A program made the translations under genes and the position numbers. From Polyangiales bacterium (GTDB taxonomy: Bacteria; Myxococcota_A; Polyangia; Polyangiales; Polyangiaceae): a stretch of DNA of 64,000 nt. The notes beneath the pieces are model-generated. The model saw only the letters and a program-made list of their open reading frames with translations, had not been told where the DNA came from and did no database searches. Location of the stretch: NCBI GenBank assembly GCA_038231275.1, contig JBBRLQ010000017.1, positions 131,530 to 195,529 of the forward strand. Direction: 5' to 3'. This document shows positions 1 through 64,000 of the stretch, one piece after another; the first letter of the stretch is position 1; each line of letters starts with the position of its first letter.

Positions 1-256
1 GAGCCAGCGCCGCTCCCGGTTGGAGCACGCCCATGAGCCCGCGCGGGAGATCCCACGCGTCGGTCGCCGCCGGGACGACGACGAACCGATCCTCGGCCAC
101 GCCTGCGAGACGCGCGGCCGCCCGGATCGCGCCGAGATCGCCGACGAAGAGCGCGCGCGCCGAGCGTGGAGACAAGTCGGACGCCGCCGCGACCGAGACC
201 TCGGGCCCGACGCCGCACGGGCAGCCGATCGATATGGCGAGGCGCGCGGGCTTCAT
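1..256 (-). CDS. pdxA: 4-hydroxythreonine-4-phosphate dehydrogenase PdxA, N-terminal part (runs off window edge)
   Basis: Not in the ORF track. Manual translation from ATG at 256 (ATGA overlap with the upstream regulator stop) gives MKPARLAISIGCPCGVGPEVSVAAA..., matching the PdxA N-terminal motif (IAITxGDPAGIGPEV). Confidence 0.7.
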   Translation of the reverse strand, partial: MKPARLAISIGCPCGVGPEVSVAAASDLSPRSARALFVGDLGAIRAAARLAGVAEDRFVVVPAATDAWDLPRGLMGVLQPGAALA

Positions 257-1047
257 CGCGCGCGCGCGCGGCGCGGAGACTCGGCGTCGCTCACGCCGAC
301 CTTCACCACCGGCGCGAGCTCGTCCTCGTCTACGCCGCTGCCCGCCGTATCGCTCGGCGTCCGAAGTTTGTAACCGGCGCCGCGCATCGTCTCGAGCGGG
401 AGCGCCTCGCCGAGCTTGGCGCGCAGGCGCCGCACGTGGATGTCGACGGTGCGCGCGCCGCCGTCGTACGCCATTCCCCACACGCGCGAGAGGAGCGCGT
501 CGCGGCTGAAGACGCGCCCACGATTGCTCGCCAGGAACGCGAGCAGCGCGAACTCCTTGGCGGTGAGCGACACCCGTCGTCCGTCGACGGTGACCTCGTG
601 CGCCGCGCGATCGATCACGAGCCCGCCCATCTTGAGGCGCTCGTCCGTCGCGAACTCACTCCGCTTCCATTCGAGCGCGCGGATGCGCGCGTAGAGCTCC
701 GCCGGCACGTACGGCGGGACGATGAAATCGTCGAAGCCGCTCGAAGGCTCGACGCGCGCCACCTGACGCTCGGGCACCGAGAGGATCGAAGGCACGGTCT
801 CCAGGCTCGCCTCCCGCCGCAGCGCACGCAGCGCGGCGATCGCGAGATCGGGACGATCGCCGCCCTCGATGACGATGGCGCGCGCGCGATCCTCGCCAAG
901 CGAAATCACGCCGGAGACGTCGTCCCACAGGTCCACCGTGCGAACGCGCGCGCCGAGCTGACGGAGCACCGCGGCCGCCCCTTCGTCGCTGTCGAGGAGC
1001 GCGCCGTGCCCGACGACCAGCACGAACGGCGATTGTGAGCCGGACAT
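253..1047 (-). CDS. OmpR/PhoB-family winged-helix transcriptional regulator with atypical receiver domain
   Basis: C-terminal LTAKEFALLAFL...RVFSRDALLSRVWG...RTVDIHVRRLRAKL...ETMRGAGY. Start ATG 1047 (MSGSQSPF) with AGGAG RBS upstream. Confidence 0.9.
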   Translation of the reverse strand: MSGSQSPFVLVVGHGALLDSDEGAAAVLRQLGARVRTVDLWDDVSGVISLGEDRARAIVIEGGDRPDLAIAALRALRREASLETVPSILSVPERQVARVEPSSGFDDFIVPPYVPAELYARIRALEWKRSEFATDERLKMGGLVIDRAAHEVTVDGRRVSLTAKEFALLAFLASNRGRVFSRDALLSRVWGMAYDGGARTVDIHVRRLRAKLGEALPLETMRGAGYKLRTPSDTAGSGVDEDELAPVVKVGVSDAESPRRARAR

Positions 1048-1295
1048 CGAACTCCTGATAGCGGGTGTCGGGCCACGGGGCAATGCGCCCGAATGCGACG
1101 GGACGACCCGGCGCAAACGCCTCGTCAAACGAACGCCATTTCGAGCAGTTACAGCCCGTGGTGCGACGCGCGCGACGCGGCCCGACTCGAGCGTGCGCGT
1201 CGGTTTCCTTGGCACGAACGCGGACGTCTGCGGACGTCGGCCCGAGTTTTCCTTCCTCGGCACGGCTCGTGTACGCTCCATCACGGTAGAACTTC

Positions 1296-2942
1296 ATGGC
1301 GACCTGCCCCGTTTGCCGAAAGCGCTATCCCGATGACGTCACGACGTGCGCGGAGGACGGCGAGCACTTGCTCCCGAACGAAGCGTTCACGGGGGTGGAC
1401 GTGGATCTGTCCGCGGGGCACGTGGTCGGCGAGTACCGCATCGAGGGAAAGCTCGGCGAGGGTGGGTTCGGCGTCGTCTACCGCGCGGTGCACCCGCTCA
1501 TCGGCAAGGCGGCGGCGGTCAAGGTCCTGAACCGCCAGTATTCGGCGAACCCACAGATGGTCTCGCGCTTCATCTCCGAGGCGCGGGCGGTGAACCAGAT
1601 CCGGCACCGCAACATCATCGACATCTTCGCGTTCGGCTCGCTCGAGGACGGGCGACAGTACTTCATCATGGAGCTGCTCGAGGGCCTCCCGCTCGATGGC
1701 CACCTCGCCAAGAGGGGGCGCCTCAGCGTCGAGGAGGCGGTCGCGATCCTTCGCCCCGTGGCGCGCGCGCTCGACGCCGCGCACGCGTCGGGCATCGCGC
1801 ACCGCGATCTCAAGCCCGAGAACATTTTCCTCAGCTTCGACGACGAGGGCGCGCCGTACCCGAAGCTCCTCGACTTCGGCATCGCCAAGCTCCTCGCGCC
1901 CGACGCCACCGCCGGCGGACAGAGCAAGACGCGCACCGGAACGCCGATGGGGACGCCGTATTACATGTCCCCCGAGCAGTGCCGCGGGAAGAACGTCGAT
2001 CAGCGCACCGACGTCTACTCGTTCGGCATCATGCTCCACCAGGTCCTCGCCGGGAAGCTGCCGTTCGAAGGCGAGGACATCATGGATCTGCTCATCAAGC
2101 AGAGCACCGCGCCCGCGCCGCCGCTGTCGACCGTGGCGACCGATCTGCCGCCGTCGCTCGACGCGCCGATCCTCGCGATGCTCGAGAAAGATCCGGCGAA
2201 GAGGCCGGCGTCGGTGGGCGGCGCGATGGAGAGCTTCATCACTGCGGCGCGTGAGTCGGGGTTCGGGGTCGCCGGAGCCGCCGGCGGCAGCGTCCTGCGC
2301 GGCCCCGGGCAGAGCGGGCCGACGCCGAACCTGCCGATCCAGTCGCGACCGCATATGACGCCCGCCGAGATGGCGGTCGCGCACGCGTCGACGATGGTGA
2401 AGGCGCCGCACCTGCAGACGTTCCAGGGCGCGGGCATGGACGTCGCCGCCGCGCCGAAGAAGCGGACCGCGATCTACGTCCTCGCGCCCGTCATGCTCCT
2501 CGTCGGGCTCGGCGTCGGCCTGTTCGTCCTCAAGCAAGCGAAGCCCTCGAAGGTCGCCGGGAAGGACCCCGTGCCGGTGACGAGCATCGCACCGTCCGCC
2601 AGCGTGAGCGCGACGCAGGCCGCGATCTCGGCGACGGTGAGCGCGCCGAAGCCGCCCGAGGACGTCCTCGTGACCGTGAAAGCGGTCCCCGAGCACGCGA
2701 CGATCTACCTCGGCGACGAGCGCATCGGCGTCGCGCCCGGTCCGGTCAAGATCCGCCGCGGAACCGACAAGGTGAAGCTGACGCTGAAGGCGGATGGGTA
2801 CACGCCGTACGACGTCGAGCTCGAGCCGACGGAGAACACCGTCGTGAACGCGAAGCTCGCGAAGGTGTTCGGCGGCCCCAAAAAGCCGGTGAATCCGCAA
2901 GGCGGAACCTCGGGCGAGCTCGAGGATCCGTTCAAGAAGTGA
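1296..2942 (+). CDS. Ser/Thr protein kinase (Hanks type) with TM helix and C-terminal PEGA domain
   Basis: GEGGFGVVY, AVKVL, HRDLKPEN, DFGIAK, GTPYYMSPE motifs; TM segment; PEGA-like C-terminus; N-terminal CxxC..CxxDG zinc ribbon. Confidence 0.95.
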   Translation: MATCPVCRKRYPDDVTTCAEDGEHLLPNEAFTGVDVDLSAGHVVGEYRIEGKLGEGGFGVVYRAVHPLIGKAAAVKVLNRQYSANPQMVSRFISEARAVNQIRHRNIIDIFAFGSLEDGRQYFIMELLEGLPLDGHLAKRGRLSVEEAVAILRPVARALDAAHASGIAHRDLKPENIFLSFDDEGAPYPKLLDFGIAKLLAPDATAGGQSKTRTGTPMGTPYYMSPEQCRGKNVDQRTDVYSFGIMLHQVLAGKLPFEGEDIMDLLIKQSTAPAPPLSTVATDLPPSLDAPILAMLEKDPAKRPASVGGAMESFITAARESGFGVAGAAGGSVLRGPGQSGPTPNLPIQSRPHMTPAEMAVAHASTMVKAPHLQTFQGAGMDVAAAPKKRTAIYVLAPVMLLVGLGVGLFVLKQAKPSKVAGKDPVPVTSIAPSASVSATQAAISATVSAPKPPEDVLVTVKAVPEHATIYLGDERIGVAPGPVKIRRGTDKVKLTLKADGYTPYDVELEPTENTVVNAKLAKVFGGPKKPVNPQGGTSGELEDPFKK

Positions 2943-5596
2943 GCTCTCTCCCAAAGGTGGCCATGCGAACGAAGCTCGGGTCGTGGATGGGCGTGGGCAT
3001 TCTCGTCGCCGCGTGCACGAGCTTGCCCGACGTCCCGCGGAACACGTGTGGCAACCACGTGCTCGAGACCGGCGAGGACTGCGACACGAACGTCGTCGGC
3101 ACAGACAAGACGGTCTGCCGCGCGGCCGGCGTCGGCGCGTGCCGATTCGACTGCACGCAAGGGACCGATGGGACGCGCCCGCCGTGCCCGACGGGATGGT
3201 CGTGCGGCAACGACGGCATTTGCCGCGCTGCGAAGGGCGAGTTCTCGTCGCTCGCCAATCAAATTCCGAGCGACGCTGTGCAGGTCGGGCTCGCGGACTA
3301 CGACGGCGACGGCCTCCAGGACGTGCGCGAGGTCTCGAAATCCGACGTCCGCATTCGCTACGGCGATCCGGCGGGGAACCTCGGGCAGACCTTCCTCATC
3401 TCGGCGCCGCGCTCGCACCCGGCGGCGGGCGTCCTCACGACCGATCCGCTCCTCGATCTCGCGTTCGAGTCGAGCACCGGCGCGATCGCGGTGTGGCGCG
3501 GCTCGTCGGATCGCACGATGTCGCCGACGACGTACCCCTCGATCCCCATCCCGACGACGCAGCCGGTCTCCTTCGTGGCCGCCGAGGTGCTCCGCAAGCG
3601 CGCCGGGATCGAGATCGTCACGCTCATCCCCGATCAAAAAGGAATCGCGGCCCTCGGGGTGCGCGGCGGCGACGAGTTGGACAGCACCATCATCACGCCG
3701 CTGTTCGTTCTCGCGAAGGGCGCGTCCGATCTCGCCATCCCGATGCGGTCCGCGCAGCTCGACGAGGATCCGGTGGCCTCGCCCTGTGACGAGATCTTGA
3801 TTGCCTTCAAGGCGTCCAACGAGATCGGCGTCTTCCCGCCGTGCCGCGGAGACAACCCGAACACCGTGCTCGGCACGCAGAAGACGCTCCCTTCGGTGAT
3901 CCTCCCTCCGGGGCGCACGGTCGCCGACGTCCTCATCAACGATCTCGACCGCGACGGGCACCTCGACCTCATGATCGTCGCCGACGAGAACGGGATCTTC
4001 TTCGCGCTGGGCCGCGGCGACGGCACCTTCGATGTCCCTATCGAGGCGCTCACCCTCGAGGCGGCGAGCCTCGTGCCGATCGACGTCGGCTTCCTGACCG
4101 CGGACGACGTCCTCGATATCGTCACGCCCGGCGGCATCTACCTCTTCACCCCGCCGCCCGGTCGCCCGCCGAAGGACGCAGGTGACAGCGGCGGTGGCGG
4201 TGGTGACGCGGGGAACGACGCGACGTTCGTGCCCACCACCATCGGCGTGAACTGGTCGGAAGCGCGCGTCGTGGACCTGAACGGCGACGGTCGTCCTGAC
4301 GTCGTCGCCGCGTCGCCGCACCGCCTCGACGTGCTCATCAACGCGGGCAATCGCCTGTTCGACCAGCACACCTACCGCATCGAAGGAACGCCCAGTCTCC
4401 TCTCGTTCGGCGACTTCGACGGCGATCTCGTGGTCGATTTGGCTTTTCGTGAGCGGTTCGACGACAAGAGCGCCGATTCGCTCACCGTCGCCTTCGGCGG
4501 CGCGAACGGCGTGCCCAACGAGCCGGTGAGCCAGGGCCGGATCGGGACCGTGAACGTCATCTCAACGGGAGCGCTCAGCGCGGATCTTGCCACGGTCGCC
4601 GCCGACGGCCTCACCGACATCGGCGCGCTCGCGACGACCTTGGACGGCAAGATCCAGTTCGTGTCCATTCTGAACGGCTCCACCGATCGACTCCTGCAAT
4701 CGCCGTTCGTGCTGACGCGGCTCAAGGGGGGCAATGGCAAGCAGATCCTCGCCTCGTCCGCGCACAGCTTCGCCGTCGGCCAGCTCACGTCGGACACGCA
4801 CCCCGATCTGGCGGTCGTCGGCGTCGAGCCGGAGATCAACGGCAGCTTCGACGTGCACACGTGGCTCGTGCCGGTGACCGGCGACGCGCAGATCGATCTG
4901 GCGACGGTCAACGCCGGTCCGGTCGTCGACACGTACACGCTCGACACCGGCTCGCGGGCACAGACGCGCGGGCTCTCGTGGATCGATCCGCACGTCGAGT
5001 CGCTCGCCGTGGAGCTCGACGCCAAGACGAGCGGCGGAACCGACGAGGTCCTCGTCCTGGCCCAACCCGTCGCCGAGAGCCACGACTCCGGCGCCCTCTT
5101 CGTCTTCAAGGCCTCGTCCGGCGCGTTCGCGGCCGCGTCGCGCGTGCCGGTGGGGCTCGACGCACCCGGCGGTACGGCGTGGAGCTTGAAAAAATCGGAC
5201 CTCGATGCCGACGGCGCCGTCGACGTGCTCATGACGTTCCACGACGCGAGCGGAATGCACGGCCAGGTCTTCTTCAACCTGCGGAGCGGTGGGCTCGATC
5301 CGGCGCCGGTGCGCGTGGAGGCCCCCGCCGGCACGCAGCTCCTCGCGTGGGCGGCGCTCAACGCGGACGCCGATCCCCGTCGCGAGATCGCCATGCTCAC
5401 CGACAAGGGCGTCTTCCTCGCGAAGCTCGACGCGGGCGCCCGCACTTTCACCGTCTCCACCAAGCCGCTCTCCGGCGTCGCGCCGACCGGCAACGTGATC
5501 GCGTGCGGCGACATCGACGGCGACGGCATCGACGACATGGCGATCGCCGGCGCGGGCGTGCTCCAGGTCTTCCGCGGACTCCCGGTGCTCCAATGA
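2939..5596 (+). CDS. FG-GAP/VCBS repeat lipoprotein
   Basis: Lipobox LVAAC, CGNHVLETGEDCD Cys motif, multiple DxDGDGxxD repeats (DYDGDGLQD, DLDRDGHLD, DLNGDGRPD, DFDGDLVVD, DIDGDGIDD); GTGA overlap with kinase. Confidence 0.85.
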   Translation: MSSLPKVAMRTKLGSWMGVGILVAACTSLPDVPRNTCGNHVLETGEDCDTNVVGTDKTVCRAAGVGACRFDCTQGTDGTRPPCPTGWSCGNDGICRAAKGEFSSLANQIPSDAVQVGLADYDGDGLQDVREVSKSDVRIRYGDPAGNLGQTFLISAPRSHPAAGVLTTDPLLDLAFESSTGAIAVWRGSSDRTMSPTTYPSIPIPTTQPVSFVAAEVLRKRAGIEIVTLIPDQKGIAALGVRGGDELDSTIITPLFVLAKGASDLAIPMRSAQLDEDPVASPCDEILIAFKASNEIGVFPPCRGDNPNTVLGTQKTLPSVILPPGRTVADVLINDLDRDGHLDLMIVADENGIFFALGRGDGTFDVPIEALTLEAASLVPIDVGFLTADDVLDIVTPGGIYLFTPPPGRPPKDAGDSGGGGGDAGNDATFVPTTIGVNWSEARVVDLNGDGRPDVVAASPHRLDVLINAGNRLFDQHTYRIEGTPSLLSFGDFDGDLVVDLAFRERFDDKSADSLTVAFGGANGVPNEPVSQGRIGTVNVISTGALSADLATVAADGLTDIGALATTLDGKIQFVSILNGSTDRLLQSPFVLTRLKGGNGKQILASSAHSFAVGQLTSDTHPDLAVVGVEPEINGSFDVHTWLVPVTGDAQIDLATVNAGPVVDTYTLDTGSRAQTRGLSWIDPHVESLAVELDAKTSGGTDEVLVLAQPVAESHDSGALFVFKASSGAFAAASRVPVGLDAPGGTAWSLKKSDLDADGAVDVLMTFHDASGMHGQVFFNLRSGGLDPAPVRVEAPAGTQLLAWAALNADADPRREIAMLTDKGVFLAKLDAGARTFTVSTKPLSGVAPTGNVIACGDIDGDGIDDMAIAGAGVLQVFRGLPVLQ

Positions 5597-6870
5597 ACCA
5601 TCGTCGATTTCCAGGTCGCTCGCTCGTCGGCGTCGTCGGTCTCGCCATCCTCGTTTCGTCCGTCTTGGCGTCGGCGCCTGCCCACGCGCAGTCGCCCGCG
5701 CGGCTCGATCAAGCGAGGATGCTCTTCAGCGCCGGCGCGAAGGCGTACGAGACCGGCCAGTTCAACGCCGCGATCCAGGCCTTCGAGGACGCGAACAAGA
5801 TCGTCCCCAAGCCGCAGATCGTCTTTTCGATCGCGCAGGCGCACCGTCGCCAGTACTACCTCGCGAAGGAGCCCGAGCACCTGCGCGAGGCGATCCGGCG
5901 CTACCGCGAGTACGTGGACTCGGTGAAGGAGGGCGGGCGCGTGTCCGACGCCGCGCAGGCGCTCGCCGAGCTCGAGCCCATCGCCGCGCGGACCGCCATC
6001 GATCCGAGCGCACCGTCGCGGCCTGCCCCGAAAGATCCGGCGCGCGTGATGGTGATGACGCAGGTCGAGGGCGCGCGCGTCGCGATCGACGGCGCCGCGG
6101 CCAAGGCGGGCCTCGCGGTCGAGCTGAAGCCCGGCAAGCACCACATCTCCACCACCGCCGACGGCTATTTTCCCGACGAACGTGACGTGCAGGCGGTCGA
6201 CAACGCGCTCGTCCCCGTCGACGTGTCGCTGCGTGAAAGGCCGGCGCGGCTCATCGTCGGCGCGCTCGCCGGCGCGCAAGTCTCGCTCGACGGACGCCCG
6301 GCGGGGACCACACCGCTGACGTCGCCGATCGAGGTCCCCCCGGGGACGCACCTGGTGACGGTCACGCGCAACGGCCACGTCGGGTACTCGCAGGAGCTCG
6401 AGCTGGCGCGCGATCAGAGAAAGCAGCTCGCGGTCGAGTTGCCGGATACGACGCAGCGCACCGTCTCCTACGCGCTCATGCTCGGCGGCGGCGCGGCCAT
6501 CGTCGCGGGCGGCGTCTTTACGGGCGCTGCCCTCGTCAACCAGTCGAACGCGCAGAAAATCTTGGACCGCAAGGACACGGGCACGATCCCGCCAAACGAG
6601 GTCGACGCGTACGACTCGTCACGCGGACGACGCGACGACTGGACCAAGGCCGCGATCGCCTCGTTCGCCGTCGGCGGCGCGGTCGCACTGACAGGCGCCG
6701 TGCTCTACCTCTTCGATCCGCCCATCCTCACGATGCCGCCGCCGCGCTTCGAGGACCGCACGAAGAAGCCCGACACCAAGCCCGCCCCGGGGCGTGAGCC
6801 GATGGAGATGTCCTTCACGCCGCTGATCGGCCCAGGCCTCGGCGGCGCCGGCGTGAGCGGCCGCTTCTGA
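5593..6870 (+). CDS. TPR + PEGA domain exported protein
   Basis: ATGA overlap at 5593; signal peptide ending AHA; TPR-like helices (ARMLFSAGAKAYETGQFNAAIQAFEDA); two PEGA repeats; two C-terminal hydrophobic helices. Confidence 0.85.
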   Translation: MNHRRFPGRSLVGVVGLAILVSSVLASAPAHAQSPARLDQARMLFSAGAKAYETGQFNAAIQAFEDANKIVPKPQIVFSIAQAHRRQYYLAKEPEHLREAIRRYREYVDSVKEGGRVSDAAQALAELEPIAARTAIDPSAPSRPAPKDPARVMVMTQVEGARVAIDGAAAKAGLAVELKPGKHHISTTADGYFPDERDVQAVDNALVPVDVSLRERPARLIVGALAGAQVSLDGRPAGTTPLTSPIEVPPGTHLVTVTRNGHVGYSQELELARDQRKQLAVELPDTTQRTVSYALMLGGGAAIVAGGVFTGAALVNQSNAQKILDRKDTGTIPPNEVDAYDSSRGRRDDWTKAAIASFAVGGAVALTGAVLYLFDPPILTMPPPRFEDRTKKPDTKPAPGREPMEMSFTPLIGPGLGGAGVSGRF

Positions 6871-6910
6871 GGATCACTCGAGCGCGGCAGCCTCTCCGGC
6901 GATGCGCGGA

Positions 6911-8359
<1,449 letters not shown>

Positions 8360-8708
8360 GTCCGTGGCTGGAGAACGTAGGCGCCTTTGTCCGGCGCGTC
8401 GACCGCCGAAACGTGCCGGCACGCACGCCCACATCACCCGACGCTGGATTCCCACGGCAGCGGAACCGTGCGCTGAGGACGGCCAACCGATCGTCGGTGC
8501 GAGCGCCCGGTAAGTATGCAAGCCGGCAGAAACAGCGCTATTATTTGTGGCGAGAGACAAACCCTTCGTGCGTCCTCACAGCCTCTTTTGGAGCGCCTCC
8601 TTCTATCGTCCGAACGCCTCGCGTTCGCGGATTGCGCATGCGCGACCCGTGCATGGACCTTTCTTCGCGTGAGTCAGCCCGATCACCCGTTCCCTGGAGC
8701 CCCTCTCC

Positions 8709-11624
8709 GTGGCGATTGACCGCGAAAAGGTGCTCGACGCCGCCCAGAAGTTCGTCGAGAAAAAGAAGTACGACAAGGCGGTTCTCGAGCTCCGAAAGAT
8801 CATCCAGGCCGATCCGAACGACGCTCGGACGCGCCTGAAGATCGGCGACCTCGAGTCGAAGCAGGAGAGGTACGCCGACGCGGTGGCGACCTATGAAGAG
8901 GTCGGCAAGCAGTACGCGTCCCAAGGCTTCGCCCTCAAGGCGATCGCGGTCTACAAACAGATCCGCGAGATCATCGCCAAGCACGTCCCGCAGCTCGAGT
9001 CGCAGTACGCGCACATCACGCCGAAGCTCGCGGAGCTGTACCAGCAGCTGGGCCTCACGAGCGACGCGCTCGCCGCGCTGGACGAGGTCGCGACGCGCCT
9101 GCAGCGCCAGCAGCGCGACGGCGAGGCGATCGAGGTCTTCAAGAAGATCGTCGAGCTCGATCCGACCAATCCCCTGCCCCACCTTCGCCTGGCCGAGGCG
9201 CTCTCGCGCATCCAGAACGTCGACGCGGCCGTGGCCGAGTTCGCGACCGCCGCGTCGCAGCTCCTGAAGCTCGGCCGCCGCGACGACGCGCTGAAGGTCT
9301 TGGAGCGGCTGCTCCATCACAAGGCCGATCTCTCGCAGGCGCGCATCGCCGCCGAGCTGTACCTCTCGCGCGGCCAGCAGGCCGACGGCATGCAGGCACT
9401 CGCGAAGCTCCAGCTCTGCTTCCAGGCCAACCCTCGCGACCTCGACACGCTGTCCCTCCTCGCCCGCGCGTTCAACGTGATCGGGCAAGCGGCGAAGGCG
9501 ATCGAAGTGCAAAAGGAGATGTGCCGGATCGCGCGCGACAACGGCAAGACCGACGTGCTCGTGCCGCTGCTCCAGCAGTTGATGCGCCTCGTCCCGAGCG
9601 ACGACGGCGTCCGCAAGATGGCGCAGGCCGCGGGGCTCTTGGGCGACGCGCCGGGACCGTCGGCGCCGCCGCCGCCGCAGAACCTCGCGCCGCAGTACGG
9701 CGCGCCGCCGATGCACGCGCCGTTGCCGTCGTACGCGCGCGGCACGCCGCACATGCCGCCGATGATGCAGTCGCAGGCGCCGATGCCGCCGCCGATGGTC
9801 CAGCACCAGCAGTACCAACCGCCGCCGGCGCGCGGCGAGGAGACGTCGTACGAGGCGGTCGACGCGAACGATCTGATCCACGAAGGCAGCGGGATCGATC
9901 ACGACGCGCAGCAATACCTCGAGAGCATTCCGCCGGAAGCGGTGGCGCGCGGCGGATCGCAGTCGCAGGCGTACCGCAATCAGTTCGCGTCGGAGGCGCA
10001 GCTCGAGGTCGTGGAGCAGGAGGCGCCGCAGATCGCGCCGGACATGAGCGAGCAGCTCGCGCAGGTCCTCGCCGACGCCGGCTCGTTCCGCCGCGTGCGC
10101 CTGTACGCCAAGGCGATCGCCACGCTCCGTCAGGGGCTCGAGCTCGAGCCGCGCTCGCTCGATGTGCGCGAGGCGCTGCGCGACGTGTACCTCGAGTCCG
10201 GTCGCGCGCAGGAGGCCGTCGCCGAAATGCTGGCGATGGCGTCGCTGTTCATCGACGCGCTCGACGGCGAAGGCGCCGCGCGGATGCTCCAGGACGTCCT
10301 CACCGTCGAGCCCGGCAACCGGCGCGCCGTCGAGATGCTCCGCGAGCTCGGCTACGAGTACGTCGACGAGAACGGCGAGCCCGCGGGCGGCGCCGGGGCC
10401 GGCGGCGAGTACGAGGCGGACACTGGCCAGGAGGCGCAGCGCTACTCGAACACGCCCGGCGGAGCGGCCGGCGCGACGACCGAGGCGCCGTTGCCGTCGT
10501 ACGACCTCGAGGAGATGGGGCCGGACGACGTCTCCAACGAGTACAGCGATCCGCGCGTCATCATGTCGCCGCAGATGCAGGCGGCCCGCGCGCGCGGCGC
10601 GAGCGACGACTTCCCGCAAGACCCGGCCGCCGACGACGCCGAGCCGCTCCCCTCCTTCCCGCTCGATGCGCCCGAGGCCGACGTCTCGGAGCCCTTCGAT
10701 CTCGTCCAGCCGCCGGACACCGCGGGCCAGACCGAGACGGGAGGCCAAGCGTACGCCCCGACCACCGATGAGGTGCAGCGCTACGAAGAAGAGCCTGCAC
10801 CCAAGACCGTCGGCGGCGGCGCCGCGGAGCTCGAAGAGGCGCTCGAGGAGGCGGACTTCTTCGCGTCGCGCGGCCTCTACGAAGACGCGCGCAACACCAT
10901 CAGCGATCAGCTCCAGCTCCACCCCAACAACCGCCTCCTCAAAGAGAAGCTCGCCGAGCTCGATCAGCAAGAGCAGAGCGCGAAGCGTGGGAGCGGCACC
11001 CGGGAGCGACCGCACGACGAGGACGTCAAGACCGGCATCGATCGCAGCTTCGACATCGCCGCCTCGCTCGACGCCGTCGAGGACTCGCAGGTCCCCGCCT
11101 TCGAGCAGGCCAACAAGCAGATCGACGTCGAGGAGGTCTTTGCGAAATTCAAGGAGGGCGTCGCCAAGCAGATCAGCCTGGACGACGGGCAGTCGCACTA
11201 CGATCTCGGCGTCGCGTACAAGGAGATGGGCCTCACTGAAGACGCCATCCGCGAGTTCGAGACCGCGGCGCGCGACCCGAAGCGCGAGTGCGTCTGCCGC
11301 TCGATGATCGGCATGATCCAGATGGAGCGCGGCAACGTGAACGAGGCGATCGACGCGTTCATGCGCGGCCTCCACTCGCACGTGAAGAGCGCGGAGCAGG
11401 AGACGGTCCTCTCCTTCGAGATCGGCGTCGCGTACGAGCAGAAAAAAATGCACCGCGAGGCGCTCAGCTACTTCCAGAAGGTGATGCGCCGCGAGCCCAA
11501 CTACCGCGACGTGCAGGAGCGCGTGCGGCGTCTCTCGAGCGCGTCCAAGGGGCCGCCGCGGCAGGCCGCGGTGGGCGACGACGAGTTCGATCGCGCCTTC
11601 GACGATATGATCGAGAAGTCGTGA
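8709..11624 (+). CDS. Large tetratricopeptide-repeat protein (SgmX-like myxobacterial motility TPR scaffold)
   Basis: N-terminal TPR array (KKKYDKAV, GFALKAIAVYKQI, LAELYQQLGL), Pro/acidic linker, C-terminal TPR block with SHYDLGVAYKEMGL. Resemblance to SgmX is from memory. Confidence 0.8.
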   Translation: MAIDREKVLDAAQKFVEKKKYDKAVLELRKIIQADPNDARTRLKIGDLESKQERYADAVATYEEVGKQYASQGFALKAIAVYKQIREIIAKHVPQLESQYAHITPKLAELYQQLGLTSDALAALDEVATRLQRQQRDGEAIEVFKKIVELDPTNPLPHLRLAEALSRIQNVDAAVAEFATAASQLLKLGRRDDALKVLERLLHHKADLSQARIAAELYLSRGQQADGMQALAKLQLCFQANPRDLDTLSLLARAFNVIGQAAKAIEVQKEMCRIARDNGKTDVLVPLLQQLMRLVPSDDGVRKMAQAAGLLGDAPGPSAPPPPQNLAPQYGAPPMHAPLPSYARGTPHMPPMMQSQAPMPPPMVQHQQYQPPPARGEETSYEAVDANDLIHEGSGIDHDAQQYLESIPPEAVARGGSQSQAYRNQFASEAQLEVVEQEAPQIAPDMSEQLAQVLADAGSFRRVRLYAKAIATLRQGLELEPRSLDVREALRDVYLESGRAQEAVAEMLAMASLFIDALDGEGAARMLQDVLTVEPGNRRAVEMLRELGYEYVDENGEPAGGAGAGGEYEADTGQEAQRYSNTPGGAAGATTEAPLPSYDLEEMGPDDVSNEYSDPRVIMSPQMQAARARGASDDFPQDPAADDAEPLPSFPLDAPEADVSEPFDLVQPPDTAGQTETGGQAYAPTTDEVQRYEEEPAPKTVGGGAAELEEALEEADFFASRGLYEDARNTISDQLQLHPNNRLLKEKLAELDQQEQSAKRGSGTRERPHDEDVKTGIDRSFDIAASLDAVEDSQVPAFEQANKQIDVEEVFAKFKEGVAKQISLDDGQSHYDLGVAYKEMGLTEDAIREFETAARDPKRECVCRSMIGMIQMERGNVNEAIDAFMRGLHSHVKSAEQETVLSFEIGVAYEQKKMHREALSYFQKVMRREPNYRDVQERVRRLSSASKGPPRQAAVGDDEFDRAFDDMIEKS

Positions 11625-13225
11625 GCCGCGCCTCCGCTCCCGACGTGGCGAGCGGGCCGCGCGTCGCCGCGGTCCTCGTCGTGGCAGGGGCCCTCTTCGC
11701 CGCTCCCGCCGCGCACGCCGCCCAGATCACCTTCGGCCCCGGCGACTCGTACGACAAGCTCGAGGCCGCCAAGGCGGGGGACGAGGTCATCGTCGCTCCG
11801 GGGAAATACACGTTCCGCGTGCACTTGATCCAGCTCGGCACCGCGCAGAAGCCCATCGTCATCCGCGCCGCCGATCCCAACAACAGGCCGGTGTGGGATC
11901 TGTCGGCCACGCTCGTCGAGAACGCGCCGGGCAGCTCCACCGACGGCGACCGCGGGCGCGCGTGCTGGCAGGTCGACGGCGGCACCGGCTACATCATCTC
12001 CGGCATCGAGATCACCGGCTGCCACGACGTCGACAAGAACTCCGCGGCGCTCCGCTACTACAACGCGTCCGACGTGACGCTCCGCGACGTCTACTTCCAC
12101 GGGAACGACAACGGCCTCACCGGCGGCACGCAGGACAGCTCCGCGGTCGTCGAGTGGAGCGAGATCTCGAGCAACGGCGACACCACGGCGACCTCGCCGA
12201 CGCACAACCTGTACATCTACGGAGGCCTCTTCGTCCTCCGCTACTCGTACATCCACGACAGCTTGCACGCGGAGAACTTCCACGTCCGCGCGCGCGAGTC
12301 GCTCATCGAAGCGAACTGGTTCGCGCGCGCGAAGAACTACGAAGGCGATCTCATGACGAGCAACGACGCCGCAGCCGCCAACGCCGGTTTTTTGCAGTCG
12401 ATGATCGTCCGCGGCAACGTCTTCGTGCAGGCCGCGCAGCCCGACAACACCGGCCAGATCCTCGCCGTCTTCAACGACACGAAGACCGCCGGGACCGCGT
12501 TCGAGATCCGGATGATCGGCAACACGTTCGTCGGCGCCGGGAAGAACAGCGCGGTTTTGCACCTTTCCGACGCCGACAAGACGCCGATGCAGGCCGAGGT
12601 CTCGAACAACATCGTCTTCGGTACGAACCGTGCGTCGCTGGTGGACGACGCGAGCGGCATCGTCGTCGGCGCGAGCAACTGGATGGCCACGGGGGGCGAC
12701 CCAGGCCCACTCGTCGACACGGTTTTCGGTGCGGCGCCGGGGTTCAAGAACCCTGCGATGAAGGACTACACGCTCCTCCCGACCAGCGACGCGATCGGCA
12801 AGGCGAGCGGCATTCCCAAGCTGCCGCCCGCGACCGAGTACTACAAGGACGAGGTCCTCGCCCGGCGCTACCGCCTGCGCGCGTCGACGAGGGACATCGG
12901 CGCGTTCGAGAGCACGACCACCGATCCCTCGTACGGCCCCTACGATCCGCCGCCCCCCGTCGACGCGGGCGCCCCCCCGCCGCTCACCGACAGCGGCGTC
13001 CCCATCCCGAACCCCGGCGGGAGCAGTGGCGGCGTGAAGGACGGCGGCGCGATCGGAGACGACGCCGGCAACGGCGCGGCGCCCGGCGGACCCAGCTCTG
13101 GCTGCGGCTGCGCCGTCGGACAAAACGGAAGGAGCGCCGGGCCCGGATTCATGGCGACGACGCTGCTCCTCCTCGTTTACTTCAGCCGCGATCGAGCGCG
13201 GCGACGAGGAGCGGGGCGACGCTGA
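11621..13225 (+). CDS. Secreted right-handed parallel beta-helix protein with MYXO-CTERM sorting signal
   Basis: GTGA overlap at 11621; signal peptide AAHA; beta-helix repeats (GNDNGL, HNLYIYG, RGNVF, GNTF, SNNIV), DIGAFE; C-terminal SSGCGCAVG...hydrophobic...RRR. Confidence 0.8.
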   Translation: MSRASAPDVASGPRVAAVLVVAGALFAAPAAHAAQITFGPGDSYDKLEAAKAGDEVIVAPGKYTFRVHLIQLGTAQKPIVIRAADPNNRPVWDLSATLVENAPGSSTDGDRGRACWQVDGGTGYIISGIEITGCHDVDKNSAALRYYNASDVTLRDVYFHGNDNGLTGGTQDSSAVVEWSEISSNGDTTATSPTHNLYIYGGLFVLRYSYIHDSLHAENFHVRARESLIEANWFARAKNYEGDLMTSNDAAAANAGFLQSMIVRGNVFVQAAQPDNTGQILAVFNDTKTAGTAFEIRMIGNTFVGAGKNSAVLHLSDADKTPMQAEVSNNIVFGTNRASLVDDASGIVVGASNWMATGGDPGPLVDTVFGAAPGFKNPAMKDYTLLPTSDAIGKASGIPKLPPATEYYKDEVLARRYRLRASTRDIGAFESTTTDPSYGPYDPPPPVDAGAPPPLTDSGVPIPNPGGSSGGVKDGGAIGDDAGNGAAPGGPSSGCGCAVGQNGRSAGPGFMATTLLLLVYFSRDRARRRGAGRR

Positions 13226-14102
13226 TCACGTTCGCGGCGCCGACCTTTTGGCTCCCGGGGTGCGAGTCCGTGCCGAGCACCGTCGCGATCGCGCCGCTCG
13301 TCAGGATGGAGTCGAGCGACGCGCCCGGCAGGACAAGATGGCTGGCGACGGCGTGCACGCGCGACGCGCCGGCGTCCATGTACGCGCGCGCGGCCTGCAC
13401 GAGCGACGAGCCGGTGCGGATCATGTCGTCGTAGATCATGACCTCTTTGCCGCGCACGTCCGCGTTGACGCCGGTGACCGAGAGCGCGCCGCTCTGGGAA
13501 TCGCGCTTCTTGTAGACGAACGCCGGCTCGACGCCGAGATCGCGCGCGAGGCTCTGCACCCACTTCGCGCGTCCGGCATCGGTCGCGCCGAGGACGTAGG
13601 AACTACCGGCCATGGACTTCTTGACGGCCTCGGTGACGACCGGCGCGCCGTACAGGTGGCGCGTCGTCACGGCGTCGCCGAAGTAGAACTCGATGCCGTC
13701 GGTGTGAAGATCGAAGAGGAACACGCGTGTGCCCCCTTCGCAGCCGGGGATCGCGGAGATGAGACGCGCGCGGCTCTTCGCGGTCACGACCTCGCCGATT
13801 CGAACGGCGCGCTCCATCGTCGCGTAGCCGAAGTACGGCATCACGATCGAGAGGGAGCGCGCGCCAGCGTGGGCCACGGCGCAGGCGAGATCGTAGAGCT
13901 CGAGCCAATCGAGATCGGTGGGCGTGCCGCCGAGGAGGACGACGTCGCGCGCCCACGGGCTCTCGAGGAGGCGCAGGTAGCGCTCGCCATCGGGGAACGT
14001 CTTGCGCTCGATGCCGCCCTCGTCGAACGCGCCGGCCGTGAGGAACGACGGCGCGAGGTAGGCGTAGGAGCTGATGGCGAAGAGGAGCTTCTTGGTCGTC
14101 AT
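13182..14102 (-). CDS. prs: Ribose-phosphate pyrophosphokinase
   Basis: FPDGE, MPYFGYA, DLHT, YDDMIRTGSS (PRPP-binding), GTDSH; ATGA overlap with lpxA stop. Confidence 0.9.
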   Translation of the reverse strand: MTTKKLLFAISSYAYLAPSFLTAGAFDEGGIERKTFPDGERYLRLLESPWARDVVLLGGTPTDLDWLELYDLACAVAHAGARSLSIVMPYFGYATMERAVRIGEVVTAKSRARLISAIPGCEGGTRVFLFDLHTDGIEFYFGDAVTTRHLYGAPVVTEAVKKSMAGSSYVLGATDAGRAKWVQSLARDLGVEPAFVYKKRDSQSGALSVTGVNADVRGKEVMIYDDMIRTGSSLVQAARAYMDAGASRVHAVASHLVLPGASLDSILTSGAIATVLGTDSHPGSQKVGAANVISVAPLLVAALDRG

Positions 14103-14851
14103 CGGGAGGCGGTGAGCGCCTCCTTCAGCGCGCGGACGAAGGGATCGGTCGCGTCCAGGTCGGCGAGGGCGTCGGCGCGCGCGCGTTTGCCCGAAAAAAT
14201 GGCGCGAAACGCGCACTCTAGGGCCGTGATCGACTCCTCGGGCACGCCGCGCCTGCGGAGGCCCACCTTGTTGAGGGCGCGGACGCGGGCGCGATCGCCT
14301 TGCACGATCACGAACGGAGGGACGTTCGCTTCGCACATCGCGCCGGCAGCGACGAACGCGCTCTCGCCCACTTCGACGAACTGCGCGACGCCCGCGAGGC
14401 CGCCGAAGGTGGCGTGATCGCGCACGACGGCGTGGCCTGCGAGCTGCACGGCGTTCGCGAGCGTCACGTTATCGCCGACCCTCACATCGTGCGCGACGTG
14501 CGATCCGGCCATCAGAAGGTTGAAGGAGCCCACGCGCGTTCCTTCGCTCTTCGAGCTCTTGTGGATGGTGACGTGCTCGCGGATCTCGTTCTCGTCGCCG
14601 ATCGAGAGGTGCGAAGTGGTGGGGCTTTCGCCGCGCCGCTTGTGCTGCGCCTCGGTACCCAGCACCGCGAACGGGTAGACGACGTTGCCACGCCCGATCA
14701 CCGTGGGACCGTGCACGACGACGTGCGACAGGAGGCGCGTTCCTTCGCCGATCACGACGCGCGCGCCGACGACCGCGTACGGGCCGATCTCGACGCCCCC
14801 GGCGAGCTCCGCCTCGGGATGCACGATCGCGGTCGGGTGTATCTTGGGCAC
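14099..14851 (-). CDS. lpxA: Acyl-ACP--UDP-N-acetylglucosamine O-acyltransferase LpxA
   Basis: IHPTAIVHPEA, IGPYAVVG, IREHVTIH, HVAHD, LAGH, LNKVGLRRRG; GTG start 14851. Confidence 0.95.
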   Translation of the reverse strand: MPKIHPTAIVHPEAELAGGVEIGPYAVVGARVVIGEGTRLLSHVVVHGPTVIGRGNVVYPFAVLGTEAQHKRRGESPTTSHLSIGDENEIREHVTIHKSSKSEGTRVGSFNLLMAGSHVAHDVRVGDNVTLANAVQLAGHAVVRDHATFGGLAGVAQFVEVGESAFVAAGAMCEANVPPFVIVQGDRARVRALNKVGLRRRGVPEESITALECAFRAIFSGKRARADALADLDATDPFVRALKEALTASR

Positions 14852-14853
14852 GC

Positions 14854-15306
14854 TCAGTCCTTCCGATCGACGACGCTCGCGAGGAGCTCGCCCTGCGCGC
14901 ATAGAGTGCCCTCGACGGACGCCTCGCCGCGGAGCTTCCACACGTTGGTGCGGTGGTGGATCACCGTCACCTCGAGATCGAGCCGATCGCCGGGCGTGAC
15001 GGGCCTCCGGAACTTCGCCTTGTCGATGCCGAGGAAGTACATGAGCGAGCTCTGCGCGTCGAAGGGCTCGCTCGCGTACGCGAGGAGGCCGCCGATCTGC
15101 GCGAGCGCCTCGAGGATGAGGACGCCCGGCATGATGGGGCGGCCCGGGTAGTGCCCGAGGAACCACGGCTCGTTCATGCTCACGCACTTGTGCCCGCGGA
15201 TGCGCTCGTGCGCGACGACATCGGTCACGCGATCGACGAGCACGAATGGCCAGCGGTGCGGCAGGATCGCGAGGATGCGGTCGATCTCGATCGTCGTCTT
15301 CGTCAT
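14854..15306 (-). CDS. fabZ: 3-hydroxyacyl-ACP dehydratase FabZ
   Basis: LPHRWPFVLVD, NEPWFLGHYPGRPIMPGVLILEALAQ, FRRPVTPGD. Confidence 0.97.
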   Translation of the reverse strand: MTKTTIEIDRILAILPHRWPFVLVDRVTDVVAHERIRGHKCVSMNEPWFLGHYPGRPIMPGVLILEALAQIGGLLAYASEPFDAQSSLMYFLGIDKAKFRRPVTPGDRLDLEVTVIHHRTNVWKLRGEASVEGTLCAQGELLASVVDRKD

Positions 15307-16196
15307 GGTGCGAGCGGGTCCTTGCCGAGGCTCTTCTGGCCCCTGTACAGGCGCGCGAGCGCGCGGAGCCAGCGGGCGCGAGGGACTGCCGGGTATCCTG
15401 CCACGACCGCCCCCGCCGGTACATCGCCGATGACCCCGCTCTTGCCGGCGAGGCGCGCGCCGTCGCCGATCGTGACGTGATCGGCGACGCCGACCTGCCC
15501 GCCGACGAGGACGCCCTTTCCGAGCGTGACCGATCCGGCGAACCCGGACTGCGCGGCGATGATGCAGCCCTCGCCGACGTCGCAGTTGTGGGCGACGTGG
15601 ACCTGCGCGTCGAGCTTCGCGGCGCGGCGGATGCGCGTGGGGCCGAGCGTTCCGGCGTCGACGGTGCAGAGCGCGCCGATCACGACGTCGTCGTCGACGA
15701 TCACGCCTCCCTTTTGCGGCATCGCGCGGACCTCGCCGCCGGGTCCGGTGGCCCAGCCGAATCCGGGTCGACCGACGACCGAGTTGTGGCCGACCTTCAC
15801 GCGCTTGCCGAGCACGACGCCGGGCGCGAGGACCACGTTCTCGCCGAGCTCGCACCCCTCGCCGACGATCGCTGGCTCAGCCGCGGCGGCGCACAGATCC
15901 AGCAGACCGGCGAGCGCCCACGTGGCGTGAGGGTGTACCCATGCGGCGACACCCCGGACGCGCGCGTCATGGGCGAGGCCCGCGTCGACGAGCACACACG
16001 CGCCGCGGGCGTGGGCTTCCTCCGCGGCGCGGACGTATTTCGAGGCGAGCAGCGGGGCGAGATCGCCCGCAACGGCCTCGCGGATCGGGGCGAGCCGTCC
16101 AATCGTCGCGCGGCCGGCGTCGCCCAGCGCGAGCTCGCCCCCGAACCTGGAGACGAGCTCCGCGAGCGCTTCCGGCCGCGCGAGCGCGACGCTCAC
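15303..16196 (-). CDS. lpxD: UDP-3-O-(3-hydroxyacyl)glucosamine N-acyltransferase LpxD (short form)
   Basis: GRPGFGW, PQKGGVIVDDDVVIGA, KLDAQVHVAHNC, IAAQSGFAGS, GGQVGVADH, GYPA; position between skp and fabZ. Confidence 0.9.
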   Translation of the reverse strand: MSVALARPEALAELVSRFGGELALGDAGRATIGRLAPIREAVAGDLAPLLASKYVRAAEEAHARGACVLVDAGLAHDARVRGVAAWVHPHATWALAGLLDLCAAAAEPAIVGEGCELGENVVLAPGVVLGKRVKVGHNSVVGRPGFGWATGPGGEVRAMPQKGGVIVDDDVVIGALCTVDAGTLGPTRIRRAAKLDAQVHVAHNCDVGEGCIIAAQSGFAGSVTLGKGVLVGGQVGVADHVTIGDGARLAGKSGVIGDVPAGAVVAGYPAVPRARWLRALARLYRGQKSLGKDPLAP

Positions 16197-16762
16197 TTCT
16201 TGGGAGCCGCAGGGACCGGCGGGGTCGGACCAGGCGCCGGCGCCGCGCCGCCGTTCACCATCTGGATGCAGCGATCGGTGAGATCGAGATCCGTGCGCAC
16301 GAACGCGACGGTGGCCTTGTCGAGCACGACGTCGAAGCCCTCGGTCGAAGCGAGGCGCTTCACGATCCCCATCACCTTCTCGAAGATGGGATCGGTCATC
16401 TCCTTTTGCTTCTTCTCGAGCTCCTTATTGTACTCAAGGAAGACCTGCTGAAGCTCGACCATCTGCTTCTGCCACTCGTCGATCCGCTTCTGCAGCGCCT
16501 CTTTGCTCATGACCTTCGACTGCTTGTCGATGTCCTCGCGCTGCTTCTGCATGTCGTTCTGCTTCTTGTTGAGCTCCTGCTGACGTGAGTCGAAGAGCTT
16601 CTTCAAGTTGGCCTGGGCGCGGAGGCCGTCCTCGGTCTGCATGACCGCGCGCTGCACGTCCACGACGGCGATTTTCTGCTCGGCGGCGCGCGCGGTCGGC
16701 CCGATCAAGAGGAGGGCGAGCGCGACGAGGGGCGCGAGGGCGAGGCGAAGCGGATGGTTCAT
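16193..16762 (-). CDS. skp: OmpH/Skp periplasmic chaperone
   Basis: Signal peptide, KIAVVDVQRAV, coiled-coil middle, GFDVVLD...DLT; upstream of lpxD. Confidence 0.9.
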   Translation of the reverse strand: MNHPLRLALAPLVALALLLIGPTARAAEQKIAVVDVQRAVMQTEDGLRAQANLKKLFDSRQQELNKKQNDMQKQREDIDKQSKVMSKEALQKRIDEWQKQMVELQQVFLEYNKELEKKQKEMTDPIFEKVMGIVKRLASTEGFDVVLDKATVAFVRTDLDLTDRCIQMVNGGAAPAPGPTPPVPAAPKK

Positions 16763-17014
16763 GGGGAGGGAGGTAGCCAAACCGGTGCCAAGGGTCAAAT
16801 GGCAAGGAACGTTGGGGGCTCGGGGCACCGGACGCCGGGTAAACGCCGGTTTACACCCCACCCGGCAATGGAGTCGCACGGTGAGGCACCCGACGCCCCA
16901 CTCGAGGCACGGGTCGGAACGCGAAAACGCCATCTGCCGCCGATTTCTTCGAAGCACACAATCCGTTGGCGAGATGGCACGCGACGTGGATACTTCCCCA
17001 AGCGGAGGCTACGG

Positions 17015-18157
17015 ATGCCCAGCGTATGGAGCCGATTTTCGTCTGTCGTCGGGGCCCTTGCCGCGGTGGGTGCCATCGTGTGGAGCGGGTGCGGCACCGG
17101 GGACGATCGCTACTATTGCGACAACTCCGGCTGCTACAGCTGTGACGCCTACGGGTGTCGCAACGTACCGCCTCCCGGCGTGACCCCGTGCACGGGGACG
17201 TCCAGCTGCAGCTCGGGTCAGGTCTGCACCGACCAAGGCTGCACGCAGACGTGCGGGTCGACCAGCGATTGCCCGCAAGGCACCGTCTGTACGTCGAACC
17301 TGTGCACCGCGCCTGGCGGAGTGCCGCCGACGCCGAAAGAGTGCACGACCGCCGCCGAGTGCAAGGCCGGCGAGCAGTGCGTATCGAACAAGTGCGTGCC
17401 CGGCGTCGTGAACGCCGACGGCGGCACCGACGCGACCCCGCCGCCCGACGCGGGCCCGCAGTGCACAAAGGGCGGTGACTGCGCGACCGGCCAGGCGTGC
17501 GTCGGCGGCAAATGCCAGACGTGCGGCGGCGCGGCCGGTCCGTGCGCGTGCACGAAGACGACGGACTGCACGGGCAACGACGTCTGCATCGGCGGCGTTT
17601 GCACCGCACCCGCCAACGGCTGCAAGTTCGACAGCGACTGCGGCGATCCGAACAAGGTGTGCGTGGACGGCAAGTGCGAGAACACCTGCACCACGGCCGA
17701 CGGTGGCGTCTCGACCTGCCCGACCGGCTTCACATGCGTGAAGGGCGGCTGCGAGCCGAACCCGACGGGCTCGACTTGCTCCACCAACAACGACTGCAAG
17801 GCGCCGACTCCGTTCTGCGTGGGCGGCCAGTGCGAGGCCGGCTGCACCAACGACCAGCAGTGCGGCCCCGGCAACTACTGCAACAACGGCGCGTGCGCCC
17901 CCGACACGCGCCCGACCGCGAACTGCACCGGCGACCTGCAATGCAACAGCGACGCGGGCGGCCCCGCCGAAAAATGCGTCAGCGGCATCTGCAAGTTCCC
18001 GTGCTCGACCGACGCCCAGTGCGCCACGATTGACGTGCGCATCAAGTACTGCGCGCCGGACAAGGTGTGCCGCTCCTACTCCGAGGCGCACCCGCAGTGC
18101 ACGTCGAAGTCGGATTGCGCGCCGACGCAGGACTGCATCTCGAACGTCTGCAAGTAA
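17015..18157 (+). CDS. Cysteine-rich repeat lipoprotein
   Basis: GGAGG RBS, lipobox WSGC, about 12 repeats of C-x2-x2-DC-x2-G-x2-C-x2-G-x-C. Confidence 0.8.
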   Translation: MPSVWSRFSSVVGALAAVGAIVWSGCGTGDDRYYCDNSGCYSCDAYGCRNVPPPGVTPCTGTSSCSSGQVCTDQGCTQTCGSTSDCPQGTVCTSNLCTAPGGVPPTPKECTTAAECKAGEQCVSNKCVPGVVNADGGTDATPPPDAGPQCTKGGDCATGQACVGGKCQTCGGAAGPCACTKTTDCTGNDVCIGGVCTAPANGCKFDSDCGDPNKVCVDGKCENTCTTADGGVSTCPTGFTCVKGGCEPNPTGSTCSTNNDCKAPTPFCVGGQCEAGCTNDQQCGPGNYCNNGACAPDTRPTANCTGDLQCNSDAGGPAEKCVSGICKFPCSTDAQCATIDVRIKYCAPDKVCRSYSEAHPQCTSKSDCAPTQDCISNVCK

Positions 18158-18290
18158 CAGGGCCGCGAGTTCGCGAGCAGGCCGCTGCCTGCGCGATGTC
18201 ACTCGGCGCGCCGCATGTGCCGAAAGTCACGATCCCGAGCCATGACCTCCGGGATTGGCGGCGCGCGCGGCGAGAGAGCACCCTACCGCC

Positions 18291-19178
18291 ATGATCGACC
18301 CCCGCGGCTTCGTCCTCCCGACCATTTCCCTCGCGTTCGTCGCCGTGCTGAGCGCGTGCCCTTCGTCGGCGACCCCGTCGGCGACAAGCCCGACCGGAGC
18401 CTCACCGGCGTCACCGATCGCGTCCCAAGCCCCCGAGCCCTCGCCTGCCCTTCGCGCGGCGGTCGCCGGTGCCGCCCGAACCGACCGCGAGCGCGCGCGC
18501 GACGTGTACCGTCACCCGGCCGAGACCCTGGCGTTCTTCGGCCTGCGCGGCGATCTCACGGTCGTCGAGCTCTGGCCGGGCGGCGGCTATTACACGACGA
18601 TCCTCGCCCCCGTCCTCGCCGAGCAAGGCCACCTCACGATCACCCACTTCGATCCGAAGGGCGACCCGAAATCCGAGGACACCGAGGAGGCTCAAGCCAT
18701 CCTGGGGCGCCTCGCAAAGAGCCCCGCCGTCTTCGGCAAGGTCACCCCAAAGGAGCTGAAGCGCCCCGAGCTCTCGCTCGGCCCCGACGGGAGCGCCGAT
18801 CTCGTGCTGACGTTTCGCAACGTCCACAACTGGATCGACGACGGCACCGCCGATCAGGTCTTCGCGGCCACCGCGCGCGTCCTGAAGAAGGGCGGTGTCC
18901 TCGGCGTCGAGGAGCACCGCGGCAAGCCGGGGATGACGACCGCGCAGATCAAGGACAGCGGCTACGTCCCCGAGACCGTCGTAGTCGCGCTCGCCGAGAA
19001 GGCCGGCCTCCGCCTCGCCGCCCGCTCGGAGATCAACGCGAACCCCAAGGACACGACGATTCACCCCAAAGGCGTGTGGGCGCTGCCGCCGGTGCTCGCC
19101 AACAAGGACGTCGATCGCGACGCCTACATCACCGTCGGCGAGAGCGACCGCATGACGCTCCGGTTCGAAAAGCCCTGA
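18291..19178 (+). CDS. Class I SAM-dependent methyltransferase-like exported protein
   Basis: RDVYRHPAETLAFFGL, VVELWPGGGYYT, DLVLTFRNVHNW, LKKGGVLGVEEHR, NPKD, GESDRMTLRF; lipobox LSAC. Confidence 0.85.
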   Translation: MIDPRGFVLPTISLAFVAVLSACPSSATPSATSPTGASPASPIASQAPEPSPALRAAVAGAARTDRERARDVYRHPAETLAFFGLRGDLTVVELWPGGGYYTTILAPVLAEQGHLTITHFDPKGDPKSEDTEEAQAILGRLAKSPAVFGKVTPKELKRPELSLGPDGSADLVLTFRNVHNWIDDGTADQVFAATARVLKKGGVLGVEEHRGKPGMTTAQIKDSGYVPETVVVALAEKAGLRLAARSEINANPKDTTIHPKGVWALPPVLANKDVDRDAYITVGESDRMTLRFEKP

Positions 19179-19190
19179 CGCGGGCGCGAA

Positions 19191-20177
19191 TCACTTGATG
19201 ACGGTGAAGGCGCGCCCTTCGCTCTTCGAGCCGCCGAAGCTGCCGACGCCGTAGTAGTAGACGCCGGTCGTCGACGTGAGGGGCGCGATGTCCTTCGCCG
19301 TGATCTTCATGAAGCCGCCGATGTTGCGGGTCATGCTCGCGTCGTTGCCGCTGTAGCTCGACGTGATCGAGAAGGTGACGGAGTTCGCGTCGCTCGGCGG
19401 ATCGCCCGTGACGAGGATTGTGTGCGGGCCCTCGCAGAAGGTCTGGTGCGTCGTCCAATCGAGCTCGAAGGAGCCGCCGTTCCGAAGATCCGCGACGGCG
19501 CAGACCGGGCTCGTCGTGTCGATGTCGCAACCGCCGGTGTGGACCGCGGCGACGATCGGCGTGGTCGGGCAGGTTCCGCCGCTCGGGGTCGTGGTGCCGC
19601 CGGTCGCCGCCTTCGTGTACCCGATGGTGAGCGTGTACGGAGCGGCGAGATCCTTCGAGAAGAGCGCGACCACCATCTTCCCGCTCGCCGACGCGATCTT
19701 CACGGCCGCGGGCTTGGTCGTCGCGCCGTCGGCGCCGAGCTGCTTGTAGCTGCCGTCGTACACCGCGAGATCGACGTCCGCGCCCGAGGTCCAGTCCACG
19801 TGCACGTCGAGCGCGCCGGCGTCCGTCGCGTCGAACGTGAAGAGGTCCCAGTCGCCGGTGTACTTCGTCCCGTCGCTTCCGCCGCTCGCCAGCTCTCCCT
19901 TGATCACGATCGTCTCGCTTGCCGCGAGCTTGCCGAGATCCTGCGCGTGCGCGGCGTCGGGGCCGTCGTTTGGCTCGACCTCCGCGACGTTCACGGTGGA
20001 CGCGTCGACGCTACCGCTGGTGCCACTGCTACCACTGCTGCCGCCGCTCGAGCCCGTTCCGGAGGAGCCGCTCGACGTGCCCGCCGAGGTGGGGGCGGCG
20101 CTGCACCCGACCGCCGCGAGGGCGAGGGCGAGCATCGTGACCGGCATCGTCCGTGACAGGCGCTTCAGGGTCGGCAT
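19191..20177 (-). CDS. Hypothetical lipoprotein with PPC-like (EVEPND) domain
   Basis: Lipobox AVGC, Ser/Gly linker, EVEPND...DWDLF...DVDLAVYD, Cys-containing C-terminal domain; GC3-rich codon usage. Confidence 0.7.
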   Translation of the reverse strand: MPTLKRLSRTMPVTMLALALAAVGCSAAPTSAGTSSGSSGTGSSGGSSGSSGTSGSVDASTVNVAEVEPNDGPDAAHAQDLGKLAASETIVIKGELASGGSDGTKYTGDWDLFTFDATDAGALDVHVDWTSGADVDLAVYDGSYKQLGADGATTKPAAVKIASASGKMVVALFSKDLAAPYTLTIGYTKAATGGTTTPSGGTCPTTPIVAAVHTGGCDIDTTSPVCAVADLRNGGSFELDWTTHQTFCEGPHTILVTGDPPSDANSVTFSITSSYSGNDASMTRNIGGFMKITAKDIAPLTSTTGVYYYGVGSFGGSKSEGRAFTVIK

Positions 20178-20278
20178 CGTCGTCTCTCCGTTCAGGTTCG
20201 GGTCGGGGTCGAGTCGCTTCGTTCGTCTCGTTCGACGTTCAAGATGCGGCGCCGGTGCCCTCTTCGCTCCTGAAGCGA

Positions 20279-20296
20279 TCTGAAACTTCTTTCAGA
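20279..20296. promoter_or_regulatory. Palindromic putative operator TCTGAAA-N4-TTTCAGA
   Basis: Perfect 7-bp inverted repeat about 100 bp upstream of the 19191-20177 gene. Confidence 0.4.
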
Positions 20297-20365
20297 GCTT
20301 GTTTGGCGCGCGTCACCGGGCCGTGCGGGAACGTGTGCAAGTGACGGTCGCCCGCGGCGAATGCG

Positions 20366-21454
20366 TCAGTCCATCCCCGGCTCGAAGCGCGACGGCGGCG
20401 CGTCGCACTCTTCGTCCGGGGACTCGACCTGCACAGTGACGTACTCGACGCCGAACGACGACCGCACCTTGTCGGAGATGCGACGCGCGATCGTCGGATC
20501 GGGCGTGGCGCGCACGTGGACGGTGATCGCGTCATGACCGGCCCCGAGCGTCCACACGTGGAGATCGTGGACCTCGAGGACGCCTGGAAACGCGCTCACC
20601 ACCGTGCGCACCGCGCCGACGGGGAGGTGCGGCGGCGCCGCCTCGAGCAGCACGAGCGTCGCATCGCGCACGAGACGCAGCGCCCCGAAGACCAAGATCG
20701 CCGCGACGAAGAAGCTCGCAATCGGATCGACGCTCGGCGGTCCACCGGCCTTGATGACGATCGCCGCCACGATGGCCGCGAGCGACCCGAGGGTATCCCC
20801 GAGGAGGTGCAGCCACGCGCCGCGCAGGTTCATGGCGTGGCCGTGGCCGTGTCCGCCGTGCGCGTGCGCGTGCGCGTGCCCGGCGGCGCCGCTGTGATCG
20901 TGAATCGCTCCGTGAATCAGCCATGCCGAAACGCCGTTGACCGCCAGCGCAGCAAGGGCGACGTAGAGCATGATCCCGGCGTCCGGCGTCTCGTTGCCGG
21001 CGCGCAGTCCGGCGATCCCCTCGCGGATGATCCCCACCGTCGCCGCCATCACGAGCCCCGCATTGAACAGCGCCGCCACCGGCTCCGCGCGCCGCAACCC
21101 GAACGTGAACCGCGCCGTCGGCCGCCGCACCGCCAGTCGCATCGCGATGAGGCTCATCCCGAGCGCGAACACGTCCATCAAGAGGTGCAGCGCGTCGACC
21201 TTGAGCACCTCGCTCTTCGCCGCGATGGCCCCTGCGAGCTCGGCAACGAAGAAGATCGCGATGGTGATGAGGACGATGAAGAGGCGCTTGGCCTGCTTTG
21301 CCTCGCCCGCCGTGAATTTCCCGCTCGGCTTCGATGCCGGTGCGTGGTCGTCGAGATCGGCGGGCGGGTGGCCGTGCGCGTGCTCGTGGTCCGCGTGATC
21401 GTGATGCGCGTGATGCGCGGGGTCGTCGTCCGCGTGATCGTGATCGTGTGCCAC
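20366..21454 (-). CDS. Cation diffusion facilitator (CzcD/ZitB-type Zn/Co/Cd efflux) with His-rich N-terminus
   Basis: DALHLLMD, FTFGLRRAE, NLRGAWLHLLGDTLGS, DPIAS, HDLHVWTL, TVQVE; GTG start 21454 with GAGG RBS. Confidence 0.92.
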   Translation of the reverse strand: MAHDHDHADDDPAHHAHHDHADHEHAHGHPPADLDDHAPASKPSGKFTAGEAKQAKRLFIVLITIAIFFVAELAGAIAAKSEVLKVDALHLLMDVFALGMSLIAMRLAVRRPTARFTFGLRRAEPVAALFNAGLVMAATVGIIREGIAGLRAGNETPDAGIMLYVALAALAVNGVSAWLIHGAIHDHSGAAGHAHAHAHGGHGHGHAMNLRGAWLHLLGDTLGSLAAIVAAIVIKAGGPPSVDPIASFFVAAILVFGALRLVRDATLVLLEAAPPHLPVGAVRTVVSAFPGVLEVHDLHVWTLGAGHDAITVHVRATPDPTIARRISDKVRSSFGVEYVTVQVESPDEECDAPPSRFEPGMD

Positions 21455-21462
21455 CGGCGACC

Positions 21463-22854
21463 TCAGATGAGCACGTAGTCTTCGGCGACCGCGGTGGTCG
21501 TCGTCGCGAAGACCGTGCTGGTCTCTTCGTCGCGCTCGATCGCCAGGAGATAGAGGCCGGTGAGCATCGCCGGATATTGCCCGATGAGGTCGATGAAGTC
21601 GGCGCGGGGCAGGAACAGGGTCACCGTCGGGTGCACCGCAAGGACGTCCATGTTCGCCTTGCGTCGCAGGATGACGCCGACCTCGCCGACCACGTCGCCT
21701 ACTCCGAGCGTCGCGATCACGAACGGCTCGCCCGACTCGTGGCCAACGACCGCGACCTCGCCCGACGCGATGAGGTGCATCCCGTCGGCGTCGGTGCCCT
21801 CTTCGATCAGCTTCTCGCCCTTTTCGAAGATTCGCGTCTCGAAGCGCTCGACCAGCGCGGGCCGCGACGACGCATCGACCGCGAGGAGCACCGGCGAGGT
21901 GCGGACCAGGTTGGCGACCATGCGGCGTCGGCAGTGCGCGGCCAGCTCGGCGCCGACCTCCGGGCGCTTCTCGGCGACGGCCTCCAGCGCCTCGCGCCGC
22001 GCGACCAGCAGGATCGACGGTCGGTTGGCGACGACGTTGGCCGCGCGCGGCGCGCGAGAGAGGAGCGCCATCTCGCCGAAGAGCGCGCCGTTGGTGAGGC
22101 GCGCGAGCGTGATCGACACCTGCGGCGCGTCCCCGCCGTTGCCTTCTTTCGCCGAGCGCGGCGCCGACTCGCGTCGCACCTCGAGCTCCCCGCGCGCGAC
22201 GATGTACGCCTCGGCTCCTTCTTGGCCCTCTTCGATGACCGCCTTGCCGGCCGGCACGGTAATCATCTCGAACGTCGCGATGAGGGCGCGGAGACCCTCC
22301 TTCTCGAGCGAGCTGAAGAGCGGGAGCGGAGAAATCAGCGGCGGCTCGCTCTCCTCGAGCGTCTCGTACGTCTTGGACGCCTCGTGGACGATCGCGGTCC
22401 CCTTCGACAAGAGCGCGGGTCCGGTGAGGAAGGACGACAACGGGTGGAACTCCACGTCGTGCGGGAGCGGCGGAGGCGGCGGCGCGGCGGTGTCGGTCAG
22501 GCGCGGCGAGCCGAGGCAGAACGCGGCGGCGATGTCGTCGAAGTACTCGTCGGTCGCAACGCCGAGCGCCCGCAGATCCGCGACGGCCGCGACCGCGAGC
22601 GGGAGGTTCCCCGCGTCGATCGCGCGCTTGACGCCGAGCTTCAGCCCCTCGGTCGCCGCCTCGCTGCGCCCCATGTCCGCGAGGAGACGGCACGTGAGGA
22701 TGAGCGCGCTCGGCACCGACGCGTCTTGCTGCACCACCGCGGCGCTCCAACGCAAGGCAGCCTCGCGCTCGCCCGCCAGCATCAACGCGAGCGCGCGATC
22801 GAGGGGCGAGTCGGTGACATGGCTACCGGGCAGAGCCGGCGGGGCCGTACGCAT
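21463..22854 (-). CDS. Tandem cyclic-nucleotide-binding domain protein
   Basis: Two cNMP domains: VIEEGQEG..AYIVARGELEV..FGEMALLSRAPRAANV and LIEEGTDADGMHLIASGEV..VGEVGVILRRKANMDV. Confidence 0.88.
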   Translation of the reverse strand: MRTAPPALPGSHVTDSPLDRALALMLAGEREAALRWSAAVVQQDASVPSALILTCRLLADMGRSEAATEGLKLGVKRAIDAGNLPLAVAAVADLRALGVATDEYFDDIAAAFCLGSPRLTDTAAPPPPPLPHDVEFHPLSSFLTGPALLSKGTAIVHEASKTYETLEESEPPLISPLPLFSSLEKEGLRALIATFEMITVPAGKAVIEEGQEGAEAYIVARGELEVRRESAPRSAKEGNGGDAPQVSITLARLTNGALFGEMALLSRAPRAANVVANRPSILLVARREALEAVAEKRPEVGAELAAHCRRRMVANLVRTSPVLLAVDASSRPALVERFETRIFEKGEKLIEEGTDADGMHLIASGEVAVVGHESGEPFVIATLGVGDVVGEVGVILRRKANMDVLAVHPTVTLFLPRADFIDLIGQYPAMLTGLYLLAIERDEETSTVFATTTTAVAEDYVLI

Positions 22855-23048
22855 CGGATGTTTCGAGCGTATACCAATGTCGGGTGCTCGGCGCTTGGAA
22901 CGTGTAGGGCGGTCGTCGCCGTTCGGCGGCCGACGGATCGCGCGGCTCCGGCCATTGGACGGAGAAGAGGGGATTTCGGCCCCGCGCCGGCCCGTCCGGT
23001 GTGTGCTACTCCAAACGGGTCGGCTCGCTCACCACGCAGAGGTCCTCG

Positions 23049-24980
23049 ATGCGCGTCACTCCTTTCTCCTCCTTCTCTCTTCTGCTTGCTCTGACCCTGC
23101 CCGCGAGCGCGCTCTACGCGTGCGGGAGCACTTCGTCGAACGGCGGCACGCCGGGAGGCGGCGACGACGCGGGGGACGAGGGCGCGATCTTCCAGGACGG
23201 CGGCACCTTCGGCGACGCGCCCGGCCAGGACGCGTTCGCGCAGGGCACGTTCAACGCGCCCGATTGTCCGGGCTGCACCTTCCCGCCCGATCCGGCGCCG
23301 GCGTGCGATCCCGCGACTCCCGCGATCACGCTCGTCTACCCGACCGATGGCGTCCTCGTGCCGCCGAACATGAACACCATCTCGGTGCAGTGGACGCCGT
23401 TCGGCGCGCCGTTCACCGAGTTCGAGGTCGACTTCGCGAACGGCAACACCGACATGCGCGTCATCACCAAGTGCGCGACGCAGACGGTCGACACCGCCCA
23501 GCCCCCAGTCCCGTCGGGCGGCTGCGATCTCGAGCTCGATCCGAAGATGTGGGCGTTCGTGGCCACCGCGAACCGCGGCGGCGATCCGGTCACCGTCACC
23601 GTGCGCGGCACCACCGACGGCAAGTGCGCGAACAAGTCGACGACGTCGATCAAGATGTCGTTCGCCAACGAGGACGTGCTCGGCGGAATCTACTACTGGA
23701 AGTCCACGGTCAGCGCCGCCGGCGTCGGCGGGCAGATCTGGGTGAAGAGCTTCGGCGACGCGGTGCCCGAGGCGCTCGTCACCACCAACTCGGCGACGTG
23801 CAACGGCTGCCACGCGCTCTCGCGCGACGGCGTGCGCATGACGATCTACTCCGACGACGACGACTCGGACGACGAGTACGGCGACGTCCGCGGCACGCTC
23901 ATCGACATGACGAAGACGCCGAAGGTCACGATAGGCGGCGCGTTCGGCGCAGGCTTCAGCACGTTCTCGCCCGACCACTCGAACTTCCTGTCGTCGAACG
24001 GCAACGGCAACGGCACCACCAACCTGCTGAACCTGCAGAACGGCCTCACCGGCGGCGCGGCGACGCCGATCACGGTGGGCGCGGCCGGCGAGCGGCCGAC
24101 GATGCCGGACTGGTCGCCCGACGGGAAGACGGTCGTGTACGTGAAGCCTACGCTGGTCGGGCAGTGGAACGGCACGAGCCGCAAGGACGACGACCACGTC
24201 TTCGGCGGGAGCCTCTTCACGCTTCCGTACAACGGCGGCGGCGCGTTCGGAACGGAGACCGCGCTCCTGCCGTCGGCCGGCGAGAACAACTACTACCCGA
24301 GCTATTCGCCGGACGGGCAGTTCATCATGTTCAACCGCGCGCCGCACGACACCACCGTCGCGACGATCGACGGCTGCGTCGGGACGGTGCCGCAGCGCTC
24401 GTGCCCGAACGACAGCTTCTCGAACCCCGCCGCGCGCGTCATGCTCCTCTCGACGGCGGCCGGCTCCGCGCCGGTGGATTTGCAGGCGGCCAATGGTTCT
24501 CCTGCCGCGTCACCCAAGCCGCTCTCCAACTCGTGGCCGCGCTGGTCGCCGTTCGTGCAGACGTACAAGGGTCAGCGCCTCCTCTGGATCACGTTCTCCT
24601 CGACGCGCGACTACGGGCTCCTCGTGCGTAACCACAAGACGGGCATGTACCAGTGCTACCCGTCCGACAGCTTCGAGGATCCGGGCTCGTCGCACGGCCA
24701 GAAGTTCCAGCCGACGTGCCAGCAGCCGCAGCTCTGGATGGCGGCGGTGAACCTCGATCCGAAGGCGACCGATCCGTCGCACACCGCGTTCTGGCTGCCG
24801 TTCCAGGACATCAAGACGCACAACCACACTCCGCAGTGGACGCAGACGATCGCGGACAAGCCGCCCGCGGACGGCGGGGCCTGCATCACGAGCGGCGGCG
24901 ACTGCCGCGCGAACCCCGGCGGCTGCTGCTCGGGCTTCTCGTGCGGCGCCGACGGGACCTGCAGCCCGATCATCCGCTGA
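23049..24980 (+). CDS. TolB-like (PD40 repeat) beta-propeller lipoprotein
   Basis: Lipobox LYAC, LVYP-xDG, CNGCH, PDWSPDG, YPSYSPDG, WPRWSP, FSSTRDYG, AFWLPFQ. Confidence 0.82.
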   Translation: MRVTPFSSFSLLLALTLPASALYACGSTSSNGGTPGGGDDAGDEGAIFQDGGTFGDAPGQDAFAQGTFNAPDCPGCTFPPDPAPACDPATPAITLVYPTDGVLVPPNMNTISVQWTPFGAPFTEFEVDFANGNTDMRVITKCATQTVDTAQPPVPSGGCDLELDPKMWAFVATANRGGDPVTVTVRGTTDGKCANKSTTSIKMSFANEDVLGGIYYWKSTVSAAGVGGQIWVKSFGDAVPEALVTTNSATCNGCHALSRDGVRMTIYSDDDDSDDEYGDVRGTLIDMTKTPKVTIGGAFGAGFSTFSPDHSNFLSSNGNGNGTTNLLNLQNGLTGGAATPITVGAAGERPTMPDWSPDGKTVVYVKPTLVGQWNGTSRKDDDHVFGGSLFTLPYNGGGAFGTETALLPSAGENNYYPSYSPDGQFIMFNRAPHDTTVATIDGCVGTVPQRSCPNDSFSNPAARVMLLSTAAGSAPVDLQAANGSPAASPKPLSNSWPRWSPFVQTYKGQRLLWITFSSTRDYGLLVRNHKTGMYQCYPSDSFEDPGSSHGQKFQPTCQQPQLWMAAVNLDPKATDPSHTAFWLPFQDIKTHNHTPQWTQTIADKPPADGGACITSGGDCRANPGGCCSGFSCGADGTCSPIIR

Positions 24981-24982
24981 TC

Positions 24983-25004
24983 GATCCGCGGACGAACGCG
25001 GATC
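24983..25004. terminator. Stem-loop between convergent genes (possible bidirectional terminator)
   Basis: GATCCGCG-N6-CGCGGATC; no U-tract. Confidence 0.35.
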
Positions 25005-26058
25005 AGCCGTCGTCGTCGTCGACGCGGCGGCCGGTACGCTCCATGTACGCCGTCATCGCGTTCGCGGTGGCGGCGACGAGCGGCACGACCTTGGGGTAGT
25101 CCATGCGCGTGGGGCCGATGACGCCGAGCGTGCCCGCGGCGCGGCCGTGATCGGTGACGACGGCGCCGATGATCGAGATTTGACCGCCGCCGAGCTCGCC
25201 GGCCTCGCGTCCGACGACGACGGTGGCGCCGTTGGCCGCGAGCGTCGCCTCGAGGAGAAGCACCAGGCGCTCCTGCGCGTCGAGCGCGGAGACCACCTTC
25301 TTCATGTCGTCGGCGTCGGCGAAGTCCGGCTGATCGAGGAGGAGCGCGCGCCCCTCGATGACCAGATCCTGCCCGGCATCCAAGGACTCGGCGACGACCT
25401 GGCCGCCGAGCTCGAACGCGCGACGCCGGACCACATCGTGCTGCACGCGCTCGTCGGCGAGGCGGCGCGCGAACAGGTCACGGAGCTCGCCGAGGTTGCG
25501 CCCGTCGACGACGTCGTCGAGCACGCTGTGGATGCGAATGAGCTCGTCCTCGGTGACGCTCGCCTTGAGGAAGCGGTTCTGCACGGCGCCGTTCGACATG
25601 ACGAGGACCGCGAGCAGCTCGCCCGGCACCGTACGGATGAAGCGGACGTGCTTCAAGGTGAGCGTCTCGGCGCGCGGCGCGACGACGAGCGCGGCGGTGC
25701 CGGTCAGATCGCTGAGCAGGCGCCCCGCTTCGCGCAGGACGTTCTGGCCGGGGTGCATCTCTTCGAACCGCGCGCGGATGCGGGCCTGATCTTGCGGCTG
25801 GAGCGCCTGCACCTCCATCATCGCGTCGATGAAGAGGCGGAACGCGCGATCGGTCGGCACGCGGCCGGCGCTGGTGTGCGGCTGCCGCAGGTACCCGAGC
25901 TCTTCGAGATCGGCGAGCACGTTGCGAATGCTGGCCGGCGACAGATCGATGCCGACCTTCTTCGACAAGGTGCGCGACCCCACCGGCTCGCCCGTCGCGA
26001 CGAACTCGGTGACGGCGGCGTAGAGGATCTGCCGGGCGCGTGAGCTCAGCTCCGCCAT
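25003..26058 (-). CDS. hrcA: Heat-inducible transcriptional repressor HrcA
   Basis: LSSRARQIL..EPVGSRTL..SPASIRNVLADLEELGYLRQPHTSAGRVPTD, GVIGPTRMDY. Confidence 0.97.
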   Translation of the reverse strand: MAELSSRARQILYAAVTEFVATGEPVGSRTLSKKVGIDLSPASIRNVLADLEELGYLRQPHTSAGRVPTDRAFRLFIDAMMEVQALQPQDQARIRARFEEMHPGQNVLREAGRLLSDLTGTAALVVAPRAETLTLKHVRFIRTVPGELLAVLVMSNGAVQNRFLKASVTEDELIRIHSVLDDVVDGRNLGELRDLFARRLADERVQHDVVRRRAFELGGQVVAESLDAGQDLVIEGRALLLDQPDFADADDMKKVVSALDAQERLVLLLEATLAANGATVVVGREAGELGGGQISIIGAVVTDHGRAAGTLGVIGPTRMDYPKVVPLVAATANAMTAYMERTGRRVDDDDG

Positions 26059-26179
26059 GAGCTTCATTTTAGTCCGTCCACGCCATTCCGGAAAGCCGTC
26101 ACACCTTTGACCACATGCTCGACCACGTGCTCGGCGCCGCAGATTGGCCCGCTCCGGCCTGGCGCGCTACGGTCGGCCC

Positions 26180-26947
26180 ATGCGGCGTCGCTGCACCTTC
26201 GCCTCGATCGTCTCCGCGCTGGCGGCGATGACCTCGTTGGCGTCGCTAGGGTGCGCGCACGAAGATCGCCGGCAACCGAACGTGTCGTTCGCGTTCTCGG
26301 GGCCGGTCTTCGAGAAAGAGGATCCGACGCAGACGCCTGCGTACCGGTACGCGAGCCTCGGCCGGGAGGCGTGCGAGGCCGAGCTCGGCGCGCGGGCGAT
26401 TCCCTTCATGCGCGTCGATGGCGCGCGCGCGGTGCTGGCCCCGGTGCGGCTGACCGGTCCGATCCGCGGCATCGCGATCCATTCGGTCTTGCCGGCGAAG
26501 CAGCGCGCGACCTCACCGCTCGAGATCCTCGACTGCCGCCTGGTGCTCGCCCTCGACGACTTCGCGCAGCTCCTCGTGCGCTACGACGTGGTCGAGGTCG
26601 TCCACATGTCCGTCTACCGCCCGCCGCGCAAGACGTGGCCAGAGGGTCGCATCGGCACCCGCCACGACGGCGCGCTCGCCATCGACATCGGTAAGTTCAT
26701 CCGCAAGGACGGCACGGCGCTCGACGTCGAGAAGGACTTCCACGGCCGCATCGGCACCAGGACCTGCGGCCCCAACACCGGACCGTCACCGGTCACGCCC
26801 GAAGCGACGGCGCTGCGAAGCATGATCTGCGACGCGGCCGATCAGAAGCTCTTCAACGTGGAGCTCACGCCCGACTACAACTGGCAGCACCGCAATCACT
26901 TCCACCTCGAAGTCACCGCCAACGTGAAGTGGTTCCTGGTGCACTGA
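26180..26947 (+). CDS. Extensin-like (peptidase M15-related) family lipoprotein
   Basis: Lipobox SLGC; RHDGALAIDI, LTPDYNWQHRNHFH motifs typical of the extensin-like C-terminal domain. Confidence 0.8.
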   Translation: MRRRCTFASIVSALAAMTSLASLGCAHEDRRQPNVSFAFSGPVFEKEDPTQTPAYRYASLGREACEAELGARAIPFMRVDGARAVLAPVRLTGPIRGIAIHSVLPAKQRATSPLEILDCRLVLALDDFAQLLVRYDVVEVVHMSVYRPPRKTWPEGRIGTRHDGALAIDIGKFIRKDGTALDVEKDFHGRIGTRTCGPNTGPSPVTPEATALRSMICDAADQKLFNVELTPDYNWQHRNHFHLEVTANVKWFLVH

Positions 26948-26982
26948 AGTGGAGCGAAGCGCAGCGGAGCGAAACGCTCCTG
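26947..26982 (+). repeat. REP-like intergenic element, copy 1
   Basis: AAGTGGAGCGAAGCGCAGCGGAGCGAAACGCTCCTG; similar to the reverse complement of 41567-41606; contains a GGAGCG-AAA-CGCTCC hairpin. Confidence 0.6.
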
Positions 26983-27007
26983 CCTTGAGTCGCTGCGCGC
27001 CTCCGAG

Positions 27008-27250
27008 CTAGCCCCACGTGCGCGCGCGGTGCCAGGCTTCGTAGGTGACGCCGCGCGGGGCCGTCTCGGTGATGACGCGGCACGGATCACGCTCGGGCTC
27101 TTCGAGGAGGGCGAAGTCGAGGTCGAGATCCGACGACTGCTGCGCGCGCGTGATCTCGAACGGGTCGATGAGCGTGCCTTGGCGCGGACGGTAGGCGGGC
27201 GCCTCGGCGGGCTGACCCCAGCGGTCGAAATGGTCGGTCAGGGTTTGCAT
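27008..27250 (-). CDS. Small hypothetical protein (80 aa)
   Basis: High GC3 codons; directly preceded by a sigma54-type promoter. Confidence 0.65.
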   Translation of the reverse strand: MQTLTDHFDRWGQPAEAPAYRPRQGTLIDPFEITRAQQSSDLDLDFALLEEPERDPCRVITETAPRGVTYEAWHRARTWG

Positions 27251-27262
27251 GGTTCGTTACTA

Positions 27263-27278
27263 AGCAATGCCTGCGCCA
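27263..27278 (-). promoter_or_regulatory. Sigma54 (-24/-12) promoter
   Basis: Minus strand TGGCGC-AGGCA-TTGCT, matching TGGCAC-N5-TTGCW with GG-N10-GC spacing. Confidence 0.7.
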
Positions 27279-27385
27279 CCGCGAAGAGGCCGAAAAGGGG
27301 CGCGGTGCGCGGTCGGCGCGAGACGATCGGCCGTCTTTTGCCGGCCCGAAGCGGCGAGGTATGGCCCTGGTTCACCGGCGACTCA

Positions 27386-27421
27386 GGCGCCTCCACTTGT
27401 CGGGTGGCGCCTCCACTTGTC
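27386..27421. repeat. 16-bp direct repeat, 20-bp period (candidate enhancer-binding-protein site)
   Basis: GGCGCCTCCACTTGTC at 27386-27401 and 27406-27421. Confidence 0.75.
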
Positions 27422-27625
27422 AGGGCCTCCTCTTGATAGGGCTTTTACTTGGGCGGCGTTCGTCGGGGCGCAGTAGTCGCATCGCGCGGAGCCGGCGCGC
27501 ACAGAACGCCGTTCTGCATCGTCGACGCACAGCCGGGTCTGACCCGCGTAACCGGCCTATCCGACGGCACGATCGCGCCTGGTCGGATCCTGCGCGCGTT
27601 GCGCAAGCCGTTGGCCGCGGCTCGC

Positions 27626-28372
27626 TCATTGGCATTCGAGTGCGCACTTTTGGAAACCGCACGCGTACACGTTGTTCTCGGCTTGGGTCGGCGGCTTGCT
27701 CAGGCAGTCGTTGGCGCACCCGAATCCGCCGCCGGCCGCCCGACAGCCGTTGAAGCATGCAAACGACGTCATGCACGCCCCTTCGAGGAGGCATACGCCC
27801 TGTTCTTGGCAACAGCCCGCAGCGATGCACGCGCCGCAGTCGCCCGCCGCTGGCGGACAGGCGAAGGGTCCTCCGCAAACGAACGCGCTGCATCGACCGG
27901 TGCAGCATTCAGAAGGAGACGAGCACGACGTGCGGTCCGCTTTGCATGAAGATCGCGTACCGCCGCAGGTGCCACCGGCGCACGCGAGCCCGCTGCAGCA
28001 GTCGGCCGTCTCTCGGCACGTCGCGCCGGGAGGTGCGCACTCCGGAACCTTGGGCGGGTGGCCGCACGACCCGTTCCAACAGGAGAGTGCGCCACAGCAT
28101 GTCGACGCCCAGGTGCACGAAAAGCCAAACTCGAGGCAGGCCGGCTCAGCGATTTCGCACTTGCCCGCCTCGCACCCGCCACTGCAACAGTCGAGCGCGT
28201 CCGTGCAGCGGAGGCCGCTCCGGATGCAGGTCGGCGCGGTGGACCCCCCTCCGTCGACATCGCCGGGCGCAGACGCCAGGTCGTCGTCGAGGCTCGAGCG
28301 GCCACAGCCGCAGACCAGACAGACCAGGCAGGCCCATCGGCACGCCCAGGTGCCAACGAGCCGAAGCGCCAT
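27626..28372 (-). CDS. Cysteine-rich lipoprotein (CC-motif repeats)
   Basis: RBS GGGAGAG, lipobox VCGC, repeats C-x6-C-x5-CC-x3/4-C-x4-C. Confidence 0.7.
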   Translation of the reverse strand: MALRLVGTWACRWACLVCLVCGCGRSSLDDDLASAPGDVDGGGSTAPTCIRSGLRCTDALDCCSGGCEAGKCEIAEPACLEFGFSCTWASTCCGALSCWNGSCGHPPKVPECAPPGATCRETADCCSGLACAGGTCGGTRSSCKADRTSCSSPSECCTGRCSAFVCGGPFACPPAAGDCGACIAAGCCQEQGVCLLEGACMTSFACFNGCRAAGGGFGCANDCLSKPPTQAENNVYACGFQKCALECQ

Positions 28373-28494
28373 CTCTCCCGTCTCTGATCTCGTCACCACA
28401 CGCCGCGAATGGCCGGCGTCGCGTGACTCTTGTAAAGAATCGCTGCCGTGGCGCCTCTTGGCTGGGACGGGCCGGACTGCTATTCTAACTAGGG

Positions 28495-28740
28495 TTGGAA
28501 TCCGACGAAAAGGCTGCCAGAGAAGAGCGGGCCGCGCGACGGCGCGCGACGTGGACCGGCGGTGTCGCGCGCTCGTTCGCCGAGCTCGAGGCGCTCGACC
28601 GCGACGCGTGGCGGGCGACGACCGGCGCCGACCGCGTGCGGATCATCTGGCCCCTCACTTGGGAAGCAATGGTGCTCGCTGGATACGATGGACCTCCACC
28701 CCGACTTCAGAGATCTGCTGGCGGAGTTCGTCGGCGCTGA
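28495..28740 (+). CDS. Small hypothetical protein, partner of downstream nucleotidyltransferase
   Basis: 81-aa ORF overlapping the NTase start; DRDAW..T..DR..IIW.L, PRLQRS pattern. Confidence 0.55.
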   Translation: MESDEKAAREERAARRRATWTGGVARSFAELEALDRDAWRATTGADRVRIIWPLTWEAMVLAGYDGPPPRLQRSAGGVRRR

Positions 28741-29152
28741 CGTTCGCTTCGTGGTGCTCGGCGGGTACGCCGTCGGTCACCATGCCAAGCCACGCGCGAC
28801 GAAAGATCTCGACCTCCTGCTGTCGCGCGAGGGCGACAACCTCCAGCGTGCAGCAACGGCTCTCGCGCGCTTCGGCGCATCGGGCTCCGTCGTCGCCGAC
28901 GTACGTTCGCTCGGGTCGGACGAGATCGTCTACATGGGCGTGCCCCCTGTTCACGTCGACATGATGGCGCGCGCAGACGGCATCGACACCGAGGAGGTGA
29001 TCGTGCGCGCAGTCAGGGTCGACGTCGGCGGGCTACTGATCCCGTTCATTTCGCTGGAGGACCTCATCGCCAACAAGCGCGCTGCGGGCCGGCCGCAGGA
29101 CCTGGCTGACGTCGCGTCGCTCGAGAGCCTCGCTGCGCGCGGCGAGGGGTAA
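28688..29152 (+). CDS. Nucleotidyltransferase-fold protein (DUF6036-like)
   Basis: DFRDLL..F..ADVRFVVLGGYAVGHHAKPRATKDLDL, DLIANKRAAGRPQDLADV. Confidence 0.8.
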   Translation: MDLHPDFRDLLAEFVGADVRFVVLGGYAVGHHAKPRATKDLDLLLSREGDNLQRAATALARFGASGSVVADVRSLGSDEIVYMGVPPVHVDMMARADGIDTEEVIVRAVRVDVGGLLIPFISLEDLIANKRAAGRPQDLADVASLESLAARGEG

Positions 29153-29161
29153 AAAGACCGA

Positions 29162-29195
29162 CCGCGTGGGATTCGTCGTCCTCCACACCACGCGG
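29162..29195. terminator. Inverted repeat between convergent genes
   Basis: CCGCGTGG (29162-29169) / CCACGCGG (29188-29195). Confidence 0.3.
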
Positions 29196-29196
29196 C

Positions 29197-30132
29197 CTAT
29201 TTCGGCGGCGTCGTCGGGGCGCAGGTCGAGACGCCGGCGCCGACGATTTCGAACTGCACCGTGGTGAGCTTGGTGGTGGAGCCATCGGACGGGCGGTAGC
29301 GGAAGACGTCGGTGCTCGAGCCGGGGCCCACGAACAAGAAGAAGTCGCCGCCCCAGAAGGCGAAGGCGAAGTTGGAGCTGCCGGGGGCATAGTTGATCGC
29401 GGACTGCGGGGCCTGGCTCATGACCTGCGCGGTGCTCTTGCCGACCTCGGCGACCACGTAGGGTGAGCCCTCGAACGCGGCGAAGAGGCGCGCGTCGCCG
29501 GTGCCTGTCATCTCTGCGCGCGCTTGGACCTTGTCGTACGTGCCCACGGTGTGGAGCGTCAGCGTCTTCACGTCGAGCTGCGCGAGCGTCGCGCCCTGCG
29601 CGCTCGAGAGGAAGAGCGTCTCGTCGCTCGAGCCCGGCGCGTTGGAGGAGAACCCCATCCCGAAGTTGGTGCTGAACCCTTGCTGGTTCGGCTTGAACGC
29701 GGTCGGCGTGCACGTGGCGGTGCGCGTGTCGACGCGGACGATCTCGCCGCCTTGCATGTGGACCCACGCGATCGCCTGACGATCGACGGCCATCGAGTAC
29801 ACGGTACCGGAGCACGTGATCGGGCCGACCGTCGTGAACGCGACCTTGGGAGGATCGAAGCGCCGGAGGCCGCCGTTCACGTCGATGACCCACACGAACT
29901 GCGTCTCGATCGGGCACGACGCGCCGCCGCCGCCGTCGCCGGTGCCCACGCCGACGAGGCCGGACGAGCCGCTGCTCCCGCCGCTGCTCCCGCCGCTACT
30001 TCCGCCCGGCGTTCCGCCGCCGTCCTCCGACTCGGCGAAGCCGGTGGGGTGAGTCGTGGAGGGGCCACACGCGCAGGCCACGACGGGCGCGGCGAGCAGG
30101 AGACCGAGCGAGGCCAACGCGCGGTACGTCAT
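29197..30132 (-). CDS. Myxobacterial beta-propeller-like lipoprotein
   Basis: Lipobox ACAC, G/S linker, RFDPP, SMAVDRQ, AEMTGTGDARLFAAF, FAFAFWGGDF, IVGAGVSTCAP. Confidence 0.75.
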   Translation of the reverse strand: MTYRALASLGLLLAAPVVACACGPSTTHPTGFAESEDGGGTPGGSSGGSSGGSSGSSGLVGVGTGDGGGGASCPIETQFVWVIDVNGGLRRFDPPKVAFTTVGPITCSGTVYSMAVDRQAIAWVHMQGGEIVRVDTRTATCTPTAFKPNQQGFSTNFGMGFSSNAPGSSDETLFLSSAQGATLAQLDVKTLTLHTVGTYDKVQARAEMTGTGDARLFAAFEGSPYVVAEVGKSTAQVMSQAPQSAINYAPGSSNFAFAFWGGDFFLFVGPGSSTDVFRYRPSDGSTTKLTTVQFEIVGAGVSTCAPTTPPK

Positions 30133-30206
30133 GAGCCAACAATACGCCCGATTCGGCGACGATCGAGGGTGCATCGAGCGTGGAGCTGAGCTATCCGCAC
30201 ACCCCG

Positions 30207-31661
30207 ATGACCGTAGAGGCCACCCCGGACGCCGTTGCCGACGCCGGCCCGGCCAGCTCGCGCGAGCTCTTCGGCCACCCGGTCGGGCTCTACGTCCTCT
30301 TCTTCACGGAGATGTGGGAGCGCTTTTGCTACTACGGCATGCGCGCGCTCCTGGCGCTGTACGTCGCGCACCACCTGTCGCATGCGGACATCGCGCCGCA
30401 GGTGGCAGGGCTCGCGGCGGTGCGCGGCGGGATTGAGTCGGTCTTCGGCAAGCTCGACGACGAGCAGTTCGCCGACCAAATCTACGGCCTCTACACCGCG
30501 TTCACGTACCTGACGCCGCTCTTCGGCGGCATCTTGGCCGATCGCCTCATCGGGCAGCGGAAGAGCGTGGTGATCGGCGGCGTCATCATGGCGATCGGCG
30601 AGTTCATGATGATGAAAGAGTCGCTCTTCTTCCCCGCCATGCTCACGCTGGTCATCGGCAACGGCTTCTTCAAGTCGAACATCTCGACGCAAGTGGGCGG
30701 CCTCTACAAGAAGGGGGACGAGCGCCGCGACCGCGCGTTCAACATCTTCTACGTCGGCATCAACCTGGGCGCGTGGCTGTCGCCGTTCATCTGCGGGACG
30801 CTCGGGCAGAGCAAAGGGAGCGACGGGGTCGAGCACTGGGGCTGGGGCTTCGGCGCGGCCGGCGTGGGGATGATCGTTGGACTCTGCATCTATCTGTGGG
30901 GGCAGCGCTTCCTCGCGCCCGACCAGATCATGAAGAAGAAGGCGGCGGCCCAGACCGCGAGCACGCCGCCGAAGAAGCCGCTCACCAAGGGCGAGTGGGC
31001 GCGCGTGATCGCGCTCATCGTCCTCTGCGCGCTCAACATCTCGTTCTGGGGGGTGTACGAGCAGCAGGGCAACTCGCTCCAGTTCTGGGCCGACGGCAAG
31101 GCGGATCTCCACATCTTGCGGTGGCTCGGCAGCGAGTGGGAGATGCCGTCGACGTGGTTCCAGTCGGTGAACCCGATGTTCATCTTCACGCTCACCGCGA
31201 TCATCAACCCGTTCTGGGCGTACCTCGCGAGGAAGGGGAAGGATCCCTCGAGCGTCGCGAAGATGGCGATCGGCTGCTTTTTGCTGGGGATCTCGTTCCT
31301 CGTGATGATCGGCGGCGGGCGCGTCGTCGACGGCGGGCACAAGGCGAGCTTCGGGTGGCTCGTCGGCTGCACGTTCTTGCTGACGCTCGGCGAGCTGTAC
31401 CTTTCGCCGGTGGGGCTCTCGCTCGTGACGAAGATTTCGCCACCGAAGATCGTGTCGATGATGATGGGGATGTGGTTCCTCTCGAGCTTCTTCGGCAACT
31501 ACGCGTCGGGGTACCTGGCGACGTTCGCGAACCGAATGTCGAACAGCTCCTTCTTCCTCCTGCTCGCGGTCATCTCGCTGGTCACCGGCGTGCTGATGAT
31601 CCTCCTCTACCGGCCGCTGCGCCGCGCGATAGGGGACGAGAACGAAGCGGCGACGGTCTGA
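30207..31661 (+). CDS. POT-family proton-dependent oligopeptide transporter (MFS)
   Basis: GHPVGLYVLFFTEMWERFCYYGMRALL (ExxERFxYY), GNGFFKSNIS, FYVGINLGA, FQSVNP, GELYLSPVGLS. Confidence 0.95.
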   Translation: MTVEATPDAVADAGPASSRELFGHPVGLYVLFFTEMWERFCYYGMRALLALYVAHHLSHADIAPQVAGLAAVRGGIESVFGKLDDEQFADQIYGLYTAFTYLTPLFGGILADRLIGQRKSVVIGGVIMAIGEFMMMKESLFFPAMLTLVIGNGFFKSNISTQVGGLYKKGDERRDRAFNIFYVGINLGAWLSPFICGTLGQSKGSDGVEHWGWGFGAAGVGMIVGLCIYLWGQRFLAPDQIMKKKAAAQTASTPPKKPLTKGEWARVIALIVLCALNISFWGVYEQQGNSLQFWADGKADLHILRWLGSEWEMPSTWFQSVNPMFIFTLTAIINPFWAYLARKGKDPSSVAKMAIGCFLLGISFLVMIGGGRVVDGGHKASFGWLVGCTFLLTLGELYLSPVGLSLVTKISPPKIVSMMMGMWFLSSFFGNYASGYLATFANRMSNSSFFLLLAVISLVTGVLMILLYRPLRRAIGDENEAATV

Positions 31662-31673
31662 GGAACGAACCCC

Positions 31674-32612
31674 GTGGACGCGCTCGCTCTCATGTACGAC
31701 GCACCGGCGACGGTCGGATGCCCTAGCGAGTTGGAGTTCCGTGCCCAGGTCGCCGCACGCGCGGGGACGACCGGGCGCGCCGATCAGACCTTCCGGGTGA
31801 AGATCACGAGCGGCGATGCATTCGAAGGGCGTCTCACCATCGTAGATCGCGGGGAAACTGCAATGCGTCTCCTCAGCGCCGCAACCTGCGCCGAGCTGGG
31901 GCAAGCGTTAGCGCTCGCGCTCGCGACGGCGCTCGAGTCCGACGAGCCGACACCCGAACGTTCACAGGCGCCCTCCGACCCTCCTCCAAATCCCGCAACT
32001 CTCGCCGTCGCCCCCCCCGCATCGGCTTCCGCACCCTCGCGCGTTCCCGTTCCCGTTCCCCTTCCGGGAGCGGGCACGACAGACGCCCTCCCACGGGCAC
32101 ACACGCCTCGACGCGCGGCCGCCGGACTCGCTGGCGGACCTGCAAGCGGACTCGGCCCGCTCCTCGCGCCGGAGCTCGCAGTCTTCGCGGAGCTCGCATG
32201 GGGCGTTCGCACGGCGCGCCTGAACATCGCGACCTCACTTGGTGGTTCGATCCCCGCGGGCGATGCGCACGGCCTGCTCCGTCGCGCGGCTCTGCGGGTC
32301 GACGGCTGCCCGCTCGCGTGGGACCTCGGGGTCATCACCCCGTCCCTCTGCGCGGTTGTCGAAGGAGGCCTCCTTGTGGCGAGCGGCAGGGGCGGGGCGA
32401 GCCCGGAGTCGACGGTGCGTCCTTGGGCGGCTGCGGGTGTCCTCGCGCGCGCGCGCCTCGACGTCTCGGACCGATTTTTTTTCGAGATTGAGACGCGCGC
32501 GGCTTTTCCATTCTGGCGCGATCAGTTCTTTTTCCGCCCAAGTACGGACATTTACACTGTGCCAGTCGCCACATTCGCTACCGAGCTTGGGACCGGCGTG
32601 CGGTTTTGGTGA
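31674..32612 (+). CDS. Hypothetical ECF-associated protein with C-terminal beta-barrel-like region (possibly 5'-truncated)
   Basis: GCPS..FRAQVAAR, CAELGQALAL, Pro linker, amphipathic beta strands, C-terminal aromatic (GVRFW); no signal peptide. Confidence 0.6.
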   Translation: MDALALMYDAPATVGCPSELEFRAQVAARAGTTGRADQTFRVKITSGDAFEGRLTIVDRGETAMRLLSAATCAELGQALALALATALESDEPTPERSQAPSDPPPNPATLAVAPPASASAPSRVPVPVPLPGAGTTDALPRAHTPRRAAAGLAGGPASGLGPLLAPELAVFAELAWGVRTARLNIATSLGGSIPAGDAHGLLRRAALRVDGCPLAWDLGVITPSLCAVVEGGLLVASGRGGASPESTVRPWAAAGVLARARLDVSDRFFFEIETRAAFPFWRDQFFFRPSTDIYTVPVATFATELGTGVRFW

Positions 32613-32618
32613 TGAAAC

Positions 32619-33257
32619 GTGCAATCCGCGGTCATACCTAGCGCCCCTATGATCGGTCAGGCCTCTGCCCGCATTCCCGCCTGTCCGGCGAGTGGCGTCC
32701 TCGCCGAGACGGGGGCGCGTGCGAAGGAGGAGGCGACGCGGCTCGAGGGCATCGTACGTGGGCATTACGCGTTCTTGTGGCGCTCGCTTCGTCGTCTCGG
32801 CGTGGCCGAGCGTGAGGTGGACGACGCGCTCCAGCGGGTCCTCGCCGTCCTCGCGCGCCGATTGGGTGAGATCGCGCCGGGTGCCGAGCGCAGTTTCCTC
32901 TTTCAAACCGCTCTGCGCGTCGCGGCGGAGATGCGCCGCGCAAACGCGCGCGGACGGCTTTCGTTCGACGAGGCCGCCGTCGACCGTGCGCGCGACGGCG
33001 CCCCTCTTCCTGACGAGGTTTTGGAGCGTCGTGAAGCGCGCGCGATCCTCGATGAGGTCCTGGACGCGCTCCCCCTCGACGTCCGCGCGGTCTTCGTTCT
33101 CTTCGAGCTCGAGCAGCTCACGACACCGGCGATCGCCGAGCTTCTCGCGATCCCTCCGGGCACCGTGAGCTCGCGGCTCCGGCGCGGCCGCGAGGAGTTC
33201 CAGACCCTCGCAAAACGACTCCGAGCCCAACGGGTGTTCGCGGGAGGTGCCACGTGA
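32619..33257 (+). CDS. ECF-family RNA polymerase sigma factor
   Basis: Region 2 (HYAFLWRSLRRLGV..VDDALQRV..SFLFQTA) and region 4 (LDALP..RAVFVLFELE..IAELL.IPPGTVSSRLRRGR). Confidence 0.93.
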   Translation: MQSAVIPSAPMIGQASARIPACPASGVLAETGARAKEEATRLEGIVRGHYAFLWRSLRRLGVAEREVDDALQRVLAVLARRLGEIAPGAERSFLFQTALRVAAEMRRANARGRLSFDEAAVDRARDGAPLPDEVLERREARAILDEVLDALPLDVRAVFVLFELEQLTTPAIAELLAIPPGTVSSRLRRGREEFQTLAKRLRAQRVFAGGAT

Positions 33258-34090
33258 GCGATCCGAAGCGACTCCTCGATGCCGACGTCTCGACGTTCGA
33301 ACGCTCCTTGCTCGCCTCGGGCGCAGGGGACCTCGCCCCGAAAGGCGGCGAAGACCGTGCCCTCGCGGCGCTCGGAATCGCGGGAGCCACCGCCGGAGTG
33401 ATCGCGGCCAGCGCAGCGGCCAAAGCCAGCGCGAGCGCGACGCCCGTAAGCGCCGCGGCGACGAAGATCGCTACGGCGGTACTCATCAAGTGGGCGAGCC
33501 TCGGCCTCATCGCGACCGCGGCCACGGCCGGCACGATCGTCTTCGTTGCGACCCCGGCGCAGCCTCCAGCGCAAATCGAGGCGCAATTCCCGATGCCGCC
33601 TCCCAGGCTCCAAGCGGCGCCAAGACCGAATGCGAAGCCCATCGGAACACCAATTCCAGAGCCGACGCCTGCGACGACGCCGACTCCGATCGCGACGCCG
33701 ACGCCGACGCCGACTCCGACTCCGATCGCGACTCCGACTCCGATCGCGACTCCGATCGCGACGCCGACTCCGACTCCGATCGCGACGCCGACTCCAACCC
33801 CGATCGTTGCGGCGGCGCCTCTGTATCCCGAGCTCACGGCGCTCGACCGCGCTCGCGACGCGCTTCGTGCGAGGGATGCCGCGGGGGCAATGCGTGCGCT
33901 GGAGGAGTATGACGCCCGCTTCCCGCGGGGTTCGCTCCGCGAAGAAGCAGATGTCGCGTGGATTCAAGCGCTCCTCGACCACGGAGACGTCGCCGCGGCA
34001 GAGGCTCGTGCGCGGGCCTTCCTCGCGGGGCGGCCGCAGAGCGCCTACACAAAACGTGTGCGGCAGCTCCTCGCGAAGACGAATCGGTGA
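33254..34090 (+). CDS. Putative anti-sigma factor (TM helix, Pro-Thr linker, C-terminal TPR)
   Basis: GTGA overlap with ECF; MSDPKRLL start; Ala-rich region, TM, (PT) repeat, ELTALDRARDAL..YDARFPRGSL.EEA..AFL...PQS. Confidence 0.8.
   Translation: MSDPKRLLDADVSTFERSLLASGAGDLAPKGGEDRALAALGIAGATAGVIAASAAAKASASATPVSAAATKIATAVLIKWASLGLIATAATAGTIVFVATPAQPPAQIEAQFPMPPPRLQAAPRPNAKPIGTPIPEPTPATTPTPIATPTPTPTPTPIATPTPIATPIATPTPTPIATPTPTPIVAAAPLYPELTALDRARDALRARDAAGAMRALEEYDARFPRGSLREEADVAWIQALLDHGDVAAAEARARAFLAGRPQSAYTKRVRQLLAKTNR
33662..33805 (+). repeat. Coding hexamer microsatellite (CCGACK)n encoding PTPTPIAT linker
   Basis: Tandem ccgacg/ccgact/ccgatc/gcgacg units. Confidence 0.85.
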
Positions 34091-34133
34091 TGAGGAGTCG
34101 CCCCTCCCGGCCATCCCCCCGCGGAGGAGACGA

Positions 34134-36053
34134 ATGTTGAAACCCACTACCCTTGCGCTGACGGTCGCCCTCGGAACGGCAATCGCCGCGACGGCGTGCG
34201 GCGGTCACGTGGCCCTCGGCGGGGCGGATGATGCCGGCGGAACCGGAAGCAATGGCGGAGACGCGGGCGCAGCCGGAACGACCGGCAACGGCCTGCCGAG
34301 CGCCAACGGCGGAACGATCGTCCCCGTAGACAACGCGCCGACGGGAACGCTCACCCAAGCGAGCAAGGTCGATCTGCTCCTCGTCATCGACAACTCCGCG
34401 TCGATGGGCGACAAGCAAGCCCTCCTCCGCAAAGCCGTTCCCGATCTGGTGACGCGACTCGTCGCCCCGAGCTGCGTGGACGCGAACGGCACCACGGTGG
34501 GAACGTCCGTAAACGGCACCTGCGCGCAAGGCAAGCTCGAGTTCGCGCCCGTTCGCGACATGCACGTCGGCGTCATCACGACCTCACTCGGCGGTCGCGG
34601 CGGCGACGTTTGCGACGGCACCGATCCCGTGGGCCAAGGCGCGAGGCGCTACGACAACGATCAGGCTCACCTTGTGATGAGAGACATCCCCCTCGCTTCC
34701 CGCTACCCCTCCGGCTTTCTCGTTTACGGAGACTTCGGCACCAAGGATCCCGCGCAACTTCGTGGCGACCTGCAGAACCTCATCGCCGGCGTGGGCGAGT
34801 ACGGCTGCGGTATCGAAGCGCAGCTGGAGAGCTGGTACCGGTTCCTCGTTCAGCCCGATCCCTACGCCAGCATCGTCGCCGATCCCGCGGACGGCCGCAG
34901 GAGGGCCCTCGCCGGGATTGATACGAGGCTACTTCAGCAGCGCCACGACTTCTTGCGTCCCGATTCGCTCGTCGCCATCGTCCTTTTGACGGACGAGGAC
35001 GATTCGGCGGAGGATCCGATGAGTGTCGGCGGACAGGGATGGGCGTACAGCATGAAGCGCTTTCCGGGTTCCGTCGGCGGCGGGGCGGCGCGTGGCACGT
35101 CGACCTGCGCAAGCAAGCCGACGGACAACGCTTGCACGTCGTGCGCCTTTCCAGGTGTTGGTTCGGACCCGTCGTGCCAACTCCCAGGGGACACGGACAC
35201 CGCGAGCGGGCAACCGCAGCTTGGTTACTACAAGGCGGCGGAAGACACGCTGAACACGCGCTACGTGCGAATGAAGAATCGCTACGGCGTTGATCCGCAG
35301 TTTCCGTTGTCCCGATACTTCCTTGGCCTCTCTTCGGCGAAGGTCCCCACTCGCGATACGGAGCATGGCGTTTCGCCCATCAACAACGCACCCGGGTACG
35401 TGGGCACGCCGGTCTGTACCAATCCTCTCTTCGCCGCGAGGTTGCCGACCGGCGCCGTGGGCGAGGACCTCTGCAACCTTCCTCCCGGGCCGCGCGCGGC
35501 GAACATGATCGTCTTTGCGACGATAACCGGCGTCCCCTCTCAGCTGCTCAATGGGGCGCTCGAGACGACCGCGTGGACGCGCATCGTGGGCGCCGATCCC
35601 CTCGCGTACGACTACTCCGGCGTCGATGTGCACATGATCCCATCGCAGACGCCGCGCGCCGGGCTGCCGGCCCCGGATGTGAGCGACACGGCCGATCCGA
35701 TGAGCGGCCGCGAATGGGACACCGGCGGCAGCGATTTGCAGTACGCGTGCACGTTCAAGCTGGCCGACCCCAAGGACTGCAAGGACCCTACATTCGCGGG
35801 CGCCTGTGATTGCACATCGGGCACCCCTCCCCTTCCGCCGCTCTGCGACGCTGCGGTTCGAACGACCCAGATCCGAGGCAAAGCGTACCCCGGGGTTCGC
35901 CAGCTCCAGCTCGCTCGCATGCTCGGCCCGCGCGCCGTGGCCGCGTCGATTTGCCCGCAGGACGTGCCGGAGGCCGACCCGCAGTACGGCTTTCGCCCTG
36001 CCCTCGAGAGTCTCGGCAACCGGATGGCGCGCTCGCTCGTCCCGCAGCAGTAA
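34134..36053 (+). CDS. vWA-like (MIDAS) domain lipoprotein
   Basis: GGAGGAG RBS, lipobox ATAC, KVDLLLVIDNSASM (DxSxS), GCGIEAQLE, FLRPDS..LLTDEDD. Confidence 0.8.
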   Translation: MLKPTTLALTVALGTAIAATACGGHVALGGADDAGGTGSNGGDAGAAGTTGNGLPSANGGTIVPVDNAPTGTLTQASKVDLLLVIDNSASMGDKQALLRKAVPDLVTRLVAPSCVDANGTTVGTSVNGTCAQGKLEFAPVRDMHVGVITTSLGGRGGDVCDGTDPVGQGARRYDNDQAHLVMRDIPLASRYPSGFLVYGDFGTKDPAQLRGDLQNLIAGVGEYGCGIEAQLESWYRFLVQPDPYASIVADPADGRRRALAGIDTRLLQQRHDFLRPDSLVAIVLLTDEDDSAEDPMSVGGQGWAYSMKRFPGSVGGGAARGTSTCASKPTDNACTSCAFPGVGSDPSCQLPGDTDTASGQPQLGYYKAAEDTLNTRYVRMKNRYGVDPQFPLSRYFLGLSSAKVPTRDTEHGVSPINNAPGYVGTPVCTNPLFAARLPTGAVGEDLCNLPPGPRAANMIVFATITGVPSQLLNGALETTAWTRIVGADPLAYDYSGVDVHMIPSQTPRAGLPAPDVSDTADPMSGREWDTGGSDLQYACTFKLADPKDCKDPTFAGACDCTSGTPPLPPLCDAAVRTTQIRGKAYPGVRQLQLARMLGPRAVAASICPQDVPEADPQYGFRPALESLGNRMARSLVPQQ

Positions 36054-36140
36054 GCCACGGGTCGAGGTCACCCAGAGCATATCCCGGCAGGCGCCAGCTC
36101 GAGACAGGCGGCGACGTCCAGTCGCAGCGAACGATCCTCT

Positions 36141-36164
36141 CGCAGCTGGAAACGCAGCTGAAAA
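36141..36164 (+). promoter_or_regulatory. 12-bp tandem repeat, candidate upstream activator site
   Basis: CGCAGCTGGAAA CGCAGCTGAAAA, about 135-160 bp upstream of the sigma54 -24 box. Confidence 0.5.
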
Positions 36165-36298
36165 TAGCCGCGCGCGAGCGAAGAGCGATCCATCAGCGCG
36201 AATATCCCACACGACCCAAATCGGGACCCGTGGCGGAATGTTCGACCGACCTCGTCGCACATCGAAAAACTTTTCCGTCGCCGCGCGCTTTTCGCCGG

Positions 36299-36314
36299 TG
36301 GCACATCGGCTGCA
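36299..36314 (+). promoter_or_regulatory. Sigma54 (-24/-12) promoter of RiPP operon
   Basis: TGGCAC-ATCGG-CTGCA, GG-N10-GC spacing, 51 bp before the precursor ATG. Confidence 0.65.
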
Positions 36315-36365
36315 ATTCGATCTGCTCGAACGGCGCGCGGCGCGCCTCACCACGAGGAGCAGATC

Positions 36366-36719
36366 ATGAACGACGGAAACAAGAAGGCGACGCTGAAAGA
36401 GCTCACGCCCATCGATCCGGATTTTCTCACGGTCGTCGTCGGAGGCTGCGCGAGCTCGATGAAGGTCATCGGGGTCTCGGACGACGGCGGAGGCGCGCAA
36501 GCCGACGGCGGCGGAGGTGACGGCGGCAGCGGTGACGGTGGCGGAGCCGGCGACGGTGGCGGAGGAGCAGGAGACGGCGGCGGCGGCGGCGACGGCGGCG
36601 GCGGCGACGGCGGCGGCGGCGGCGGCGACGGCGGCGACGGGGGCGGCGGCGGAGGGGATGGCGGCGGAGGGGACGGCGGCGGCGGCGACGGCGGCGGCGG
36701 CGGCGGCGGAGGGGCCTGA
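36366..36719 (+). CDS. Putative RiPP precursor peptide (double-Gly leader, Asp/Gly-repeat core)
   Basis: GAGGAG RBS; leader MNDGNKKATLKELTPIDPDFLTVVVGG; core CASSMKVIGVSD followed by 13 DGG units; first gene before RRE and rSAM genes. Confidence 0.85.
   Translation: MNDGNKKATLKELTPIDPDFLTVVVGGCASSMKVIGVSDDGGGAQADGGGGDGGSGDGGGAGDGGGGAGDGGGGGDGGGGDGGGGGGDGGDGGGGGGDGGGGDGGGGDGGGGGGGGA
36480..36716 (+). repeat. (GAC-GGC-GGC...) low-complexity repeat encoding D-G(2-8) units
   Basis: Direct reading of sequence. Confidence 0.9.
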
Positions 36720-36729
36720 TTCCCGCGCG

Positions 36730-36772
36730 GACGGACGCCCTCGCGCACGACCACGCGCGAGGGCGATCCGTC
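36730..36772 (+). terminator. Strong stem-loop between precursor and maturase genes (mRNA stabiliser/attenuator)
   Basis: GACGGACGCCCTCGCGC-loop8-GCGCGAGGGCGATCCGTC: 17-bp stem with 1-nt bulge; no U-tract. Confidence 0.65.
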
Positions 36773-36810
36773 GGAGACCAGATCGCCTCGCGACCACCAG
36801 GAGACCCACC

Positions 36811-37083
36811 ATGAGCACGTCACGCGTTCCCGTCCTCGCCAAGCACCTGCGCCTCCGCAAGCACGAGCCCGTCGCGTACAACGCGCGGCGCTCCGAGTTG
36901 CACAAGCTCAACGCGACCGCGTATGCGATCTTGGGTCTGGTCGATGGCGCGCGCACGGTCGAGCAGATCGCAGTCGCGTGCATGGACGGCGACGACGCGG
37001 CGGCCGTCGCGTTCGCGCCCAAGGTCGAGACGTTCCTCGAGCGGTGCAAGAGCCAAGACATGATCGCGTGGAGCGCGACGTGA
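36811..37083 (+). CDS. PqqD-family RiPP recognition element (stand-alone RRE)
   Basis: AGGAG RBS; 90 aa; HKLNATAYAILGLVDGARTVEQIA...VETFLERCKSQDMI matches the PqqD LNxTAxxIWxLxDGxRTVxxI pattern. Confidence 0.88.
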   Translation: MSTSRVPVLAKHLRLRKHEPVAYNARRSELHKLNATAYAILGLVDGARTVEQIAVACMDGDDAAAVAFAPKVETFLERCKSQDMIAWSAT

Positions 37084-37997
37084 CCGTCGCCGCGCCGTTC
37101 GCGGTCAGCTGGTATCTCACCAAGCGCTGCGATCTGTCGTGCCGCCACTGCTTCGTGCCGGTGGTGCGCCCCGACGACGCGCGCGGCGAGGTCGACACCG
37201 CCACGGCGAAGCGCTTCATCGCGTCGATCTGGAATTCGGACGTCTACATCCTCTCGTTCGCCGGCGGCGAGCCGATGCTCCGTCAGGATTTCTTCGAGCT
37301 CGCCCGCTTCGCGCGGGACCTCGGGCTCACGGTGCTCACGAGCACCAACGCGCAGCGCCTCGACGACGCCACGCTCGACCGCATCGTCGACGCCGGATTC
37401 CAGTCGCTCCAGGTGAGCCTCGACGGCCTCAGCGCGGCGCCCCACGAGGCGATCCGCGGCGCCGGCACGTTCGACGTCGCGCGCCGCGGGCTCGAGCTCA
37501 CGATGCGGCGGAGCGTGGGGGGGTTGAAGGTGGTCCTCGCCGTGGCGCTCCACCGGCGCATCCTGCCGGAGCTCGACGCGATCCTCGCGTTCGCGCGCGA
37601 AAGCGGCATTTTTTCGCTCAAGCTCCAGCCCGTCGCGCGGCCGTTCCGTTACGCCGACGGCACGCCTGGGCACATCTCGGAAGACGAAGCGGCGCGCGCG
37701 ATCGCCCACGCGAAGCGCGGCCTCGACGGCTCCCGCGTGCAGCTCGCCTACGCGAGCTGGGTCGACCTCTTCCTGCGCGGCGACGCCCGCCAGAGCTGCG
37801 CGCTCGGTCTCCGCACCGCCATCGTCGACGCCGAAGGGCGCGTCTCGACGTGCGACGAGATGCCCGGCACAGGCGACGCCATCGGCGGCTCTTTCTCTGA
37901 CGCGTGGGAGGCCGCCGTCCGCGAGGAGCGCGCCCGCCCGCGCTGCGGTTGCTACGCGTTTCGGGATCGCAAACGGCGTCTACTGGAGGTGGCGTGA
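37080..37997 (+). CDS. Radical SAM enzyme with truncated SPASM (Twitch-like) domain
   Basis: GTGA overlap; CDLSCRHC, FAGGEPML, STNA, VSLDG..HEAIRGAGTF; SC..GRVSTC..CGC at C-terminus. Confidence 0.92.
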   Translation: MTVAAPFAVSWYLTKRCDLSCRHCFVPVVRPDDARGEVDTATAKRFIASIWNSDVYILSFAGGEPMLRQDFFELARFARDLGLTVLTSTNAQRLDDATLDRIVDAGFQSLQVSLDGLSAAPHEAIRGAGTFDVARRGLELTMRRSVGGLKVVLAVALHRRILPELDAILAFARESGIFSLKLQPVARPFRYADGTPGHISEDEAARAIAHAKRGLDGSRVQLAYASWVDLFLRGDARQSCALGLRTAIVDAEGRVSTCDEMPGTGDAIGGSFSDAWEAAVREERARPRCGCYAFRDRKRRLLEVA

Positions 37998-39148
37998 TGC
38001 TCGACGTTCCCGCAACGATCAACTGGTACGTCACCAAGCGCTGCAACCTCGTCTGCACGCACTGCTACAACTACGAGGACGGCGAGGTCCCCCGCGCGAA
38101 GCAGGGAGAGCTCGATCGCGAAGAGGCGATGGCGCTCGGCGAGCGCTTGGTCGACGCCGGCGTCTTCATGATCAACCTGATCGGCGGCGAGCCGCTCACC
38201 GTGCCGTGGCTCGTCGACCTCGTGCGCGTCCTCGCGGACGGCGGAATTCGTGTATCGGTGGCGACGAACGGCACGCTGCTCGACGAGGTGCGCATCGCCG
38301 CGCTGCTGGAGGCCGGCGTCTCGCGCTTCCAGATCAGCCTCGACGGCGCGACGCCGGAGGTGCACGACGCCATCCGCGGCAAGGGCAACTTCGCGCGCGC
38401 GCTTCGCGGCCTGCGTCTCCTCCGCAAGGCCGGCCACGATCCTCAGGTCGCCTTCACCCTCATGAAGTCGAACCAGGGCGAGCTCGAGCCGCTCGTCGCG
38501 CTCCTCCGCCGTGAAGGCATCGGCCTCCTCAAGCTGAGCACCGTCATTCCGAGCGGACGCGCACAAGAGGATCTCGACGAGCTCCTGACCGGCGACGCGC
38601 TACGCGCCCGCATCAACTGGCTGCACCGCGTCGAGAAGGCCTCGCGCGGCGCGCTGCACGTCGACTACCCCTGCTTCGTCGGCCACATCGACGAGAAGAC
38701 CGCGAAGGACGCGTGGAAGCCCGCCGAGAAGGCGCACCACCTCTCGTGCGGGGCCGGCATGACCCGCGCGGTGATCTGGGAGGACGGCAGCGTGGGCGCG
38801 TGCGACTTCATGCGCGAGGATCACGTTGGCGATCTGCGGAAGGACGCGATCAAGGACATCTGGACGAGCGACACCGAGGAGTTCGCGCGATGGCGCCGAC
38901 TCGACAAGGTCGAGAACAAGTGCGGCTCGTGCGGGTACCAGGCCAAATGCGGCTTCGGCTGCCGCGCGAGCGCCTATTTCGGCGGCGGCGATTTCTACGG
39001 GTGGGACCCGATGTGCATCTCGACGCCGCCCCAAGGAGTCGAGCATCCGTGGGAACAGAGTCGGCCGCACGACGAGATCCGCGCGACGACGCCGCTCACC
39101 AAGCGTCGCCTCCCCGTCCTCTCGCCGCGCTCCGGAGCACCGGCGTGA
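37997..39148 (+). CDS. Radical SAM/SPASM domain peptide maturase (PqqE/MftC-like)
   Basis: TGATG overlap; CNLVCTHC, GGEP, ATNGTL, ISLDG..HDAIRGKGNF; SPASM: CGAG..GSVGAC, CGSC..KCGFGC..DPMC. Confidence 0.95.
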   Translation: MLDVPATINWYVTKRCNLVCTHCYNYEDGEVPRAKQGELDREEAMALGERLVDAGVFMINLIGGEPLTVPWLVDLVRVLADGGIRVSVATNGTLLDEVRIAALLEAGVSRFQISLDGATPEVHDAIRGKGNFARALRGLRLLRKAGHDPQVAFTLMKSNQGELEPLVALLRREGIGLLKLSTVIPSGRAQEDLDELLTGDALRARINWLHRVEKASRGALHVDYPCFVGHIDEKTAKDAWKPAEKAHHLSCGAGMTRAVIWEDGSVGACDFMREDHVGDLRKDAIKDIWTSDTEEFARWRRLDKVENKCGSCGYQAKCGFGCRASAYFGGGDFYGWDPMCISTPPQGVEHPWEQSRPHDEIRATTPLTKRRLPVLSPRSGAPA

Positions 39149-40212
39149 TCGAGGACGCGTCCCTCCCCGCGTGCTCGGCGGCCGACGTCGCCGGCGATCT
39201 CGCGCGCCTCTTCGCCGACGCGCGGGCCGTCGCGGAGTCGCTCGCCGGAGGCCTCGTATGGGTGGCCGGGACGCGCGACAAGATCCGCCTCGCGTACGAC
39301 GCGTACTACGTCGCGTGCGCGGCAGAAGCGTTGCGGGAGCGGCACGCGCGCCTCGCGTGGTGGTCGACCGAGACTCCGGCCCGCGCGCCGAGCGTCACGG
39401 CGCCCGACGTCCGGCTCGACGGTCTCCGCGACTCGCTCGAGGCGCAGCTCGCGAGGACGTCGTTCGTGGCGGATGGCGACACGACCCTCGCGCTGGAGCA
39501 TGCGCTCGCGCTCGTCCGCCGAGCGTCCGGCATCGGCGCTATCGCTCCGTCCATGCCTTCGTTCGCGGGCCGACCCGCGCGGGCGCCGGGGCTCCGCGAA
39601 GGAAAGCCCGCGACGCGCACCACCGTCGACCTCCTCCACACGATCGTCTTCCAGGTCGAGATCGCGGCCGTCGAGGTGTGCAGCCGCATCTGGGTGGAGC
39701 ACCCCGAGGCCCCCTGGGCGCTGCACCTCGACATGGCCCGTCAGGTCTTCGACGAGGCGCGGCACGCCGAGATGCTCCTCGCCCGCCTCGAGCAGCTCGG
39801 CGGACGCGAAGGGCAAGGCCCGATCGACTACAAGGTGTGGGACACGTTCCAAGCGGTGCGCGGGTTGCCGGCGCGCCTGCTCGTACAGCACCGCATCGGC
39901 GAAGGGCGCGGCCTCGACGCGTGCGAGCAGCTTCGAAAGAGCAGCGAGGCGAGCGGCGACGTCGCGACCGCGCGCGTCTTCGAGTTCATCATGGCCGACG
40001 AGGTCCATCACGTACGCGCGGGCCACGACTGGCTGCGCGCGCTGGGGCAAGGCGATCCGGGTCGCCTCGGCGAGCTCGAGGCGGAGACGTTCGAGCGCCT
40101 CATGGATCGCGGCATTTTCGTGCCGGATCCGAAGCCCGAGCAGGTCAATGTCCGCGCGCGCCTGGCCGCCGGCTTCACGCGCGCCGACGTCGCGGAGCTG
40201 GTCGCGCCGTGA
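39145..40212 (+). CDS. Ferritin-like diiron protein (DUF455-like)
   Basis: GTGA overlap; LH..FQVEIAAVE, DMARQVFDEARH, EGRGLDA, IMADEVHHV: two ExxH pairs plus a C-terminal R..AGF motif. Confidence 0.82.
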   Translation: MIEDASLPACSAADVAGDLARLFADARAVAESLAGGLVWVAGTRDKIRLAYDAYYVACAAEALRERHARLAWWSTETPARAPSVTAPDVRLDGLRDSLEAQLARTSFVADGDTTLALEHALALVRRASGIGAIAPSMPSFAGRPARAPGLREGKPATRTTVDLLHTIVFQVEIAAVEVCSRIWVEHPEAPWALHLDMARQVFDEARHAEMLLARLEQLGGREGQGPIDYKVWDTFQAVRGLPARLLVQHRIGEGRGLDACEQLRKSSEASGDVATARVFEFIMADEVHHVRAGHDWLRALGQGDPGRLGELEAETFERLMDRGIFVPDPKPEQVNVRARLAAGFTRADVAELVAP

Positions 40213-41558
40213 ACCTCGACGTACCGAACGGACAGACCGCCGCCGCGTCGACGCGCAGCAAATCGCTGCTCGCGCTCCACGAGGAGACGAAGCTCGGGCC
40301 CGACGAGGGCGCCGCGGTGAGCCGCGAGCGGTTCCACGCGAAGGTGTCGTCCCCCACCGCGGGGCGCGTCGGCGTCGGGAACCTCAACGAGGCCGCGAGC
40401 GCGGCGTTCGCCCTCGACGTGCTCGGCCTCGCGCTCGGCGTCTCGGGTCGCGTCCCCTACCCCGTCAGATGCAACGCCTCGAGCGGCAACCTGCACACGG
40501 TCGAGGCGCGCGTCGCGTTCGCGCACGAAGGCGGCGTCGCGATCGGTCACTACGATCCAACCTCGCACACCCTCGCGCTCCGTGGCGCCGCCCGCTGCGA
40601 TGCACCCGTCTCCGCGCTCCGCGTCGCGCTCAGCCTCGTGCTGGAGAGGCAGAGCGCGAAGTACGGCGCGCGCGGCTACCGCTACGGCCTCCTCGATCTT
40701 GGTCACGCGCTCGGTGCGCACGTGCTGGCCGCCCACGCGCGCGGCGCGCACGTCGCCCTCGAAGACTGGAGCGAGGAGGCGACCGGGCGCGCGTTCGGCG
40801 TGAGCCCGTTCGCCTCCGCACCCGAGCGTACCGGGCTCGTCCTTCGCGTCGCGCGCGGGCCGCTCGCCGACGCGCCTCGCCCCCGCTGCGCCGCCACCGA
40901 CTCGCCCTCCGCCGTCGGCCGTGATGCCCGCATGCACGCCTGGCACGATCGCACCTCATCCGGCCACTCGCGGCTCCGCGAGGCCTTCGGCGCCGGCTGG
41001 CTCCCCGCCGCCGACTGGCGCGACGTCGGACCGACGCTCATCCGTCAACGGCGGAGCGCGCGCGCCTTCACGCCGGCGGTCCTGGCGCGAGGCGAGCTCG
41101 ACGCGATCCTCCGCCCACTCGCCCGCGCGCTCGGACGCGAAGGCGCCGACGTCGCGATGCGAGCGGCCGTCGCGGCGCACGACGTACACGGTGTGGCGCC
41201 AGGATTCTACGCGCTCGCCCCCGACGGCAGCCTGAGCGCGCTCCACGTCGGCGACGTTCGCGACGACACGTGTTTCATGCACGCATGCCAGCAAATGGCC
41301 GGAGACGCCGCGTTCGTCGTCATGCTCGGCGCGCCGCTGGCCGAGCTCGTGGCGTTGCGCGGCGGACGCGCGTACCGCGACGCGCACGTGGTCGCCGGCG
41401 CGATCGGCCAGCTCCTCTGCGTCACCGCCGAGTCCGCCGCCCTGCGCGGCAACCCGATGGGGGCCTTCTTCGACGATGAGCTCGCGCCGCTCTTCCCCGC
41501 GGGCCACGCGCCGCTCCACACGCTGGCGTTCGGCGTCCCTCGTCCACGCACTGCGTGA
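40209..41558 (+). CDS. SagB/ThcOx-family FMN dehydrogenase (tandem nitroreductase domains)
   Basis: GTGA overlap; RCNASSGNLHTVE, KYGARGYRYGLLDLGHA, RQRRSARAF, AYR..H..AGAIGQ, GAFFDDE. Confidence 0.85.
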   Translation: MNLDVPNGQTAAASTRSKSLLALHEETKLGPDEGAAVSRERFHAKVSSPTAGRVGVGNLNEAASAAFALDVLGLALGVSGRVPYPVRCNASSGNLHTVEARVAFAHEGGVAIGHYDPTSHTLALRGAARCDAPVSALRVALSLVLERQSAKYGARGYRYGLLDLGHALGAHVLAAHARGAHVALEDWSEEATGRAFGVSPFASAPERTGLVLRVARGPLADAPRPRCAATDSPSAVGRDARMHAWHDRTSSGHSRLREAFGAGWLPAADWRDVGPTLIRQRRSARAFTPAVLARGELDAILRPLARALGREGADVAMRAAVAAHDVHGVAPGFYALAPDGSLSALHVGDVRDDTCFMHACQQMAGDAAFVVMLGAPLAELVALRGGRAYRDAHVVAGAIGQLLCVTAESAALRGNPMGAFFDDELAPLFPAGHAPLHTLAFGVPRPRTA

Positions 41559-41566
41559 CTTTTGGT

Positions 41567-41606
41567 CAGGAGCGTTCGCTGCGCTGCGCTGCGCTGCGCT
41601 CCGCTT
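41567..41606 (-). repeat. REP-like intergenic element, copy 2, with (GCGCT)n pentamer array
   Basis: Minus strand AAGCGGAGCGCAGCGCAGCGCAGCGCAGCGAACGCTCCTG. Confidence 0.6.
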
Positions 41607-42516
41607 ACCGCAGCCGGGCGAGGGTCTTCGCGAAATCCTGCGGCGGCTCCACGCTCCACTGCACCGCGACCTCCGTCGCCGGGTGCACGAAGCCGAGCTC
41701 GCGCGCGTGCAGCATGAGGCGCGGCGCCGGGATCGGATCGCCGCCCAAACCGCGTACGTAGACCCGCTCGCCCACGATGGGGTGCCCAGCCTCCGAGAGG
41801 TGGACCCTGATTTGGTGCGTCCGCCCCGTCTCGAGCCTGCACGCGATGAGGGTCGCCCCCTGGAGCTTCTCGATGACCTCGACGTGCGTGATCGCGAGCT
41901 GCCCCTCGTCGTCGCGCGGCCGCGAGCCGCGGAGACCGTCGCCGCGGTTGGCGACGATGTGCGACCGGAACGTCCGCGCCTTCACGTCGCCGTGCGCGAG
42001 CGCGAAATAGCGACGATGCACCGTGTGCTCGCGAAACTGCGTCGCGAGGATCTTCTTCGCGAGCCACGTGCGCGTGAAGACGACGAGCCCGCTCGTCTCC
42101 TTGTCGATGCGGTGAACGACGCCGAGCGTCGGACGGTCGTTTCGGTCCCCCCTCTTGTCCATGCGCGACAGCGCCGCGCGGACGCGCTCGTCGAGGGTCC
42201 CGGTCTCCGACTCGTCGTACGGCACCGTGCTGATGCCGCTCGGCTTGTTGACGATCACGACGTGCGCGTCGACGAAGACGATCGCCCCCGCGGGCAAATC
42301 GGTCGCCGGACGCGGCTTCGGCGCGGTCATCGTCATCACGACCTTGGAGTCGCGCGGCACCTTCCTGCGCGGGTCGGTCCACGTCTCGCCGTCGACGGTG
42401 ATCTTGCCGCGCTCGATCCAGCGGCGCGCCTCTCCCCAGCTGACGGCGTAGAGCGCACGCACGACGGCGTCGATAGGCTCTTGCGCGAGCTTCGGTGGAA
42501 TGATTTTCTCGGTCAC
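41605..42516 (-). CDS. RluA/RluD-family pseudouridine synthase with S4 domain
   Basis: S4-like N-terminus, VNKPSG, HRIDKETSG, LETGRTHQIRVHL, LMLHA; GTG start 42516. Confidence 0.92.
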   Translation of the reverse strand: MTEKIIPPKLAQEPIDAVVRALYAVSWGEARRWIERGKITVDGETWTDPRRKVPRDSKVVMTMTAPKPRPATDLPAGAIVFVDAHVVIVNKPSGISTVPYDESETGTLDERVRAALSRMDKRGDRNDRPTLGVVHRIDKETSGLVVFTRTWLAKKILATQFREHTVHRRYFALAHGDVKARTFRSHIVANRGDGLRGSRPRDDEGQLAITHVEVIEKLQGATLIACRLETGRTHQIRVHLSEAGHPIVGERVYVRGLGGDPIPAPRLMLHARELGFVHPATEVAVQWSVEPPQDFAKTLARLR

Positions 42517-42526
42517 GTCCCGTCCT

Positions 42527-42563
42527 CTATAGCAAGCGTCGCGCAACGTGACGCTTGCTATAG
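42527..42563. promoter_or_regulatory. Perfect 14-bp inverted repeat with 9-nt spacer in divergent promoter region
   Basis: CTATAGCAAGCGTC-GCGCAACGT-GACGCTTGCTATAG. Confidence 0.7.
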
Positions 42564-42759
42564 CCGTCAGGTGGGTCGCGCCAGTCGTTTGCCCGCAACG
42601 GTCAAACGACTTCTGCTTATGTCGCGCACCCGGCCGGGATCCGGCGGCTTTTCGGTGGGCGTGAACCTGTGCTTGACTTCGGGGTCCCAAACTCCGCACA
42701 ATCGTCGAGAAATTCGGGACTTGCCGCATATTTTCCAAGTCTCCTAGAGGAGCCTCATC

Positions 42760-43626
42760 GTGGCCAAGACTCTGCTCGCAGTCGATGACAGCGTGACGAT
42801 GCGCAAGGTGCTCGAGATCACCTTCAGCGGGGAGGACTTCCACGTCGTCACCGCCGACGGGCACAAAGACGCGCTCTCCAAGCTCGGTGAAGATCCGCTG
42901 GTTTGCGTGATCGACACCGTGCTCGGCGGGGAGGACGGCTACGCCCTCGCGAAGGAAGTTCGAAAGCGCAGCCCGAACTCGACCATCCTGATGATGGCGA
43001 GCCGTCACAACGCGTATGACGCCGAGAAGGGCAAGGCCTCCGGCGCAGACGACTTCATGGACAAGCCGTTCGACACGCAGCAGATGATCGACAAGGTCCG
43101 CAAGGCGTCCGTCGCGCGTGACGGGGGAGTCTCGGTCTCCGCCGCCCCGGCCGCCAAGCCCGCCGCGGGCAAGGGCGCGGTCCCGCCGATCGAGCAGCGC
43201 AGCACGCAGCCGTCGCTCGGTGGCGCCGCCGCCGGAACGCGCCAGCGCGCAGCGACGTTGATGTTCGGGCACGAGCCGACGACGGGGGACCTCAAGGTCG
43301 TCGACAATCCGCCCCCTTCCAAGAGCGAGCCCGTCAAGGCCGAACCCATGAGGCGCCCTACCCCGATGCCCGTCTCGAACGTCCCCCCCGCGACCGTCGC
43401 CGCGACCCCCGCTGCATTGCACCCCAACGCGGGAGGTGCTGCCGGCGCGGCGGTCAACGGCGCCCTCGCCAGCAAGCTCGAAGGCCTCGGCCTCACGCAG
43501 CAGCAAGCCGACGCCGTCCTCGCGCTCTCGCGTGAGGTCATCGAGCGCGTCGTGTGGGAGGTCGTCCCGATCGTCGCCGAGGCGCTGGTCAAAGAAGAGA
43601 TCGCGCGCCTCACCAAAGAGGCCTGA
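42760..43626 (+). CDS. romR: Polarity response regulator RomR
   Basis: Receiver (LLAVDDSVTMRKV), Pro/Ala linker, C-terminal LSREVIERVVWEVVP.VAE.LVKEEI; located upstream of valS as in other myxobacteria. Confidence 0.82.
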   Translation: MAKTLLAVDDSVTMRKVLEITFSGEDFHVVTADGHKDALSKLGEDPLVCVIDTVLGGEDGYALAKEVRKRSPNSTILMMASRHNAYDAEKGKASGADDFMDKPFDTQQMIDKVRKASVARDGGVSVSAAPAAKPAAGKGAVPPIEQRSTQPSLGGAAAGTRQRAATLMFGHEPTTGDLKVVDNPPPSKSEPVKAEPMRRPTPMPVSNVPPATVAATPAALHPNAGGAAGAAVNGALASKLEGLGLTQQQADAVLALSREVIERVVWEVVPIVAEALVKEEIARLTKEA

Positions 43627-43696
43627 TCGCTGACGTAGGCGACGACCGGACGCAGAACCGGCTTGCGGCGACCTATTTGCACGTCCCGGCGGCGTG

Positions 43697-43732
43697 CCTT
43701 ACACTCTGTAAGGAATTTACAGTGAGGTAAGG
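43697..43732 (+). promoter_or_regulatory. Tandem palindromic operator of vapBC
   Basis: CCTTACA-CTC-TGTAAGG followed by TTTACA-GTGAG-GTAAGG immediately before the antitoxin ATG. Confidence 0.7.
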
Positions 43733-43735
43733 CGA

Positions 43736-43975
43736 ATGGCAGCCGCGACGATCACGAGCAAGGGGCAGCTCACCGTACCGCGGGAAATCCGGGCCGCGCT
43801 CGGCGTTGGCCCGGGCGATCGCCTCGCTTTCCGGATCCACGAGGACGGGAGCGTCACCGTCGAGCCCGAGACGGTCGACCTGCGGACCCTCCGCGGATCG
43901 ATTCGGCCGAAGGTCCGCGGTGTGACGATCGCGGCCATGAACGACGCGATTCGTCGCTCCGCCGCCGGTCGATGA
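43736..43975 (+). CDS. vapB: AbrB/MazE/SpoVT-family antitoxin
   Basis: ATITSKGQLTVPREIRAALGVGPGDRLAF. Confidence 0.92.
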   Translation: MAAATITSKGQLTVPREIRAALGVGPGDRLAFRIHEDGSVTVEPETVDLRTLRGSIRPKVRGVTIAAMNDAIRRSAAGR

Positions 43976-44367
43976 TCGCTCTCGATACGAACGTCCTGGT
44001 CCGGTTCATCGTCGATGACGACAAGCACCAGGCGGCCCGAGCTCTCAAGCTGATCGAGCGGGCGATGGAGAGCCAAGAAGCCCTGTTCGTTTCGGACATC
44101 GTCTTGTGCGAGTTCGTATGGGTGCTCTCGGCCAGCTACCGGGTCGCTCGCGCCGAGATCGCGGCGACGTTGGGACGCTTGGTTCAGTCGAGGCAGCTCT
44201 CGTTCACCGACGGTGAGCGCGTGCGCCGGGCCACGGACGCCTTCGCGAAGGGCCGCGGCGACTTCGCGGACTACTTGATTCGTGAGCACGCACGCGACGC
44301 GGGCTGTACCGCCGTCGCGACCTTCGACCGCGCGCTGCTCAAGGACACGCTATTCGTCGCGCCGTGA
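43972..44367 (+). CDS. vapC: PIN-domain toxin VapC
   Basis: ALDTNVLVR, VLCEFVWVL, DFADYLI, TFDR; ATGA overlap. Confidence 0.93.
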   Translation: MIALDTNVLVRFIVDDDKHQAARALKLIERAMESQEALFVSDIVLCEFVWVLSASYRVARAEIAATLGRLVQSRQLSFTDGERVRRATDAFAKGRGDFADYLIREHARDAGCTAVATFDRALLKDTLFVAP

Positions 44368-44427
44368 TCCACATGTCTCACGGGGGCCCGGGCCCACTCT
44401 CGCCGCGCCTGTGGTAAATCCCGCTGC

Positions 44428-47253
44428 ATGAGCAGCGAGAGCGCCCCCGATCTTTCCAAGCCCTACGAGCCTCGCGAGGTCGAGGAGCGTTGGTACGCGT
44501 TCTGGGAGAAGCACGGCGTCTTCGAGGCCTCGGACGACGCGGCCGACGCACGGCCTGCGTACGTCATCCCGATGCCGCCGCCCAACGTCACGGGCTCGCT
44601 CCACATGGGGCACGCGCAGAGGTGCACGCTCGAGGACGCGCTCATCCGCTGGTACCGCATGCGCGGCTACAACGCGCTCTGGCAGCCCGGGATCGATCAC
44701 GCCGGCATCGCCACGCAGACCGTCGTCGAGCGCCAGCTCCAGCGCGAGGGCAAGACCCGCCACGACCTCGGCCGCGCCGAGTTCTTGAAGCGCGTGTGGC
44801 AGTGGAAGGCGGAGAGCGGCGGGCGCATCTCGGTGCAGCAGCGCGTGCTCGGCGCGTCGCCCGACTGGCGCCGCACCAAGTTCACGATGGACCCGGACAT
44901 GAGCCGCGCCGTCAAAGAGGCCTTCGTGCGCCTCTACGAGGACGGCAACATGTACCGCGCGACGCGCCTCATCAACTGGTGCCCGACCTGCCAGACCGCG
45001 CTGTCCGATCTCGAGGTCGAGAGCGAAGAGGGTGCGAACGGCGAGCTCTTCGAGTTTGCGTACAAGGTCGACGGCGAAGACGGCGAAATCGTCGTGGCGA
45101 CGACGCGCCCGGAGACGATGCTCGGCGACACCGCGGTCGCCGTCCACCCCGACGATCCGCGCTACACGTCGCTCCATGGCAAATTCCTGATCCATCCGTT
45201 CATGGATCGAAAGGTGCCGATCGTCACCGACGCGATACTCGTCGACATGAAGTTCGGCACCGGCGCCGTGAAGGTGACGCCGGCGCACGACTTCAACGAT
45301 TTTGCGACGGGCAAGCGGCACAAGCTCCAGGAGATCAACATCTTCAACCTGGACGGCACGCTCAACGACGAGGGGGGTCCGTTCAAGGGGCTCGATCGCA
45401 AGCGCGCGCGCACGGCGGTGAAGAAGGCGCTCGACGAGAAGGGCCTCGCGCGCGGAACTAAGCCGCACCAGCTCACGCTCCCCCGCTGCCAACGCTCGGG
45501 CGACGTCGTCGAGCCGATGATCTCGACGCAGTGGTTCTGCAAGATGCAGGGCATGGCCGAAGCCGCCATCAAGGCCGTGAAGGACGGACGGACGCAAATC
45601 ATCCCCGAAGAGTGGGTGAAGACGTACGACCACTTCCTCGGCGAAATCCAGGATTGGTGCGTGTCCCGTCAGCTGTGGTGGGGTCACCAAATCCCGGCGT
45701 GGCACGGCCCCAACGGCGAGATCAAGGTCGCGCGCGAGCGTCCGCCCGAGTGCACCGAAGAGGCCGGCTGGACCCAAGATCCCGACGTGCTCGACACATG
45801 GTTCTCGAGCGCCCTTTGGCCGTTCGCGACGCTCGGCTGGCCGGACAAGACCCCGGCCCTCGCGAAGTTCTATCCGACGAACCCCAAGCAGCTCTCGGAT
45901 CTGGAGACGGGCTACGACATCCTCTTCTTCTGGGTCGCCCGCATGATGATGTTCGGCCTCTACTTCATGAAGGAGGTCCCCTTCCGCCGCGTGCTCCTGT
46001 CCGGCCTCATCGTCGACGAGACCGGCGACAAGATGAGTAAGGTGAAGGGCAACGTGATCGATCCGCTCGATCTCATCCACGGCGCCGAGTTCACCGAGAT
46101 CGTGAAAAAGACGCTCCCCGGCGCGCCCGAGGCCGAGGCGATGACGAAGTTCAAGAAGGCGTACCCGTCGGCCGCGGCGATGGGCGGGAGCTTCCCGGCG
46201 TTCGGCGCCGACGCGCTCCGCTTCACGCTCGCGACGTTCCCGCCGTCGAACAAGCGCATCGCCCTCGCCCCGAAGCGCCTCGAAGGCTACCGCCACTTCG
46301 TCAACAAGATCTGGAACGCGACGCGCTTCTCGCTCGATCAGGTGAAGCTCACGGCCTACGTCGAAAACCCGGCGCCGAAGTCGCTCTACGCGCGGTGGAT
46401 CCTCTCGCGCTTCTCGAACGCCGTGCGCATCGCCAACGGCGGGATCGAAGGCTTCCGGATCGACGAGGCCGCGAACGAGGCGTACCGCTTCTTCTGGAAC
46501 GATCTGTGCGACTGGTACCTCGAGCTCACGAAGACCGTGCTCGCCGAGGGCAGCCCGCTCGCGGGCCAGGCCGACGACGTGAGGGCCGCCCTCGCATATG
46601 TCCTCGAAGGTTCCTTGCGCCTGATGCACCCGATGATGCCGTACGTCACCGAGGAGCTGTGGCAGCGCGTGCCGAAGCCGGCTTCGCGCAAGGCGTCGAT
46701 CGCGTTCGGCCCCTACCCGAGCCTCGAGGTCGAAGGCAAAGGGGGCGATCCCGCCGCCGAAGCGTCGATGGAGATCGTGCAGAAGGCGATCAGTGCGGCG
46801 CGCACGATCCGAAGCGAGCACGAGATCTCGCCGGCGAAGTTCGCGCCGGTCGAGTTCCGAACCGACAGCGACGCGCTCGCGAAGTTGCTCGGGGAGGTCG
46901 CCTTCTCCGCGAAGACGCTGATGCGCACGACCGACTTGCCGACGATCGCGAAGGTCGGAGGGCCGCGTGCCGCCGGCACGGTGGTGAGCGTCGTGGCGAC
47001 CGACGCCGGGCCCATCGAGGTGCTCGTCGGCTTGAAGGGGCTCGTCGACAAGGCCACCGAGCTCGCGCGGATCGAGCGTGAGGTGAAGCGCATCGACAAG
47101 GACATCCAGGCGACCGAGAAAAAGCTGTCGAGCAAGGCGTTCGTCGAGAAGGCCCCCAAGGAGGTGGTCGACGAAGCGAACGCGCACTTGTCGCAGCTGA
47201 AGGCGGCGCGCGCGCGCCTCGAGGAGTCGCGGACGCTGGCGGACGAGCTGTGA
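44428..47253 (+). CDS. valS: Valine--tRNA ligase
   Basis: PPPNVTGSLHMGH (HIGH), DWCVSRQLWWGH, DVLDTWFSS, KMSK, C-terminal coiled coil FVEKAPKEVV. Confidence 0.98.
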   Translation: MSSESAPDLSKPYEPREVEERWYAFWEKHGVFEASDDAADARPAYVIPMPPPNVTGSLHMGHAQRCTLEDALIRWYRMRGYNALWQPGIDHAGIATQTVVERQLQREGKTRHDLGRAEFLKRVWQWKAESGGRISVQQRVLGASPDWRRTKFTMDPDMSRAVKEAFVRLYEDGNMYRATRLINWCPTCQTALSDLEVESEEGANGELFEFAYKVDGEDGEIVVATTRPETMLGDTAVAVHPDDPRYTSLHGKFLIHPFMDRKVPIVTDAILVDMKFGTGAVKVTPAHDFNDFATGKRHKLQEINIFNLDGTLNDEGGPFKGLDRKRARTAVKKALDEKGLARGTKPHQLTLPRCQRSGDVVEPMISTQWFCKMQGMAEAAIKAVKDGRTQIIPEEWVKTYDHFLGEIQDWCVSRQLWWGHQIPAWHGPNGEIKVARERPPECTEEAGWTQDPDVLDTWFSSALWPFATLGWPDKTPALAKFYPTNPKQLSDLETGYDILFFWVARMMMFGLYFMKEVPFRRVLLSGLIVDETGDKMSKVKGNVIDPLDLIHGAEFTEIVKKTLPGAPEAEAMTKFKKAYPSAAAMGGSFPAFGADALRFTLATFPPSNKRIALAPKRLEGYRHFVNKIWNATRFSLDQVKLTAYVENPAPKSLYARWILSRFSNAVRIANGGIEGFRIDEAANEAYRFFWNDLCDWYLELTKTVLAEGSPLAGQADDVRAALAYVLEGSLRLMHPMMPYVTEELWQRVPKPASRKASIAFGPYPSLEVEGKGGDPAAEASMEIVQKAISAARTIRSEHEISPAKFAPVEFRTDSDALAKLLGEVAFSAKTLMRTTDLPTIAKVGGPRAAGTVVSVVATDAGPIEVLVGLKGLVDKATELARIEREVKRIDKDIQATEKKLSSKAFVEKAPKEVVDEANAHLSQLKAARARLEESRTLADEL

Positions 47254-48125
47254 GCGACTTCACGGTCGAGACGCGCGGGGGCCTCGAAAGCCTGGTCCTC
47301 CGCCACGCCGCGGGGAACGGCGAGCTCGTCCTCGCGCCTTCGCGCGGTGGAATGGCGACCCGCCTCACGCTGTCGGGCACCCCCGTCTTCTATTTGGACG
47401 AAGCGACGCTGCTCGACACCACGAAGAACGTGCGCGGCGGCAACCCGGTGCTGTTCCCTTCGCCGGGCAAGCTCACGGGCGATGCGTACGCGCGCGACGG
47501 CGTCAGGGGATCCCTCAAGCAGCACGGCTTCGCGCGCAACCTTCCGTGGGACGTCGCGCGTACCGGCACGAACGGCGGCGCCTCGGCGACCCTGCGCCTG
47601 ACCTCGACCGCGTCGACGCGCGCCGAATATCCCTGGGATTTTGTTGCAGAGTACACATACACACTGACGCGCGATCTCCTGCGGATCGACCAGCACATCG
47701 AGAGCGCTGCGAGCAACGCGACGCCTATGCCCTTCGGCGCGGGGTTTCATCCGTACTTCCTCGTCAAGCAGGCCCACAAGGCCGCCGCGCGCATCGGGAC
47801 GAACGCGATGCGCGCCTTCGACAATGTGACCAAGAAGGACGTCCCGCTGACGAGCATCGACCTCACGTCGAAGGAAATCGACCTCCATCTCCACGATCAC
47901 GGCGCGGTCCCGTGCTCGCTCTCGCTCCCCGGCGGGGAGATCGTCGTGCGCGGCTCGGCGGAGCTCTCGCATTGGGTGATCTGGACGCTCGAGGGGAAAG
48001 ACTTCGTGTGCGTCGAGCCGTGGACCTGCCCGGGCAACGCGCTCAACACCGGCGAGCGACTCATCGTCCTCCGGCCGGGAGAGCGCCGCGAGATCTGGGT
48101 CGAGATCGCGCGTTCGCCGGTCTGA
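47250..48125 (+). CDS. Aldose 1-epimerase / galactose mutarotase-like protein
   Basis: RGGNPVLFP, QHGFAR, GFHPYF, FVCVEPW..NAL. Confidence 0.9.
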   Translation: MSDFTVETRGGLESLVLRHAAGNGELVLAPSRGGMATRLTLSGTPVFYLDEATLLDTTKNVRGGNPVLFPSPGKLTGDAYARDGVRGSLKQHGFARNLPWDVARTGTNGGASATLRLTSTASTRAEYPWDFVAEYTYTLTRDLLRIDQHIESAASNATPMPFGAGFHPYFLVKQAHKAAARIGTNAMRAFDNVTKKDVPLTSIDLTSKEIDLHLHDHGAVPCSLSLPGGEIVVRGSAELSHWVIWTLEGKDFVCVEPWTCPGNALNTGERLIVLRPGERREIWVEIARSPV

Positions 48126-48189
48126 CCGCATGCATGGCGGCTACGCGCCGCCTCACGCCGAGTTCGCGGAAAGCTGGACGCCGTCGAGA

Positions 48190-48212
48190 CGTGTGATCGA
48201 TCCGATCTCACG
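48190..48212. promoter_or_regulatory. Imperfect inverted repeat, candidate enhancer site
   Basis: CGTGTGATCG-ATC-CGATCTCACG (1 mismatch) about 100 bp upstream of a sigma54 box. Confidence 0.45.
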
Positions 48213-48310
48213 CGGCGCACCGCGATCGTGCGCGATGCGCCGCGATGGATCGTCGACTCCCCGAACGTGAAAACGTCCTGATTCCCCGAGCGTTCTGCGA
48301 CGTGGGTGTG

Positions 48311-48326
48311 TGGCGCACACCTTGCT
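48311..48326 (+). promoter_or_regulatory. Sigma54 (-24/-12) promoter
   Basis: TGGCGC-ACACC-TTGCT, GG-N10-GC spacing. Confidence 0.7.
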
Positions 48327-48416
48327 GATGGCGCCGTTGCTCGCATCCGTCGGCGCGCCTCACGAAGCGCGAAGGTGCGTGCCCTTTATTCAATTCGATT
48401 TCAGAAAGGTCACTTC

Positions 48417-49460
48417 ATGAAGCTCTCTCTCTTGGTCCGCGGTCTATCGGTCTCCGCGCTCGCCCTCGCCGTCGCGTGCTCGAGCGGATCGCACGACGCC
48501 ACGGCGCCGGCGGATCCCAGCGTCGACCAAACCGCGCCGCAGGCCGACGGGCCCCTTCCTCCAGAGGCTGCGTACGACAACACGCCGAGCACCGACGTCG
48601 ATCGGACCATCCAGATCAGCGCAGCCGAGCTCGCGCTCTCGCCCGATCTCGTGCGCGCTCCGCACGGCGGCATCCATCCGAGTTGCCTCCATGAGCTCGG
48701 CGACGGCGACGTCGTCGACACGGACGGCTCGATCAAATCCGCCGACGGCCACGTGCAGACGTTCGCGCCATGCGCATTCCCCGTGCACAAGGTCCACGCG
48801 GACGCCCCCGTCGCGCCCGAGAACGGCGTTCAGCCGCCCACCGACAACGGCTGGACCGAGGACGCCAACTGGACCTCGCCGGTCCCCGTGCAGCGCTTCT
48901 CGGCGCAGTTCCACGTGCCGGCCGCGCCGAGCGTCTACACCAATCAGCTCATCTACATGTTCCCGGCGATCGAGGACGTCGCGGGCACGAGCATCGTGCA
49001 GCCCGTGCTCCAGTATGGAAACAACGGCGCGTGGGGCGGCAACTACTGGACGATCGCCAGCTGGCTCGGCGGCGGCCAGTGGGGCGGCCACTATTACTAC
49101 AGCGCGGCGCGACGCGTGACGACCGGCGAGGTCATCAGCGGCGCGATGTACGACACGCGGCAGTGCCACCCGGCGGGCTGCCAGTGGGCGGTGTCGATGC
49201 ACAACTCGAAGAACACGGCGAACCTCACCGTCTACGCGATCGCGGGCATCTCGTGGCGCTGGGTCTTCGGCGGCGCGATCGAGGTCTACGGGATCAACTC
49301 GTGCCGTAAGTACCCGGCGACGTACGACAACTTCTTCAGCTTCGCGATCACCGACTACGCCGGCCATCGGCACACGCCCACGTGGCGGCCGAGCATCAAC
49401 GTTCACACGTGCGGCGAACGCATCACGTCGAACTCGAGCATCGTGAACCTCTACTACTGA
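48417..49460 (+). CDS. Exported lipoprotein, possible glutamic-peptidase-like (G1/eqolisin-fold) protein
   Basis: Lipobox AVAC; propeptide-like HPSC..PC; mature region NGW, FHVPAAP, IVQPVLQYG, WTIASW, GAIEVY. Confidence 0.6.
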   Translation: MKLSLLVRGLSVSALALAVACSSGSHDATAPADPSVDQTAPQADGPLPPEAAYDNTPSTDVDRTIQISAAELALSPDLVRAPHGGIHPSCLHELGDGDVVDTDGSIKSADGHVQTFAPCAFPVHKVHADAPVAPENGVQPPTDNGWTEDANWTSPVPVQRFSAQFHVPAAPSVYTNQLIYMFPAIEDVAGTSIVQPVLQYGNNGAWGGNYWTIASWLGGGQWGGHYYYSAARRVTTGEVISGAMYDTRQCHPAGCQWAVSMHNSKNTANLTVYAIAGISWRWVFGGAIEVYGINSCRKYPATYDNFFSFAITDYAGHRHTPTWRPSINVHTCGERITSNSSIVNLYY

Positions 49461-49574
49461 GGCCGTCACCGAGCTCCGCGAGATTGCCCTTCCTTATTTA
49501 GCTGCTTCACGCAGGACAGAGGGACGAAGAAAGAGTGCGCACTCAAAGACCATCGCTGCCGGCGATGAGCTCGT

Positions 49575-50660
49575 TCAAGGAGGGCAGAACGTGCCGACGG
49601 GCTTCGTCGCGATCGTCACGTGGCTGACCGCCTGCGCGTGGCGCCCGCTCTTGTCGTCGACGGTCGCCGTGATGTCGAGCGGCTTGCCGAGAAAGAGCGG
49701 GTTGCCCGGCGGGCCGGGATCGAGCTGGAAACGAACGCCGACGAGCTGGCACTTTCCCGCGGCGGCCGGCGCGTACGGATACGCGAATCCGGTGAGCGGC
49801 ACGGTGCCGGTGCCGCTTGGCTGCGTCGCCGACAGGACGGTCTTGGTTCCGAACTGACCGACGTCCGCGACCTGCAGCGCCATCCATACGTGATGTCCGC
49901 CTTGAGGCCCGCACTCGGGCGTGAGCGTGTCGCCGTCGGCAAGGGGCGCGAACGCCGACTGGCCTTGCCCGATGACGAGCACGCTCGACGCGCCGCCCCC
50001 GCACGCGCTCGGTGGGTGCGTCGCCCAGTCTTGCGCGAAGTCGGGGAGATCGCCAAGCACCTCCGACGTGCACGCGCCGCCGATGCACGTGTCGCCAGGG
50101 TTCGTGCACGTCGGTCCGGCGGGAGGACCGCCGCCGCCGATGCCGAAGAGCGCGCAGCGCGTCTCGAGGAAGAGGTAGGCGAGGAGCGTCCGTCCCGCCA
50201 CGAAGTGCGTCGTGGCCGTTCGCCGAACGACGTCGGCGCCGCGCCCGCGCGCGATCACCTGGATCGTGACCGGTGCGTCGAGGTTGTTCTTCGGAGCGTC
50301 GAGCCGCACGGCGTGAGGGAAGAGCGCGCCGGCTTCGGCGTCGAGGTTGTCGTGCGCCGCGACGACGCCCGCGACCGTGACGATGACCTCCAACCCTTCG
50401 ACGACGTAGCCTTGCGACGCAAAATTCTCAGCGTCGATGCCGACCACCAACTGAGCCGCCTGCGGGCTGATCGGCGGCGGAGGCGGGGTAGGTGCGCCGT
50501 CCGGCGAGGACGAAGGAGTCCCCGAGCTCGAGGCCTCATGGCCGCCATCCGGTGAAGGAGAAGAGGAGGAGGACGAGATAGAAGAGGAGGACGAGCAGGC
50601 CGCGGCGAGGACCAACGCCAAGACGAAACCCGCCACCACCCCTGCCCGAGCGCGCGTCAT
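49575..50660 (-). CDS. Hypothetical lipoprotein
   Basis: Lipobox AAAC, poly-Ser linker, Cys motifs, ECGPQGGHHVW. Confidence 0.7.
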   Translation of the reverse strand: MTRARAGVVAGFVLALVLAAACSSSSSISSSSSSPSPDGGHEASSSGTPSSSPDGAPTPPPPPISPQAAQLVVGIDAENFASQGYVVEGLEVIVTVAGVVAAHDNLDAEAGALFPHAVRLDAPKNNLDAPVTIQVIARGRGADVVRRTATTHFVAGRTLLAYLFLETRCALFGIGGGGPPAGPTCTNPGDTCIGGACTSEVLGDLPDFAQDWATHPPSACGGGASSVLVIGQGQSAFAPLADGDTLTPECGPQGGHHVWMALQVADVGQFGTKTVLSATQPSGTGTVPLTGFAYPYAPAAAGKCQLVGVRFQLDPGPPGNPLFLGKPLDITATVDDKSGRHAQAVSHVTIATKPVGTFCPP

Positions 50661-50782
50661 GCGGCGAGGTAGCACGCGTCCGGTGGCCAGGCGAGGCATA
50701 TCCTACATTTGGTTACCTCCCGTTGACGCTGGTCCCCGGCCGCTAAAGTTGCTACGTCACGCAGTCGCGAGCCCTTAGACCT

Positions 50783-53700
50783 ATGACCGAGAGCAAGACG
50801 CAGGACGCCGACACGGAATCGCCGCCGAAGGAACGTCCCGCCACGACGAAGGAAAACGGCGCGACTCCCGTTGCGAACACGGCGCCGGAGTCGGCGTCGG
50901 GATCCGCGACGGAATCAGAGTCGGCGTCGGACTCGGAGTCGGCGTCGGACTCGGCGTCGGAGTCGGCGTCCGAGTCGGCATCGGAGTCGACGACGGAGGC
51001 CAAGGGACCGCCGTTGCTCGCGCGAGGGAATCCGCTTCGACGGATGCGCGGCGGGGTGACCGCGGCGGTAGGCGGCGTGGCGGCGTTCCTCTTGATGGCC
51101 CACAACGGGCAGCTTTCGTTCGGCGTGCCGCTCGGCCTCGTCTTCGTGCTCGTGGCGTCGTGGGGGATCATGGATCTCCTCGGCACGTTCGACGACGACG
51201 AGAAGGACGGGATGGTCCTCGCGAGCACGACGACGCTCACTGCGATCCAAGGGCCCGTCGCGTTCACGGTCCTCTCGTTCGGCGCGTTCGCCGGCTGCTT
51301 GTGGGGCGGGCAAGGCGGCGCCGGGCCGCAGATCATGTGGGGCGTCCTCGTCACGATGACGTTCCTCATGTTCGTGACGGGCCTCTTCCGCGTCGGCCAG
51401 GCGCTCGGCCCGTGGGCGAAAGACGAGCTCGGCCTCGATCGCCCCATCCTCAAGCGTCACGGCTTCTGGGTCGTCGCGGTCGGCGCGTTCCTCTACCTCC
51501 CGATGATGGGGAGCTACTCGCTCTGGGATCCGTGGGAGACGCACTACGGCGAGGTCGCGCGTGAGATCCTCGCGCGCGACGACTGGATTTCGCTCTGGTG
51601 GGCGCAGGATGGCTGGTTCTGGTCCAAGCCGATCTTGAATTTCTGGATGCAGGCGCTGTCGATGGCGTCGCTCGGCACGCACTACAAGAGCGACATGATG
51701 ATGACCGGGCTGCTCGGTCACACGGCGCACCCGGAGTGGGTCGTGCGCGCGCCCAACGTGCTGCTGACGATCCTCGCGATGTACGTCATGTACAAAGGCG
51801 TCGCGAAGGTGTTCGGGCGGCGCGCGGGGATGCTCGGCGCGTTCGTCCTCGCGACGACGCCGGACTGGTTCTTCCTCGCGCACCAGACGATGACCGACAT
51901 GCCGTTCGTCGCGGCGATGACGGCGGCGATGGGCCTCCTCATGCTCGGCCTCAACACCGACGAGGAGCAGCGCACGCGCCTCTACCAGCTCGACGTGGGC
52001 TCGCTGAAGCTCCGGCTGAACGGCTGGCATCTCGTCTTCGGCACCATCCTGGTCTGCGCGATCCCGCAGATCCTCTACCTCGCGTCGCGCAACCTCGAGC
52101 TCGTCATCCATGGCAATGGGCCGCACGGCTTCCGCGTGCACTACGACGAGTTCCGAAGCGGCTCGGCCGGCAACTGCGGCCTGCCCGGCAACGAGGCGTG
52201 CAACCTCTCGAACCCGGCGTCGATCCCCAAGGGCATCGTCCCCCACCCCACCGGCGTAGGCCCCAACGCGATGCGCCTCTTCGGTGCGTTCGAGCCGATC
52301 CTCCAGGCGATCGTGTGGTCGCTGGTGGCGGGCGGCCTCCTCTACATCAACTGGGGCGAGCGGCGGATTCGGCGCCTCTATTACATCGCGGCCTGGTTTT
52401 TCGCGGCGATCGCGACGATGGGAAAGGGGCCGGCGGGCTTCGGCATCCCCATCATCTGCGTGTTCGCATACCTCGCGACGAAGAAGCGCTGGAGCGAGCT
52501 GCTCAAGGTCGAGATGCTGAGCGGCCTGCTCGTCATCCTGTGCGTCGCGATCCCGTGGTGGGTCGCGATGTACGTGCGGCACGGTCCACCCTTCACCGAC
52601 CGCATCATCTTCCACGACATGTTCAACCGCGCGTTCAACCACGTTCACGACACGAACGAAGGGGACGACACGAGCTTCCGCTTCTATTTGTGGCAGCTCG
52701 GCTACGCGCTGTTCCCGTGGACCGGGCTCGCGCCGCTGGGGCTCGTGTGGTGGGCGCGCCGCGGCGACTCGGCGGATCACGGCCGGGGTGACGCCTCGGT
52801 CTTCCTCGCGATGTGGTTCGTCTTCGGCTTCGCGCTGTTCTCGTTCATGGGGACCAAATTCCACCACTACATCTTCCCGGCGGTCCCGCCGGCGGCGATG
52901 CTTGTGGGCGTCGTCCTCAGCGACATGATCGGCGATCGCAAGCTCACGCAGCCCGGGCGGCTCGCGGTGTACGTCGCGGGGCTCGTCGCCGGCGCGGCGC
53001 TCGCGGTGGCTGGCGTCACGCGGCTCATGCCTGGATCGTTCTTCGGCACCAAGGATGGCGCGCTCGCGCCTGCCAGCATGCCGATCGGCCTCGCGCTCCT
53101 CGCGACCGGCCTCGTCGGCGTGGTCTTCTGCATGCGCGCGCTGCGTGCGACCTCCGAGGAGCCCGCCGCAGCTACGACCTCGCCCGACGACGAGCGGCGA
53201 CGCATGCACGAGCGGCTGATGATCGGCGCTTCGACCGTGGCAGGCGCGTTCCTGCTCATCTTGGTCGTGCGCGATCTCGCGATCAAGCCCGAAGGCTCGG
53301 ATCAGCCCGGCGCGATCCGCCTGCTCCAGCTCTTCACGTACAACTACCGCCGCTCGTGGCCCGACTCCCTCGACTTCAGCGCCGCGCTCACCGGCTTCGG
53401 CGCGATCGCGATCCTCGCCCTCTTCGCCCTCGCGGTCGCCAAGATCCGGCACCACGCGGTCGCCGCCATGCTTGCGCTCGGCGCGGTGTGGGCGCTGTGG
53501 GGCGTCGACGTCTACATGATCAAGACGGCGCCGCACTGGGGCCAGCACGAGGTCATCGAGGCGTACTACGTCAACCGCCAGTCGAACGAGGAGCCGCTCG
53601 TCGCCTACCAGATGAACTGGAAGGGCGAGAACTTCTACACGTCGAACCGCATCCCGGCGTTCGTGTCGAGCGGAGCCAACTTCACGAATTGGATGAAGAC

Positions 53701-53851
53701 CCAGCGCGAGAAGGGGGTCAAGGTGATGTACTTCGTCACGGAGCACAGCCGCACCGGAGGGCTCCGCAGCGAGGTCGGCGCGAAGGCGTACCGCGAGGTC
53801 ACCGATCGCGCGCTCTGCAACAAATTCGTCCTGGTGCGAGCCGAGCTCTAG
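50783..53851 (+). CDS. ArnT/PMT-like (GT39/GT83) polytopic membrane glycosyltransferase
   Basis: LWDPWETHYGEVAREIL, FWSKPILNFW, WVVRAP, QTMTDMP, ATMGKGPAG, TKFHHYIFPAVPP; many TM helices. Confidence 0.85.
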   Translation: MTESKTQDADTESPPKERPATTKENGATPVANTAPESASGSATESESASDSESASDSASESASESASESTTEAKGPPLLARGNPLRRMRGGVTAAVGGVAAFLLMAHNGQLSFGVPLGLVFVLVASWGIMDLLGTFDDDEKDGMVLASTTTLTAIQGPVAFTVLSFGAFAGCLWGGQGGAGPQIMWGVLVTMTFLMFVTGLFRVGQALGPWAKDELGLDRPILKRHGFWVVAVGAFLYLPMMGSYSLWDPWETHYGEVAREILARDDWISLWWAQDGWFWSKPILNFWMQALSMASLGTHYKSDMMMTGLLGHTAHPEWVVRAPNVLLTILAMYVMYKGVAKVFGRRAGMLGAFVLATTPDWFFLAHQTMTDMPFVAAMTAAMGLLMLGLNTDEEQRTRLYQLDVGSLKLRLNGWHLVFGTILVCAIPQILYLASRNLELVIHGNGPHGFRVHYDEFRSGSAGNCGLPGNEACNLSNPASIPKGIVPHPTGVGPNAMRLFGAFEPILQAIVWSLVAGGLLYINWGERRIRRLYYIAAWFFAAIATMGKGPAGFGIPIICVFAYLATKKRWSELLKVEMLSGLLVILCVAIPWWVAMYVRHGPPFTDRIIFHDMFNRAFNHVHDTNEGDDTSFRFYLWQLGYALFPWTGLAPLGLVWWARRGDSADHGRGDASVFLAMWFVFGFALFSFMGTKFHHYIFPAVPPAAMLVGVVLSDMIGDRKLTQPGRLAVYVAGLVAGAALAVAGVTRLMPGSFFGTKDGALAPASMPIGLALLATGLVGVVFCMRALRATSEEPAAATTSPDDERRRMHERLMIGASTVAGAFLLILVVRDLAIKPEGSDQPGAIRLLQLFTYNYRRSWPDSLDFSAALTGFGAIAILALFALAVAKIRHHAVAAMLALGAVWALWGVDVYMIKTAPHWGQHEVIEAYYVNRQSNEEPLVAYQMNWKGENFYTSNRIPAFVSSGANFTNWMKTQREKGVKVMYFVTEHSRTGGLRSEVGAKAYREVTDRALCNKFVLVRAEL
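50888..50990 (+). repeat. Coding hexamer repeat encoding ESASDS-type linker
   Basis: gagtcggcgtcg/gactcg units. Confidence 0.8.
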
Positions 53852-53853
53852 CC

Positions 53854-54471
53854 GTGCGTTCGCTCCTGCCGCTTTTGCTCTGCGCCTTCGCGATGGGCTG
53901 CGAGGCCGCTCCGGCGGAGTCGCCCGACGAGGTGGTCGCGCGTGAGAACGCCAGAGTCTCGGCGGCGAAGCGACGCGCGGAGTCGCAGGATCGTCAGGAG
54001 CGCGTCGACGCGGCGAAGAAGAAGCAGGCGGAGGCGGAGGCGCGCGCGGCGGCCGAGCAGGCCGACGCGCAGAAGAAGACCGACGCGATGCGACGCAAGG
54101 ACGCCGAGAAGGAAGCGGCGTGCGGCACCGATCGCGTCGAGCGGCGTAGGCACGCGCAAGACGCCGTCGATCGCGCCGCGAAGGACAAGGCACGCGCCGC
54201 AGAGCTCGAGGCGTACGTCGCGCGCAGCTGCAAGCGGAAGGACGTGCCGGACTTCAAGGCCGAGCAGTACGTCGACGACAAGGGCTTCGTGCAGACGCGC
54301 CAGATCCTGACCGGCCGCCACGAAGAAATCGCGTGCCCGCCCGACGCTCCCCCCGAGCTCCAGCCGGGCGGCAGCGGATTCCCGTCGGGCGTCGTGGCGA
54401 TCCAAGCGTCGGCCGACGAGCGCGCGAAGAACGAGCGCTGCCAGGACGTTCAAGATCTCCTGAAGAAGTAG
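53854..54471 (+). CDS. Hypothetical coiled-coil lipoprotein
   Basis: GTG start 53854, lipobox AMGC, K/A/E-rich helix. Confidence 0.65.
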   Translation: MRSLLPLLLCAFAMGCEAAPAESPDEVVARENARVSAAKRRAESQDRQERVDAAKKKQAEAEARAAAEQADAQKKTDAMRRKDAEKEAACGTDRVERRRHAQDAVDRAAKDKARAAELEAYVARSCKRKDVPDFKAEQYVDDKGFVQTRQILTGRHEEIACPPDAPPELQPGGSGFPSGVVAIQASADERAKNERCQDVQDLLKK

Positions 54472-54590
54472 CCAGCTACCCTGAGGAGATGCGCCGTGCG
54501 CTCGTCCTCGGCGGTTCGCTCTACGTCGCGATTGGCTCGACATTGTACGCATTTACGCCATGACCCCTGGCGCGACGCAGTGCGTCGCCC

Positions 54591-54610
54591 TATGCTGAAT
54601 GAGCATTCAG
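54591..54610 (+). promoter_or_regulatory. -10 box overlapping palindromic (TetR-type) operator
   Basis: TATGCT at 54591-54596 overlapping CTGAATG-AG-CATTCAG (54595-54610). Confidence 0.55.
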
Positions 54611-54666
54611 TCGGCGTCGAGGGCAGGCAATTGAGGCCGGACCTGGTAGGCGCCAAGGAGGCCCGC

Positions 54667-56541
54667 TTGTCCACGTCCAGCTCCAAGCCCATCCCCGCGA
54701 TCAACCGCTACAAGGCCGACCTCCGCGAGCTCTTCTTCCTCGCGTTCGAGCAGTTCGGCCTCACCGACATCCTCGGCAAGGCTCCGTTCGACGCGTGGGG
54801 CGAGGAGGAAGTTCGCCAGTCGGTCACCGAGTGCTACCGCTGGGTTCGCGAGGTCTCGGGCCCGCTCAACGCCATCGGCGATCACGAAGGGTGTCGCATC
54901 GAGGGCGGCGCCGTCCTCACGCCGACCGGCTTCAAGGACGCGTGGAAGAAGCTGTACGAGGCGGGGTGGAAATCGATCGGCGTCAGCCCCGAGTTCGGCG
55001 GCGCCGGCGCGCCCAAGGTCGTCGTCCTCTACATCGAGGAGCTCCTCTGCGGTGCGAACACGGCCTTCACGATGTACTCGGGCCTGACGTACGGCGCCTC
55101 CGAGGTCATCGAGTCGTTCGGAACGCACGAGCAGCAGCAGCTCTTCTGCGCGCGCATGTTCGGCGGAAAGTGGGGCGGAACGATGTGCCTCACCGAGCCG
55201 CAGGCCGGCAGCGACGTCGGCTCTTCGCGCACCACCGCGACGAAGAACGCCGACGGCACGTACTCGATCCGCGGGACCAAGATCTTCATCTCCGCGGGCG
55301 ATCATGATCTCGCAGAGAACGTCGTGCACCTCGTCCTCGCGCGCGTCGAAGGCGCGCCGGCGGGCACCAAGGGGCTCACGCTCTTCATCGTCCCCAAGAT
55401 CCGCACGAACGCCGACGGCACCCTCGCCGGCTCGAACGACGTCACCGTGGGCGCGATCGAGCACAAGATGGGCATCAACGGCTCCGCCACGTGCGTGCTC
55501 AACTTCGGCGAGAACGGCAAATGCGTCGGCGTGCCGGTCGGCGGCGACGCGAAGCTGAACCAGGGCATGAGCCAGATGTTCAAGATGATGAACGGCGCGC
55601 GCATCGCCGTCGGCATGCAGGGCTACTCCGTCGCGTCGAGCGCGTACCTGAACGCGCTCGACTACGCGCGCGAGCGCAAGCAAGGCGCCTCCATCACGCA
55701 CTGGAAGGACGCGACCGCCCCGCGCGTCCCGATCCTCGAGCACGCCGACGTGCGACGCATGCTCCTCGACATGAAGTCACGCGTCGAGGGCATCCGCGCG
55801 CTCGCGGTGAAGCTCGCCCGCCACCAGGACACCGTCGACGCGCTGACCAAGACCGGCGGCGACGACAAGGACATCGCCTACCACCAGGGTCAGGTCGATC
55901 TGCTCGTGCCGCTCGTGAAGGCGTACGGCTCCGATCAGGGCTTCCGCGTGTGCGAGACCGCGATCCAGACCTACGGTGGCGCCGGCTACACGCGCGACTA
56001 CCCCGTCGAGCAGTACTGCCGCGACGCCAAGATCTTCAGCATCTACGAAGGCACGAACCACATCCAGGCGATGGATCTGGTCGGCCGCAAGCTCGGACAG
56101 GCGGGCGGCGCGAACCTGCAGGCGTTCCTCGGCGACGTCGGCAAGTTCGTCGCGAAGAACGGCGAGCATCCTACGCTCGGCGCCGCCGTGAAGAGCCTCG
56201 GCGCGGCGGCGCAAGCGATCGGCAACGGTTCGATGAAGCTCCTCATGTGGTTCCAGTCGGGCAACCTCGCGCTCGTTCCGCTGTCGGCGAACCGCTTCCT
56301 CGAGATGATGGCGGAGCTCTCCGTCGCGTGGGTGCTGCTCGACGGCGCGGTCATCGCCGAGGCGAAGAAGAAGGGCCTCGCCGAGGGCAGCCCCGATCTG
56401 GCCTTTTACACGGGCAAAACCCACGCCGCGCTCTATTACGCGCGCAACGTGCTGCCCGGCGTCGAGCACAAGGCCAAGCTGATGGACGGCGAGGACAAGA
56501 CCCCGCTCGACATCCCCGACGCCGCGTTCGCGACCGTATAA
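54667..56541 (+). CDS. Acyl-CoA dehydrogenase (long FadE5-like form)
   Basis: AAGGAGG RBS before TTG; TMCLTEPQAGSDVG, GTKIFIS, EHKMGINGSAT, YARERKQG, GGAGY, IYEGTNHIQAMDL. Confidence 0.95.
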   Translation: MSTSSSKPIPAINRYKADLRELFFLAFEQFGLTDILGKAPFDAWGEEEVRQSVTECYRWVREVSGPLNAIGDHEGCRIEGGAVLTPTGFKDAWKKLYEAGWKSIGVSPEFGGAGAPKVVVLYIEELLCGANTAFTMYSGLTYGASEVIESFGTHEQQQLFCARMFGGKWGGTMCLTEPQAGSDVGSSRTTATKNADGTYSIRGTKIFISAGDHDLAENVVHLVLARVEGAPAGTKGLTLFIVPKIRTNADGTLAGSNDVTVGAIEHKMGINGSATCVLNFGENGKCVGVPVGGDAKLNQGMSQMFKMMNGARIAVGMQGYSVASSAYLNALDYARERKQGASITHWKDATAPRVPILEHADVRRMLLDMKSRVEGIRALAVKLARHQDTVDALTKTGGDDKDIAYHQGQVDLLVPLVKAYGSDQGFRVCETAIQTYGGAGYTRDYPVEQYCRDAKIFSIYEGTNHIQAMDLVGRKLGQAGGANLQAFLGDVGKFVAKNGEHPTLGAAVKSLGAAAQAIGNGSMKLLMWFQSGNLALVPLSANRFLEMMAELSVAWVLLDGAVIAEAKKKGLAEGSPDLAFYTGKTHAALYYARNVLPGVEHKAKLMDGEDKTPLDIPDAAFATV

Positions 56542-56550
56542 ACTACCGGG

Positions 56551-57435
56551 ATGCGTCGCGCACTCCTCGTGCCTTGGCTCGTCGTCGTGTGCTCCTGCAA
56601 GGGGCCGATGGCGAAGATCGAGGCGGTTCGCGACGCGCTCGTTTCCGGTGACGACGCAGCGCTGACGAGCGCGACGAACGGCGTGCCCGCGTGCAAGGAG
56701 CCAGCCCCCGGCGCGGAGCAAGCGTGCCTCGGAGCGATCGCGGCAGCGCTCGGCTCCAAGTCGGGATTCAACGGAACGTCACCAGACCAGGCGTCCGCGG
56801 CGGCCGTCGCCCTCGTCGTCGCCCGCGATCGGCACGGCGAGTGGGCGACGGCGGCCGACGTGTGGCTCTCCGCGATTCGAACCGGGAAGGGAGCGGGCAT
56901 CGACGCGCTCCGGGTCGCGGTGGCGCGGCAGATGGCGGCGAGCGCGCCCGACGTCGGCAAAGCGATCGACGACGACAAGGACACGCGGCCGCTCCTCAAG
57001 GCCGTCGCCGCCGCGATCCCCGGCGCGTGCACCACGTACGCGTCGCTGGGTGCCGGCGCGAACGAAGCGACGCTCTCTCTCGCGGCGATGCCCGATCACT
57101 CCGCGTGCGTGCAGAAGGACCTCGGCCGCAAAGACGGGCCCGGCGGCACCTACGGGCGCGGGCTCCTCCGTGCGGCGGAAGGCGCCGCGGCGATTTGGAA
57201 GGACATGGCGACCGCGCTTCGTGACGGGCTCGGGCTCACGGGCGGCGCTGCGCGGCCCGTCGTCGACACGAAGCTCGCGGCAATCGACGAGGCGACGCGA
57301 AAGCTCGCGCTGAAGAAGGTGCCGCGCGACGACGGCTGGATCAAAGAGATGACCGACTTACACGGCGACGCCGGCGTGCCGTTCGATGGCAAGCCGGCCG
57401 CGAAGGCCGACGCGGGGGCGACGCTTCGTCGTTGA
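56551..57435 (+). CDS. Hypothetical lipoprotein
   Basis: Lipobox VCSC; Ala-rich helical; GC3-rich codons. Confidence 0.7.
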   Translation: MRRALLVPWLVVVCSCKGPMAKIEAVRDALVSGDDAALTSATNGVPACKEPAPGAEQACLGAIAAALGSKSGFNGTSPDQASAAAVALVVARDRHGEWATAADVWLSAIRTGKGAGIDALRVAVARQMAASAPDVGKAIDDDKDTRPLLKAVAAAIPGACTTYASLGAGANEATLSLAAMPDHSACVQKDLGRKDGPGGTYGRGLLRAAEGAAAIWKDMATALRDGLGLTGGAARPVVDTKLAAIDEATRKLALKKVPRDDGWIKEMTDLHGDAGVPFDGKPAAKADAGATLRR

Positions 57436-57543
57436 CCGTCAAACGGTTGGCGCACGACGTCATCGCGACGACGCGGGACCCGAACAAACTGCCCGCATTT
57501 CCAGCTCGCGGCGTCGGCACGGGGCTTGATGAGGAGTCTTGCG

Positions 57544-58290
57544 ATGAGCAAGACAGAGTGGGACTACACCGACCTCGCCGCCGCCTACCTCAAGCGCCCG
57601 GACTACGCGGACTCCGCGATCGACGCCATGCTCGCGAAGGCGGGTGTCGGCGCCGGCGCGCGCGCGTGTGACGTCGGCGCAGGCGTCGCACACCTCACAC
57701 GAATGCTCGAGCACCGCGGGCTTCACGTCGTCGCCGTCGAGCCGAACGACGCCATGCGCGGCTTCGGCAAGACGCGCACGCGCGCCGCCGTGTGGTTCGA
57801 CGGGACGGGCGAGGCGACGGGCCAGCCCTCGTCGGCGTTCGATCTCGTGACCTTCGGGTCCTCCTTCAACGTCACCGATCGCCAGAAGGCGCTCGTCGAG
57901 ACCGCACGCATCGCCCGCTCGCGCGGCTGGTTCGCATGCATGTGGAACCACCGCGACCTCGAAGACCCGCTGCAGGCCGCCATCGAACGCACGATCTCGG
58001 AGCGTGTCGACGGCTACGACTACGGGACGCGACGCGAGGACCAGACCACCGAGATCGACAGGAGCGGCCTCTTCGGGGAGGTCACCAAGATCGAAGGGAA
58101 GGTCGTCCACGCGCAGAGCAAGATGGAGTGCCTCGAGGCGTGGCGCTCGCACGCGACGCTCCAGCGCCAGGCCGGCAAGGCCTTTCCTGCGGTCGTCGAG
58201 GCGATCGCCACCGTGCTCGATCGCCACCCGTCGCCCACCGTCCTCATCCCGTACACGACGCGGATCTGGGTCGCCCAGCTGAAGGGATAA
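57544..58290 (+). CDS. Class I SAM methyltransferase, Cj1419-like (phosphoramidate O-methyltransferase candidate)
   Basis: WDYT, RPDY, DVGAG, VEPNDAMR, VTFGSSFNV, CMWNHRDLEDP, GTRREDQ, YTTRIW. As recalled, these motifs match C. jejuni Cj1419. Confidence 0.85.
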   Translation: MSKTEWDYTDLAAAYLKRPDYADSAIDAMLAKAGVGAGARACDVGAGVAHLTRMLEHRGLHVVAVEPNDAMRGFGKTRTRAAVWFDGTGEATGQPSSAFDLVTFGSSFNVTDRQKALVETARIARSRGWFACMWNHRDLEDPLQAAIERTISERVDGYDYGTRREDQTTEIDRSGLFGEVTKIEGKVVHAQSKMECLEAWRSHATLQRQAGKAFPAVVEAIATVLDRHPSPTVLIPYTTRIWVAQLKG

Positions 58291-58295
58291 GGTCG

Positions 58296-58835
58296 ATGCC
58301 CGGCGTCATCTGGATCACGGGACTCTCGGGCGCCGGCAAGACGACGCTCGCGCGGCGGGTCGTGGGCGCGCTTCGCCAGGACGCGGCGTTCGGCGAGCGT
58401 GCGATCGTTCACGTCGACGGCGACGAGATGCGCGCAGTGTTCGGCGACGATCTCGGGCACGGCCCCGCCGACCGCCGCGCCAACGCGTGGCGAATCGCGC
58501 GCACCTGCGAGCTCCTCGTACGCCAGCAGTGCTTCGTCGTCTGCTCGACGATGAGCATGTTCCAGGAGATCTATGCGCACAACCGCAGCCAGCTCTCGCC
58601 GTACATCGAGATCCTCCTCTCGGTGCCCATGGAGGTGCTCCGCGCGCGCGATTCGAAGGGCATTTACCGAGGTGGCGCGCGCAACGTGGGCGGCGTCGAT
58701 CTCGAGGTGACCTGGCCAAAGACGCCCGATCTCGTGCTCTCGAGCGAGGGCGACGGCGATCTGGCCCGCAATACAGAGCTCGTCGTTGCGCGCGCGCACG
58801 CGATGGTCGGCGACGCCGCGCGGAGGAGCGCGTGA
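58296..58835 (+). CDS. Adenylyl-sulfate kinase (CysC)-like protein; probable cytidine diphosphoramidate 3'-kinase (Cj1415-like)
   Basis: VIWITGLSGAGKTT, DGDEMR, STMSMF, RDSKGIY, NVGGVD; operon context. Confidence 0.85.
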   Translation: MPGVIWITGLSGAGKTTLARRVVGALRQDAAFGERAIVHVDGDEMRAVFGDDLGHGPADRRANAWRIARTCELLVRQQCFVVCSTMSMFQEIYAHNRSQLSPYIEILLSVPMEVLRARDSKGIYRGGARNVGGVDLEVTWPKTPDLVLSSEGDGDLARNTELVVARAHAMVGDAARRSA

Positions 58836-61201
58836 CGCTCGTCTTCGGGACCAAGGCCGAGACGCTTGCGCGCGTGGCGCCACGTGTCACGACCGCGGTC
58901 GTGCCTCCTCGGGTCGCCTTCACCGTCGCGCGATGGCGCGCGGAGCGGGAGCTGGTCCTCGCAGGGGCTGCGTGCCTCGGTAGGCGCGTCGTCGTTCGGA
59001 GCTCCGCGCGCGGCGAAGACGGCCCCCGCGCGTCGATGGCCGGTGCGTTTCTCTCGATCGCGGACGTCGACCCTGCCGACGCGCGCGCCCTCGCGTTCGC
59101 GATCGACCAGGTCGTCGCGTCGTACGCGAAGGGCAATGCCCGCGCGCCTGCCGCCGACGATCAGGTGCTCGTGCAGAAGCAGGTCGAGGACGTGGCGCTC
59201 GCCGGCGTCCTCTTCACCAGTGATCTGGACACGCTCGCGCCGTACTACGTCTTCTCGTACGACGAGTCGGGGAAGACCGACACCGTCACCGGGGGCCATG
59301 AGGGGCGCGTCGCGACCGTCGTACGCTTCAAGCGCGCGCCCACTCCGGTGCGCGACGCCCGCTTCGCGCCGGTCTTCGCCCTCGGCGCCGAGCTCGAAGC
59401 GCTCTTCGCGACGCCGCATCTCGACATCGAGCTCGCCATCGACGCCCGCGGCACGCTCCATCTCCTTCAGGTGCGGCGCCTTGCGAGCGGCAGCCACGTC
59501 CGGCCTCCGAGCGGGCCGGCCCTCGAAGAGCAGCTCGAGAAGGTCGCCAAGAAATGCGAGAAGCTCGCCCTCCCGCACCCCGATCTCGCGGGCGAGGGCA
59601 CGGCGTTCGGCGTAATGCCCGACTGGAACCCCGCCGAGATGATCGGCAAAAAGCCGCGCCGCCTCGCGTTGTCGCTCTACAAGGAGCTGATCACCGACTC
59701 GATCTGGGCCTACCAGCGCGACAACTACGGCTACCGCAACCTGCGCAGCTTCCCACTCCTCGTGTCGCTCATGGGGCACCCGTACGTCGACGTGCGCGTG
59801 AGCTTCAACTCGTTCGTCCCCAAAGATCTCGATCCGCGCATCGCCGACAAGCTCGTCAGCCACTACCTCGCCGAGCTCCGCCGAAGACCCGCCGACCACG
59901 ACAAGGTCGAGTTCAACGTGGTCTACACGTGCGCCTATCCCGGCCTCTCCGAGCGCATCCAGGAGCTCGCCGCCCACGGATTCCGGCCCGGCGAGATCGA
60001 TCGCATCAAGTTTGCGCTGCTCAAGCTCACCAACGGGATCCTCGATCCGGCGCGCGGCCTCTACGCGAAGGATCTCACGAAGGTCGACGAGCTCTCGGCC
60101 CGCCACGCGCGGACGATGTCGAGCGAGATGCCGATCCTCCACAAGATCTACTGGATCGTCGAGGACACCAAGCGCTACGGCACCCTCCCCTTCGCGGGCC
60201 TCGCGCGCGCGGGGTTCGTCGCGATGCAGATCTTGAAGGGCCTCGTCGCCCTCGGCATCTTCACGCCGGCGGATGAGGCCGTGTTCATGCAGTCGCTCGA
60301 GACCGTCTCGAGGCGCATGGCGGGTGACGTCGCGCGCCTCGCGACCGGCGAGGTCTCGCGGGAGGCGTTTCTTGCGGAGTACGGACATCTCCGCCCGGGG
60401 ACGTACGACATCCTCTCGAAGCGCTACGACGAGGACTGGGGCACCTACTTCGGACAAATTGCGTCGCAGGCGCACGCGCCGGAGTCTGCGCGGCCGTTCG
60501 TCCTTCGCCCCGAGCAACGCGACGCGCTCGCCGCAGTCCTGATCGAAGAGGGATTCGAGGTCGGGCCCGACGCGCTGCTCGCCTTCATGCGAGGCGCCAT
60601 CTGCGGCCGCGAGCACGGCAAATTCGTGTTCACCAAGAGCCTGAGCGACCTCCTCGTGCTCCTCGAGCAGCTGGGCGCGCGCTTCGGCGTCTCACGCGAC
60701 GATCTCTCGCACCTCGACATCGGCGCCGTCCTCGCGCTCTACGCGGAGCTCGGCGCGGAGGACGTCGACGCCGTGCTGGTCGCCGACATCGCGCGTGGAA
60801 AGCGCGCACACGCCGTGACGCGGGCGCTCCGACTCCCCCACCTGATCGCTCGCCCCGAGGACGTCTACGAGTTCACGCTTGGTGACGCCGAGCCGAGCTT
60901 CGTGACGCTCGGGCGCGTGCACGCCGAGACGCTCGCGGAGGCGGAGCTCGGGCACGTCGACCCGGCCGGCAAGGTCGTCTTCGTGCGGAGCGCCGATCCC
61001 GGCTACGACTGGCTCTTCGCGCGCAAGATCGCGGGGCTCGTCACCGAGCACGGCGGCGCCAACTCGCACATGGCGATCCGCGCCGCCGAGCTCGGCGTGC
61101 CCAGCGTGATCGGGTGCGGCGAGCAATTGTTCGACGGGCTGTCCCGCGCGAAGGTGATCGAGATCGACTGCGCGAACCGCGTGGTCAGAAAGGTGGCGTG
61201 A
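58832..61201 (+). CDS. PEP-utilizing/ATP-grasp enzyme; probable L-glutamine kinase (Cj1418-like)
   Basis: FGTKAETL, VRSSA.GED..SMAGAF, MPDWNPAEMIG, HDKVEF, GHLRPGTYDI, SADPGYDWLF, GGANSHMAIRAAELG (phospho-His). Confidence 0.9.
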   Translation: MTLVFGTKAETLARVAPRVTTAVVPPRVAFTVARWRAERELVLAGAACLGRRVVVRSSARGEDGPRASMAGAFLSIADVDPADARALAFAIDQVVASYAKGNARAPAADDQVLVQKQVEDVALAGVLFTSDLDTLAPYYVFSYDESGKTDTVTGGHEGRVATVVRFKRAPTPVRDARFAPVFALGAELEALFATPHLDIELAIDARGTLHLLQVRRLASGSHVRPPSGPALEEQLEKVAKKCEKLALPHPDLAGEGTAFGVMPDWNPAEMIGKKPRRLALSLYKELITDSIWAYQRDNYGYRNLRSFPLLVSLMGHPYVDVRVSFNSFVPKDLDPRIADKLVSHYLAELRRRPADHDKVEFNVVYTCAYPGLSERIQELAAHGFRPGEIDRIKFALLKLTNGILDPARGLYAKDLTKVDELSARHARTMSSEMPILHKIYWIVEDTKRYGTLPFAGLARAGFVAMQILKGLVALGIFTPADEAVFMQSLETVSRRMAGDVARLATGEVSREAFLAEYGHLRPGTYDILSKRYDEDWGTYFGQIASQAHAPESARPFVLRPEQRDALAAVLIEEGFEVGPDALLAFMRGAICGREHGKFVFTKSLSDLLVLLEQLGARFGVSRDDLSHLDIGAVLALYAELGAEDVDAVLVADIARGKRAHAVTRALRLPHLIARPEDVYEFTLGDAEPSFVTLGRVHAETLAEAELGHVDPAGKVVFVRSADPGYDWLFARKIAGLVTEHGGANSHMAIRAAELGVPSVIGCGEQLFDGLSRAKVIEIDCANRVVRKVA

Positions 61202-61202
61202 T

Positions 61203-61832
61203 GTGCGAACCGTTCTCGTGACGCAGCGGCTCGTCGAAGAGAGCGCGTACCCCGAGGTGCGTGAGGCGCTCGACGTGCGCTGGGGGCGATTCTTCGCGGA
61301 GCTCGGGCTCCTTCCGGTGCCGATGGCCTACGAGATCGCTCCCGATCACTACGCCTCACTGCAACCTGCGGCGGTCGTCTTGACCGGCGGCAACGACATC
61401 GTCGCGTGCTCCGACACGCCCACGTCGCGACGCCGTGACGCGTACGAGCGCCGCGTCCTCCACGCCGCCGGTGTTCACGATTGGGCTATTTTTGCCGTGT
61501 GCCGCGGCGCGCAGCTCCTCGCCGCCGAAGCGGGCGCGGCGCTGCGCGAGATCGCGGGCCACGTCGGCGCCGAGCACGCGCTCGAGGTCGTGCCTGGCGC
61601 GCCGTTCGCCCCCGAGCTCCAGAACGTGGGCCGTGTGAACTCGTTCCATCGCTGGGCCCCCGACGGCCCGCTTCTGCGCGGCTGGTCGGTCTGCGCGCGC
61701 GGTGACGACGGCGGTGTCGAGGCGATCGCGCACGCGTCGCTGCGCGCCCTCGGCGTGATGTGGCATCCCGAGCGGTACGAGACGCCGCGTCCCTGCGATC
61801 TCGCGCTCGTGCGCGCGGTGGTGGGCTCGTGA
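61203..61832 (+). CDS. Class I glutamine amidotransferase/peptidase C26; probable gamma-glutamyl-CDP-amidate hydrolase (Cj1417-like)
   Basis: VTQRL...YPEVREALDVRW, LTGGND, CRGAQ, VNSFH, MWHPER (Cys-His-Glu triad). Confidence 0.88.
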   Translation: MRTVLVTQRLVEESAYPEVREALDVRWGRFFAELGLLPVPMAYEIAPDHYASLQPAAVVLTGGNDIVACSDTPTSRRRDAYERRVLHAAGVHDWAIFAVCRGAQLLAAEAGAALREIAGHVGAEHALEVVPGAPFAPELQNVGRVNSFHRWAPDGPLLRGWSVCARGDDGGVEAIAHASLRALGVMWHPERYETPRPCDLALVRAVVGS

Positions 61833-62560
61833 GGGCCATCGTCCTCGCTGCCGGTCAGGGCGCACGCCTGCGGCCGCTCACCGACGATCGTCCCAAGTGC
61901 ATGGTCGCCTACAAGGGCATCACGCTCATCGACCGCATCCTCGCGAGCTTGCGGACGGCGGGCATCTCCGACATCGTCGTCGTGAAGGGCTACAAGGCCG
62001 ACTCGCTCCACCCGCCCGGCGCGCGGACCTTCGTGAACGAGAACTACGCCGCCGGCAACATGGTCGCGACCTTGTTCACCGTCGAAGACGAGATCGAGGG
62101 CGACGTCGTCATCACGTACTCCGACATCGCCTACGGCCCCAGCGTCGTGCGAAAGCTCGCGGAGTCCGACGCCGACATCTCGATCGTCATCGACCTCGCC
62201 TGGCGCGAGCTCTGGCAGAAGCGTATGAGCGATCCCCTCGCCGACGCCGAGACGCTCAAGCTAGACGGGCGCGGCCGTGTCCGCGAGCTCGGAAAGAAGC
62301 CGTGGTCGTACGCCGACATCGAGGGGCAGTACATCGGCCTCATCAAGCTCACCGCCCGCGGCGCCGAGCGCTTGCGTGCACTCTACACGCGCCTTGATCG
62401 GACCGCGCTCTACGACGGGCAGCCGTTCGAGAAGATGTTCATGACGAGCCTCCTTCAGCGCGCCATCGACGCGGGCATCGAGGTTCGGGCGGTGCCGATC
62501 CGCGGCGGCTGGATCGAGATCGACGCGCCGAGCGACTTGGAGATCGACGTCGCCGTCTGA
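61829..62560 (+). CDS. Phosphocholine-cytidylyltransferase-family NTP transferase; probable CTP:phosphoglutamine cytidylyltransferase (Cj1416-like)
   Basis: LAAGQGARLRPLTDDRPKCMV, YSDI, DPLADAETLK, IEGQYIGL, MTSLLQ, WIEID. Confidence 0.9.
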   Translation: MRAIVLAAGQGARLRPLTDDRPKCMVAYKGITLIDRILASLRTAGISDIVVVKGYKADSLHPPGARTFVNENYAAGNMVATLFTVEDEIEGDVVITYSDIAYGPSVVRKLAESDADISIVIDLAWRELWQKRMSDPLADAETLKLDGRGRVRELGKKPWSYADIEGQYIGLIKLTARGAERLRALYTRLDRTALYDGQPFEKMFMTSLLQRAIDAGIEVRAVPIRGGWIEIDAPSDLEIDVAV

Positions 62561-63792
62561 GGTGCGGTGGCGTTCGGCGGAGGCTTCAGGCCCCCGCCGA
62601 GCGGGCGCGGCAGTGGCAGAAGCGCGCGGATCGCGCGAGGAAGCACCGCGCGGGCGAGGTGGCGATAGGTGTAGCCCCACCGCGTGAGCATGCCCCGGGC
62701 GGCCTCGATAGGCGCCTGGGCAAAGGCGCCGCGCTCGGCCTTCGTCGGCGCGTGCATGAGGAGCGGCGCGAGGAGCCGCGCGTGCCAGCGCGCGCGGTCG
62801 TAGCCATGGTCGCGGCGGAACGCGGCGAGCAGCCCCTCGAGCACGTAGCGATCGAAGGCGTCGAGCGCCTCGTCCGTCGTATCGGCGGCCTGCCGAGTGT
62901 GTGCGCTGCTGAAGCCGTTCTGCCGCTTCACCGCCATTTGATCGCCCCAGTACGCGAGGCCGCCCCACGTGCTCGCGAGGAGCCGCTCGTCCCACGCGAT
63001 CCCCAGCCACTGCGCGAGGCGCGTCATCGTCGCGCGCGGTGCGTCGTGGAGATCCTCGAGCCGCACCTCGTAGCGCCGCATCGCGCGTCGATCGAACAGC
63101 TCGCTCCACCCCGTGAGCTGGTGGCGGTAGAGCGCGTGGTAGCCGCCGGTCCGCGCCATCCTGGCGTAGGTCGCGCGATCGTCTTGCCCGAGAATGCCCG
63201 CGAGGTCGCGGTTCTTCCGGAGGTACGACGCGAGCGATCGGACGGGATCCCGCACCGTTCCGATCGCGACCATCTCTGGGAAATCTTCGAGCGCCGCACC
63301 GATACCGTCGTAGGCCTCGGGGGAGTGGAGGTGGTAGAGGAGGACCTTCTTCTTCGACACGTCCTCGCCGCGCGCCTCGGCGTACGCGAAGTGCGCGGCG
63401 AGGAAGAAGTCCCGCCGGCGGATGGCGCCAGGAGCGCGCGACGGCAACCGAGCAAGCAGCGCGTCCGTGAAGCGGTCGGCGTCGACGAACAGCGGCGTGT
63501 CCTTCGCCGGCCCCAGATCGGCGAGGCCCTCGAACCAGCGATCCGCGCGTCCGTCGAAGCACGACGGGTTCCAGGCGATGAACTTCGCGACCATCTCCTC
63601 GCGTGTGGCGGCGTTGGCGATGTCAGCCCATTGACGGTGGTGGAAGGAATTGACACGCGTCGCTGGGAACGTGAGCACCTCGGGGTGCCCATCGAAGAGG
63701 CTGTGCAGGAACACCGTGCCGCTTCTTCCCCAGAAAAACAGCGCGGCGACGCGAACGTCGGGGGCGGCGATGCGTGCGGCCTCGAATGGCAT
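62455..63792 (-). CDS. Sulfotransferase-family protein
   Basis: 5'-PSB loop GRSGTVFLHSLFDGHPEV, 3'-PB motif VRDPVRSLAS, VRLEDL..P..TM..LA.WLGI; overlaps the preceding gene convergently. Confidence 0.8.
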   Translation of the reverse strand: MPFEAARIAAPDVRVAALFFWGRSGTVFLHSLFDGHPEVLTFPATRVNSFHHRQWADIANAATREEMVAKFIAWNPSCFDGRADRWFEGLADLGPAKDTPLFVDADRFTDALLARLPSRAPGAIRRRDFFLAAHFAYAEARGEDVSKKKVLLYHLHSPEAYDGIGAALEDFPEMVAIGTVRDPVRSLASYLRKNRDLAGILGQDDRATYARMARTGGYHALYRHQLTGWSELFDRRAMRRYEVRLEDLHDAPRATMTRLAQWLGIAWDERLLASTWGGLAYWGDQMAVKRQNGFSSAHTRQAADTTDEALDAFDRYVLEGLLAAFRRDHGYDRARWHARLLAPLLMHAPTKAERGAFAQAPIEAARGMLTRWGYTYRHLARAVLPRAIRALLPLPRPLGGGLKPPPNATAPQTATSISKSLGASISIQPPRIGTARTSMPASMAR

Positions 63793-63853
63793 GTGCGGTG
63801 CTTATACACGCCGCATGCCGCGGGGCGCCGCACGTGGGGCGCGCGCGGATCAA

Positions 63854-63929
63854 TCCGATTTAGCTCAGTTGGTAGAGCAGGCGGCTGTTAACCGCCGGGT
63901 CGCTGGTTCGAGTCCAGCAGTCGGAGCCA
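63854..63929 (+). tRNA. tRNA-Asn (GTT)
   Basis: Acceptor TCCGATT/AGTCGGA, D-arm AGCTCAGTTGGTAGAGC, anticodon GTT at 63887-63889, TTCGA T-loop, encoded CCA; 76 nt. Confidence 0.97.
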
Positions 63930-64000
63930 CATCTGCAAATGCGCAGGCGCGCCTGACCCGTTGGTGAACTCACCGCGGGCAGTTTCCGCGAGAACGCGTC

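Follow-up and report, generated by a model that had tools for sequence, protein, structure and literature searches.

An undescribed RRE and radical SAM peptide-modification operon with a candidate Gly/Asp-rich substrate in a Polyangiales bacterium

The window, a stretch of 64,000 nucleotides from a Polyangiales bacterium, carries at positions 36299 to 41558 a real and undescribed peptide-modification operon built on an RRE and radical SAM (rSAM) enzymes, with a Gly/Asp-rich ORF as the candidate substrate. Most likely, the operon's enzymes modify a small Gly/Asp-rich peptide, and in this combination they have been described for no known peptide natural product. We put the probability that this is a functional, horizontally acquired RiPP-like operon of undescribed type, with the Gly/Asp ORF as its substrate, at roughly 60%. 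Six co-directional and tightly packed genes on the + strand encode, in this order, the candidate precursor, a PqqD-type RRE, rSAM1, rSAM2, a DUF455 di-iron protein and a SagB-like flavoprotein, and the original prediction of this arrangement was confirmed as a whole. The region begins 67 nt 5′ of the precursor ATG. Five of the six products score above Pfam cut-offs (PqqD, Radical_SAM in both rSAMs, SPASM, DUF455 and Nitroreductase), and the enzymes had been named correctly; the precursor is the one without a match. As read from the sequence, the stop and start codons overlap in GTGA between the RRE and rSAM1 genes, in TGATG between rSAM1 and rSAM2, and again in GTGA at the rSAM2/DUF455 and DUF455/SagB-like junctions. 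The five enzyme genes thus overlap one another at each of their four junctions, in agreement with the predicted translational coupling, and the precursor ORF is uncoupled, with a 91 nt gap before the RRE gene.

The stand-alone RRE (90 aa, 36811..37083, + strand) matched PF05402 (PqqD) at 1.6e-7 and 32 bits (cut-off 23.4), and reached 24.1 bits with the PqqD equivalog model TIGR03859, below its cut-off of 46. As its stop overlaps the start of rSAM1, a PqqD-like domain is found directly next to an rSAM maturase, as in RRE-dependent rSAM RiPP clusters. Radical_SAM scored 65.6 bits in rSAM1 (305 aa, 37080..37997, +) and 102 bits in rSAM2 (383 aa, 37997..39148, +), and SPASM was matched by rSAM2 only (34 bits), in which the seven-Cys SPASM pattern was also seen. 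In rSAM1 the CX3CX2C motif is accompanied by a short C-terminal region with four conserved Cys (C240, C258, C289 and C291), which looks Twitch-like with a single auxiliary cluster, and an rSAM core together with an auxiliary-cluster domain is accordingly found in the operon. The rSAM1 family is small, with 12 of 1.84 billion representatives at E <= 1e-30. Its family profile has SkfB (6efn) as best solved match (5.7e-33, positions 5-295 against 107-394), while the single sequence is closest to PqqE (6c8v, 1.9e-13) and matches SkfB weakly (9e-7). The best NCBIfam match of rSAM2 was AhbD, whose model gave 191.9 bits (cut-off 500). For the two rSAMs, the MftC model TIGR03962 gave 109.6 and 155.8 bits (the latter for rSAM2; cut-off 265), the PqqE model TIGR02109 74.9 and 103 bits (cut-off 381) and the StsB model 73 and 116 bits (cut-off 625). 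Since no NCBIfam model among those listed reaches its cut-off, no curated RiPP class fits.

The DUF455 protein (355 aa, 39145..40212, +) is a clear member of its ferritin-like family (PF04305, 109.2 bits against a cut-off of 34.3) and carries the full E/ExxH/E/ExxH ligand set, the di-iron ligands E172, E204, H207, E253, E286 and H289 being invariant in seven DUF455 sequences. It has two parts: the core bundle spans residues 160-300, and before it, at about residues 12-126, lies an N-terminal extension of four helices that only a few metagenome proteins share. The best folds for its AF2 model (pLDDT 83.8) were aldehyde-deformylating-oxygenase-like and Dps/bacterioferritin chains with Z of 15-16. 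In the literature searched, neither a characterised function for the DUF455 family nor a paper linking DUF455 or a ferritin-like protein to rSAM RiPPs was found, which together with the NCBIfam scores upholds the earlier view that no known class fits. The last gene encodes a two-domain SagB/ThcOx-type nitroreductase-fold flavoprotein (449 aa, 40209..41558, +) that scored 40.9 bits with PF00881 (Nitroreductase), above the Pfam cut-off, and 39.6 bits with TIGR03605, below its cut-off of 78.4. Both K151-Y152, a Lys-Tyr pair presumably of catalytic importance in azoline oxidases, and R281-R282-S283, the FMN-type RRS motif, are invariant in 16 sequences. In Foldseek searches its AF2 model (pLDDT 76.4) matched the uncharacterised two-domain protein 3eo7 best (1e-23, TM 0.70), followed by BmdC (9e-8), ThcOx (1e-6) and McbC (2e-5). 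The earlier label "SagB-type" thus holds for the fold and the broad family but not as a closer assignment.

The candidate precursor of 117 aa (36366..36719, +) is preceded by the ribosome-binding site GGAG 7 nt before its ATG. Its leader (residues 1-27) ends in VVVGG (residues 23-27) with residue C28 next, and the 90-residue core (28-117) contains 59 Gly, 14 Asp, four Ser and only one Cys, and lacks aromatic residues, just as the original prediction of a double-Gly leader and a core of this kind stated. The core opens with CASSMKVIGVS, continues as a Gly/Asp repeat and ends in GGGGA, with neither Tyr nor Glu nor a C-terminal Val-Tyr. Because of the one Cys and the missing aromatics, few side chains of the kinds cross-linked by characterised rSAM RiPP enzymes are available in it. 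In the DNA the repeat is a CGG-like trinucleotide-type one (36506..36709, +; 68 copies, 75% matches, spacings all multiples of 3) that encodes a GGGGD-like repeat. Codon-position GC1/2/3 in the non-repetitive leader (36366-36500) is 0.60/0.42/0.82, a coding-type pattern like that of the enzyme genes (0.64-0.78/0.47-0.57/0.89-0.92), and GGC makes up 68% of Gly codons in the precursor and 66% in the enzymes. A strong RNA hairpin of about 17 bp (36730..36772, +) lies between the precursor stop and the ribosome-binding site of the RRE gene; the folding energy of the 97-nt intergenic stretch is -44.3 kcal/mol (z = -4.08), none of 200 shuffles was as stable, and no U-tract was found 3′ of the hairpin. 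A hairpin straight after the stop codon is a common arrangement behind RiPP structural genes. An ORF with a ribosome-binding site and a coding signature thus adjoins the RRE gene; no homologous cluster with readable context was retrieved. Judged on these sequence features, the Gly/Asp ORF is a plausible but unproven precursor.

It is rather unlikely that the enzymes do modify peptides or proteins but have another substrate, encoded elsewhere or a small molecule, while the Gly/Asp ORF is a short chance reading frame followed by a GC-rich trinucleotide repeat that is not translated. Residues 1-45 of the peptide gave no match among 5.8 billion clusters, the peptide matched nothing in NCBIfam and Pfam even at E 10, and no paralogue was found elsewhere in the same genome. 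The repeat is open in three frames and on the antisense strand as well, and codon-position GC cannot separate these there. Independent Logan contigs (run X1) end at 36314 and restart at 36774, leaving 36315-36773 uncovered, and because they break at the repeat, its length, frame and stop position depend on one assembly. Little rSAM chemistry on Gly or Asp is known. Against this reading speak the coding-type composition of the non-repeat leader, the correctly spaced ribosome-binding site, the Gly-Gly leader end and the position of the hairpin after the stop and not within the ORF. Moreover, a stand-alone RRE implies that some peptide carries a leader for it, and the only small ORF in 36053-36811 with signs of coding is this one.

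Less probable still is a small redox cofactor or signalling molecule like PQQ or mycofactocin, for which a few residues of CASSMKVIGVS, directly behind the Gly-Gly, would be cross-linked by the rSAMs and excised before the di-iron and flavin enzymes oxidise them; the Gly/Asp tail would be a disposable, disordered follower. As in PQQ (PqqA/D/E/B/C) and mycofactocin (MftA/B/C/D) biosynthesis, a small peptide gene, a stand-alone PqqD-type RRE, rSAM/SPASM enzymes and downstream oxidases occur together with no dedicated protease or exporter. PQQ and mycofactocin models are also the best-scoring curated ones for the RRE and both rSAMs, MftC, PqqE and NirJ/AhbD being the best-scoring curated relatives of the latter, and the closest solved structure to the single rSAM1 sequence is PqqE. 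However, the equivalog scores given above are far below cut-off, and two rSAMs are present here, with oxidases of other families (DUF455 di-iron and nitroreductase fold). PQQ biosynthesis was rejected on TIGR03859, TIGR02109 and a core free of Tyr and Glu, where PqqA has Glu-x3-Tyr, and mycofactocin on TIGR03962 and a peptide ending in GGGGA and not in Gly-Val-Tyr. No cofactor-dependent dehydrogenase was found nearby by Pfam in the 18 neighbouring ORFs (25.0-53.9 kb). Relatives should further share a cofactor pathway, but among about 1,670 genomes from the same genus, family, order, class and phylum none was found to have an orthologous cluster.

An azole-type (TOMM/LAP) peptide, with the flavoprotein oxidising azolines made by the genome's only YcaO, is highly improbable: the core does have one Cys and four Ser, and SagB, McbC, ThcOx and BmdC share with the flavoprotein the nitroreductase fold, the FMN-type RRS motif and the Lys-Tyr pair, but the YcaO gene is on another contig (C43), neither YcaO nor cyclodehydratase is in the operon, TIGR03605 stays below cut-off, the top structural match is uncharacterised (3eo7) instead of an azoline oxidase, and the same fold is found in the C-alpha/C-beta dehydrogenase AlbAB. 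TOMM/LAP membership was therefore rejected. YcaO, LanM, peptidase and exporter were all absent by Pfam from the operon and its 18 neighbouring ORFs, as had been noted before, and a POT-family peptide transporter is encoded at 30180-31661.

Among sactipeptides and ranthipeptides, the nearest likeness is to SkfA/SkfB. The rSAM1 family profile aligns with SkfB over both the rSAM and the C-terminal Cys region, the CxC-containing Cys set suggests one auxiliary cluster, and, like SkfA, the candidate substrate carries a Cys shortly ahead of a Met. SkfB has its own N-terminal RRE, whereas the RRE here is a separate protein; the core has a single Cys, a thioether is only proposed, and the single-sequence match is the weak one. 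A Gly-rich peptide is also found in TIGR04260 (Cyano_gly_rpt; model name and length of 118 confirmed), which we take to be an rSAM-associated Gly-rich repeat protein of cyanobacteria encoded beside an rSAM/SPASM gene, presumably about 118 aa with a C-terminal half of extreme Gly-rich repeat. The model had no match at E <= 1 genome-wide (cut-off 31 bits), and with no NCBIfam match of the peptide at E <= 10 it is an analogue of which the peptide is not a member.

The operon is nearly unique, being found in one bacterial genome and in metagenome contigs, and it sits in a block of about 10 kb that is absent from a same-genus genome. Short metagenome contigs (runs X3 and X4, from a different study than X1) carry copies 90-99% identical that span the RRE/rSAM1, rSAM1/rSAM2 and DUF455/SagB-like junctions with the same gene junctions. 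Thirty of the 40 listed differences were synonymous (49 further differences lie beyond those listed), including 12 of 12 listed in rSAM2, and from this proportion the enzymes are under selection. Of 171 DUF455 loci fetched, 170 came from elsewhere than this genome, from other genomes and metagenomes, and none of these had an rSAM, RRE or SagB match in the DNA examined (for 159 of them as much as 10 kb on either side, for 11 about 1.5 kb). P0002, the nearest DUF455 relative, has a sole contig of 34,681 nt, and P0010, the nearest SagB relative, a sole contig of 66,873 nt. The two contigs differ, and on neither of them did the searches return the other partner, a hint that the enzymes may not be kept together as a set.

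For the preferred reading, a RiPP-like operon acting on the Gly/Asp peptide, the data show the order of the genes, the identity of the domains, catalytic motifs that are intact, selection on the enzymes and the operon's rarity, and we infer the substrate, the order of steps and the chemistry as follows. The product of 36366-36719 would be the substrate, its 27 N-terminal residues serving as the leader by which the RRE may present it to both rSAMs. Most likely rSAM1, of the PqqE/SkfB branch and with one auxiliary-cluster region, would abstract a C-alpha or C-beta hydrogen near residue C28, giving a single thioether or C-C cross-link within CASSMKVIGVS, and the full SPASM enzyme rSAM2 would introduce a second radical modification. 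O2-dependent hydroxylation or oxidation by the DUF455 protein could then follow, as could a two-electron dehydrogenation by the FMN enzyme acting with no YcaO partner. A remote protein would have to cleave off the leader behind Gly-Gly and to export the product, should these steps occur. Remote export is possible because a single C39-peptidase ABC exporter exists elsewhere in the genome (contig C28, its HlyD-like and TolC-like neighbours judged by position), as the original prediction had allowed.

The gene overlaps, the Pfam domains, the invariant ligands and motifs, the synonymous differences and, for the precursor, its ribosome-binding site, GC pattern, Gly codon usage, hairpin and position before the RRE all count for this reading, as do the profile match of rSAM1 to the thioether-forming SkfB and the C39 exporter; the lack of a precursor homologue and of any orthologous cluster found, the open frames and the uncovered repeat, the separate contigs of the nearest relatives, the few cross-linkable side chains and an SkfB link coming from the family profile only count against it. 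Of the earlier interpretation, the enzyme set, the absence of a fitting class and the possible remote exporter stood, but the Gly/Asp ORF, for which no homologue was found, is not established as the substrate, and the two products proposed earlier, a poly-Gly/Asp peptide with backbone modifications or a PQQ-like small molecule derived from CASSMKVIGVS, are putative.

More tentatively, and with some doubt, the operon may represent a new RiPP class with a poly(Gly/Asp) core and a Gly-Gly leader, matured by two rSAMs, a DUF455 di-iron oxidase and a YcaO-independent SagB-type flavoprotein. If so, the product could for instance be an acidic glycine polymer that binds metal, is hydroxylated or dehydrogenated and carries one cross-link, and DUF455, a widespread family of unknown function, would gain its first biochemical role.

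The six open reading frames of the original prediction were confirmed on the + strand, as it had described them, by gene calls, junction sequences and Pfam matches. The candidate precursor (36366-36719, 117 aa) has a GGAG 7 nt 5′ of its ATG, and is followed by the genes for a PqqD-type RRE (RiPP recognition element; 36811-37083), two radical SAM proteins, rSAM1 (37080-37997) and rSAM2 (37997-39148), a DUF455 protein (39145-40212) and a SagB-like protein (40209-41558). Five of the six proteins have Pfam matches above cut-off: PqqD in the RRE, Radical_SAM in both rSAM1 and rSAM2, with SPASM confined to the latter, DUF455 (109.2 bits) and, in the SagB-like protein, Nitroreductase. Coupling had been claimed for the five genes after the precursor, and this holds at all four of their junctions, which read directly from the sequence as GTGA, TGATG, GTGA and GTGA, in order; these overlaps of stop and start indicate translational coupling of the five enzyme genes. 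The precursor ORF does not overlap and stands separate, with a gap of 91 nt to the RRE gene.

In each of the five enzyme genes the GC content by codon position shows a strongly coding-like pattern (GC3 0.89-0.92), and the catalytic motifs of the DUF455, SagB-like and rSAM1 proteins are intact as judged from alignments. The di-iron ligands E172, E204, H207, E253, E286 and H289 do not vary in an alignment of 7 DUF455 sequences, the RRS motif at 281-283 and the Lys-Tyr pair at 151-152 of the SagB-like protein are invariant in 16 sequences, and the C-terminal cysteines C240, C258, C289 and C291 are kept throughout the small rSAM1 family. The predicted folds agree with the DUF455 and SagB-like assignments. 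The DUF455 protein model (pLDDT 83.8) consists of a ferritin-like bundle and an additional N-terminal four-helix part; VIA-align gave generic ferritin-like matches only, the best being aldehyde-deformylating-oxygenase-like and Dps/bacterioferritin chains (Z 15-16), and a Foldseek search of the PDB gave no match at E ≤ 0.001. For the SagB-like model (pLDDT 76.4) the top match was the uncharacterised two-domain protein 3eo7 (E 1e-23, TM 0.70), followed by the azoline oxidases BmdC, ThcOx and McbC (9e-8 to 2e-5).

Variants of the operon were found in Logan contigs of two sequencing runs, X3 and X4, which come from another study than X1, the probable source run. The pieces are 90-99% identical to the window copy and span the RRE/rSAM1, rSAM1/rSAM2 and DUF455/SagB junctions, indicating that gene order is preserved in a diverged population. 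Thirty of the 40 differences listed between these variants and the window, with 49 more outside that listing, are synonymous (12 of 12 in rSAM2), which shows the enzymes to be under purifying selection.

Close relatives of the operon proteins are few. Among 5.8 billion clusters the DUF455 protein has 7 relatives at E ≤ 1e-5, the top ones with identities of 44% (across 58% of the length) and 49% (across 43%). The SagB-like protein has a single relative at 43% identity, the rest reaching at most 32%. Of 1.84 billion representatives, 12 (rSAM1 itself included) match rSAM1 at E ≤ 1e-30, the best with 44% identity; its relative P0056, encoded on a contig of 2,792 nt, shows 44% identity, and the other nearest relatives of operon proteins are P0205 (an NCBI MAG protein from a contig of 20,724 nt), P0002 (nearest for DUF455), P0003 and P0010 (nearest for SagB). 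An orthologous cluster was found in none of 61 relatives, none of 401 phylum genomes (two separate queries, SagB and rSAM1), none of 401 class genomes and none of 401 order genomes including 190 of the same family. With rSAM1, the best foreign match in the phylum genomes (3.7e-27) ranked below the paralogue within the cluster; its family profile, A3, gave 161 bits for the best foreign match in the class genomes against 405 for itself and 184 for rSAM2, and in the order genomes E ≤ 1e-48 was reached by the own genome alone.

All six proteins were also compared by tblastn with 171 loci, made up of 159 loci around DUF455 relatives (79 genome and 80 metagenome, flanks up to 10 kb) retrieved with a 3-sequence alignment (A2), 11 short loci from the search that gave the 61 relatives, and the own locus. 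A second cluster protein was matched in no other-genome locus: 169 loci matched DUF455 only, one matched nothing and the own locus gave four matches. With SagB as anchor, 12 loci of 7.6-19.9 kb around the best phylum matches, which are distant homologues, gave no match to rSAM, RRE or DUF455 proteins at E ≤ 1e-3. The operon is thus close to unique, a near-singleton from an uncultured organism. In loci L016-L069 (MAGs of Binatus/Binataceae and 'delta proteobacterium'), many of the DUF455 match regions are about 1,400 nt long and yet cover only some 200 residues of the query, which suggests tandem DUF455 paralogues.

The site of the operon differs between genomes of the same genus. In G002 about 700 bp separate the POT-transporter gene (window 31386-31661) from rluD (window 41624-42528), a spacing that implies absence of the entire block 31661-41605, and in G001 a different sequence of about 3.95 kb is found at this position. 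Besides the operon, the block carries an unknown ORF of 312 aa and genes for an ECF sigma factor, an anti-sigma-like TPR protein and a 640-aa lipoprotein, and from this comparison it reads as a hot spot of variable insertion; neither direct repeats at its flanks nor a tRNA or integrase gene were seen. The ECF sigma factor (Sigma70_r4_2), anti-sigma-like and lipoprotein-like genes (32619-36053) lie directly upstream of and co-directional with the operon. The anti-sigma-like protein carries a Thr-Pro repeat, with a DNA repeat at 33627-33818, and the lipoprotein-like protein, which has no Pfam match, has 2-7 paralogous matches (37-64% identity) per genome in five related genomes. The POT/PTR2-family proton-dependent oligopeptide transporter (30180-31661), 4.7 kb upstream of the operon, is kept in same-genus genomes lacking the operon and is therefore probably unrelated to it. 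Other neighbours are an AbiEii-like nucleotidyltransferase ORF (28562-29152) and a MazE/AbrB-type antitoxin with a PIN-domain toxin (43736-44367). An Rfam scan of 31-43 kb gave no match, a sigma-70 promoter scan 0 sites, and one terminator-like site was found (41545-41557) versus 2.1 expected by chance.

Uncharacterised RRE/rSAM clusters are numerous, and the layout here is most like that of the PQQ and mycofactocin operons (peptide, PqqD, rSAM/SPASM, oxidases), but every membership test places it outside both. Among the NCBIfam models shown, no operon protein reaches a curated cut-off: PqqD scored 24.1 bits (cut-off 46), AhbD 191.9 (500), MftC 109.6 and 155.8 (265) and the SagB domain model TIGR03605 39.6 (78.4), and the search assigned the DUF455 protein to no family. 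By these scores rSAM2, a full SPASM enzyme, belongs in the MftC/AhbD/NirJ neighbourhood. The solved structure nearest to the rSAM1 family profile is the thioether-forming SkfB (5.7e-33, with the C-terminal Cys region covered), whereas as a single sequence rSAM1 is closer to PqqE. With no YcaO gene in the operon and a SagB score below cut-off, it is not a TOMM/LAP cluster. Nor does the operon belong to the Gly-rich rSAM-associated proteins of TIGR04260, a model unmatched in the own genome. The expectation that no known class has this enzyme set was borne out by the sub-threshold NCBIfam scores and the PQQ, mycofactocin and TOMM tests. No description of the set was found in the open full-text literature searched, and the passages matched in PMC10783134 and PMC12710340 were not relevant to it.

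The candidate precursor is consistent with a translated gene in several respects. Its first 135 nt, which are non-repetitive, have GC1/2/3 of 0.60/0.42/0.82, in agreement with the enzyme genes but not with the antisense frame sharing its wobble positions, and this counts for the precursor. GGC makes up 68% of its Gly codons versus 66% in the enzymes, its ribosome-binding site is correctly spaced, its leader (residues 1-27) ends in Gly-Gly, and a stand-alone RRE gene lies directly downstream. Between its stop and the RRE ribosome-binding site lies a stable hairpin (36730-36772) that has about 17 bp and no U-tract; the 97-nt intergenic stretch has a folding energy of -44.3 kcal/mol (z = -4.08), a value equalled in 0 of 200 shuffles. 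RiPP operons commonly carry stem-loops 3′ of the structural gene, and the one here may terminate transcription in part or stabilise the mRNA.

Against the precursor assignment, no homologue or family of the ORF was found in Pfam, NCBIfam (including E ≤ 10), the ESM Atlas or the 5.8 billion clusters, and a tblastn search of the own genome with the leader gave chance-level matches alone and no paralogue. A CGG-type repeat makes up the C-terminal 68 codons, with several reading frames open across it, and independent contigs end at 36314 and restart at 36774, so that repeat length and frame rest on one assembly. Complex prediction for the RRE with precursor residues 1-48 (score 0.02, mark 0.34) gave no verdict. 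An RRE with a long Ala-rich N-terminal extension from GTG 36517 was rejected, as that start has no spaced ribosome-binding site, 36720-36810 is without frame preference and it is the 90-aa form that agrees with the Pfam domain. A lipoprotein signal at VVVGGC was likewise dismissed, the preceding segment being charged and not hydrophobic.

In the proposed pathway the RRE would present the leader to rSAM1 and rSAM2, a single cross-link near C28, the first residue of the core (28-117), being the simplest guess for rSAM1. The di-iron DUF455 protein would add an O2-dependent oxidation and the SagB-like flavoprotein a two-electron dehydrogenation without YcaO. A candidate remote C39-peptidase ABC exporter could cleave behind Gly-Gly; the genome has one such transporter, an 882-aa ORF on contig C28 (36620-41389). 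Two co-directional ORFs 3′ of it resemble the membrane-fusion and outer-membrane components of a tripartite exporter, and no small ORF with a Gly-Gly leader was noticed next to the transporter. The single YcaO gene of the genome lies on another contig than the operon (C43:47571-48536), and a second, better-scoring PqqD-domain gene (51.8 bits) is found at C2:423781-423981.

The operon is a real, selected and horizontally variable one of an undescribed RRE/radical-SAM peptide-modification type, with putative substrate and chemistry. To our knowledge, a Gly/Asp-only core offers none of the side chains on which characterised rSAM cross-linkers act. Should the peptide prove to be the substrate, rSAM chemistry would reach such a core and a SagB/ThcOx-type flavoprotein would act without YcaO. 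The operon would then also give a first biochemical context to the DUF455 di-iron proteins, a widespread family for which no function was found in the literature searched.

Follow-up and report, generated by a model that had tools for sequence, protein, structure and literature searches.

A putative RiPP precursor with a conserved Cys/Ser head and an apparently private Asp/Gly tail beside paired radical SAM genes in a Polyangiales genome

The locus described here raises two questions: whether a small ORF ending in a long run of aspartate and glycine, placed directly ahead of radical SAM (rSAM) genes in a Polyangiales genome, encodes the precursor of a RiPP, and which of its residues would then be the target of the modifying enzymes. 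The ORF (36366-36719 on the forward strand of the window, the whole stretch of 64,000 nucleotides that was analysed) translates to 117 aa (117 codons). It opens with a leader of 27 aa (MNDGNKKATLKELTPIDPDFLTVVVGG), continues with Cys28 and a short head, and ends with a tract of 78 residues composed of 58 Gly, 13 Asp, 5 Ala, 1 Gln and 1 Ser. A sequence-only reading of the locus had proposed a RiPP-type precursor in which a 27-aa leader ending in GG is followed by Cys28 and then by 13 D-G-G units with Gly runs of 2-8. These counts are correct (the runs measure 3, 4, 2, 3, 4, 5, 4, 6, 2, 6, 4, 4 and 8 residues), and genes for a PqqD-like recognition element (RRE) and two rSAM enzymes do follow the ORF (Table 1).

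Table 1. Features of the precursor locus, in window coordinates
Feature	Position	Strand	Basis
GAGGAG ribosome-binding site (RBS), 6 nt before ATG	36354..36359	+	Read from sequence
Precursor leader, 27 codons, ending VVVGG	36366..36446	+	Translation; alignment with relatives; HMM of eight relatives
Conserved core head C28-A-S-S31, then MKVIGVSD	36447..36482	+	Family motif C-x-S-[S/A]
Asp/Gly tract, 78 codons (13 D, 58 G)	36483..36716	+	Translation; composition count; Tandem Repeats Finder
TGA stop codon of precursor	36717..36719	+	Read from sequence
GC-rich hairpin, 17 bp, 11 nt after precursor stop	36730..36772	+	RNA-fold statistics
PqqD-like RiPP recognition element, 90 aa	36811..37083	+	Pfam PqqD 29.1 bits vs cut-off 23.4
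Radical SAM 1 (rSAM1), 305 aa	37080..37997	+	Pfam Radical_SAM 1e-17; CxxxCxxC and four C-terminal Cys (truncated SPASM)
Radical SAM 2 (rSAM2), full SPASM domain, 383 aa	37997..39148	+	Pfam Radical_SAM 6.4e-29, SPASM 4.2e-8; Cys pattern in alignment
DUF455 ferritin-like protein, 355 aa	39145..40212	+	Pfam DUF455 7e-31
SagB-like two-domain nitroreductase-family protein, 449 aa	40209..41558	+	Pfam Nitroreductase 35.6 bits vs 23.5

The ORF lies 92 nt upstream of five genes with overlapping start and stop codons: the GTG start of rSAM1 overlaps the stop of the PqqD-like gene, and the GTGA starts of the DUF455 and nitroreductase genes overlap the stops of rSAM2 and DUF455, respectively. The starts match independently called proteins, and the exact sequence of the PqqD-like protein is present in the protein collection. 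The two rSAM enzymes are paralogues (28% identity, E 2e-29). The general hallmarks of an RRE-dependent rSAM RiPP system, namely a small co-directional ORF, a PqqD-like RRE and a CxxxCxxC rSAM enzyme with SPASM or twitch cysteines, are found together here. The DUF455 protein keeps the diiron ligand set E / ExxH / E / ExxH, with E172, E204/H207, E253 and E286/H289 invariant in the alignment. Its structure model has a mean pLDDT of 63.9, and Foldseek returned nothing at E ≤0.001, the best match being an aldehyde-deformylating oxygenase (E 5.2e-3); the fold matches to this enzyme and to bacterioferritin are weak. The nitroreductase-family protein scores 35.7 bits against the TIGR03605 SagB domain, below the 78.4 cut-off, and matches PDB 3eo7 at E 3e-10. 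For these two proteins the protein atlas returned generic ‘DUF455’ and ‘nitroreductase’ clusters only, and none of the listed papers on DUF455 concerns peptide modification or RiPPs, as far as titles and the first lines of abstracts tell.

A syntenic locus, L001, is found in a Polyangiaceae MAG (G488). It encodes two precursors of 49 and 51 aa, then PqqD, rSAM1 and rSAM2 (40%, 41% and 54% identical to their window counterparts), followed by HlyD and a Peptidase_C39-ABC transporter. DUF455 and nitroreductase genes are absent from L001, and the window's two proteins have no close relatives in three related genomes; on this comparison, both genes appear to be specific to the window's cluster. The position of the precursor is kept between the two loci, and so is the hairpin that follows it, since 19-bp hairpins stand after both L001 precursors at the place of the 17-bp hairpin of the window. 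The 101-nt fold that contains the latter has an energy of -47.4 kcal/mol (z -4.44), equalled by 0 of 200 shuffles. No T-run follows it, and a scan of 35900-37000 for promoter and terminator consensus sequences gave 0 sites.

Eight distinct related precursors of 47-51 aa were collected (P0027, P0028, P0029/P0040, P0030, P0031, P0036, P0037 and P0038). In each of the eight, 7 residues separate KRLRPLPPEY from C-x-S-[S/A], and the chain stops 8-10 residues beyond the Cys. Five share a contig with homologous rSAM genes; for example, P0030 and the rSAM2 relative P0004 both come from 4128-bp contigs, while P0031, P0037 and the rSAM2 relative P0006 all come from 29660-bp contigs. In the window leader, K-x-L-x-P-I-x-P-D-F is the aligned counterpart of KRLRPLPPEY, and in both the alignment and the HMM this motif and C-x-S-S stand in register with the relatives. 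The window precursor has the family's leader motif, its 7-residue gap, its C-x-S-[S/A] and adjacent PqqD, rSAM1 and rSAM2 homologues; it departs from the family in its length, with 90 residues from the Cys on. Nine of nine family members keep the Cys that the cut previously proposed would expose, and the Ser at +2, with S/A at +3. A D/G tract, on the other hand, is seen in 0 of the 8 relatives. Comparison of homologous precursors, the check suggested in the sequence-only reading, thus shows conservation for the start of CASSM, in the form C-x-S-[S/A], but none for the DGG array, which is not the family's conserved site of chemistry. Because the head is present in all eight relatives and the tract in none, the conserved target is, on this comparison, apparently the Cys/Ser head. 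An exhaustive profile search at E up to 0.001 returned seven proteins, three of them true family members; P0033-P0035 proved to be unrelated repeat proteins, and P0032 (998 aa, 10 stretches) was left out. When precursors of more than 90 aa were sought by profile, none of 542 candidates scored at E up to 10, which is weak evidence.

An HMM built from the eight relatives alone, with the window left out, ranks the ORF second among 137,464 stop-to-stop segments of the genome, with a weak match (14.5 bits, E 0.18 genome-wide) over residues 4-33. An ORF on contig C19 with the same score was set aside as a chance match, having no start codon and a poor frame. A family regular expression, composed with the window sequence in view, matches the genome once. 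It may be asked whether the ORF is a gene at all, or a chance frame in DNA of 70% GC over a (GGC)n microsatellite in the intergenic stretch ahead of the PqqD gene. Long open frames often arise by chance in this DNA (139 ORFs of at least 40 aa in 18 kb), the repeat itself is free of stops in four of six frames, and the ORF has no family match in Pfam (E up to 0.01) or NCBIfam. Such a frame would not, however, be expected to carry an RBS and ATG, to match its relatives in register through the leader and C-x-S-S, to reach the HMM rank and the single regular-expression match just given, or to keep its position and hairpin in L001; we regard it as very improbable. The ORF starts with an ATG behind an RBS, precedes genes with overlapping codons and is followed by a hairpin as are both L001 precursors; on sequence grounds it is taken to be a real gene, and its product a real substrate peptide for the rSAM pair.

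Removal of the leader is less uniform across the family. According to PMC10885120, double-glycine leaders carry GG, GA or GS in positions -2/-1, with further hydrophobic positions at -4, -7 and -12 (and -15). The window leader agrees with this rule as given there (GG, V-4, L-7, I-12, L-15), and the double-glycine motif recognized in the sequence-only reading is to this extent canonical; the likeness to C39-processed peptides is extended by the transporter encoded in L001. The GG is not conserved, however: the relatives have VS, AS, SS or AG before the Cys and GG, GA or GS in 0 of 8, those with a cluster-encoded C39 peptidase also fall outside the set of that source, and prolines stand at -10, -11 and -13. 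The site is therefore non-canonical across the family. Among the window ORFs scanned there is no C39 peptidase-ABC transporter, and the only one of the genome lies on contig C28.

The VVGG-C sequence can also be read as the lipobox of a small lipoprotein that would be cleaved by signal peptidase II ahead of a lipidated Cys28, a worry voiced when the ORF was first described. The residues before the Cys are, in all members, what we take to be lipobox-like (V-G-G-C here, and I-V-S-C, I-A-S-C, I-S-S-C or I-A-G-C in relatives). Yet in 9 of 9 members just 8 uncharged residues stand ahead of the Cys, with D/E and prolines before them, whereas a clear lipoprotein signal elsewhere in the window has 18 uncharged residues. 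Moreover, the Cys stands at position 40-43 in the relatives, whose mature parts would be just 8-10 aa, and genes for PqqD and rSAM enzymes consistently accompany the peptides, joined in L001 by that for a C39 transporter. The chance that Cys28 belongs to a lipoprotein is judged to be extremely slight.

The tract itself looks like an in-frame GGC/GAC triplet expansion of low complexity. Its codons comprise 41 GGC, 12 GAC and 17 other Gly codons, and deviations from GGC at codon positions 1/2/3 number 2/19/21. Tandem Repeats Finder detects only period 3 (36506-36709, 68 copies, 75% matches) and the D-to-D spacings are irregular, from 3 to 7 residues, so that the D-G-G units are not cassettes of fixed length. 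RTX-type Ca-binding Gly/Asp repeats follow a nonapeptide periodicity, GGxGxDxUx; this reading was rejected on the same period and spacings and on the lack of a Pfam match. In a six-frame scan of the 9.28 Mb genome only two D/G-rich stretches of at least 30 aa were found, of which that of the precursor is the longest (71 aa by the scan rule). The other is a tail on a GG-leader peptide of contig C12, and it differs in length and sequence in a genome of the same genus while the remainder of the peptide is 93% identical, which indicates that D/G tails change fast.

A tail of this kind might be, wholly or partly, an artefact (a 204-bp triplet repeat mis-sized from short reads at ~8x) or the result of decay by loss of an ancestral stop, in which case the long form would be without separate function. 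Every relative ends 8-10 residues past the Cys, the protein collection has no gene call for the ORF, and the Logan contigs of run X1 (depth about 8; 8.2-8.7) stop at 36314 and resume at 36774. This break is in keeping with an assembly difficulty; as no X1 contig covers 36315-36773 or joins across, the run as such speaks neither for nor against the repeat. Runs X2, X6 and X12, with small shares, yielded short pieces, all outside the precursor ORF, and the exact repeat length rests on one assembly. On the other side, the frame is maintained through 78 codons, the stop falls 11 nt before the hairpin, about the distance in L001 (read from folded sequences), and the enzyme genes are intact. The repeat is also imperfect, its longest pure Gly run being 8 codons, so that most 31-mers are anchored. 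An artefactual or decayed tail is rather unlikely.

Conversely, the tract could be a genuine substrate array, with DUF455 and the SagB-like flavoprotein modifying the repeated Asp and Gly residues. Candidate reactions would be Asp beta-hydroxylation, Gly alpha-oxidation or Gly dehydrogenation, giving a polyanionic tail on an rSAM-modified head. The tail and the two additional genes are all specific to the window's cluster, both genes show translational coupling with the rSAM pair, DUF455 keeps all its diiron ligands, and the tail lies within the transcription unit, upstream of the conserved hairpin. This correlation comes from one genome, however, and fits coincidence equally well; no recognition sequence lies between the irregularly spaced units, none of the eight relatives has such a tail, the C12 tail has no such enzymes adjoining it, and the literature, at the level of titles and abstract openings, offers no function for DUF455. 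The array is thus an unlikely substrate, and the further proposal that tail, DUF455 and nitroreductase arrived together as a functional add-on, with iterative modification of the 13 Asp/Gly units, is distinctly doubtful.

The distribution of rSAM2 sets the frame for these comparisons. Nine relatives are 41-64% identical to it (a cut at 41% or more, from 8000 candidates scored out of 5.8 billion protein clusters). In the tree, the rSAM2 of the window joins P0002/P0003 (63-64% identity, support 99/99), apart from the clade of the short precursors. By this comparison the Asp/Gly tail is apparently a peculiarity of one genome; as the short precursors seen go with another rSAM2 clade, a D/G tail may be normal within the window's own subclade (P0002/P0003). 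Sampling across the order showed the rSAM2 family in 1 of 401 genomes, the window's own (at E 1e-40 or better); the family was found, at E 1e-60 or better, in 2 of 383 at the family level (own genome and G488) and in 1 of 401 at both the class and the phylum level, these samples overlapping. A metagenome scan with the rSAM2 alignment gave six loci at 25-45% identity. Two were inspected, L003 and L004, and rejected as related loci: their rSAM genes stand beside Lrp/AsnC-like ORFs (heme d1/Ahb-like by eye), with no PqqD and no C-x-S peptide. L005-L008 (25-27% identity) were left out.

Among known systems, sactipeptides and ranthipeptides offer several likenesses: the precursor is small and encoded immediately ahead of the other genes, a PqqD-type RRE is present, the core opens with an invariant Cys, the CxxxCxxC rSAM enzymes have SPASM or twitch-like auxiliary-cluster cysteines and, in L001, there is C39 peptidase-ABC export. 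SkfB is among the best solved-structure matches (E 3.1e-14), and thuricin CD, with TrnC and TrnD, is a two-maturase sactipeptide system. However, the scores fall short of every curated maturase model (StsB gives 116.3 bits, its cut-off being 625), and no NCBIfam equivalog attains its cut-off for the rSAM enzymes of the window. The family has a single invariant Cys, the cores of the relatives count only 8-10 aa, and the window cluster is without a transporter but has DUF455 and nitroreductase genes in addition.

Mycofactocin (MftA/MftB/MftC) and PQQ (PqqA/PqqD/PqqE) biosynthesis also combine a stand-alone PqqD-like chaperone with a SPASM rSAM enzyme that acts near the C-terminus of a very short peptide. 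The top NCBIfam matches of the window's rSAM enzymes are the MftC, PqqE, NirJ and AhbD models, and the best solved match for rSAM1 is PqqE (E 1.9e-13). Nevertheless, the MftC model (TIGR03962) gives 155.7 bits for rSAM2 and 109.9 for rSAM1 against a cut-off of 265, and the PqqE model 102.7 bits for rSAM2 against 381. The window system has two rSAM paralogues, and a Pfam scan of the neighbourhood found no MftD/E/F or PqqB/C. Mycofactocin and PQQ precursors are characterized by a C-terminal Val-Tyr or a Glu/Tyr pair; the window family has C-x-S-[S/A] instead.

Streptococcal RaS-RiPPs (streptide, tryglysin/WgkB) have a short precursor with a conserved motif of 3-4 residues, one rSAM/SPASM enzyme with RRE function and, according to PMC9389541 and PMC11851443, export by a peptidase-transporter, and in these points they resemble the present family. 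Yet the WgkB model scores 130.8 bits with rSAM2, below its 650-bit cut-off, the phylum is another (the window being of Myxococcota type), the motif is Cys/Ser rather than aromatic/basic, and a second rSAM paralogue is present. With microcin B17 and other TOMMs the window shares a Gly-rich peptide with Cys and Ser and an operon gene of the SagB/McbC-like nitroreductase family, one that scores below the SagB cut-off. However, its Gly tract carries Asp in place of Cys/Ser and is absent from relatives, and no YcaO or cyclodehydratase was found by Pfam among the ORFs of 27.6-47.3 kb, the genome's single YcaO lying on contig C43. The analogy to microcin B17 drawn at the outset fails because the locus has no YcaO.

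With moderate confidence, the ORF is read as the precursor of a rare uncharacterised RiPP system whose head is modified and whose D/G tract is a private triplet expansion. The core of this system would be the stand-alone PqqD-like recognition protein and the two paralogous rSAM enzymes. The PqqD-like protein would bind the leader through K-x-L-x-P-[LI]-x-P-[ED]-[YF] and present the residues that follow to both rSAM enzymes, which, as conservation suggests, would act on the invariant C-x-S-[S/A], here C28-A-S-S31. By analogy, the likeliest chemistry would be a Cys-derived thioether or other Cys/Ser-centred radical cross-link together with a second radical step; a thioether specifically is a tentative choice, at rather less than an even chance. 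A C39-type peptidase, like the peptidase-transporter of the L001 cluster, would then cut the leader after G26-G27. The Asp/Gly tract would stand outside the family design, the expansion having presumably arisen behind the conserved head and ahead of the stop codon and hairpin, and would most likely be a passive, acidic and disordered follower, tolerated or trimmed. DUF455 and the nitroreductase would be cluster-specific tailoring genes.

The family thus described pairs a PqqD-like RRE with two paralogous rSAM enzymes, and its precursors have a KRLRPLPPEY leader ahead of a core of 8-10 aa that starts C-x-S-[S/A]. Judged from the searches made, it is rare and uncaptured by any curated model, and the literature searches made returned no account of it. 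Its tiny and well-conserved cores are an easily tested substrate for new radical SAM chemistry on Cys and Ser. The window version is a natural experiment, in which the family head carries a 78-residue Asp/Gly tail and DUF455 and a nitroreductase replace the transporter; from it one can learn whether enzymes of this kind tolerate a low-complexity follower. If the tail were itself modified, this would be the first function for DUF455, and if tail and extra genes were a joint add-on, they would represent a new RiPP architecture, a long polyanionic modified follower on a cross-linked Cys/Ser head.

In DNA with a GC content of about 70%, chance ORFs are plentiful (139 of at least 40 aa in 18 kb), so that an open frame alone is uninformative and the evidence that the precursor ORF is a gene is contextual. 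The ORF follows a ribosome-binding site and, 92 nt further on, gives way to five genes in the same orientation, which are joined by overlaps of a start with the preceding stop, three of them GTGA (37080, 39145, 40209) and one of 1 nt (37997). The assigned starts of all five reproduce exact sequences in the protein collection, while the precursor is absent by the same check and was thus apparently never called as a gene. Past its stop lies a hairpin whose 101-nt region folds at -47.4 kcal/mol (z -4.44), a value that 0 of 200 shuffles equals. In L001, the homologous locus of a Polyangiaceae MAG (G488), a perfect 19-bp GC hairpin stands a few nt past the stop of each precursor (L001:4276-4330 and 4810-4860), and since the window hairpin is positioned in the same way, it is the conserved end of a precursor unit. 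The precursor is a genuine, previously uncalled member of a rare radical SAM RiPP family.

Features of the precursor operon, DUF455 paralogue loci and cores of related peptides
Feature	Position	Strand	Detail
Ribosome-binding site	6 nt before precursor ATG	+	GAGGAG (sequence)
Precursor ORF	36366-36719	+	ATG start, 117 codons (translation)
Hairpin, 17-bp GC	36730-36772	+	11 nt past precursor stop
PqqD-like RRE	36811-37083	+	Pfam 29.1 bits vs 23.4
Radical SAM 1 (rSAM1)	37080-37997	+	CxxxCxxC and four C-terminal Cys
Radical SAM 2 (rSAM2) with SPASM	37997-39148	+	Pfam/NCBIfam domain search
DUF455	39145-40212	+	Pfam/NCBIfam domain search
Two-domain nitroreductase	40209-41558	+	weak SagB-domain match
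DUF455 paralogue, own genome	G000:C2:499488-499916 (L017)
DUF455 paralogues, other genomes	G236:C62 (L016), G471:C707 (L014), G488:C215 (L015)
Cores, L001 precursors P0028; P0027			CASSSNARVK; CASSSRARVK
Core, P0029/P0040			CASSMSPR
Core, P0030			CASSLSTRA
Core, P0031			CVSATRCVLY
Core, P0036			CVSATRCVY
Core, P0037			CTSATRCVY
Core, P0038			CLSASRAY

Profile searches and cluster look-ups recovered eight different peptides that are related to the precursor and 47-51 aa long; each has an invariant KRLRPLPPEY, seven mostly hydrophobic residues and a core beginning with Cys. P0030 and the rSAM2 relative P0004 both come from 4128-bp contigs, and P0031, P0037 and the rSAM2 relative P0006 all from 29660-bp contigs; these equal sizes, together with the two L001 peptides, tie five of the eight to homologous rSAM genes. 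The window peptide falls in register with them (K-E-L-T-P-I-D-P-D-F, seven residues, C-A-S-S), and all nine members share the Cys, a Ser at +2 followed by S or A, and, nine positions ahead of the Cys, an acidic residue. Its leader is the divergent one, scoring only 14.5 bits (E 0.18) when compared with an HMM for which just the eight relatives were used. In a six-frame genome search with this HMM the ORF ranks second of 137,464 segments, which is strong support for an ORF specified beforehand by position, as the score alone is not. The top-ranked segment, on contig C19, has no start codon and was rejected as a chance hit. The 90% cluster of P0031, which groups 48-50-aa precursors, also lists the 385-aa protein P0039; judged by eye, this is an Fe-S protein unrelated to them, apparently misplaced when the collection was clustered.

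Translation gives a 27-aa leader, MNDGNKKATLKELTPIDPDFLTVVVGG, then C28-ASSMKVIGVSD and a 78-residue tract of 58 Gly, 13 Asp, 5 Ala, 1 Gln and 1 Ser, with 13 D-G-G units and Gly runs of 2 to 8. The sequence-only reading, which had seen a GG-leader, an N-terminal Cys and 13 DGG cassettes as a possible site of chemistry, was right in all these counts. Its proposed comparison among homologues divides the peptide, for the CASSM start is conserved (C-x-S-[S/A]) whereas the array is present in none of the eight relatives, all of which end 8-10 residues from the Cys, against 90 in the window. The architecture itself is real, though attention belongs on the C-x-S head more than on the DGG array. The DGG units are not regular cassettes: D-to-D spacing ranges irregularly over 3-7 residues, and the one period that Tandem Repeats Finder detects is 3 (36506-36709, 68 copies, 75% matches). 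The tail uses 41 GGC, 12 GAC, 17 other Gly codons and 8 others, with 2, 19 and 21 deviations from GGC at codon positions 1, 2 and 3. Situated between the conserved head and the conserved hairpin end, the tract probably arose through in-frame expansion of a triplet and rides along as an acidic, disordered follower.

A six-frame scan of the 9.28-Mb genome found two D/G-rich stretches of at least 30 aa, the precursor tract being the longer. A second peptide with a D/G-rich tail (140 aa; contig C12:70517-70936(-), equivalent to L012:8518-8937(-)) has a textbook double-glycine leader, MRKYRELEVEDLDQVHGG, ending DLDQVHGG; TPR/DUF2135 and VIT-VWA proteins are encoded around it, and RiPP enzymes are lacking there. 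Its homologue in a same-genus genome (L021, G236:C72) is 93% identical over residues 1-131 and differs in the length and sequence of the tail, which indicates that D/G tails recur in the lineage and evolve by length change. In X1, the best-matching public run, a sediment metagenome that may be the source sample, Logan contigs end at 36314 and restart at 36774 (depth 8.2-8.7); as none bridges the gap, repeat length and frame rest on one short-read assembly. The frame is kept and its stop comes shortly ahead of the conserved hairpin, which speaks for a real gene end.

The two radical SAM enzymes are paralogues (28% identity, E 2e-29). rSAM2 scores below every curated NCBIfam cut-off (best scores: AhbD 191.5 vs 500, MftC 155.7 vs 265, StsB 116.3 vs 625, PqqE 102.7 vs 381), and the nearest solved structures by sequence are BlsE, SkfB and PqqE (E 1e-12 to 1e-16), so that the chemistry is not readable from homology. 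The order of the genes, their domains, the pattern of conservation and the hairpins were observed directly. We infer a route in which the PqqD-like protein would bind the conserved leader stretch and the two paralogues would modify the C-x-S-[S/A] head, most likely by a Cys-derived thioether and a second radical step, on the model of RRE-dependent SPASM/twitch enzymes that work on cores with Cys; a C39-type peptidase would then remove the leader before the Cys. The double-glycine leader proposed earlier holds for the window peptide, whose GG, V-4, L-7, I-12 and L-15 match the C39 recognition rule given in PMC10885120, but not for its relatives, which have VS, AS, SS or AG. The window cluster has no C39 transporter, the genome's only one being on contig C28, and L001 encodes one, yet its putative precursor cleavage site is non-canonical. 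Taken together, these sites make cleavage before the invariant Cys plausible family-wide.

Other readings of the precursor fared less well. The analogy with microcin B17 (TOMM) was abandoned, as the locus has no YcaO and the genome's only copy is on contig C43. A TldD/PmbA-family metallopeptidase, of the family that processes microcin B17, is encoded 28 kb from the cluster (window 6914-8575(-)) and is probably housekeeping. All members carry lipobox-like residues before the Cys; judged by the lipobox rule, a lipoprotein is nevertheless unlikely, since the uncharged stretch is only 8 residues long and comes after D/E and prolines, vs 18 residues in a genuine window lipoprotein signal, and since in the relatives the Cys is at position 40-43 and mature parts would be no more than 8-10 aa. 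An RTX-like Ca-binding repeat was discarded for want of a nonapeptide period and of any Pfam hit for the precursor.

L001 is the one homologous locus found in a scan of one genome per species. It comprises two small ORFs in tandem, of 51 and 49 aa, PqqD, rSAM1, rSAM2/SPASM, HlyD and a Peptidase_C39-ABC transporter (identities to the window: PqqD 40%, rSAM1 41%, rSAM2/SPASM 54%). A bolder, less probable reading would link the D/G tail to DUF455/nitroreductase chemistry: the tail co-occurs with these two genes, whose translation is coupled to that of the rSAM genes and which L001 lacks. In an alignment, the operon DUF455 retains every ligand of the E / ExxH / E / ExxH set, and its model is a ferritin-like bundle (mean pLDDT 63.9) with weak fold matches, the best being aldehyde-deformylating oxygenase (E 5.2e-3). 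Three related genomes yielded only weak DUF455 paralogues (27-31%) and no nitroreductase relatives. A separate conserved DUF455 paralogue of about 265 aa occurs in all four genomes searched and, at only 27-31% identity, leaves the operon copy as a divergent extra. The rSAM2 tree places the window sequence with P0002/P0003 (63-64% identity, support 99/99), apart from the clade with documented short precursors (98/99), and tails may be usual within its own group. That no other genome has the tail is proven only against the sister clade; neither P0002 nor P0003 is in the two DNA collections scanned, though both carry the scanned pattern.

The family is rare. A search of 5.8 billion protein clusters with rSAM2 listed 25 proteins at E up to 1e-30 among the 8000 scored candidates sharing most words; nine of these have 41-64% identity, and the next falls to 33%. 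In overlapping genome samples, matches were found in 1/401 at order level (E <= 1e-40; own genome only), 2/383 at family level (own and G488) and 1/401 at both phylum and class level (all three E <= 1e-60), which confines the rSAM2 system in sampled genomes to these two. A 267-nt contig of X2, a sediment metagenome run from a different study, matches window 36969-37232 at the PqqD/rSAM1 junction with 5 differences, so a close strain of the operon exists elsewhere. Literature text searches, partly judged from listings, found no description of the family, and the leader motif as text gave 0 matches.

The wider region is flanked by toxin-antitoxin-type genes, namely an AbiEii/DUF2204-like nucleotidyltransferase ORF (window 28562-29152(+)) and a PIN-domain ORF (43972-44367(+)). 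At window 32619-34090(+) and 33546-36053(+), an ECF sigma factor comes first, then a YfiO/TPR-like ORF and next a large ORF that ends 313 nt before the precursor, has a faint MIDAS-adhesin match only and, from an internal Met start, a clear lipoprotein signal (…AIAATAC).

The window thus holds an unusual variant, with a long acidic tail, DUF455 and nitroreductase and no transporter, of a new family. What is new is a radical SAM RiPP family with a C-x-S head; its kind, the RRE-dependent radical SAM RiPP, is already known.

Follow-up and report, generated by a model that had tools for sequence, protein, structure and literature searches.

A candidate six-gene phosphoramidate-transfer cassette in a myxobacterium: counterparts of the Campylobacter jejuni donor pathway beside a sulfotransferase-fold protein

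The chemistry that makes the donor for O-methyl phosphoramidate (MeOPN) modification has been described in Campylobacter jejuni (PMC11800397, PMC6429109). In the available portions of this literature, MeOPN is described as found in Campylobacter only (PMC6429109) and the glutamine kinase as C. jejuni-specific (PMC9561416). Within the literature searched, as far as its accessible text goes, an MeOPN gene cluster outside Campylobacter is proposed by a single preprint, on a Borg element, and a search on phosphoramidate together with myxobacteria returned no such system by title or by the start of the abstract. Here, we describe a related locus in a window of 64,000 nucleotides (the whole stretch of DNA that was analyzed) from the 9.3 Mb, 94% complete genome of an uncultured myxobacterium. 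This origin agrees with the ValRS of the window, which shares 81% identity with a protein from Polyangiaceae. A first-pass annotation had read five tightly linked genes of the window, encoding a methyltransferase, a CysC-like kinase, a PEP-utilizer/ATP-grasp enzyme, a class I amidotransferase-like hydrolase and a cytidylyltransferase, as a Campylobacter-type MeOPN operon.

Open reading frame and domain calls recovered all five genes, packed on the + strand at window positions 57544-62560 (Table 1). Successive genes are separated by 5, -4, 1 and -4 nt. Start and stop codons overlap as GTGA, in one case joining the cytidylyltransferase gene to the preceding hydrolase gene, and there are GGAGG-type ribosome sites, with GAGGAG upstream of the methyltransferase ATG. 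Their GC3 of 0.83-0.89 indicates that these frames are the coding ones. The unit is larger than first described, since a sixth, sulfotransferase-like gene on the opposite strand had been overlooked; its product ends in ~37 disordered residues, whose codons run over 106 bases into the end of the cytidylyltransferase gene. The contig ends 208 bases past this gene, just after a tRNA-Asn, so that the claim that no capsule genes adjoin holds for the upstream flank, which is free of glycan genes, while the downstream side is the contig end. The cassette thus stands alone, adjoining the tRNA-Asn. A promoter and terminator scan of 56400-64000 gave no promoter-like sites and two terminator-like sites against 2.7 expected. 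Recent horizontal transfer is unsupported, the GC and GC3 of the cassette being those of the surrounding genes; the tRNA-Asn neighbor and the patchy distribution described below are compatible with an old acquisition.

Table 1. Genes of the candidate cassette, in window coordinates
Feature	Position	Strand	Start, domain or orientation
SAM-dependent methyltransferase, Cj1419 counterpart (Cj1420 more distant)	57544..58290	+	ATG start; Methyltransf_11 E 1.2e-10
APS-kinase-like P-loop kinase, Cj1415 (cytidine diphosphoramidate 3'-kinase) counterpart	58296..58835	+	ATG start; APS_kinase E 1.2e-25
L-glutamine kinase homologue (Cj1418 family), ATP-grasp and phosphohistidine swivel domain	58832..61201	+	GTG start; PPDK_N and PEP-utilizers
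Class-I glutamine-amidotransferase-like hydrolase, Cj1417 (gamma-glutamyl-CDP-amidate hydrolase) counterpart	61203..61832	+	GTG start; Peptidase_C26/GATase E 5e-18
Nucleotidyltransferase, Cj1416 (CTP:phosphoglutamine cytidylyltransferase) counterpart	61829..62560	+	GTG start; NTP_transf_3 E 1e-13
Sulfotransferase-fold protein, candidate phosphoramidyl transferase	62455..63792	-	convergent; Sulfotransfer_3 57.3 bits (cut-off 27)

We compared the proteins of the operon with those of C. jejuni, using locus L059 as the reference. Forward tblastn gave matches to all six C. jejuni MeOPN-region genes, and when this genome was searched in reverse with the C. jejuni proteins, the window genes were the only or best matches. 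Because the two directions agree for the five genes, each protein being the reciprocal best match of its Cj1419, Cj1415, Cj1418, Cj1417 or Cj1416 counterpart (30-46% identity), the homology originally proposed to Campylobacter holds. The catalytic His, Cys/His/Glu, P-loop and G-x-G-x-R motifs also align with those of the C. jejuni counterparts.

The glutamine kinase homologue, present in a single copy in the genome, reaches 910.7 bits on NF004508 (PRK05849; cut-off 501) over positions 8-788 of 789, a model on which the Cj1418 counterpart scores 1173.1 bits, and shares 42.7% identity with that counterpart. It combines an N-terminal PPDK_N domain (E 8.2e-10) with a C-terminal PEP-utilizers domain (E 2.7e-15), and its His746, within GGANSHMAIR, aligns with C. 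jejuni His737, the phosphorylated residue. The kinase, 37.9% identical to the Cj1415 counterpart, lies above the cut-off of NF004041 (137.8 bits versus 127) and below that of the true APS-kinase model TIGR00455 (91.8 versus 138.7); the Cj1415 counterpart itself scores 290.6 and 126.9 bits on these two models. The hydrolase is 29.9% identical to its counterpart, and its CRGAQ cysteine and WHxE motif align. With 129 bits against the NF045546 cut-off of 250 we do not file it as a Cj1417 equivalog; it is the only match for the Cj1417 type in the genome and occupies the conserved cassette position. For the Cj1416 type, to which none of the models in the searched libraries is dedicated, reciprocal best matching served as the test: the cytidylyltransferase is 45.5% identical to L059:5845-6606 over 242 columns and is the reverse best match at E 4.9e-57, the runner-up in the genome standing at 7.8e-5. 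Its closest solved structure by sequence is LicC (1jyk, E 3.4e-12). The methyltransferase is 44.6% identical to L059:2135-2896 and is the only genome match in the reverse search for the Cj1419 counterpart (45% identity, E 3e-49). A PDB sequence search with four of the cassette proteins gave generic relatives (PEP synthase, LicC, APS kinases and GATases) and no Cj1415-1418 structures. Taken together, these comparisons support an MeOPN-type reading of the five genes, with catalytic functions predicted from orthology to the characterized C. jejuni enzymes.

The cassette is not confined to this genome. Our comparison set comprised 83 loci around glutamine kinase homologues, with flanks of up to 10 kb (46 loci with full flanks). 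By clustering, the homologue is accompanied by the cytidylyltransferase in 72 of the 83 loci, the amidohydrolase in 70, the methyltransferase in 68 and the kinase in 51; a kinase HMM taken to a second iteration picked up P-loop proteins in general (144 matches) and was discarded. Because the same gene set recurs around the glutamine kinase homologue in this set, the cassette is not a chance assembly of domains. Relatives of the glutamine kinase are encoded in at least 596 species genomes, so the near-restriction of this chemistry to Campylobacter that the first-pass annotation implied is wrong at the gene level. In the host phylum the family is rare, occurring in five of the 401 genomes sampled. 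Sulfotransferase-like genes number 34 copies in 31 of the 83 loci and come from many phyla. Each of the 34 is found no more than 3.7 kb from the glutamine kinase gene, despite flanks of up to 10 kb, and 30 are co-directional with it; the copy in the window is convergent and stands outside the operon. Among cultured carriers of the cassette, Catenovulum agarivorans DS-2 (L074) and Anaerotruncus colihominis DSM 17241 (L080) possess sulfotransferase-like genes, and the available stretches of Marinobacter oulmenensis DSM 22359 (L084) and Natronincola peptidivorans DSM 18979 (L018) show none. A DUF2972-type transferase, the Campylobacter/Helicobacter kind, is found in eight of the 83 loci, never together with a sulfotransferase-like gene (0/83), and 25 of the 46 full-flank loci hold neither.

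What, then, does the sixth protein do? A Foldseek search with its AlphaFold model (pLDDT 86.6) returned 17 structures at E <= 0.001, with the sulfotransferase domain of CurM and TPST2 at the head of the list; the top matches are all sulfotransferases, the best being 4gbm (E 7.9e-7). Residues 22-26 (GRSGT) and 181-189 (RDPVRSLAS) fall in nearly invariant columns of alignments A2 and A4 and correspond to the 5'-phosphosulfate loop and the 3'-phosphate motif of sulfotransferases. The gene is syntenic with the cassette in three further Myxococcota loci (G001, G026 and G428). Judged from gene linkage and fold only, the sixth protein is probably a phosphoramidyl transferase with 3'-phospho-CDP-amidate, which resembles PAPS, as its donor, and sulfate transfer from PAPS is predicted not to be its reaction.

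We therefore favor, as reasonably likely, a self-contained six-gene cassette for phosphoramidate transfer, in which the donor steps are assigned by orthology and transfer and methylation by gene linkage and fold only. Following the glutamine kinase homologue, the Cj1416-like enzyme would join the product of the preceding step to CMP from CTP, the Cj1417-like hydrolase would remove glutamate to give cytidine diphosphoramidate, and the Cj1415-like kinase would add a 3'-phosphate, yielding 3'-phospho-CDP-amidate, a close analogue of PAPS. The convergent sulfotransferase-fold protein may then move the phosphoramidyl group to a hydroxyl on an acceptor whose genes lie elsewhere (a glycan, lipid, protein or small molecule are candidates), releasing cytidine 3',5'-bisphosphate, and the Cj1419-like protein may O-methylate the transferred group to an MeOPN-type decoration. 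The role of the methyltransferase is unproven, because the available part of the C. jejuni study describes the capsule as unchanged in Cj1419 and Cj1420 knock-outs and Cj1419 as lacking a known biochemical role (PMC11800397).

As to the acceptor, it is possible, though we think it rather doubtful, that the cassette decorates a small molecule, lipid or protein instead of a surface glycan, in which case it would be a module that tailors a natural product or modifies proteins. The cassette flanks in this genome, G001 and G026 carry no glycosyltransferase, sugar-nucleotide or export genes. Moreover, the window-type sulfotransferase-like sequence cluster spans 17 loci (including the window and G001), and among the eight whose flanks were scanned, six have unrelated neighbors and two (L062 and L088) have sugar genes. 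The best structural matches of the sixth protein have acyl-carrier-bound intermediates (CurM, olefin synthase) or protein tyrosine (TPST) as their substrates, but such nearest neighbors carry little information on the acceptor. Capsule sugars, moreover, are the only known acceptors, and the cassette of other lineages is located within glycan islands, with DegT in 19 loci, an epimerase in 16 and an AsnB-like gene in 10, which speaks for a glycan.

A different possibility is that the five-gene donor pathway is real but that the sulfotransferase-like protein is a neighbor without relation to it or simply transfers sulfate from PAPS as ordinary sulfotransferases do, with the true phosphoramidyl transferase encoded elsewhere or past the nearby contig end. 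The gene is, after all, convergent with the operon and overlaps its last gene, its product exceeds the Pfam Sulfotransfer_3 cut-off and keeps the 3'-phosphonucleotide-binding motifs, and 52 of the 83 loci lack such a gene in the available stretch. Nevertheless, we judge this explanation improbable. The sixth protein is encoded by the only PF13469 (Sulfotransfer_3) gene in 9.3 Mb, yet that gene adjoins the cassette, which holds the genome's only APS-kinase-family gene; the linkage is conserved in the 31 loci across many phyla; and there is no obvious source of PAPS, as PF01583 profile searches found no canonical APS kinase in this genome (G000) or in G001. In both genomes, the cassette kinase is the sole PF01583 gene (91 bits in this one) and the cassette sulfotransferase-like protein the sole PF13469 product. 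Nor does a rival transferase of the Campylobacter kind appear in a PF11186 (DUF2972) search of this genome, a search whose control likewise matched in no genome.

Finally, a sulfation or other nucleotide pathway forming no P-N bond, with a true CysC as the kinase and a large enzyme phosphorylating a substrate other than glutamine, would fit the generic Pfam names APS_kinase, PEP-utilizers and Sulfotransfer_3 as well as the presence of CysD in the genome (because of which APS exists there, so that PAPS synthesis by the cassette kinase is possible in principle), but we consider it highly implausible given that the kinase falls below the TIGR00455 cut-off and above that of the Cj1415-type model, that on PF01583 the canonical APS kinases which G026 and G428 encode elsewhere score 226-236 bits, versus 85-97 for the cassette kinases, that the large enzyme matches the Cj1418 model over its full length with 911 bits whereas PEP synthase models match the 789-aa protein at the swivel domain only, and that all five genes are conserved jointly.

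With phosphoramidyl transfer as the preferred reading of the sixth protein, its relation to the Campylobacter transferases can be considered. A search of NCBIfam with the sixth protein returned no family at E <= 0.001, and hence no match to NF058596. The papers listed on Cj1421 make no mention of a sulfotransferase. We modeled a DUF2972-type protein related to the MeOPN transferases already known (NF058596, E 7e-19; pLDDT 89), which lies far below the NF058596 cut-off (68 versus 600 bits); its weaker relatives have DUF2972 and lack a Pfam sulfotransferase domain. An invariant RDP...S motif is common to the DUF2972 group and the cassette sulfotransferase-like proteins, and hhalign matched the two over 21 columns (probability 17%, E 0.0014), which is insufficient for homology; structures were therefore compared. 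Foldseek gave no match to the DUF2972-type model at E <= 0.001. In the wider VIA-align search with the same model, the 21 best matches all belong to the sulfotransferase superfamily (Z 10.3-6.9). It is tempting to speculate, at about even chances, that phosphoramidyl transferases include a second, widespread class that has the sulfotransferase fold and uses 3'-phospho-CDP-amidate and not PAPS, that the Cj1421/Cj1422 family is a divergent branch of this class, and that the six-gene cassette places (methyl) phosphoramidate on a non-capsular acceptor in this myxobacterium. Bacteria in general, and not Campylobacter as a special case, would in that event use P-N decoration.

If the sulfotransferase-fold reading is true, a new reaction is added to the superfamily, and many genes annotated as "sulfotransferase" beside cassettes of this kind would be misnamed. 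For myxobacteria, the cassette points to an unrecognized modification of the cell surface or of a metabolite, with possible relevance to phage, predator-prey or kin recognition. To our knowledge, the enzymes that transfer and methylate the phosphoramidate group have not been characterized in vitro. The cassette offers a cleaner test than C. jejuni, with its paralogous pairs, of which protein transfers and which methylates, because it contains one methyltransferase and one candidate transferase and no competing PAPS system was seen.

Among the described systems, the candidate MeOPN cluster of the Cobalt Borg (bioRxiv 10.1101/2024.11.05.622173) resembles the present one in having Cj1416-1418-like genes outside Campylobacter, proposed from structure prediction. 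It differs in being part of an archaeal extrachromosomal element and lying in a glycan region, and the available text of the preprint makes no mention of a 3'-kinase, methyltransferase or sulfotransferase-like partner. The NF058596/DUF2972 family takes the same place in the locus as the sulfotransferase-like genes, with which it is mutually exclusive, and shares with their products the RDP...S motif and, in one modeled relative, a sulfotransferase-like fold, whereas no NCBIfam family matches the window protein significantly and the profile similarity is limited to the 21 columns.

The PAPS system (CysC, PAPS-dependent sulfotransferases and CysQ) follows the same logic, in that an APS-kinase-family enzyme supplies a 3'-phosphorylated nucleotide donor to a sulfotransferase-fold transferase; genes of the CysQ/inositol-monophosphatase-like type, a PAP-phosphatase family, also occur in 13 of the 83 loci. 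In contrast, the predicted donor of the cassette carries a phosphoramidate on CMP and not a sulfate on AMP, and both the kinases and the sulfotransferase-like proteins of the cassettes have much lower scores than their canonical equivalents in the same phylum. Compared with the MeOPN pathway of C. jejuni NCTC 11168, the cassette has one methyltransferase instead of two (Cj1419/Cj1420), its 3'-kinase gene lies upstream instead of downstream, and in place of the transferases Cj1421/Cj1422 we found, with no NF058596 or DUF2972 match, a Pfam-recognizable sulfotransferase-like protein, all in a soil-type myxobacterium and outside a kps/capsule context. What the two share is the core order of kinase (1418), hydrolase (1417) and cytidylyltransferase (1416), together with one-to-one counterparts of Cj1415-Cj1419 in which the catalytic motifs are conserved.

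The five tightly linked genes that the first-pass annotation had placed at 57544-62560 were recovered with the expected enzyme types and coordinates, confirming that observation. All five occupy high-GC3 frames on the plus strand, and given the intergenic spacings of 5, -4, 1 and -4 nt (in order), the two GTGA overlaps and the GGAGG-like sites, they form a single translationally coupled operon. The source genome comprises 9.28 Mb in 164 contigs and is 94% complete, with the window forming the terminal end of contig JBBRLQ010000017.1. The host is indeed a myxobacterium, as had been assumed, since the ValRS encoded in the window shares 81% identity with a Polyangiaceae protein and 73% with proteins of Pendulispora and Labilithrix.

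Features of the cassette and its surroundings in the window
Feature	Coordinates	Strand	Basis
1022-aa protein, weak PMT_2 (GT-C glycosyltransferase) match	50783-53851	+	E 1.5e-8
Class-I SAM methyltransferase	57544-58290	+	domain search
APS-kinase-family P-loop kinase	58296-58835	+	domain search
789-aa PPDK_N plus PEP-utilizers enzyme (glutamine kinase homologue)	58832-61201	+	domain search
Peptidase_C26/GATase protein (hydrolase)	61203-61832	+	domain search
NTP_transf_3 protein (cytidylyltransferase)	61829-62560	+	domain search
445-aa sulfotransferase-like protein, convergent to operon	62455-63792	-	Pfam Sulfotransfer_3
Tail-to-tail gene overlap, 106 bases	62455-62560		
tRNA-Asn(GTT)	63854-63929	+	

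Species genomes were scanned with an alignment of 16 sequences of the glutamine kinase homologue, which led to a C. jejuni locus for O-methyl phosphoramidate (MeOPN), where NCBIfam models identify the Cj1418-type (NF004508, 1173 bits), Cj1417-type (NF045546, "gamma-glutamyl-CDP-amidate hydrolase", 331 bits) and Cj1415-type (NF004041, 291 bits) genes and an "O-methyl phosphoramidate transferase" (NF058596). Within this locus, the window proteins match the MeOPN-type genes and no others, which bears out the proposed Campylobacter-type homology at global identities from 29.9% (hydrolase, to the Cj1417 type) through 37.9% (kinase, to the Cj1415 type), 42.7% (glutamine kinase) and 44.6% (methyltransferase, to the Cj1419-like protein) to 45.5% (cytidylyltransferase). 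The reciprocal search against the whole genome returned the window genes as sole or top matches. The glutamine kinase homologue clears NF004508 (911 bits against a cut-off of 501), and in alignment its His746 falls on His737 of the C. jejuni counterpart; the kinase clears NF004041 (137.8 against 127) and falls below the cut-off of the true APS-kinase model. The hydrolase stays under its equivalog cut-off (129 against 250) and retains the Cys, His and Glu motifs in alignment with C. jejuni. According to PMC11800397 and PMC6429109, Cj1415-1418 convert Gln, ATP and CTP to CDP-phosphoramidate 3'-phosphate; PMC11800397 assigns no function to Cj1419 and Cj1420 in C. jejuni and names Cj1421 and Cj1422 as the transferases, by genetics. 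Taken together, the homology supports reading the five genes as an MeOPN donor-type pathway with a predicted product.

The cassette includes a sixth gene, whose sulfotransferase-like product is a candidate phosphoramidyl transferase that would use the PAPS-like donor. This protein clears Sulfotransfer_3 (57.3 bits) and retains GRSGT and RDPxxS, both near-invariant alignment columns. In Foldseek searches with its structure model (pLDDT 86.6, pTM 0.85, residues 409-445 disordered), solved sulfotransferases lead: the CurM sulfotransferase domain is the top solved structure (E 7.9e-7); TPST2, olefin synthase and Stf9 come next, and 17 matches in all reach E <= 0.001. The overlap with the cytidylyltransferase gene encodes the disordered tail, and the nearest homologues are shorter (394-428 aa). 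The gene is the sole PF13469 gene in the genome and adjoins the sole PF01583 gene; the sister species (G001) has the identical arrangement and the same singletons, and no PAPS source other than the cassette kinase is visible in the window's genus. Two further Myxococcota genomes (G026 and G428), which likewise carry the sulfotransferase-like gene within the cassette, offer a natural control: they also encode canonical sulfotransferases away from it, and canonical APS kinases elsewhere that score 226-236 bits on PF01583 versus 85-97 for the cassette kinases. Kinase and transferase of the cassette form a divergent couple.

All-against-all ORF clustering was applied to 83 loci (80 named loci plus the window, G001 and G026), of which related ones are not independent; further families were counted by HMMs built from the clusters. 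Besides the glutamine kinase, present in 83/83 by design, the cytidylyltransferase was found in 72, the hydrolase in 70, the methyltransferase in 68 and the kinase in 51. Sulfotransferase-like ORFs number 34 copies in 31 loci, none farther than 3.7 kb from the glutamine kinase gene and 30 of the 34 co-directional with it; the common order is sulfotransferase-like, kinase, methyltransferase, glutamine kinase, hydrolase, cytidylyltransferase. ORFs of the DUF2972 type, the Campylobacter MeOPN transferase family, occur in eight loci, every one Campylobacter or Helicobacter, and none of the 83 loci holds both transferase types. CysQ/inositol-monophosphatase-like genes, present in 13 loci, fit the clearance of a 3',5'-bisphosphate by-product from a PAPS-like donor; such genes lie inside or beside the cassette, for example at L067:6267-7010, L032:12938-13684 and L015:4907-5755. 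Against the transferase reading stand the 52 loci in which the sulfotransferase-like gene was not found, many with incomplete flanks, and, among the 46 loci flanked by 8 kb or more on each side, the 25 that have neither type (17 have the sulfotransferase-like gene, four DUF2972).

Comparison of the sulfotransferase-like and DUF2972 profiles aligned only 21 columns around RDP (probability 17%), and we therefore modelled a DUF2972-type relative from a Helicobacter locus (L030:3896-5119). Its NF058596 match (E 7e-19) falls far short of the cut-off; its alignment contains a bona fide member (734 bits). With the model (pLDDT 89.0), no Foldseek match reached E <= 0.001, the best being SULT7A1 and 3-O-sulfotransferases at 2-4e-3. 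An exhaustive VIA-align search placed the sulfotransferase superfamily at ranks 1-21 (Z 10.3-6.9, 173-235 residues aligned), with generic P-loop kinases starting at rank 22 (Z <= 6.6). This result lends moderate support to the idea that phosphoramidate transfer in Campylobacter also employs a sulfotransferase-type fold. Upstream of the same Helicobacter cassette, six consecutive DUF2972-type ORFs or fragments (L030:178-5119) resemble an array of transferase paralogues that are partly broken.

The glutamine kinase family is widespread, with 6626 of 8000 scored candidates at E <= 1e-10, several named "glutamine kinase" by JGI. At least 596 species genomes encode a relative (596 of the 600 pattern matches listed), among them Campylobacterota, Bdellovibrionota, Planctomycetota, Acidobacteriota, Alpha- and Gammaproteobacteria, Lachnospiraceae, Spirochaetes and others. 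It is rare in the window's lineage (3 of 41 relatives and 5 of 401 phylum genomes sampled, both including the source genome). Two Myxococcota genomes, G322 and G306, represent a distinct variant of the pathway: the homologue (L095:894-4025 and L096:4628-7684) carries an N-terminal NTP_transf_3 domain (~1020-1040 aa), and in these neighbourhoods the kinase was not found and a weak methyltransferase match appeared at L096 only. Soil Proteobacteria, Acidobacteria and a Chlamydiales genome have an APS-kinase-like domain fused to the glutamine kinase N-terminus (~970-1220 aa; P0063, P0117, L044:8663-12325, L065:7447-10392, L066, L073, L067), often with tandem sulfotransferase-like genes at the locus. 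ORFs of ~1170 and ~1440 aa with a sulfotransferase-like domain lie directly downstream of two other cassettes (L009:14918-18424, L010:13720-18048).

In many lineages the setting is a glycan island, with DegT aminotransferases (19 loci), epimerases (16) and AsnB-like amidotransferases (10) around the cassette. In the window, G001 and G026 it stands alone. Two genes upstream of the window operon code for an acyl-CoA dehydrogenase and for a 294-aa protein that fits no family, and neither has to do with glycans; the only glycan-related gene seen nearby encodes the PMT_2-like protein, 3.7 kb upstream. The sequence cluster to which the window's sulfotransferase-like protein belongs draws on 17 loci (the window and G001 among them); a scan of the flanks of eight found unrelated neighbours in six and sugar genes in two. 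The cassette ends at the start of its sixth gene; the tRNA-Asn gene follows after 61 bases, and 71 more bases remain before the contig end. The G001 contig likewise ends ~140 bases beyond its copy of the sixth gene. A repeat or integrated element may follow.

In the literature, MeOPN sugars are described as known from Campylobacter only (PMC6429109) and the glutamine kinase is termed C. jejuni-specific (PMC9561416); a preprint on Borgs (bioRxiv 10.1101/2024.11.05.622173) proposes an MeOPN cluster in these archaeal elements. Among the non-subscription papers listed by our searches, none dealt with the pathway in myxobacteria or tied it to sulfotransferases. The donor pathway, with its predicted product, is of an already known kind; together with a candidate sulfotransferase-like transferase and in a stand-alone setting, it makes up a new version of that kind.
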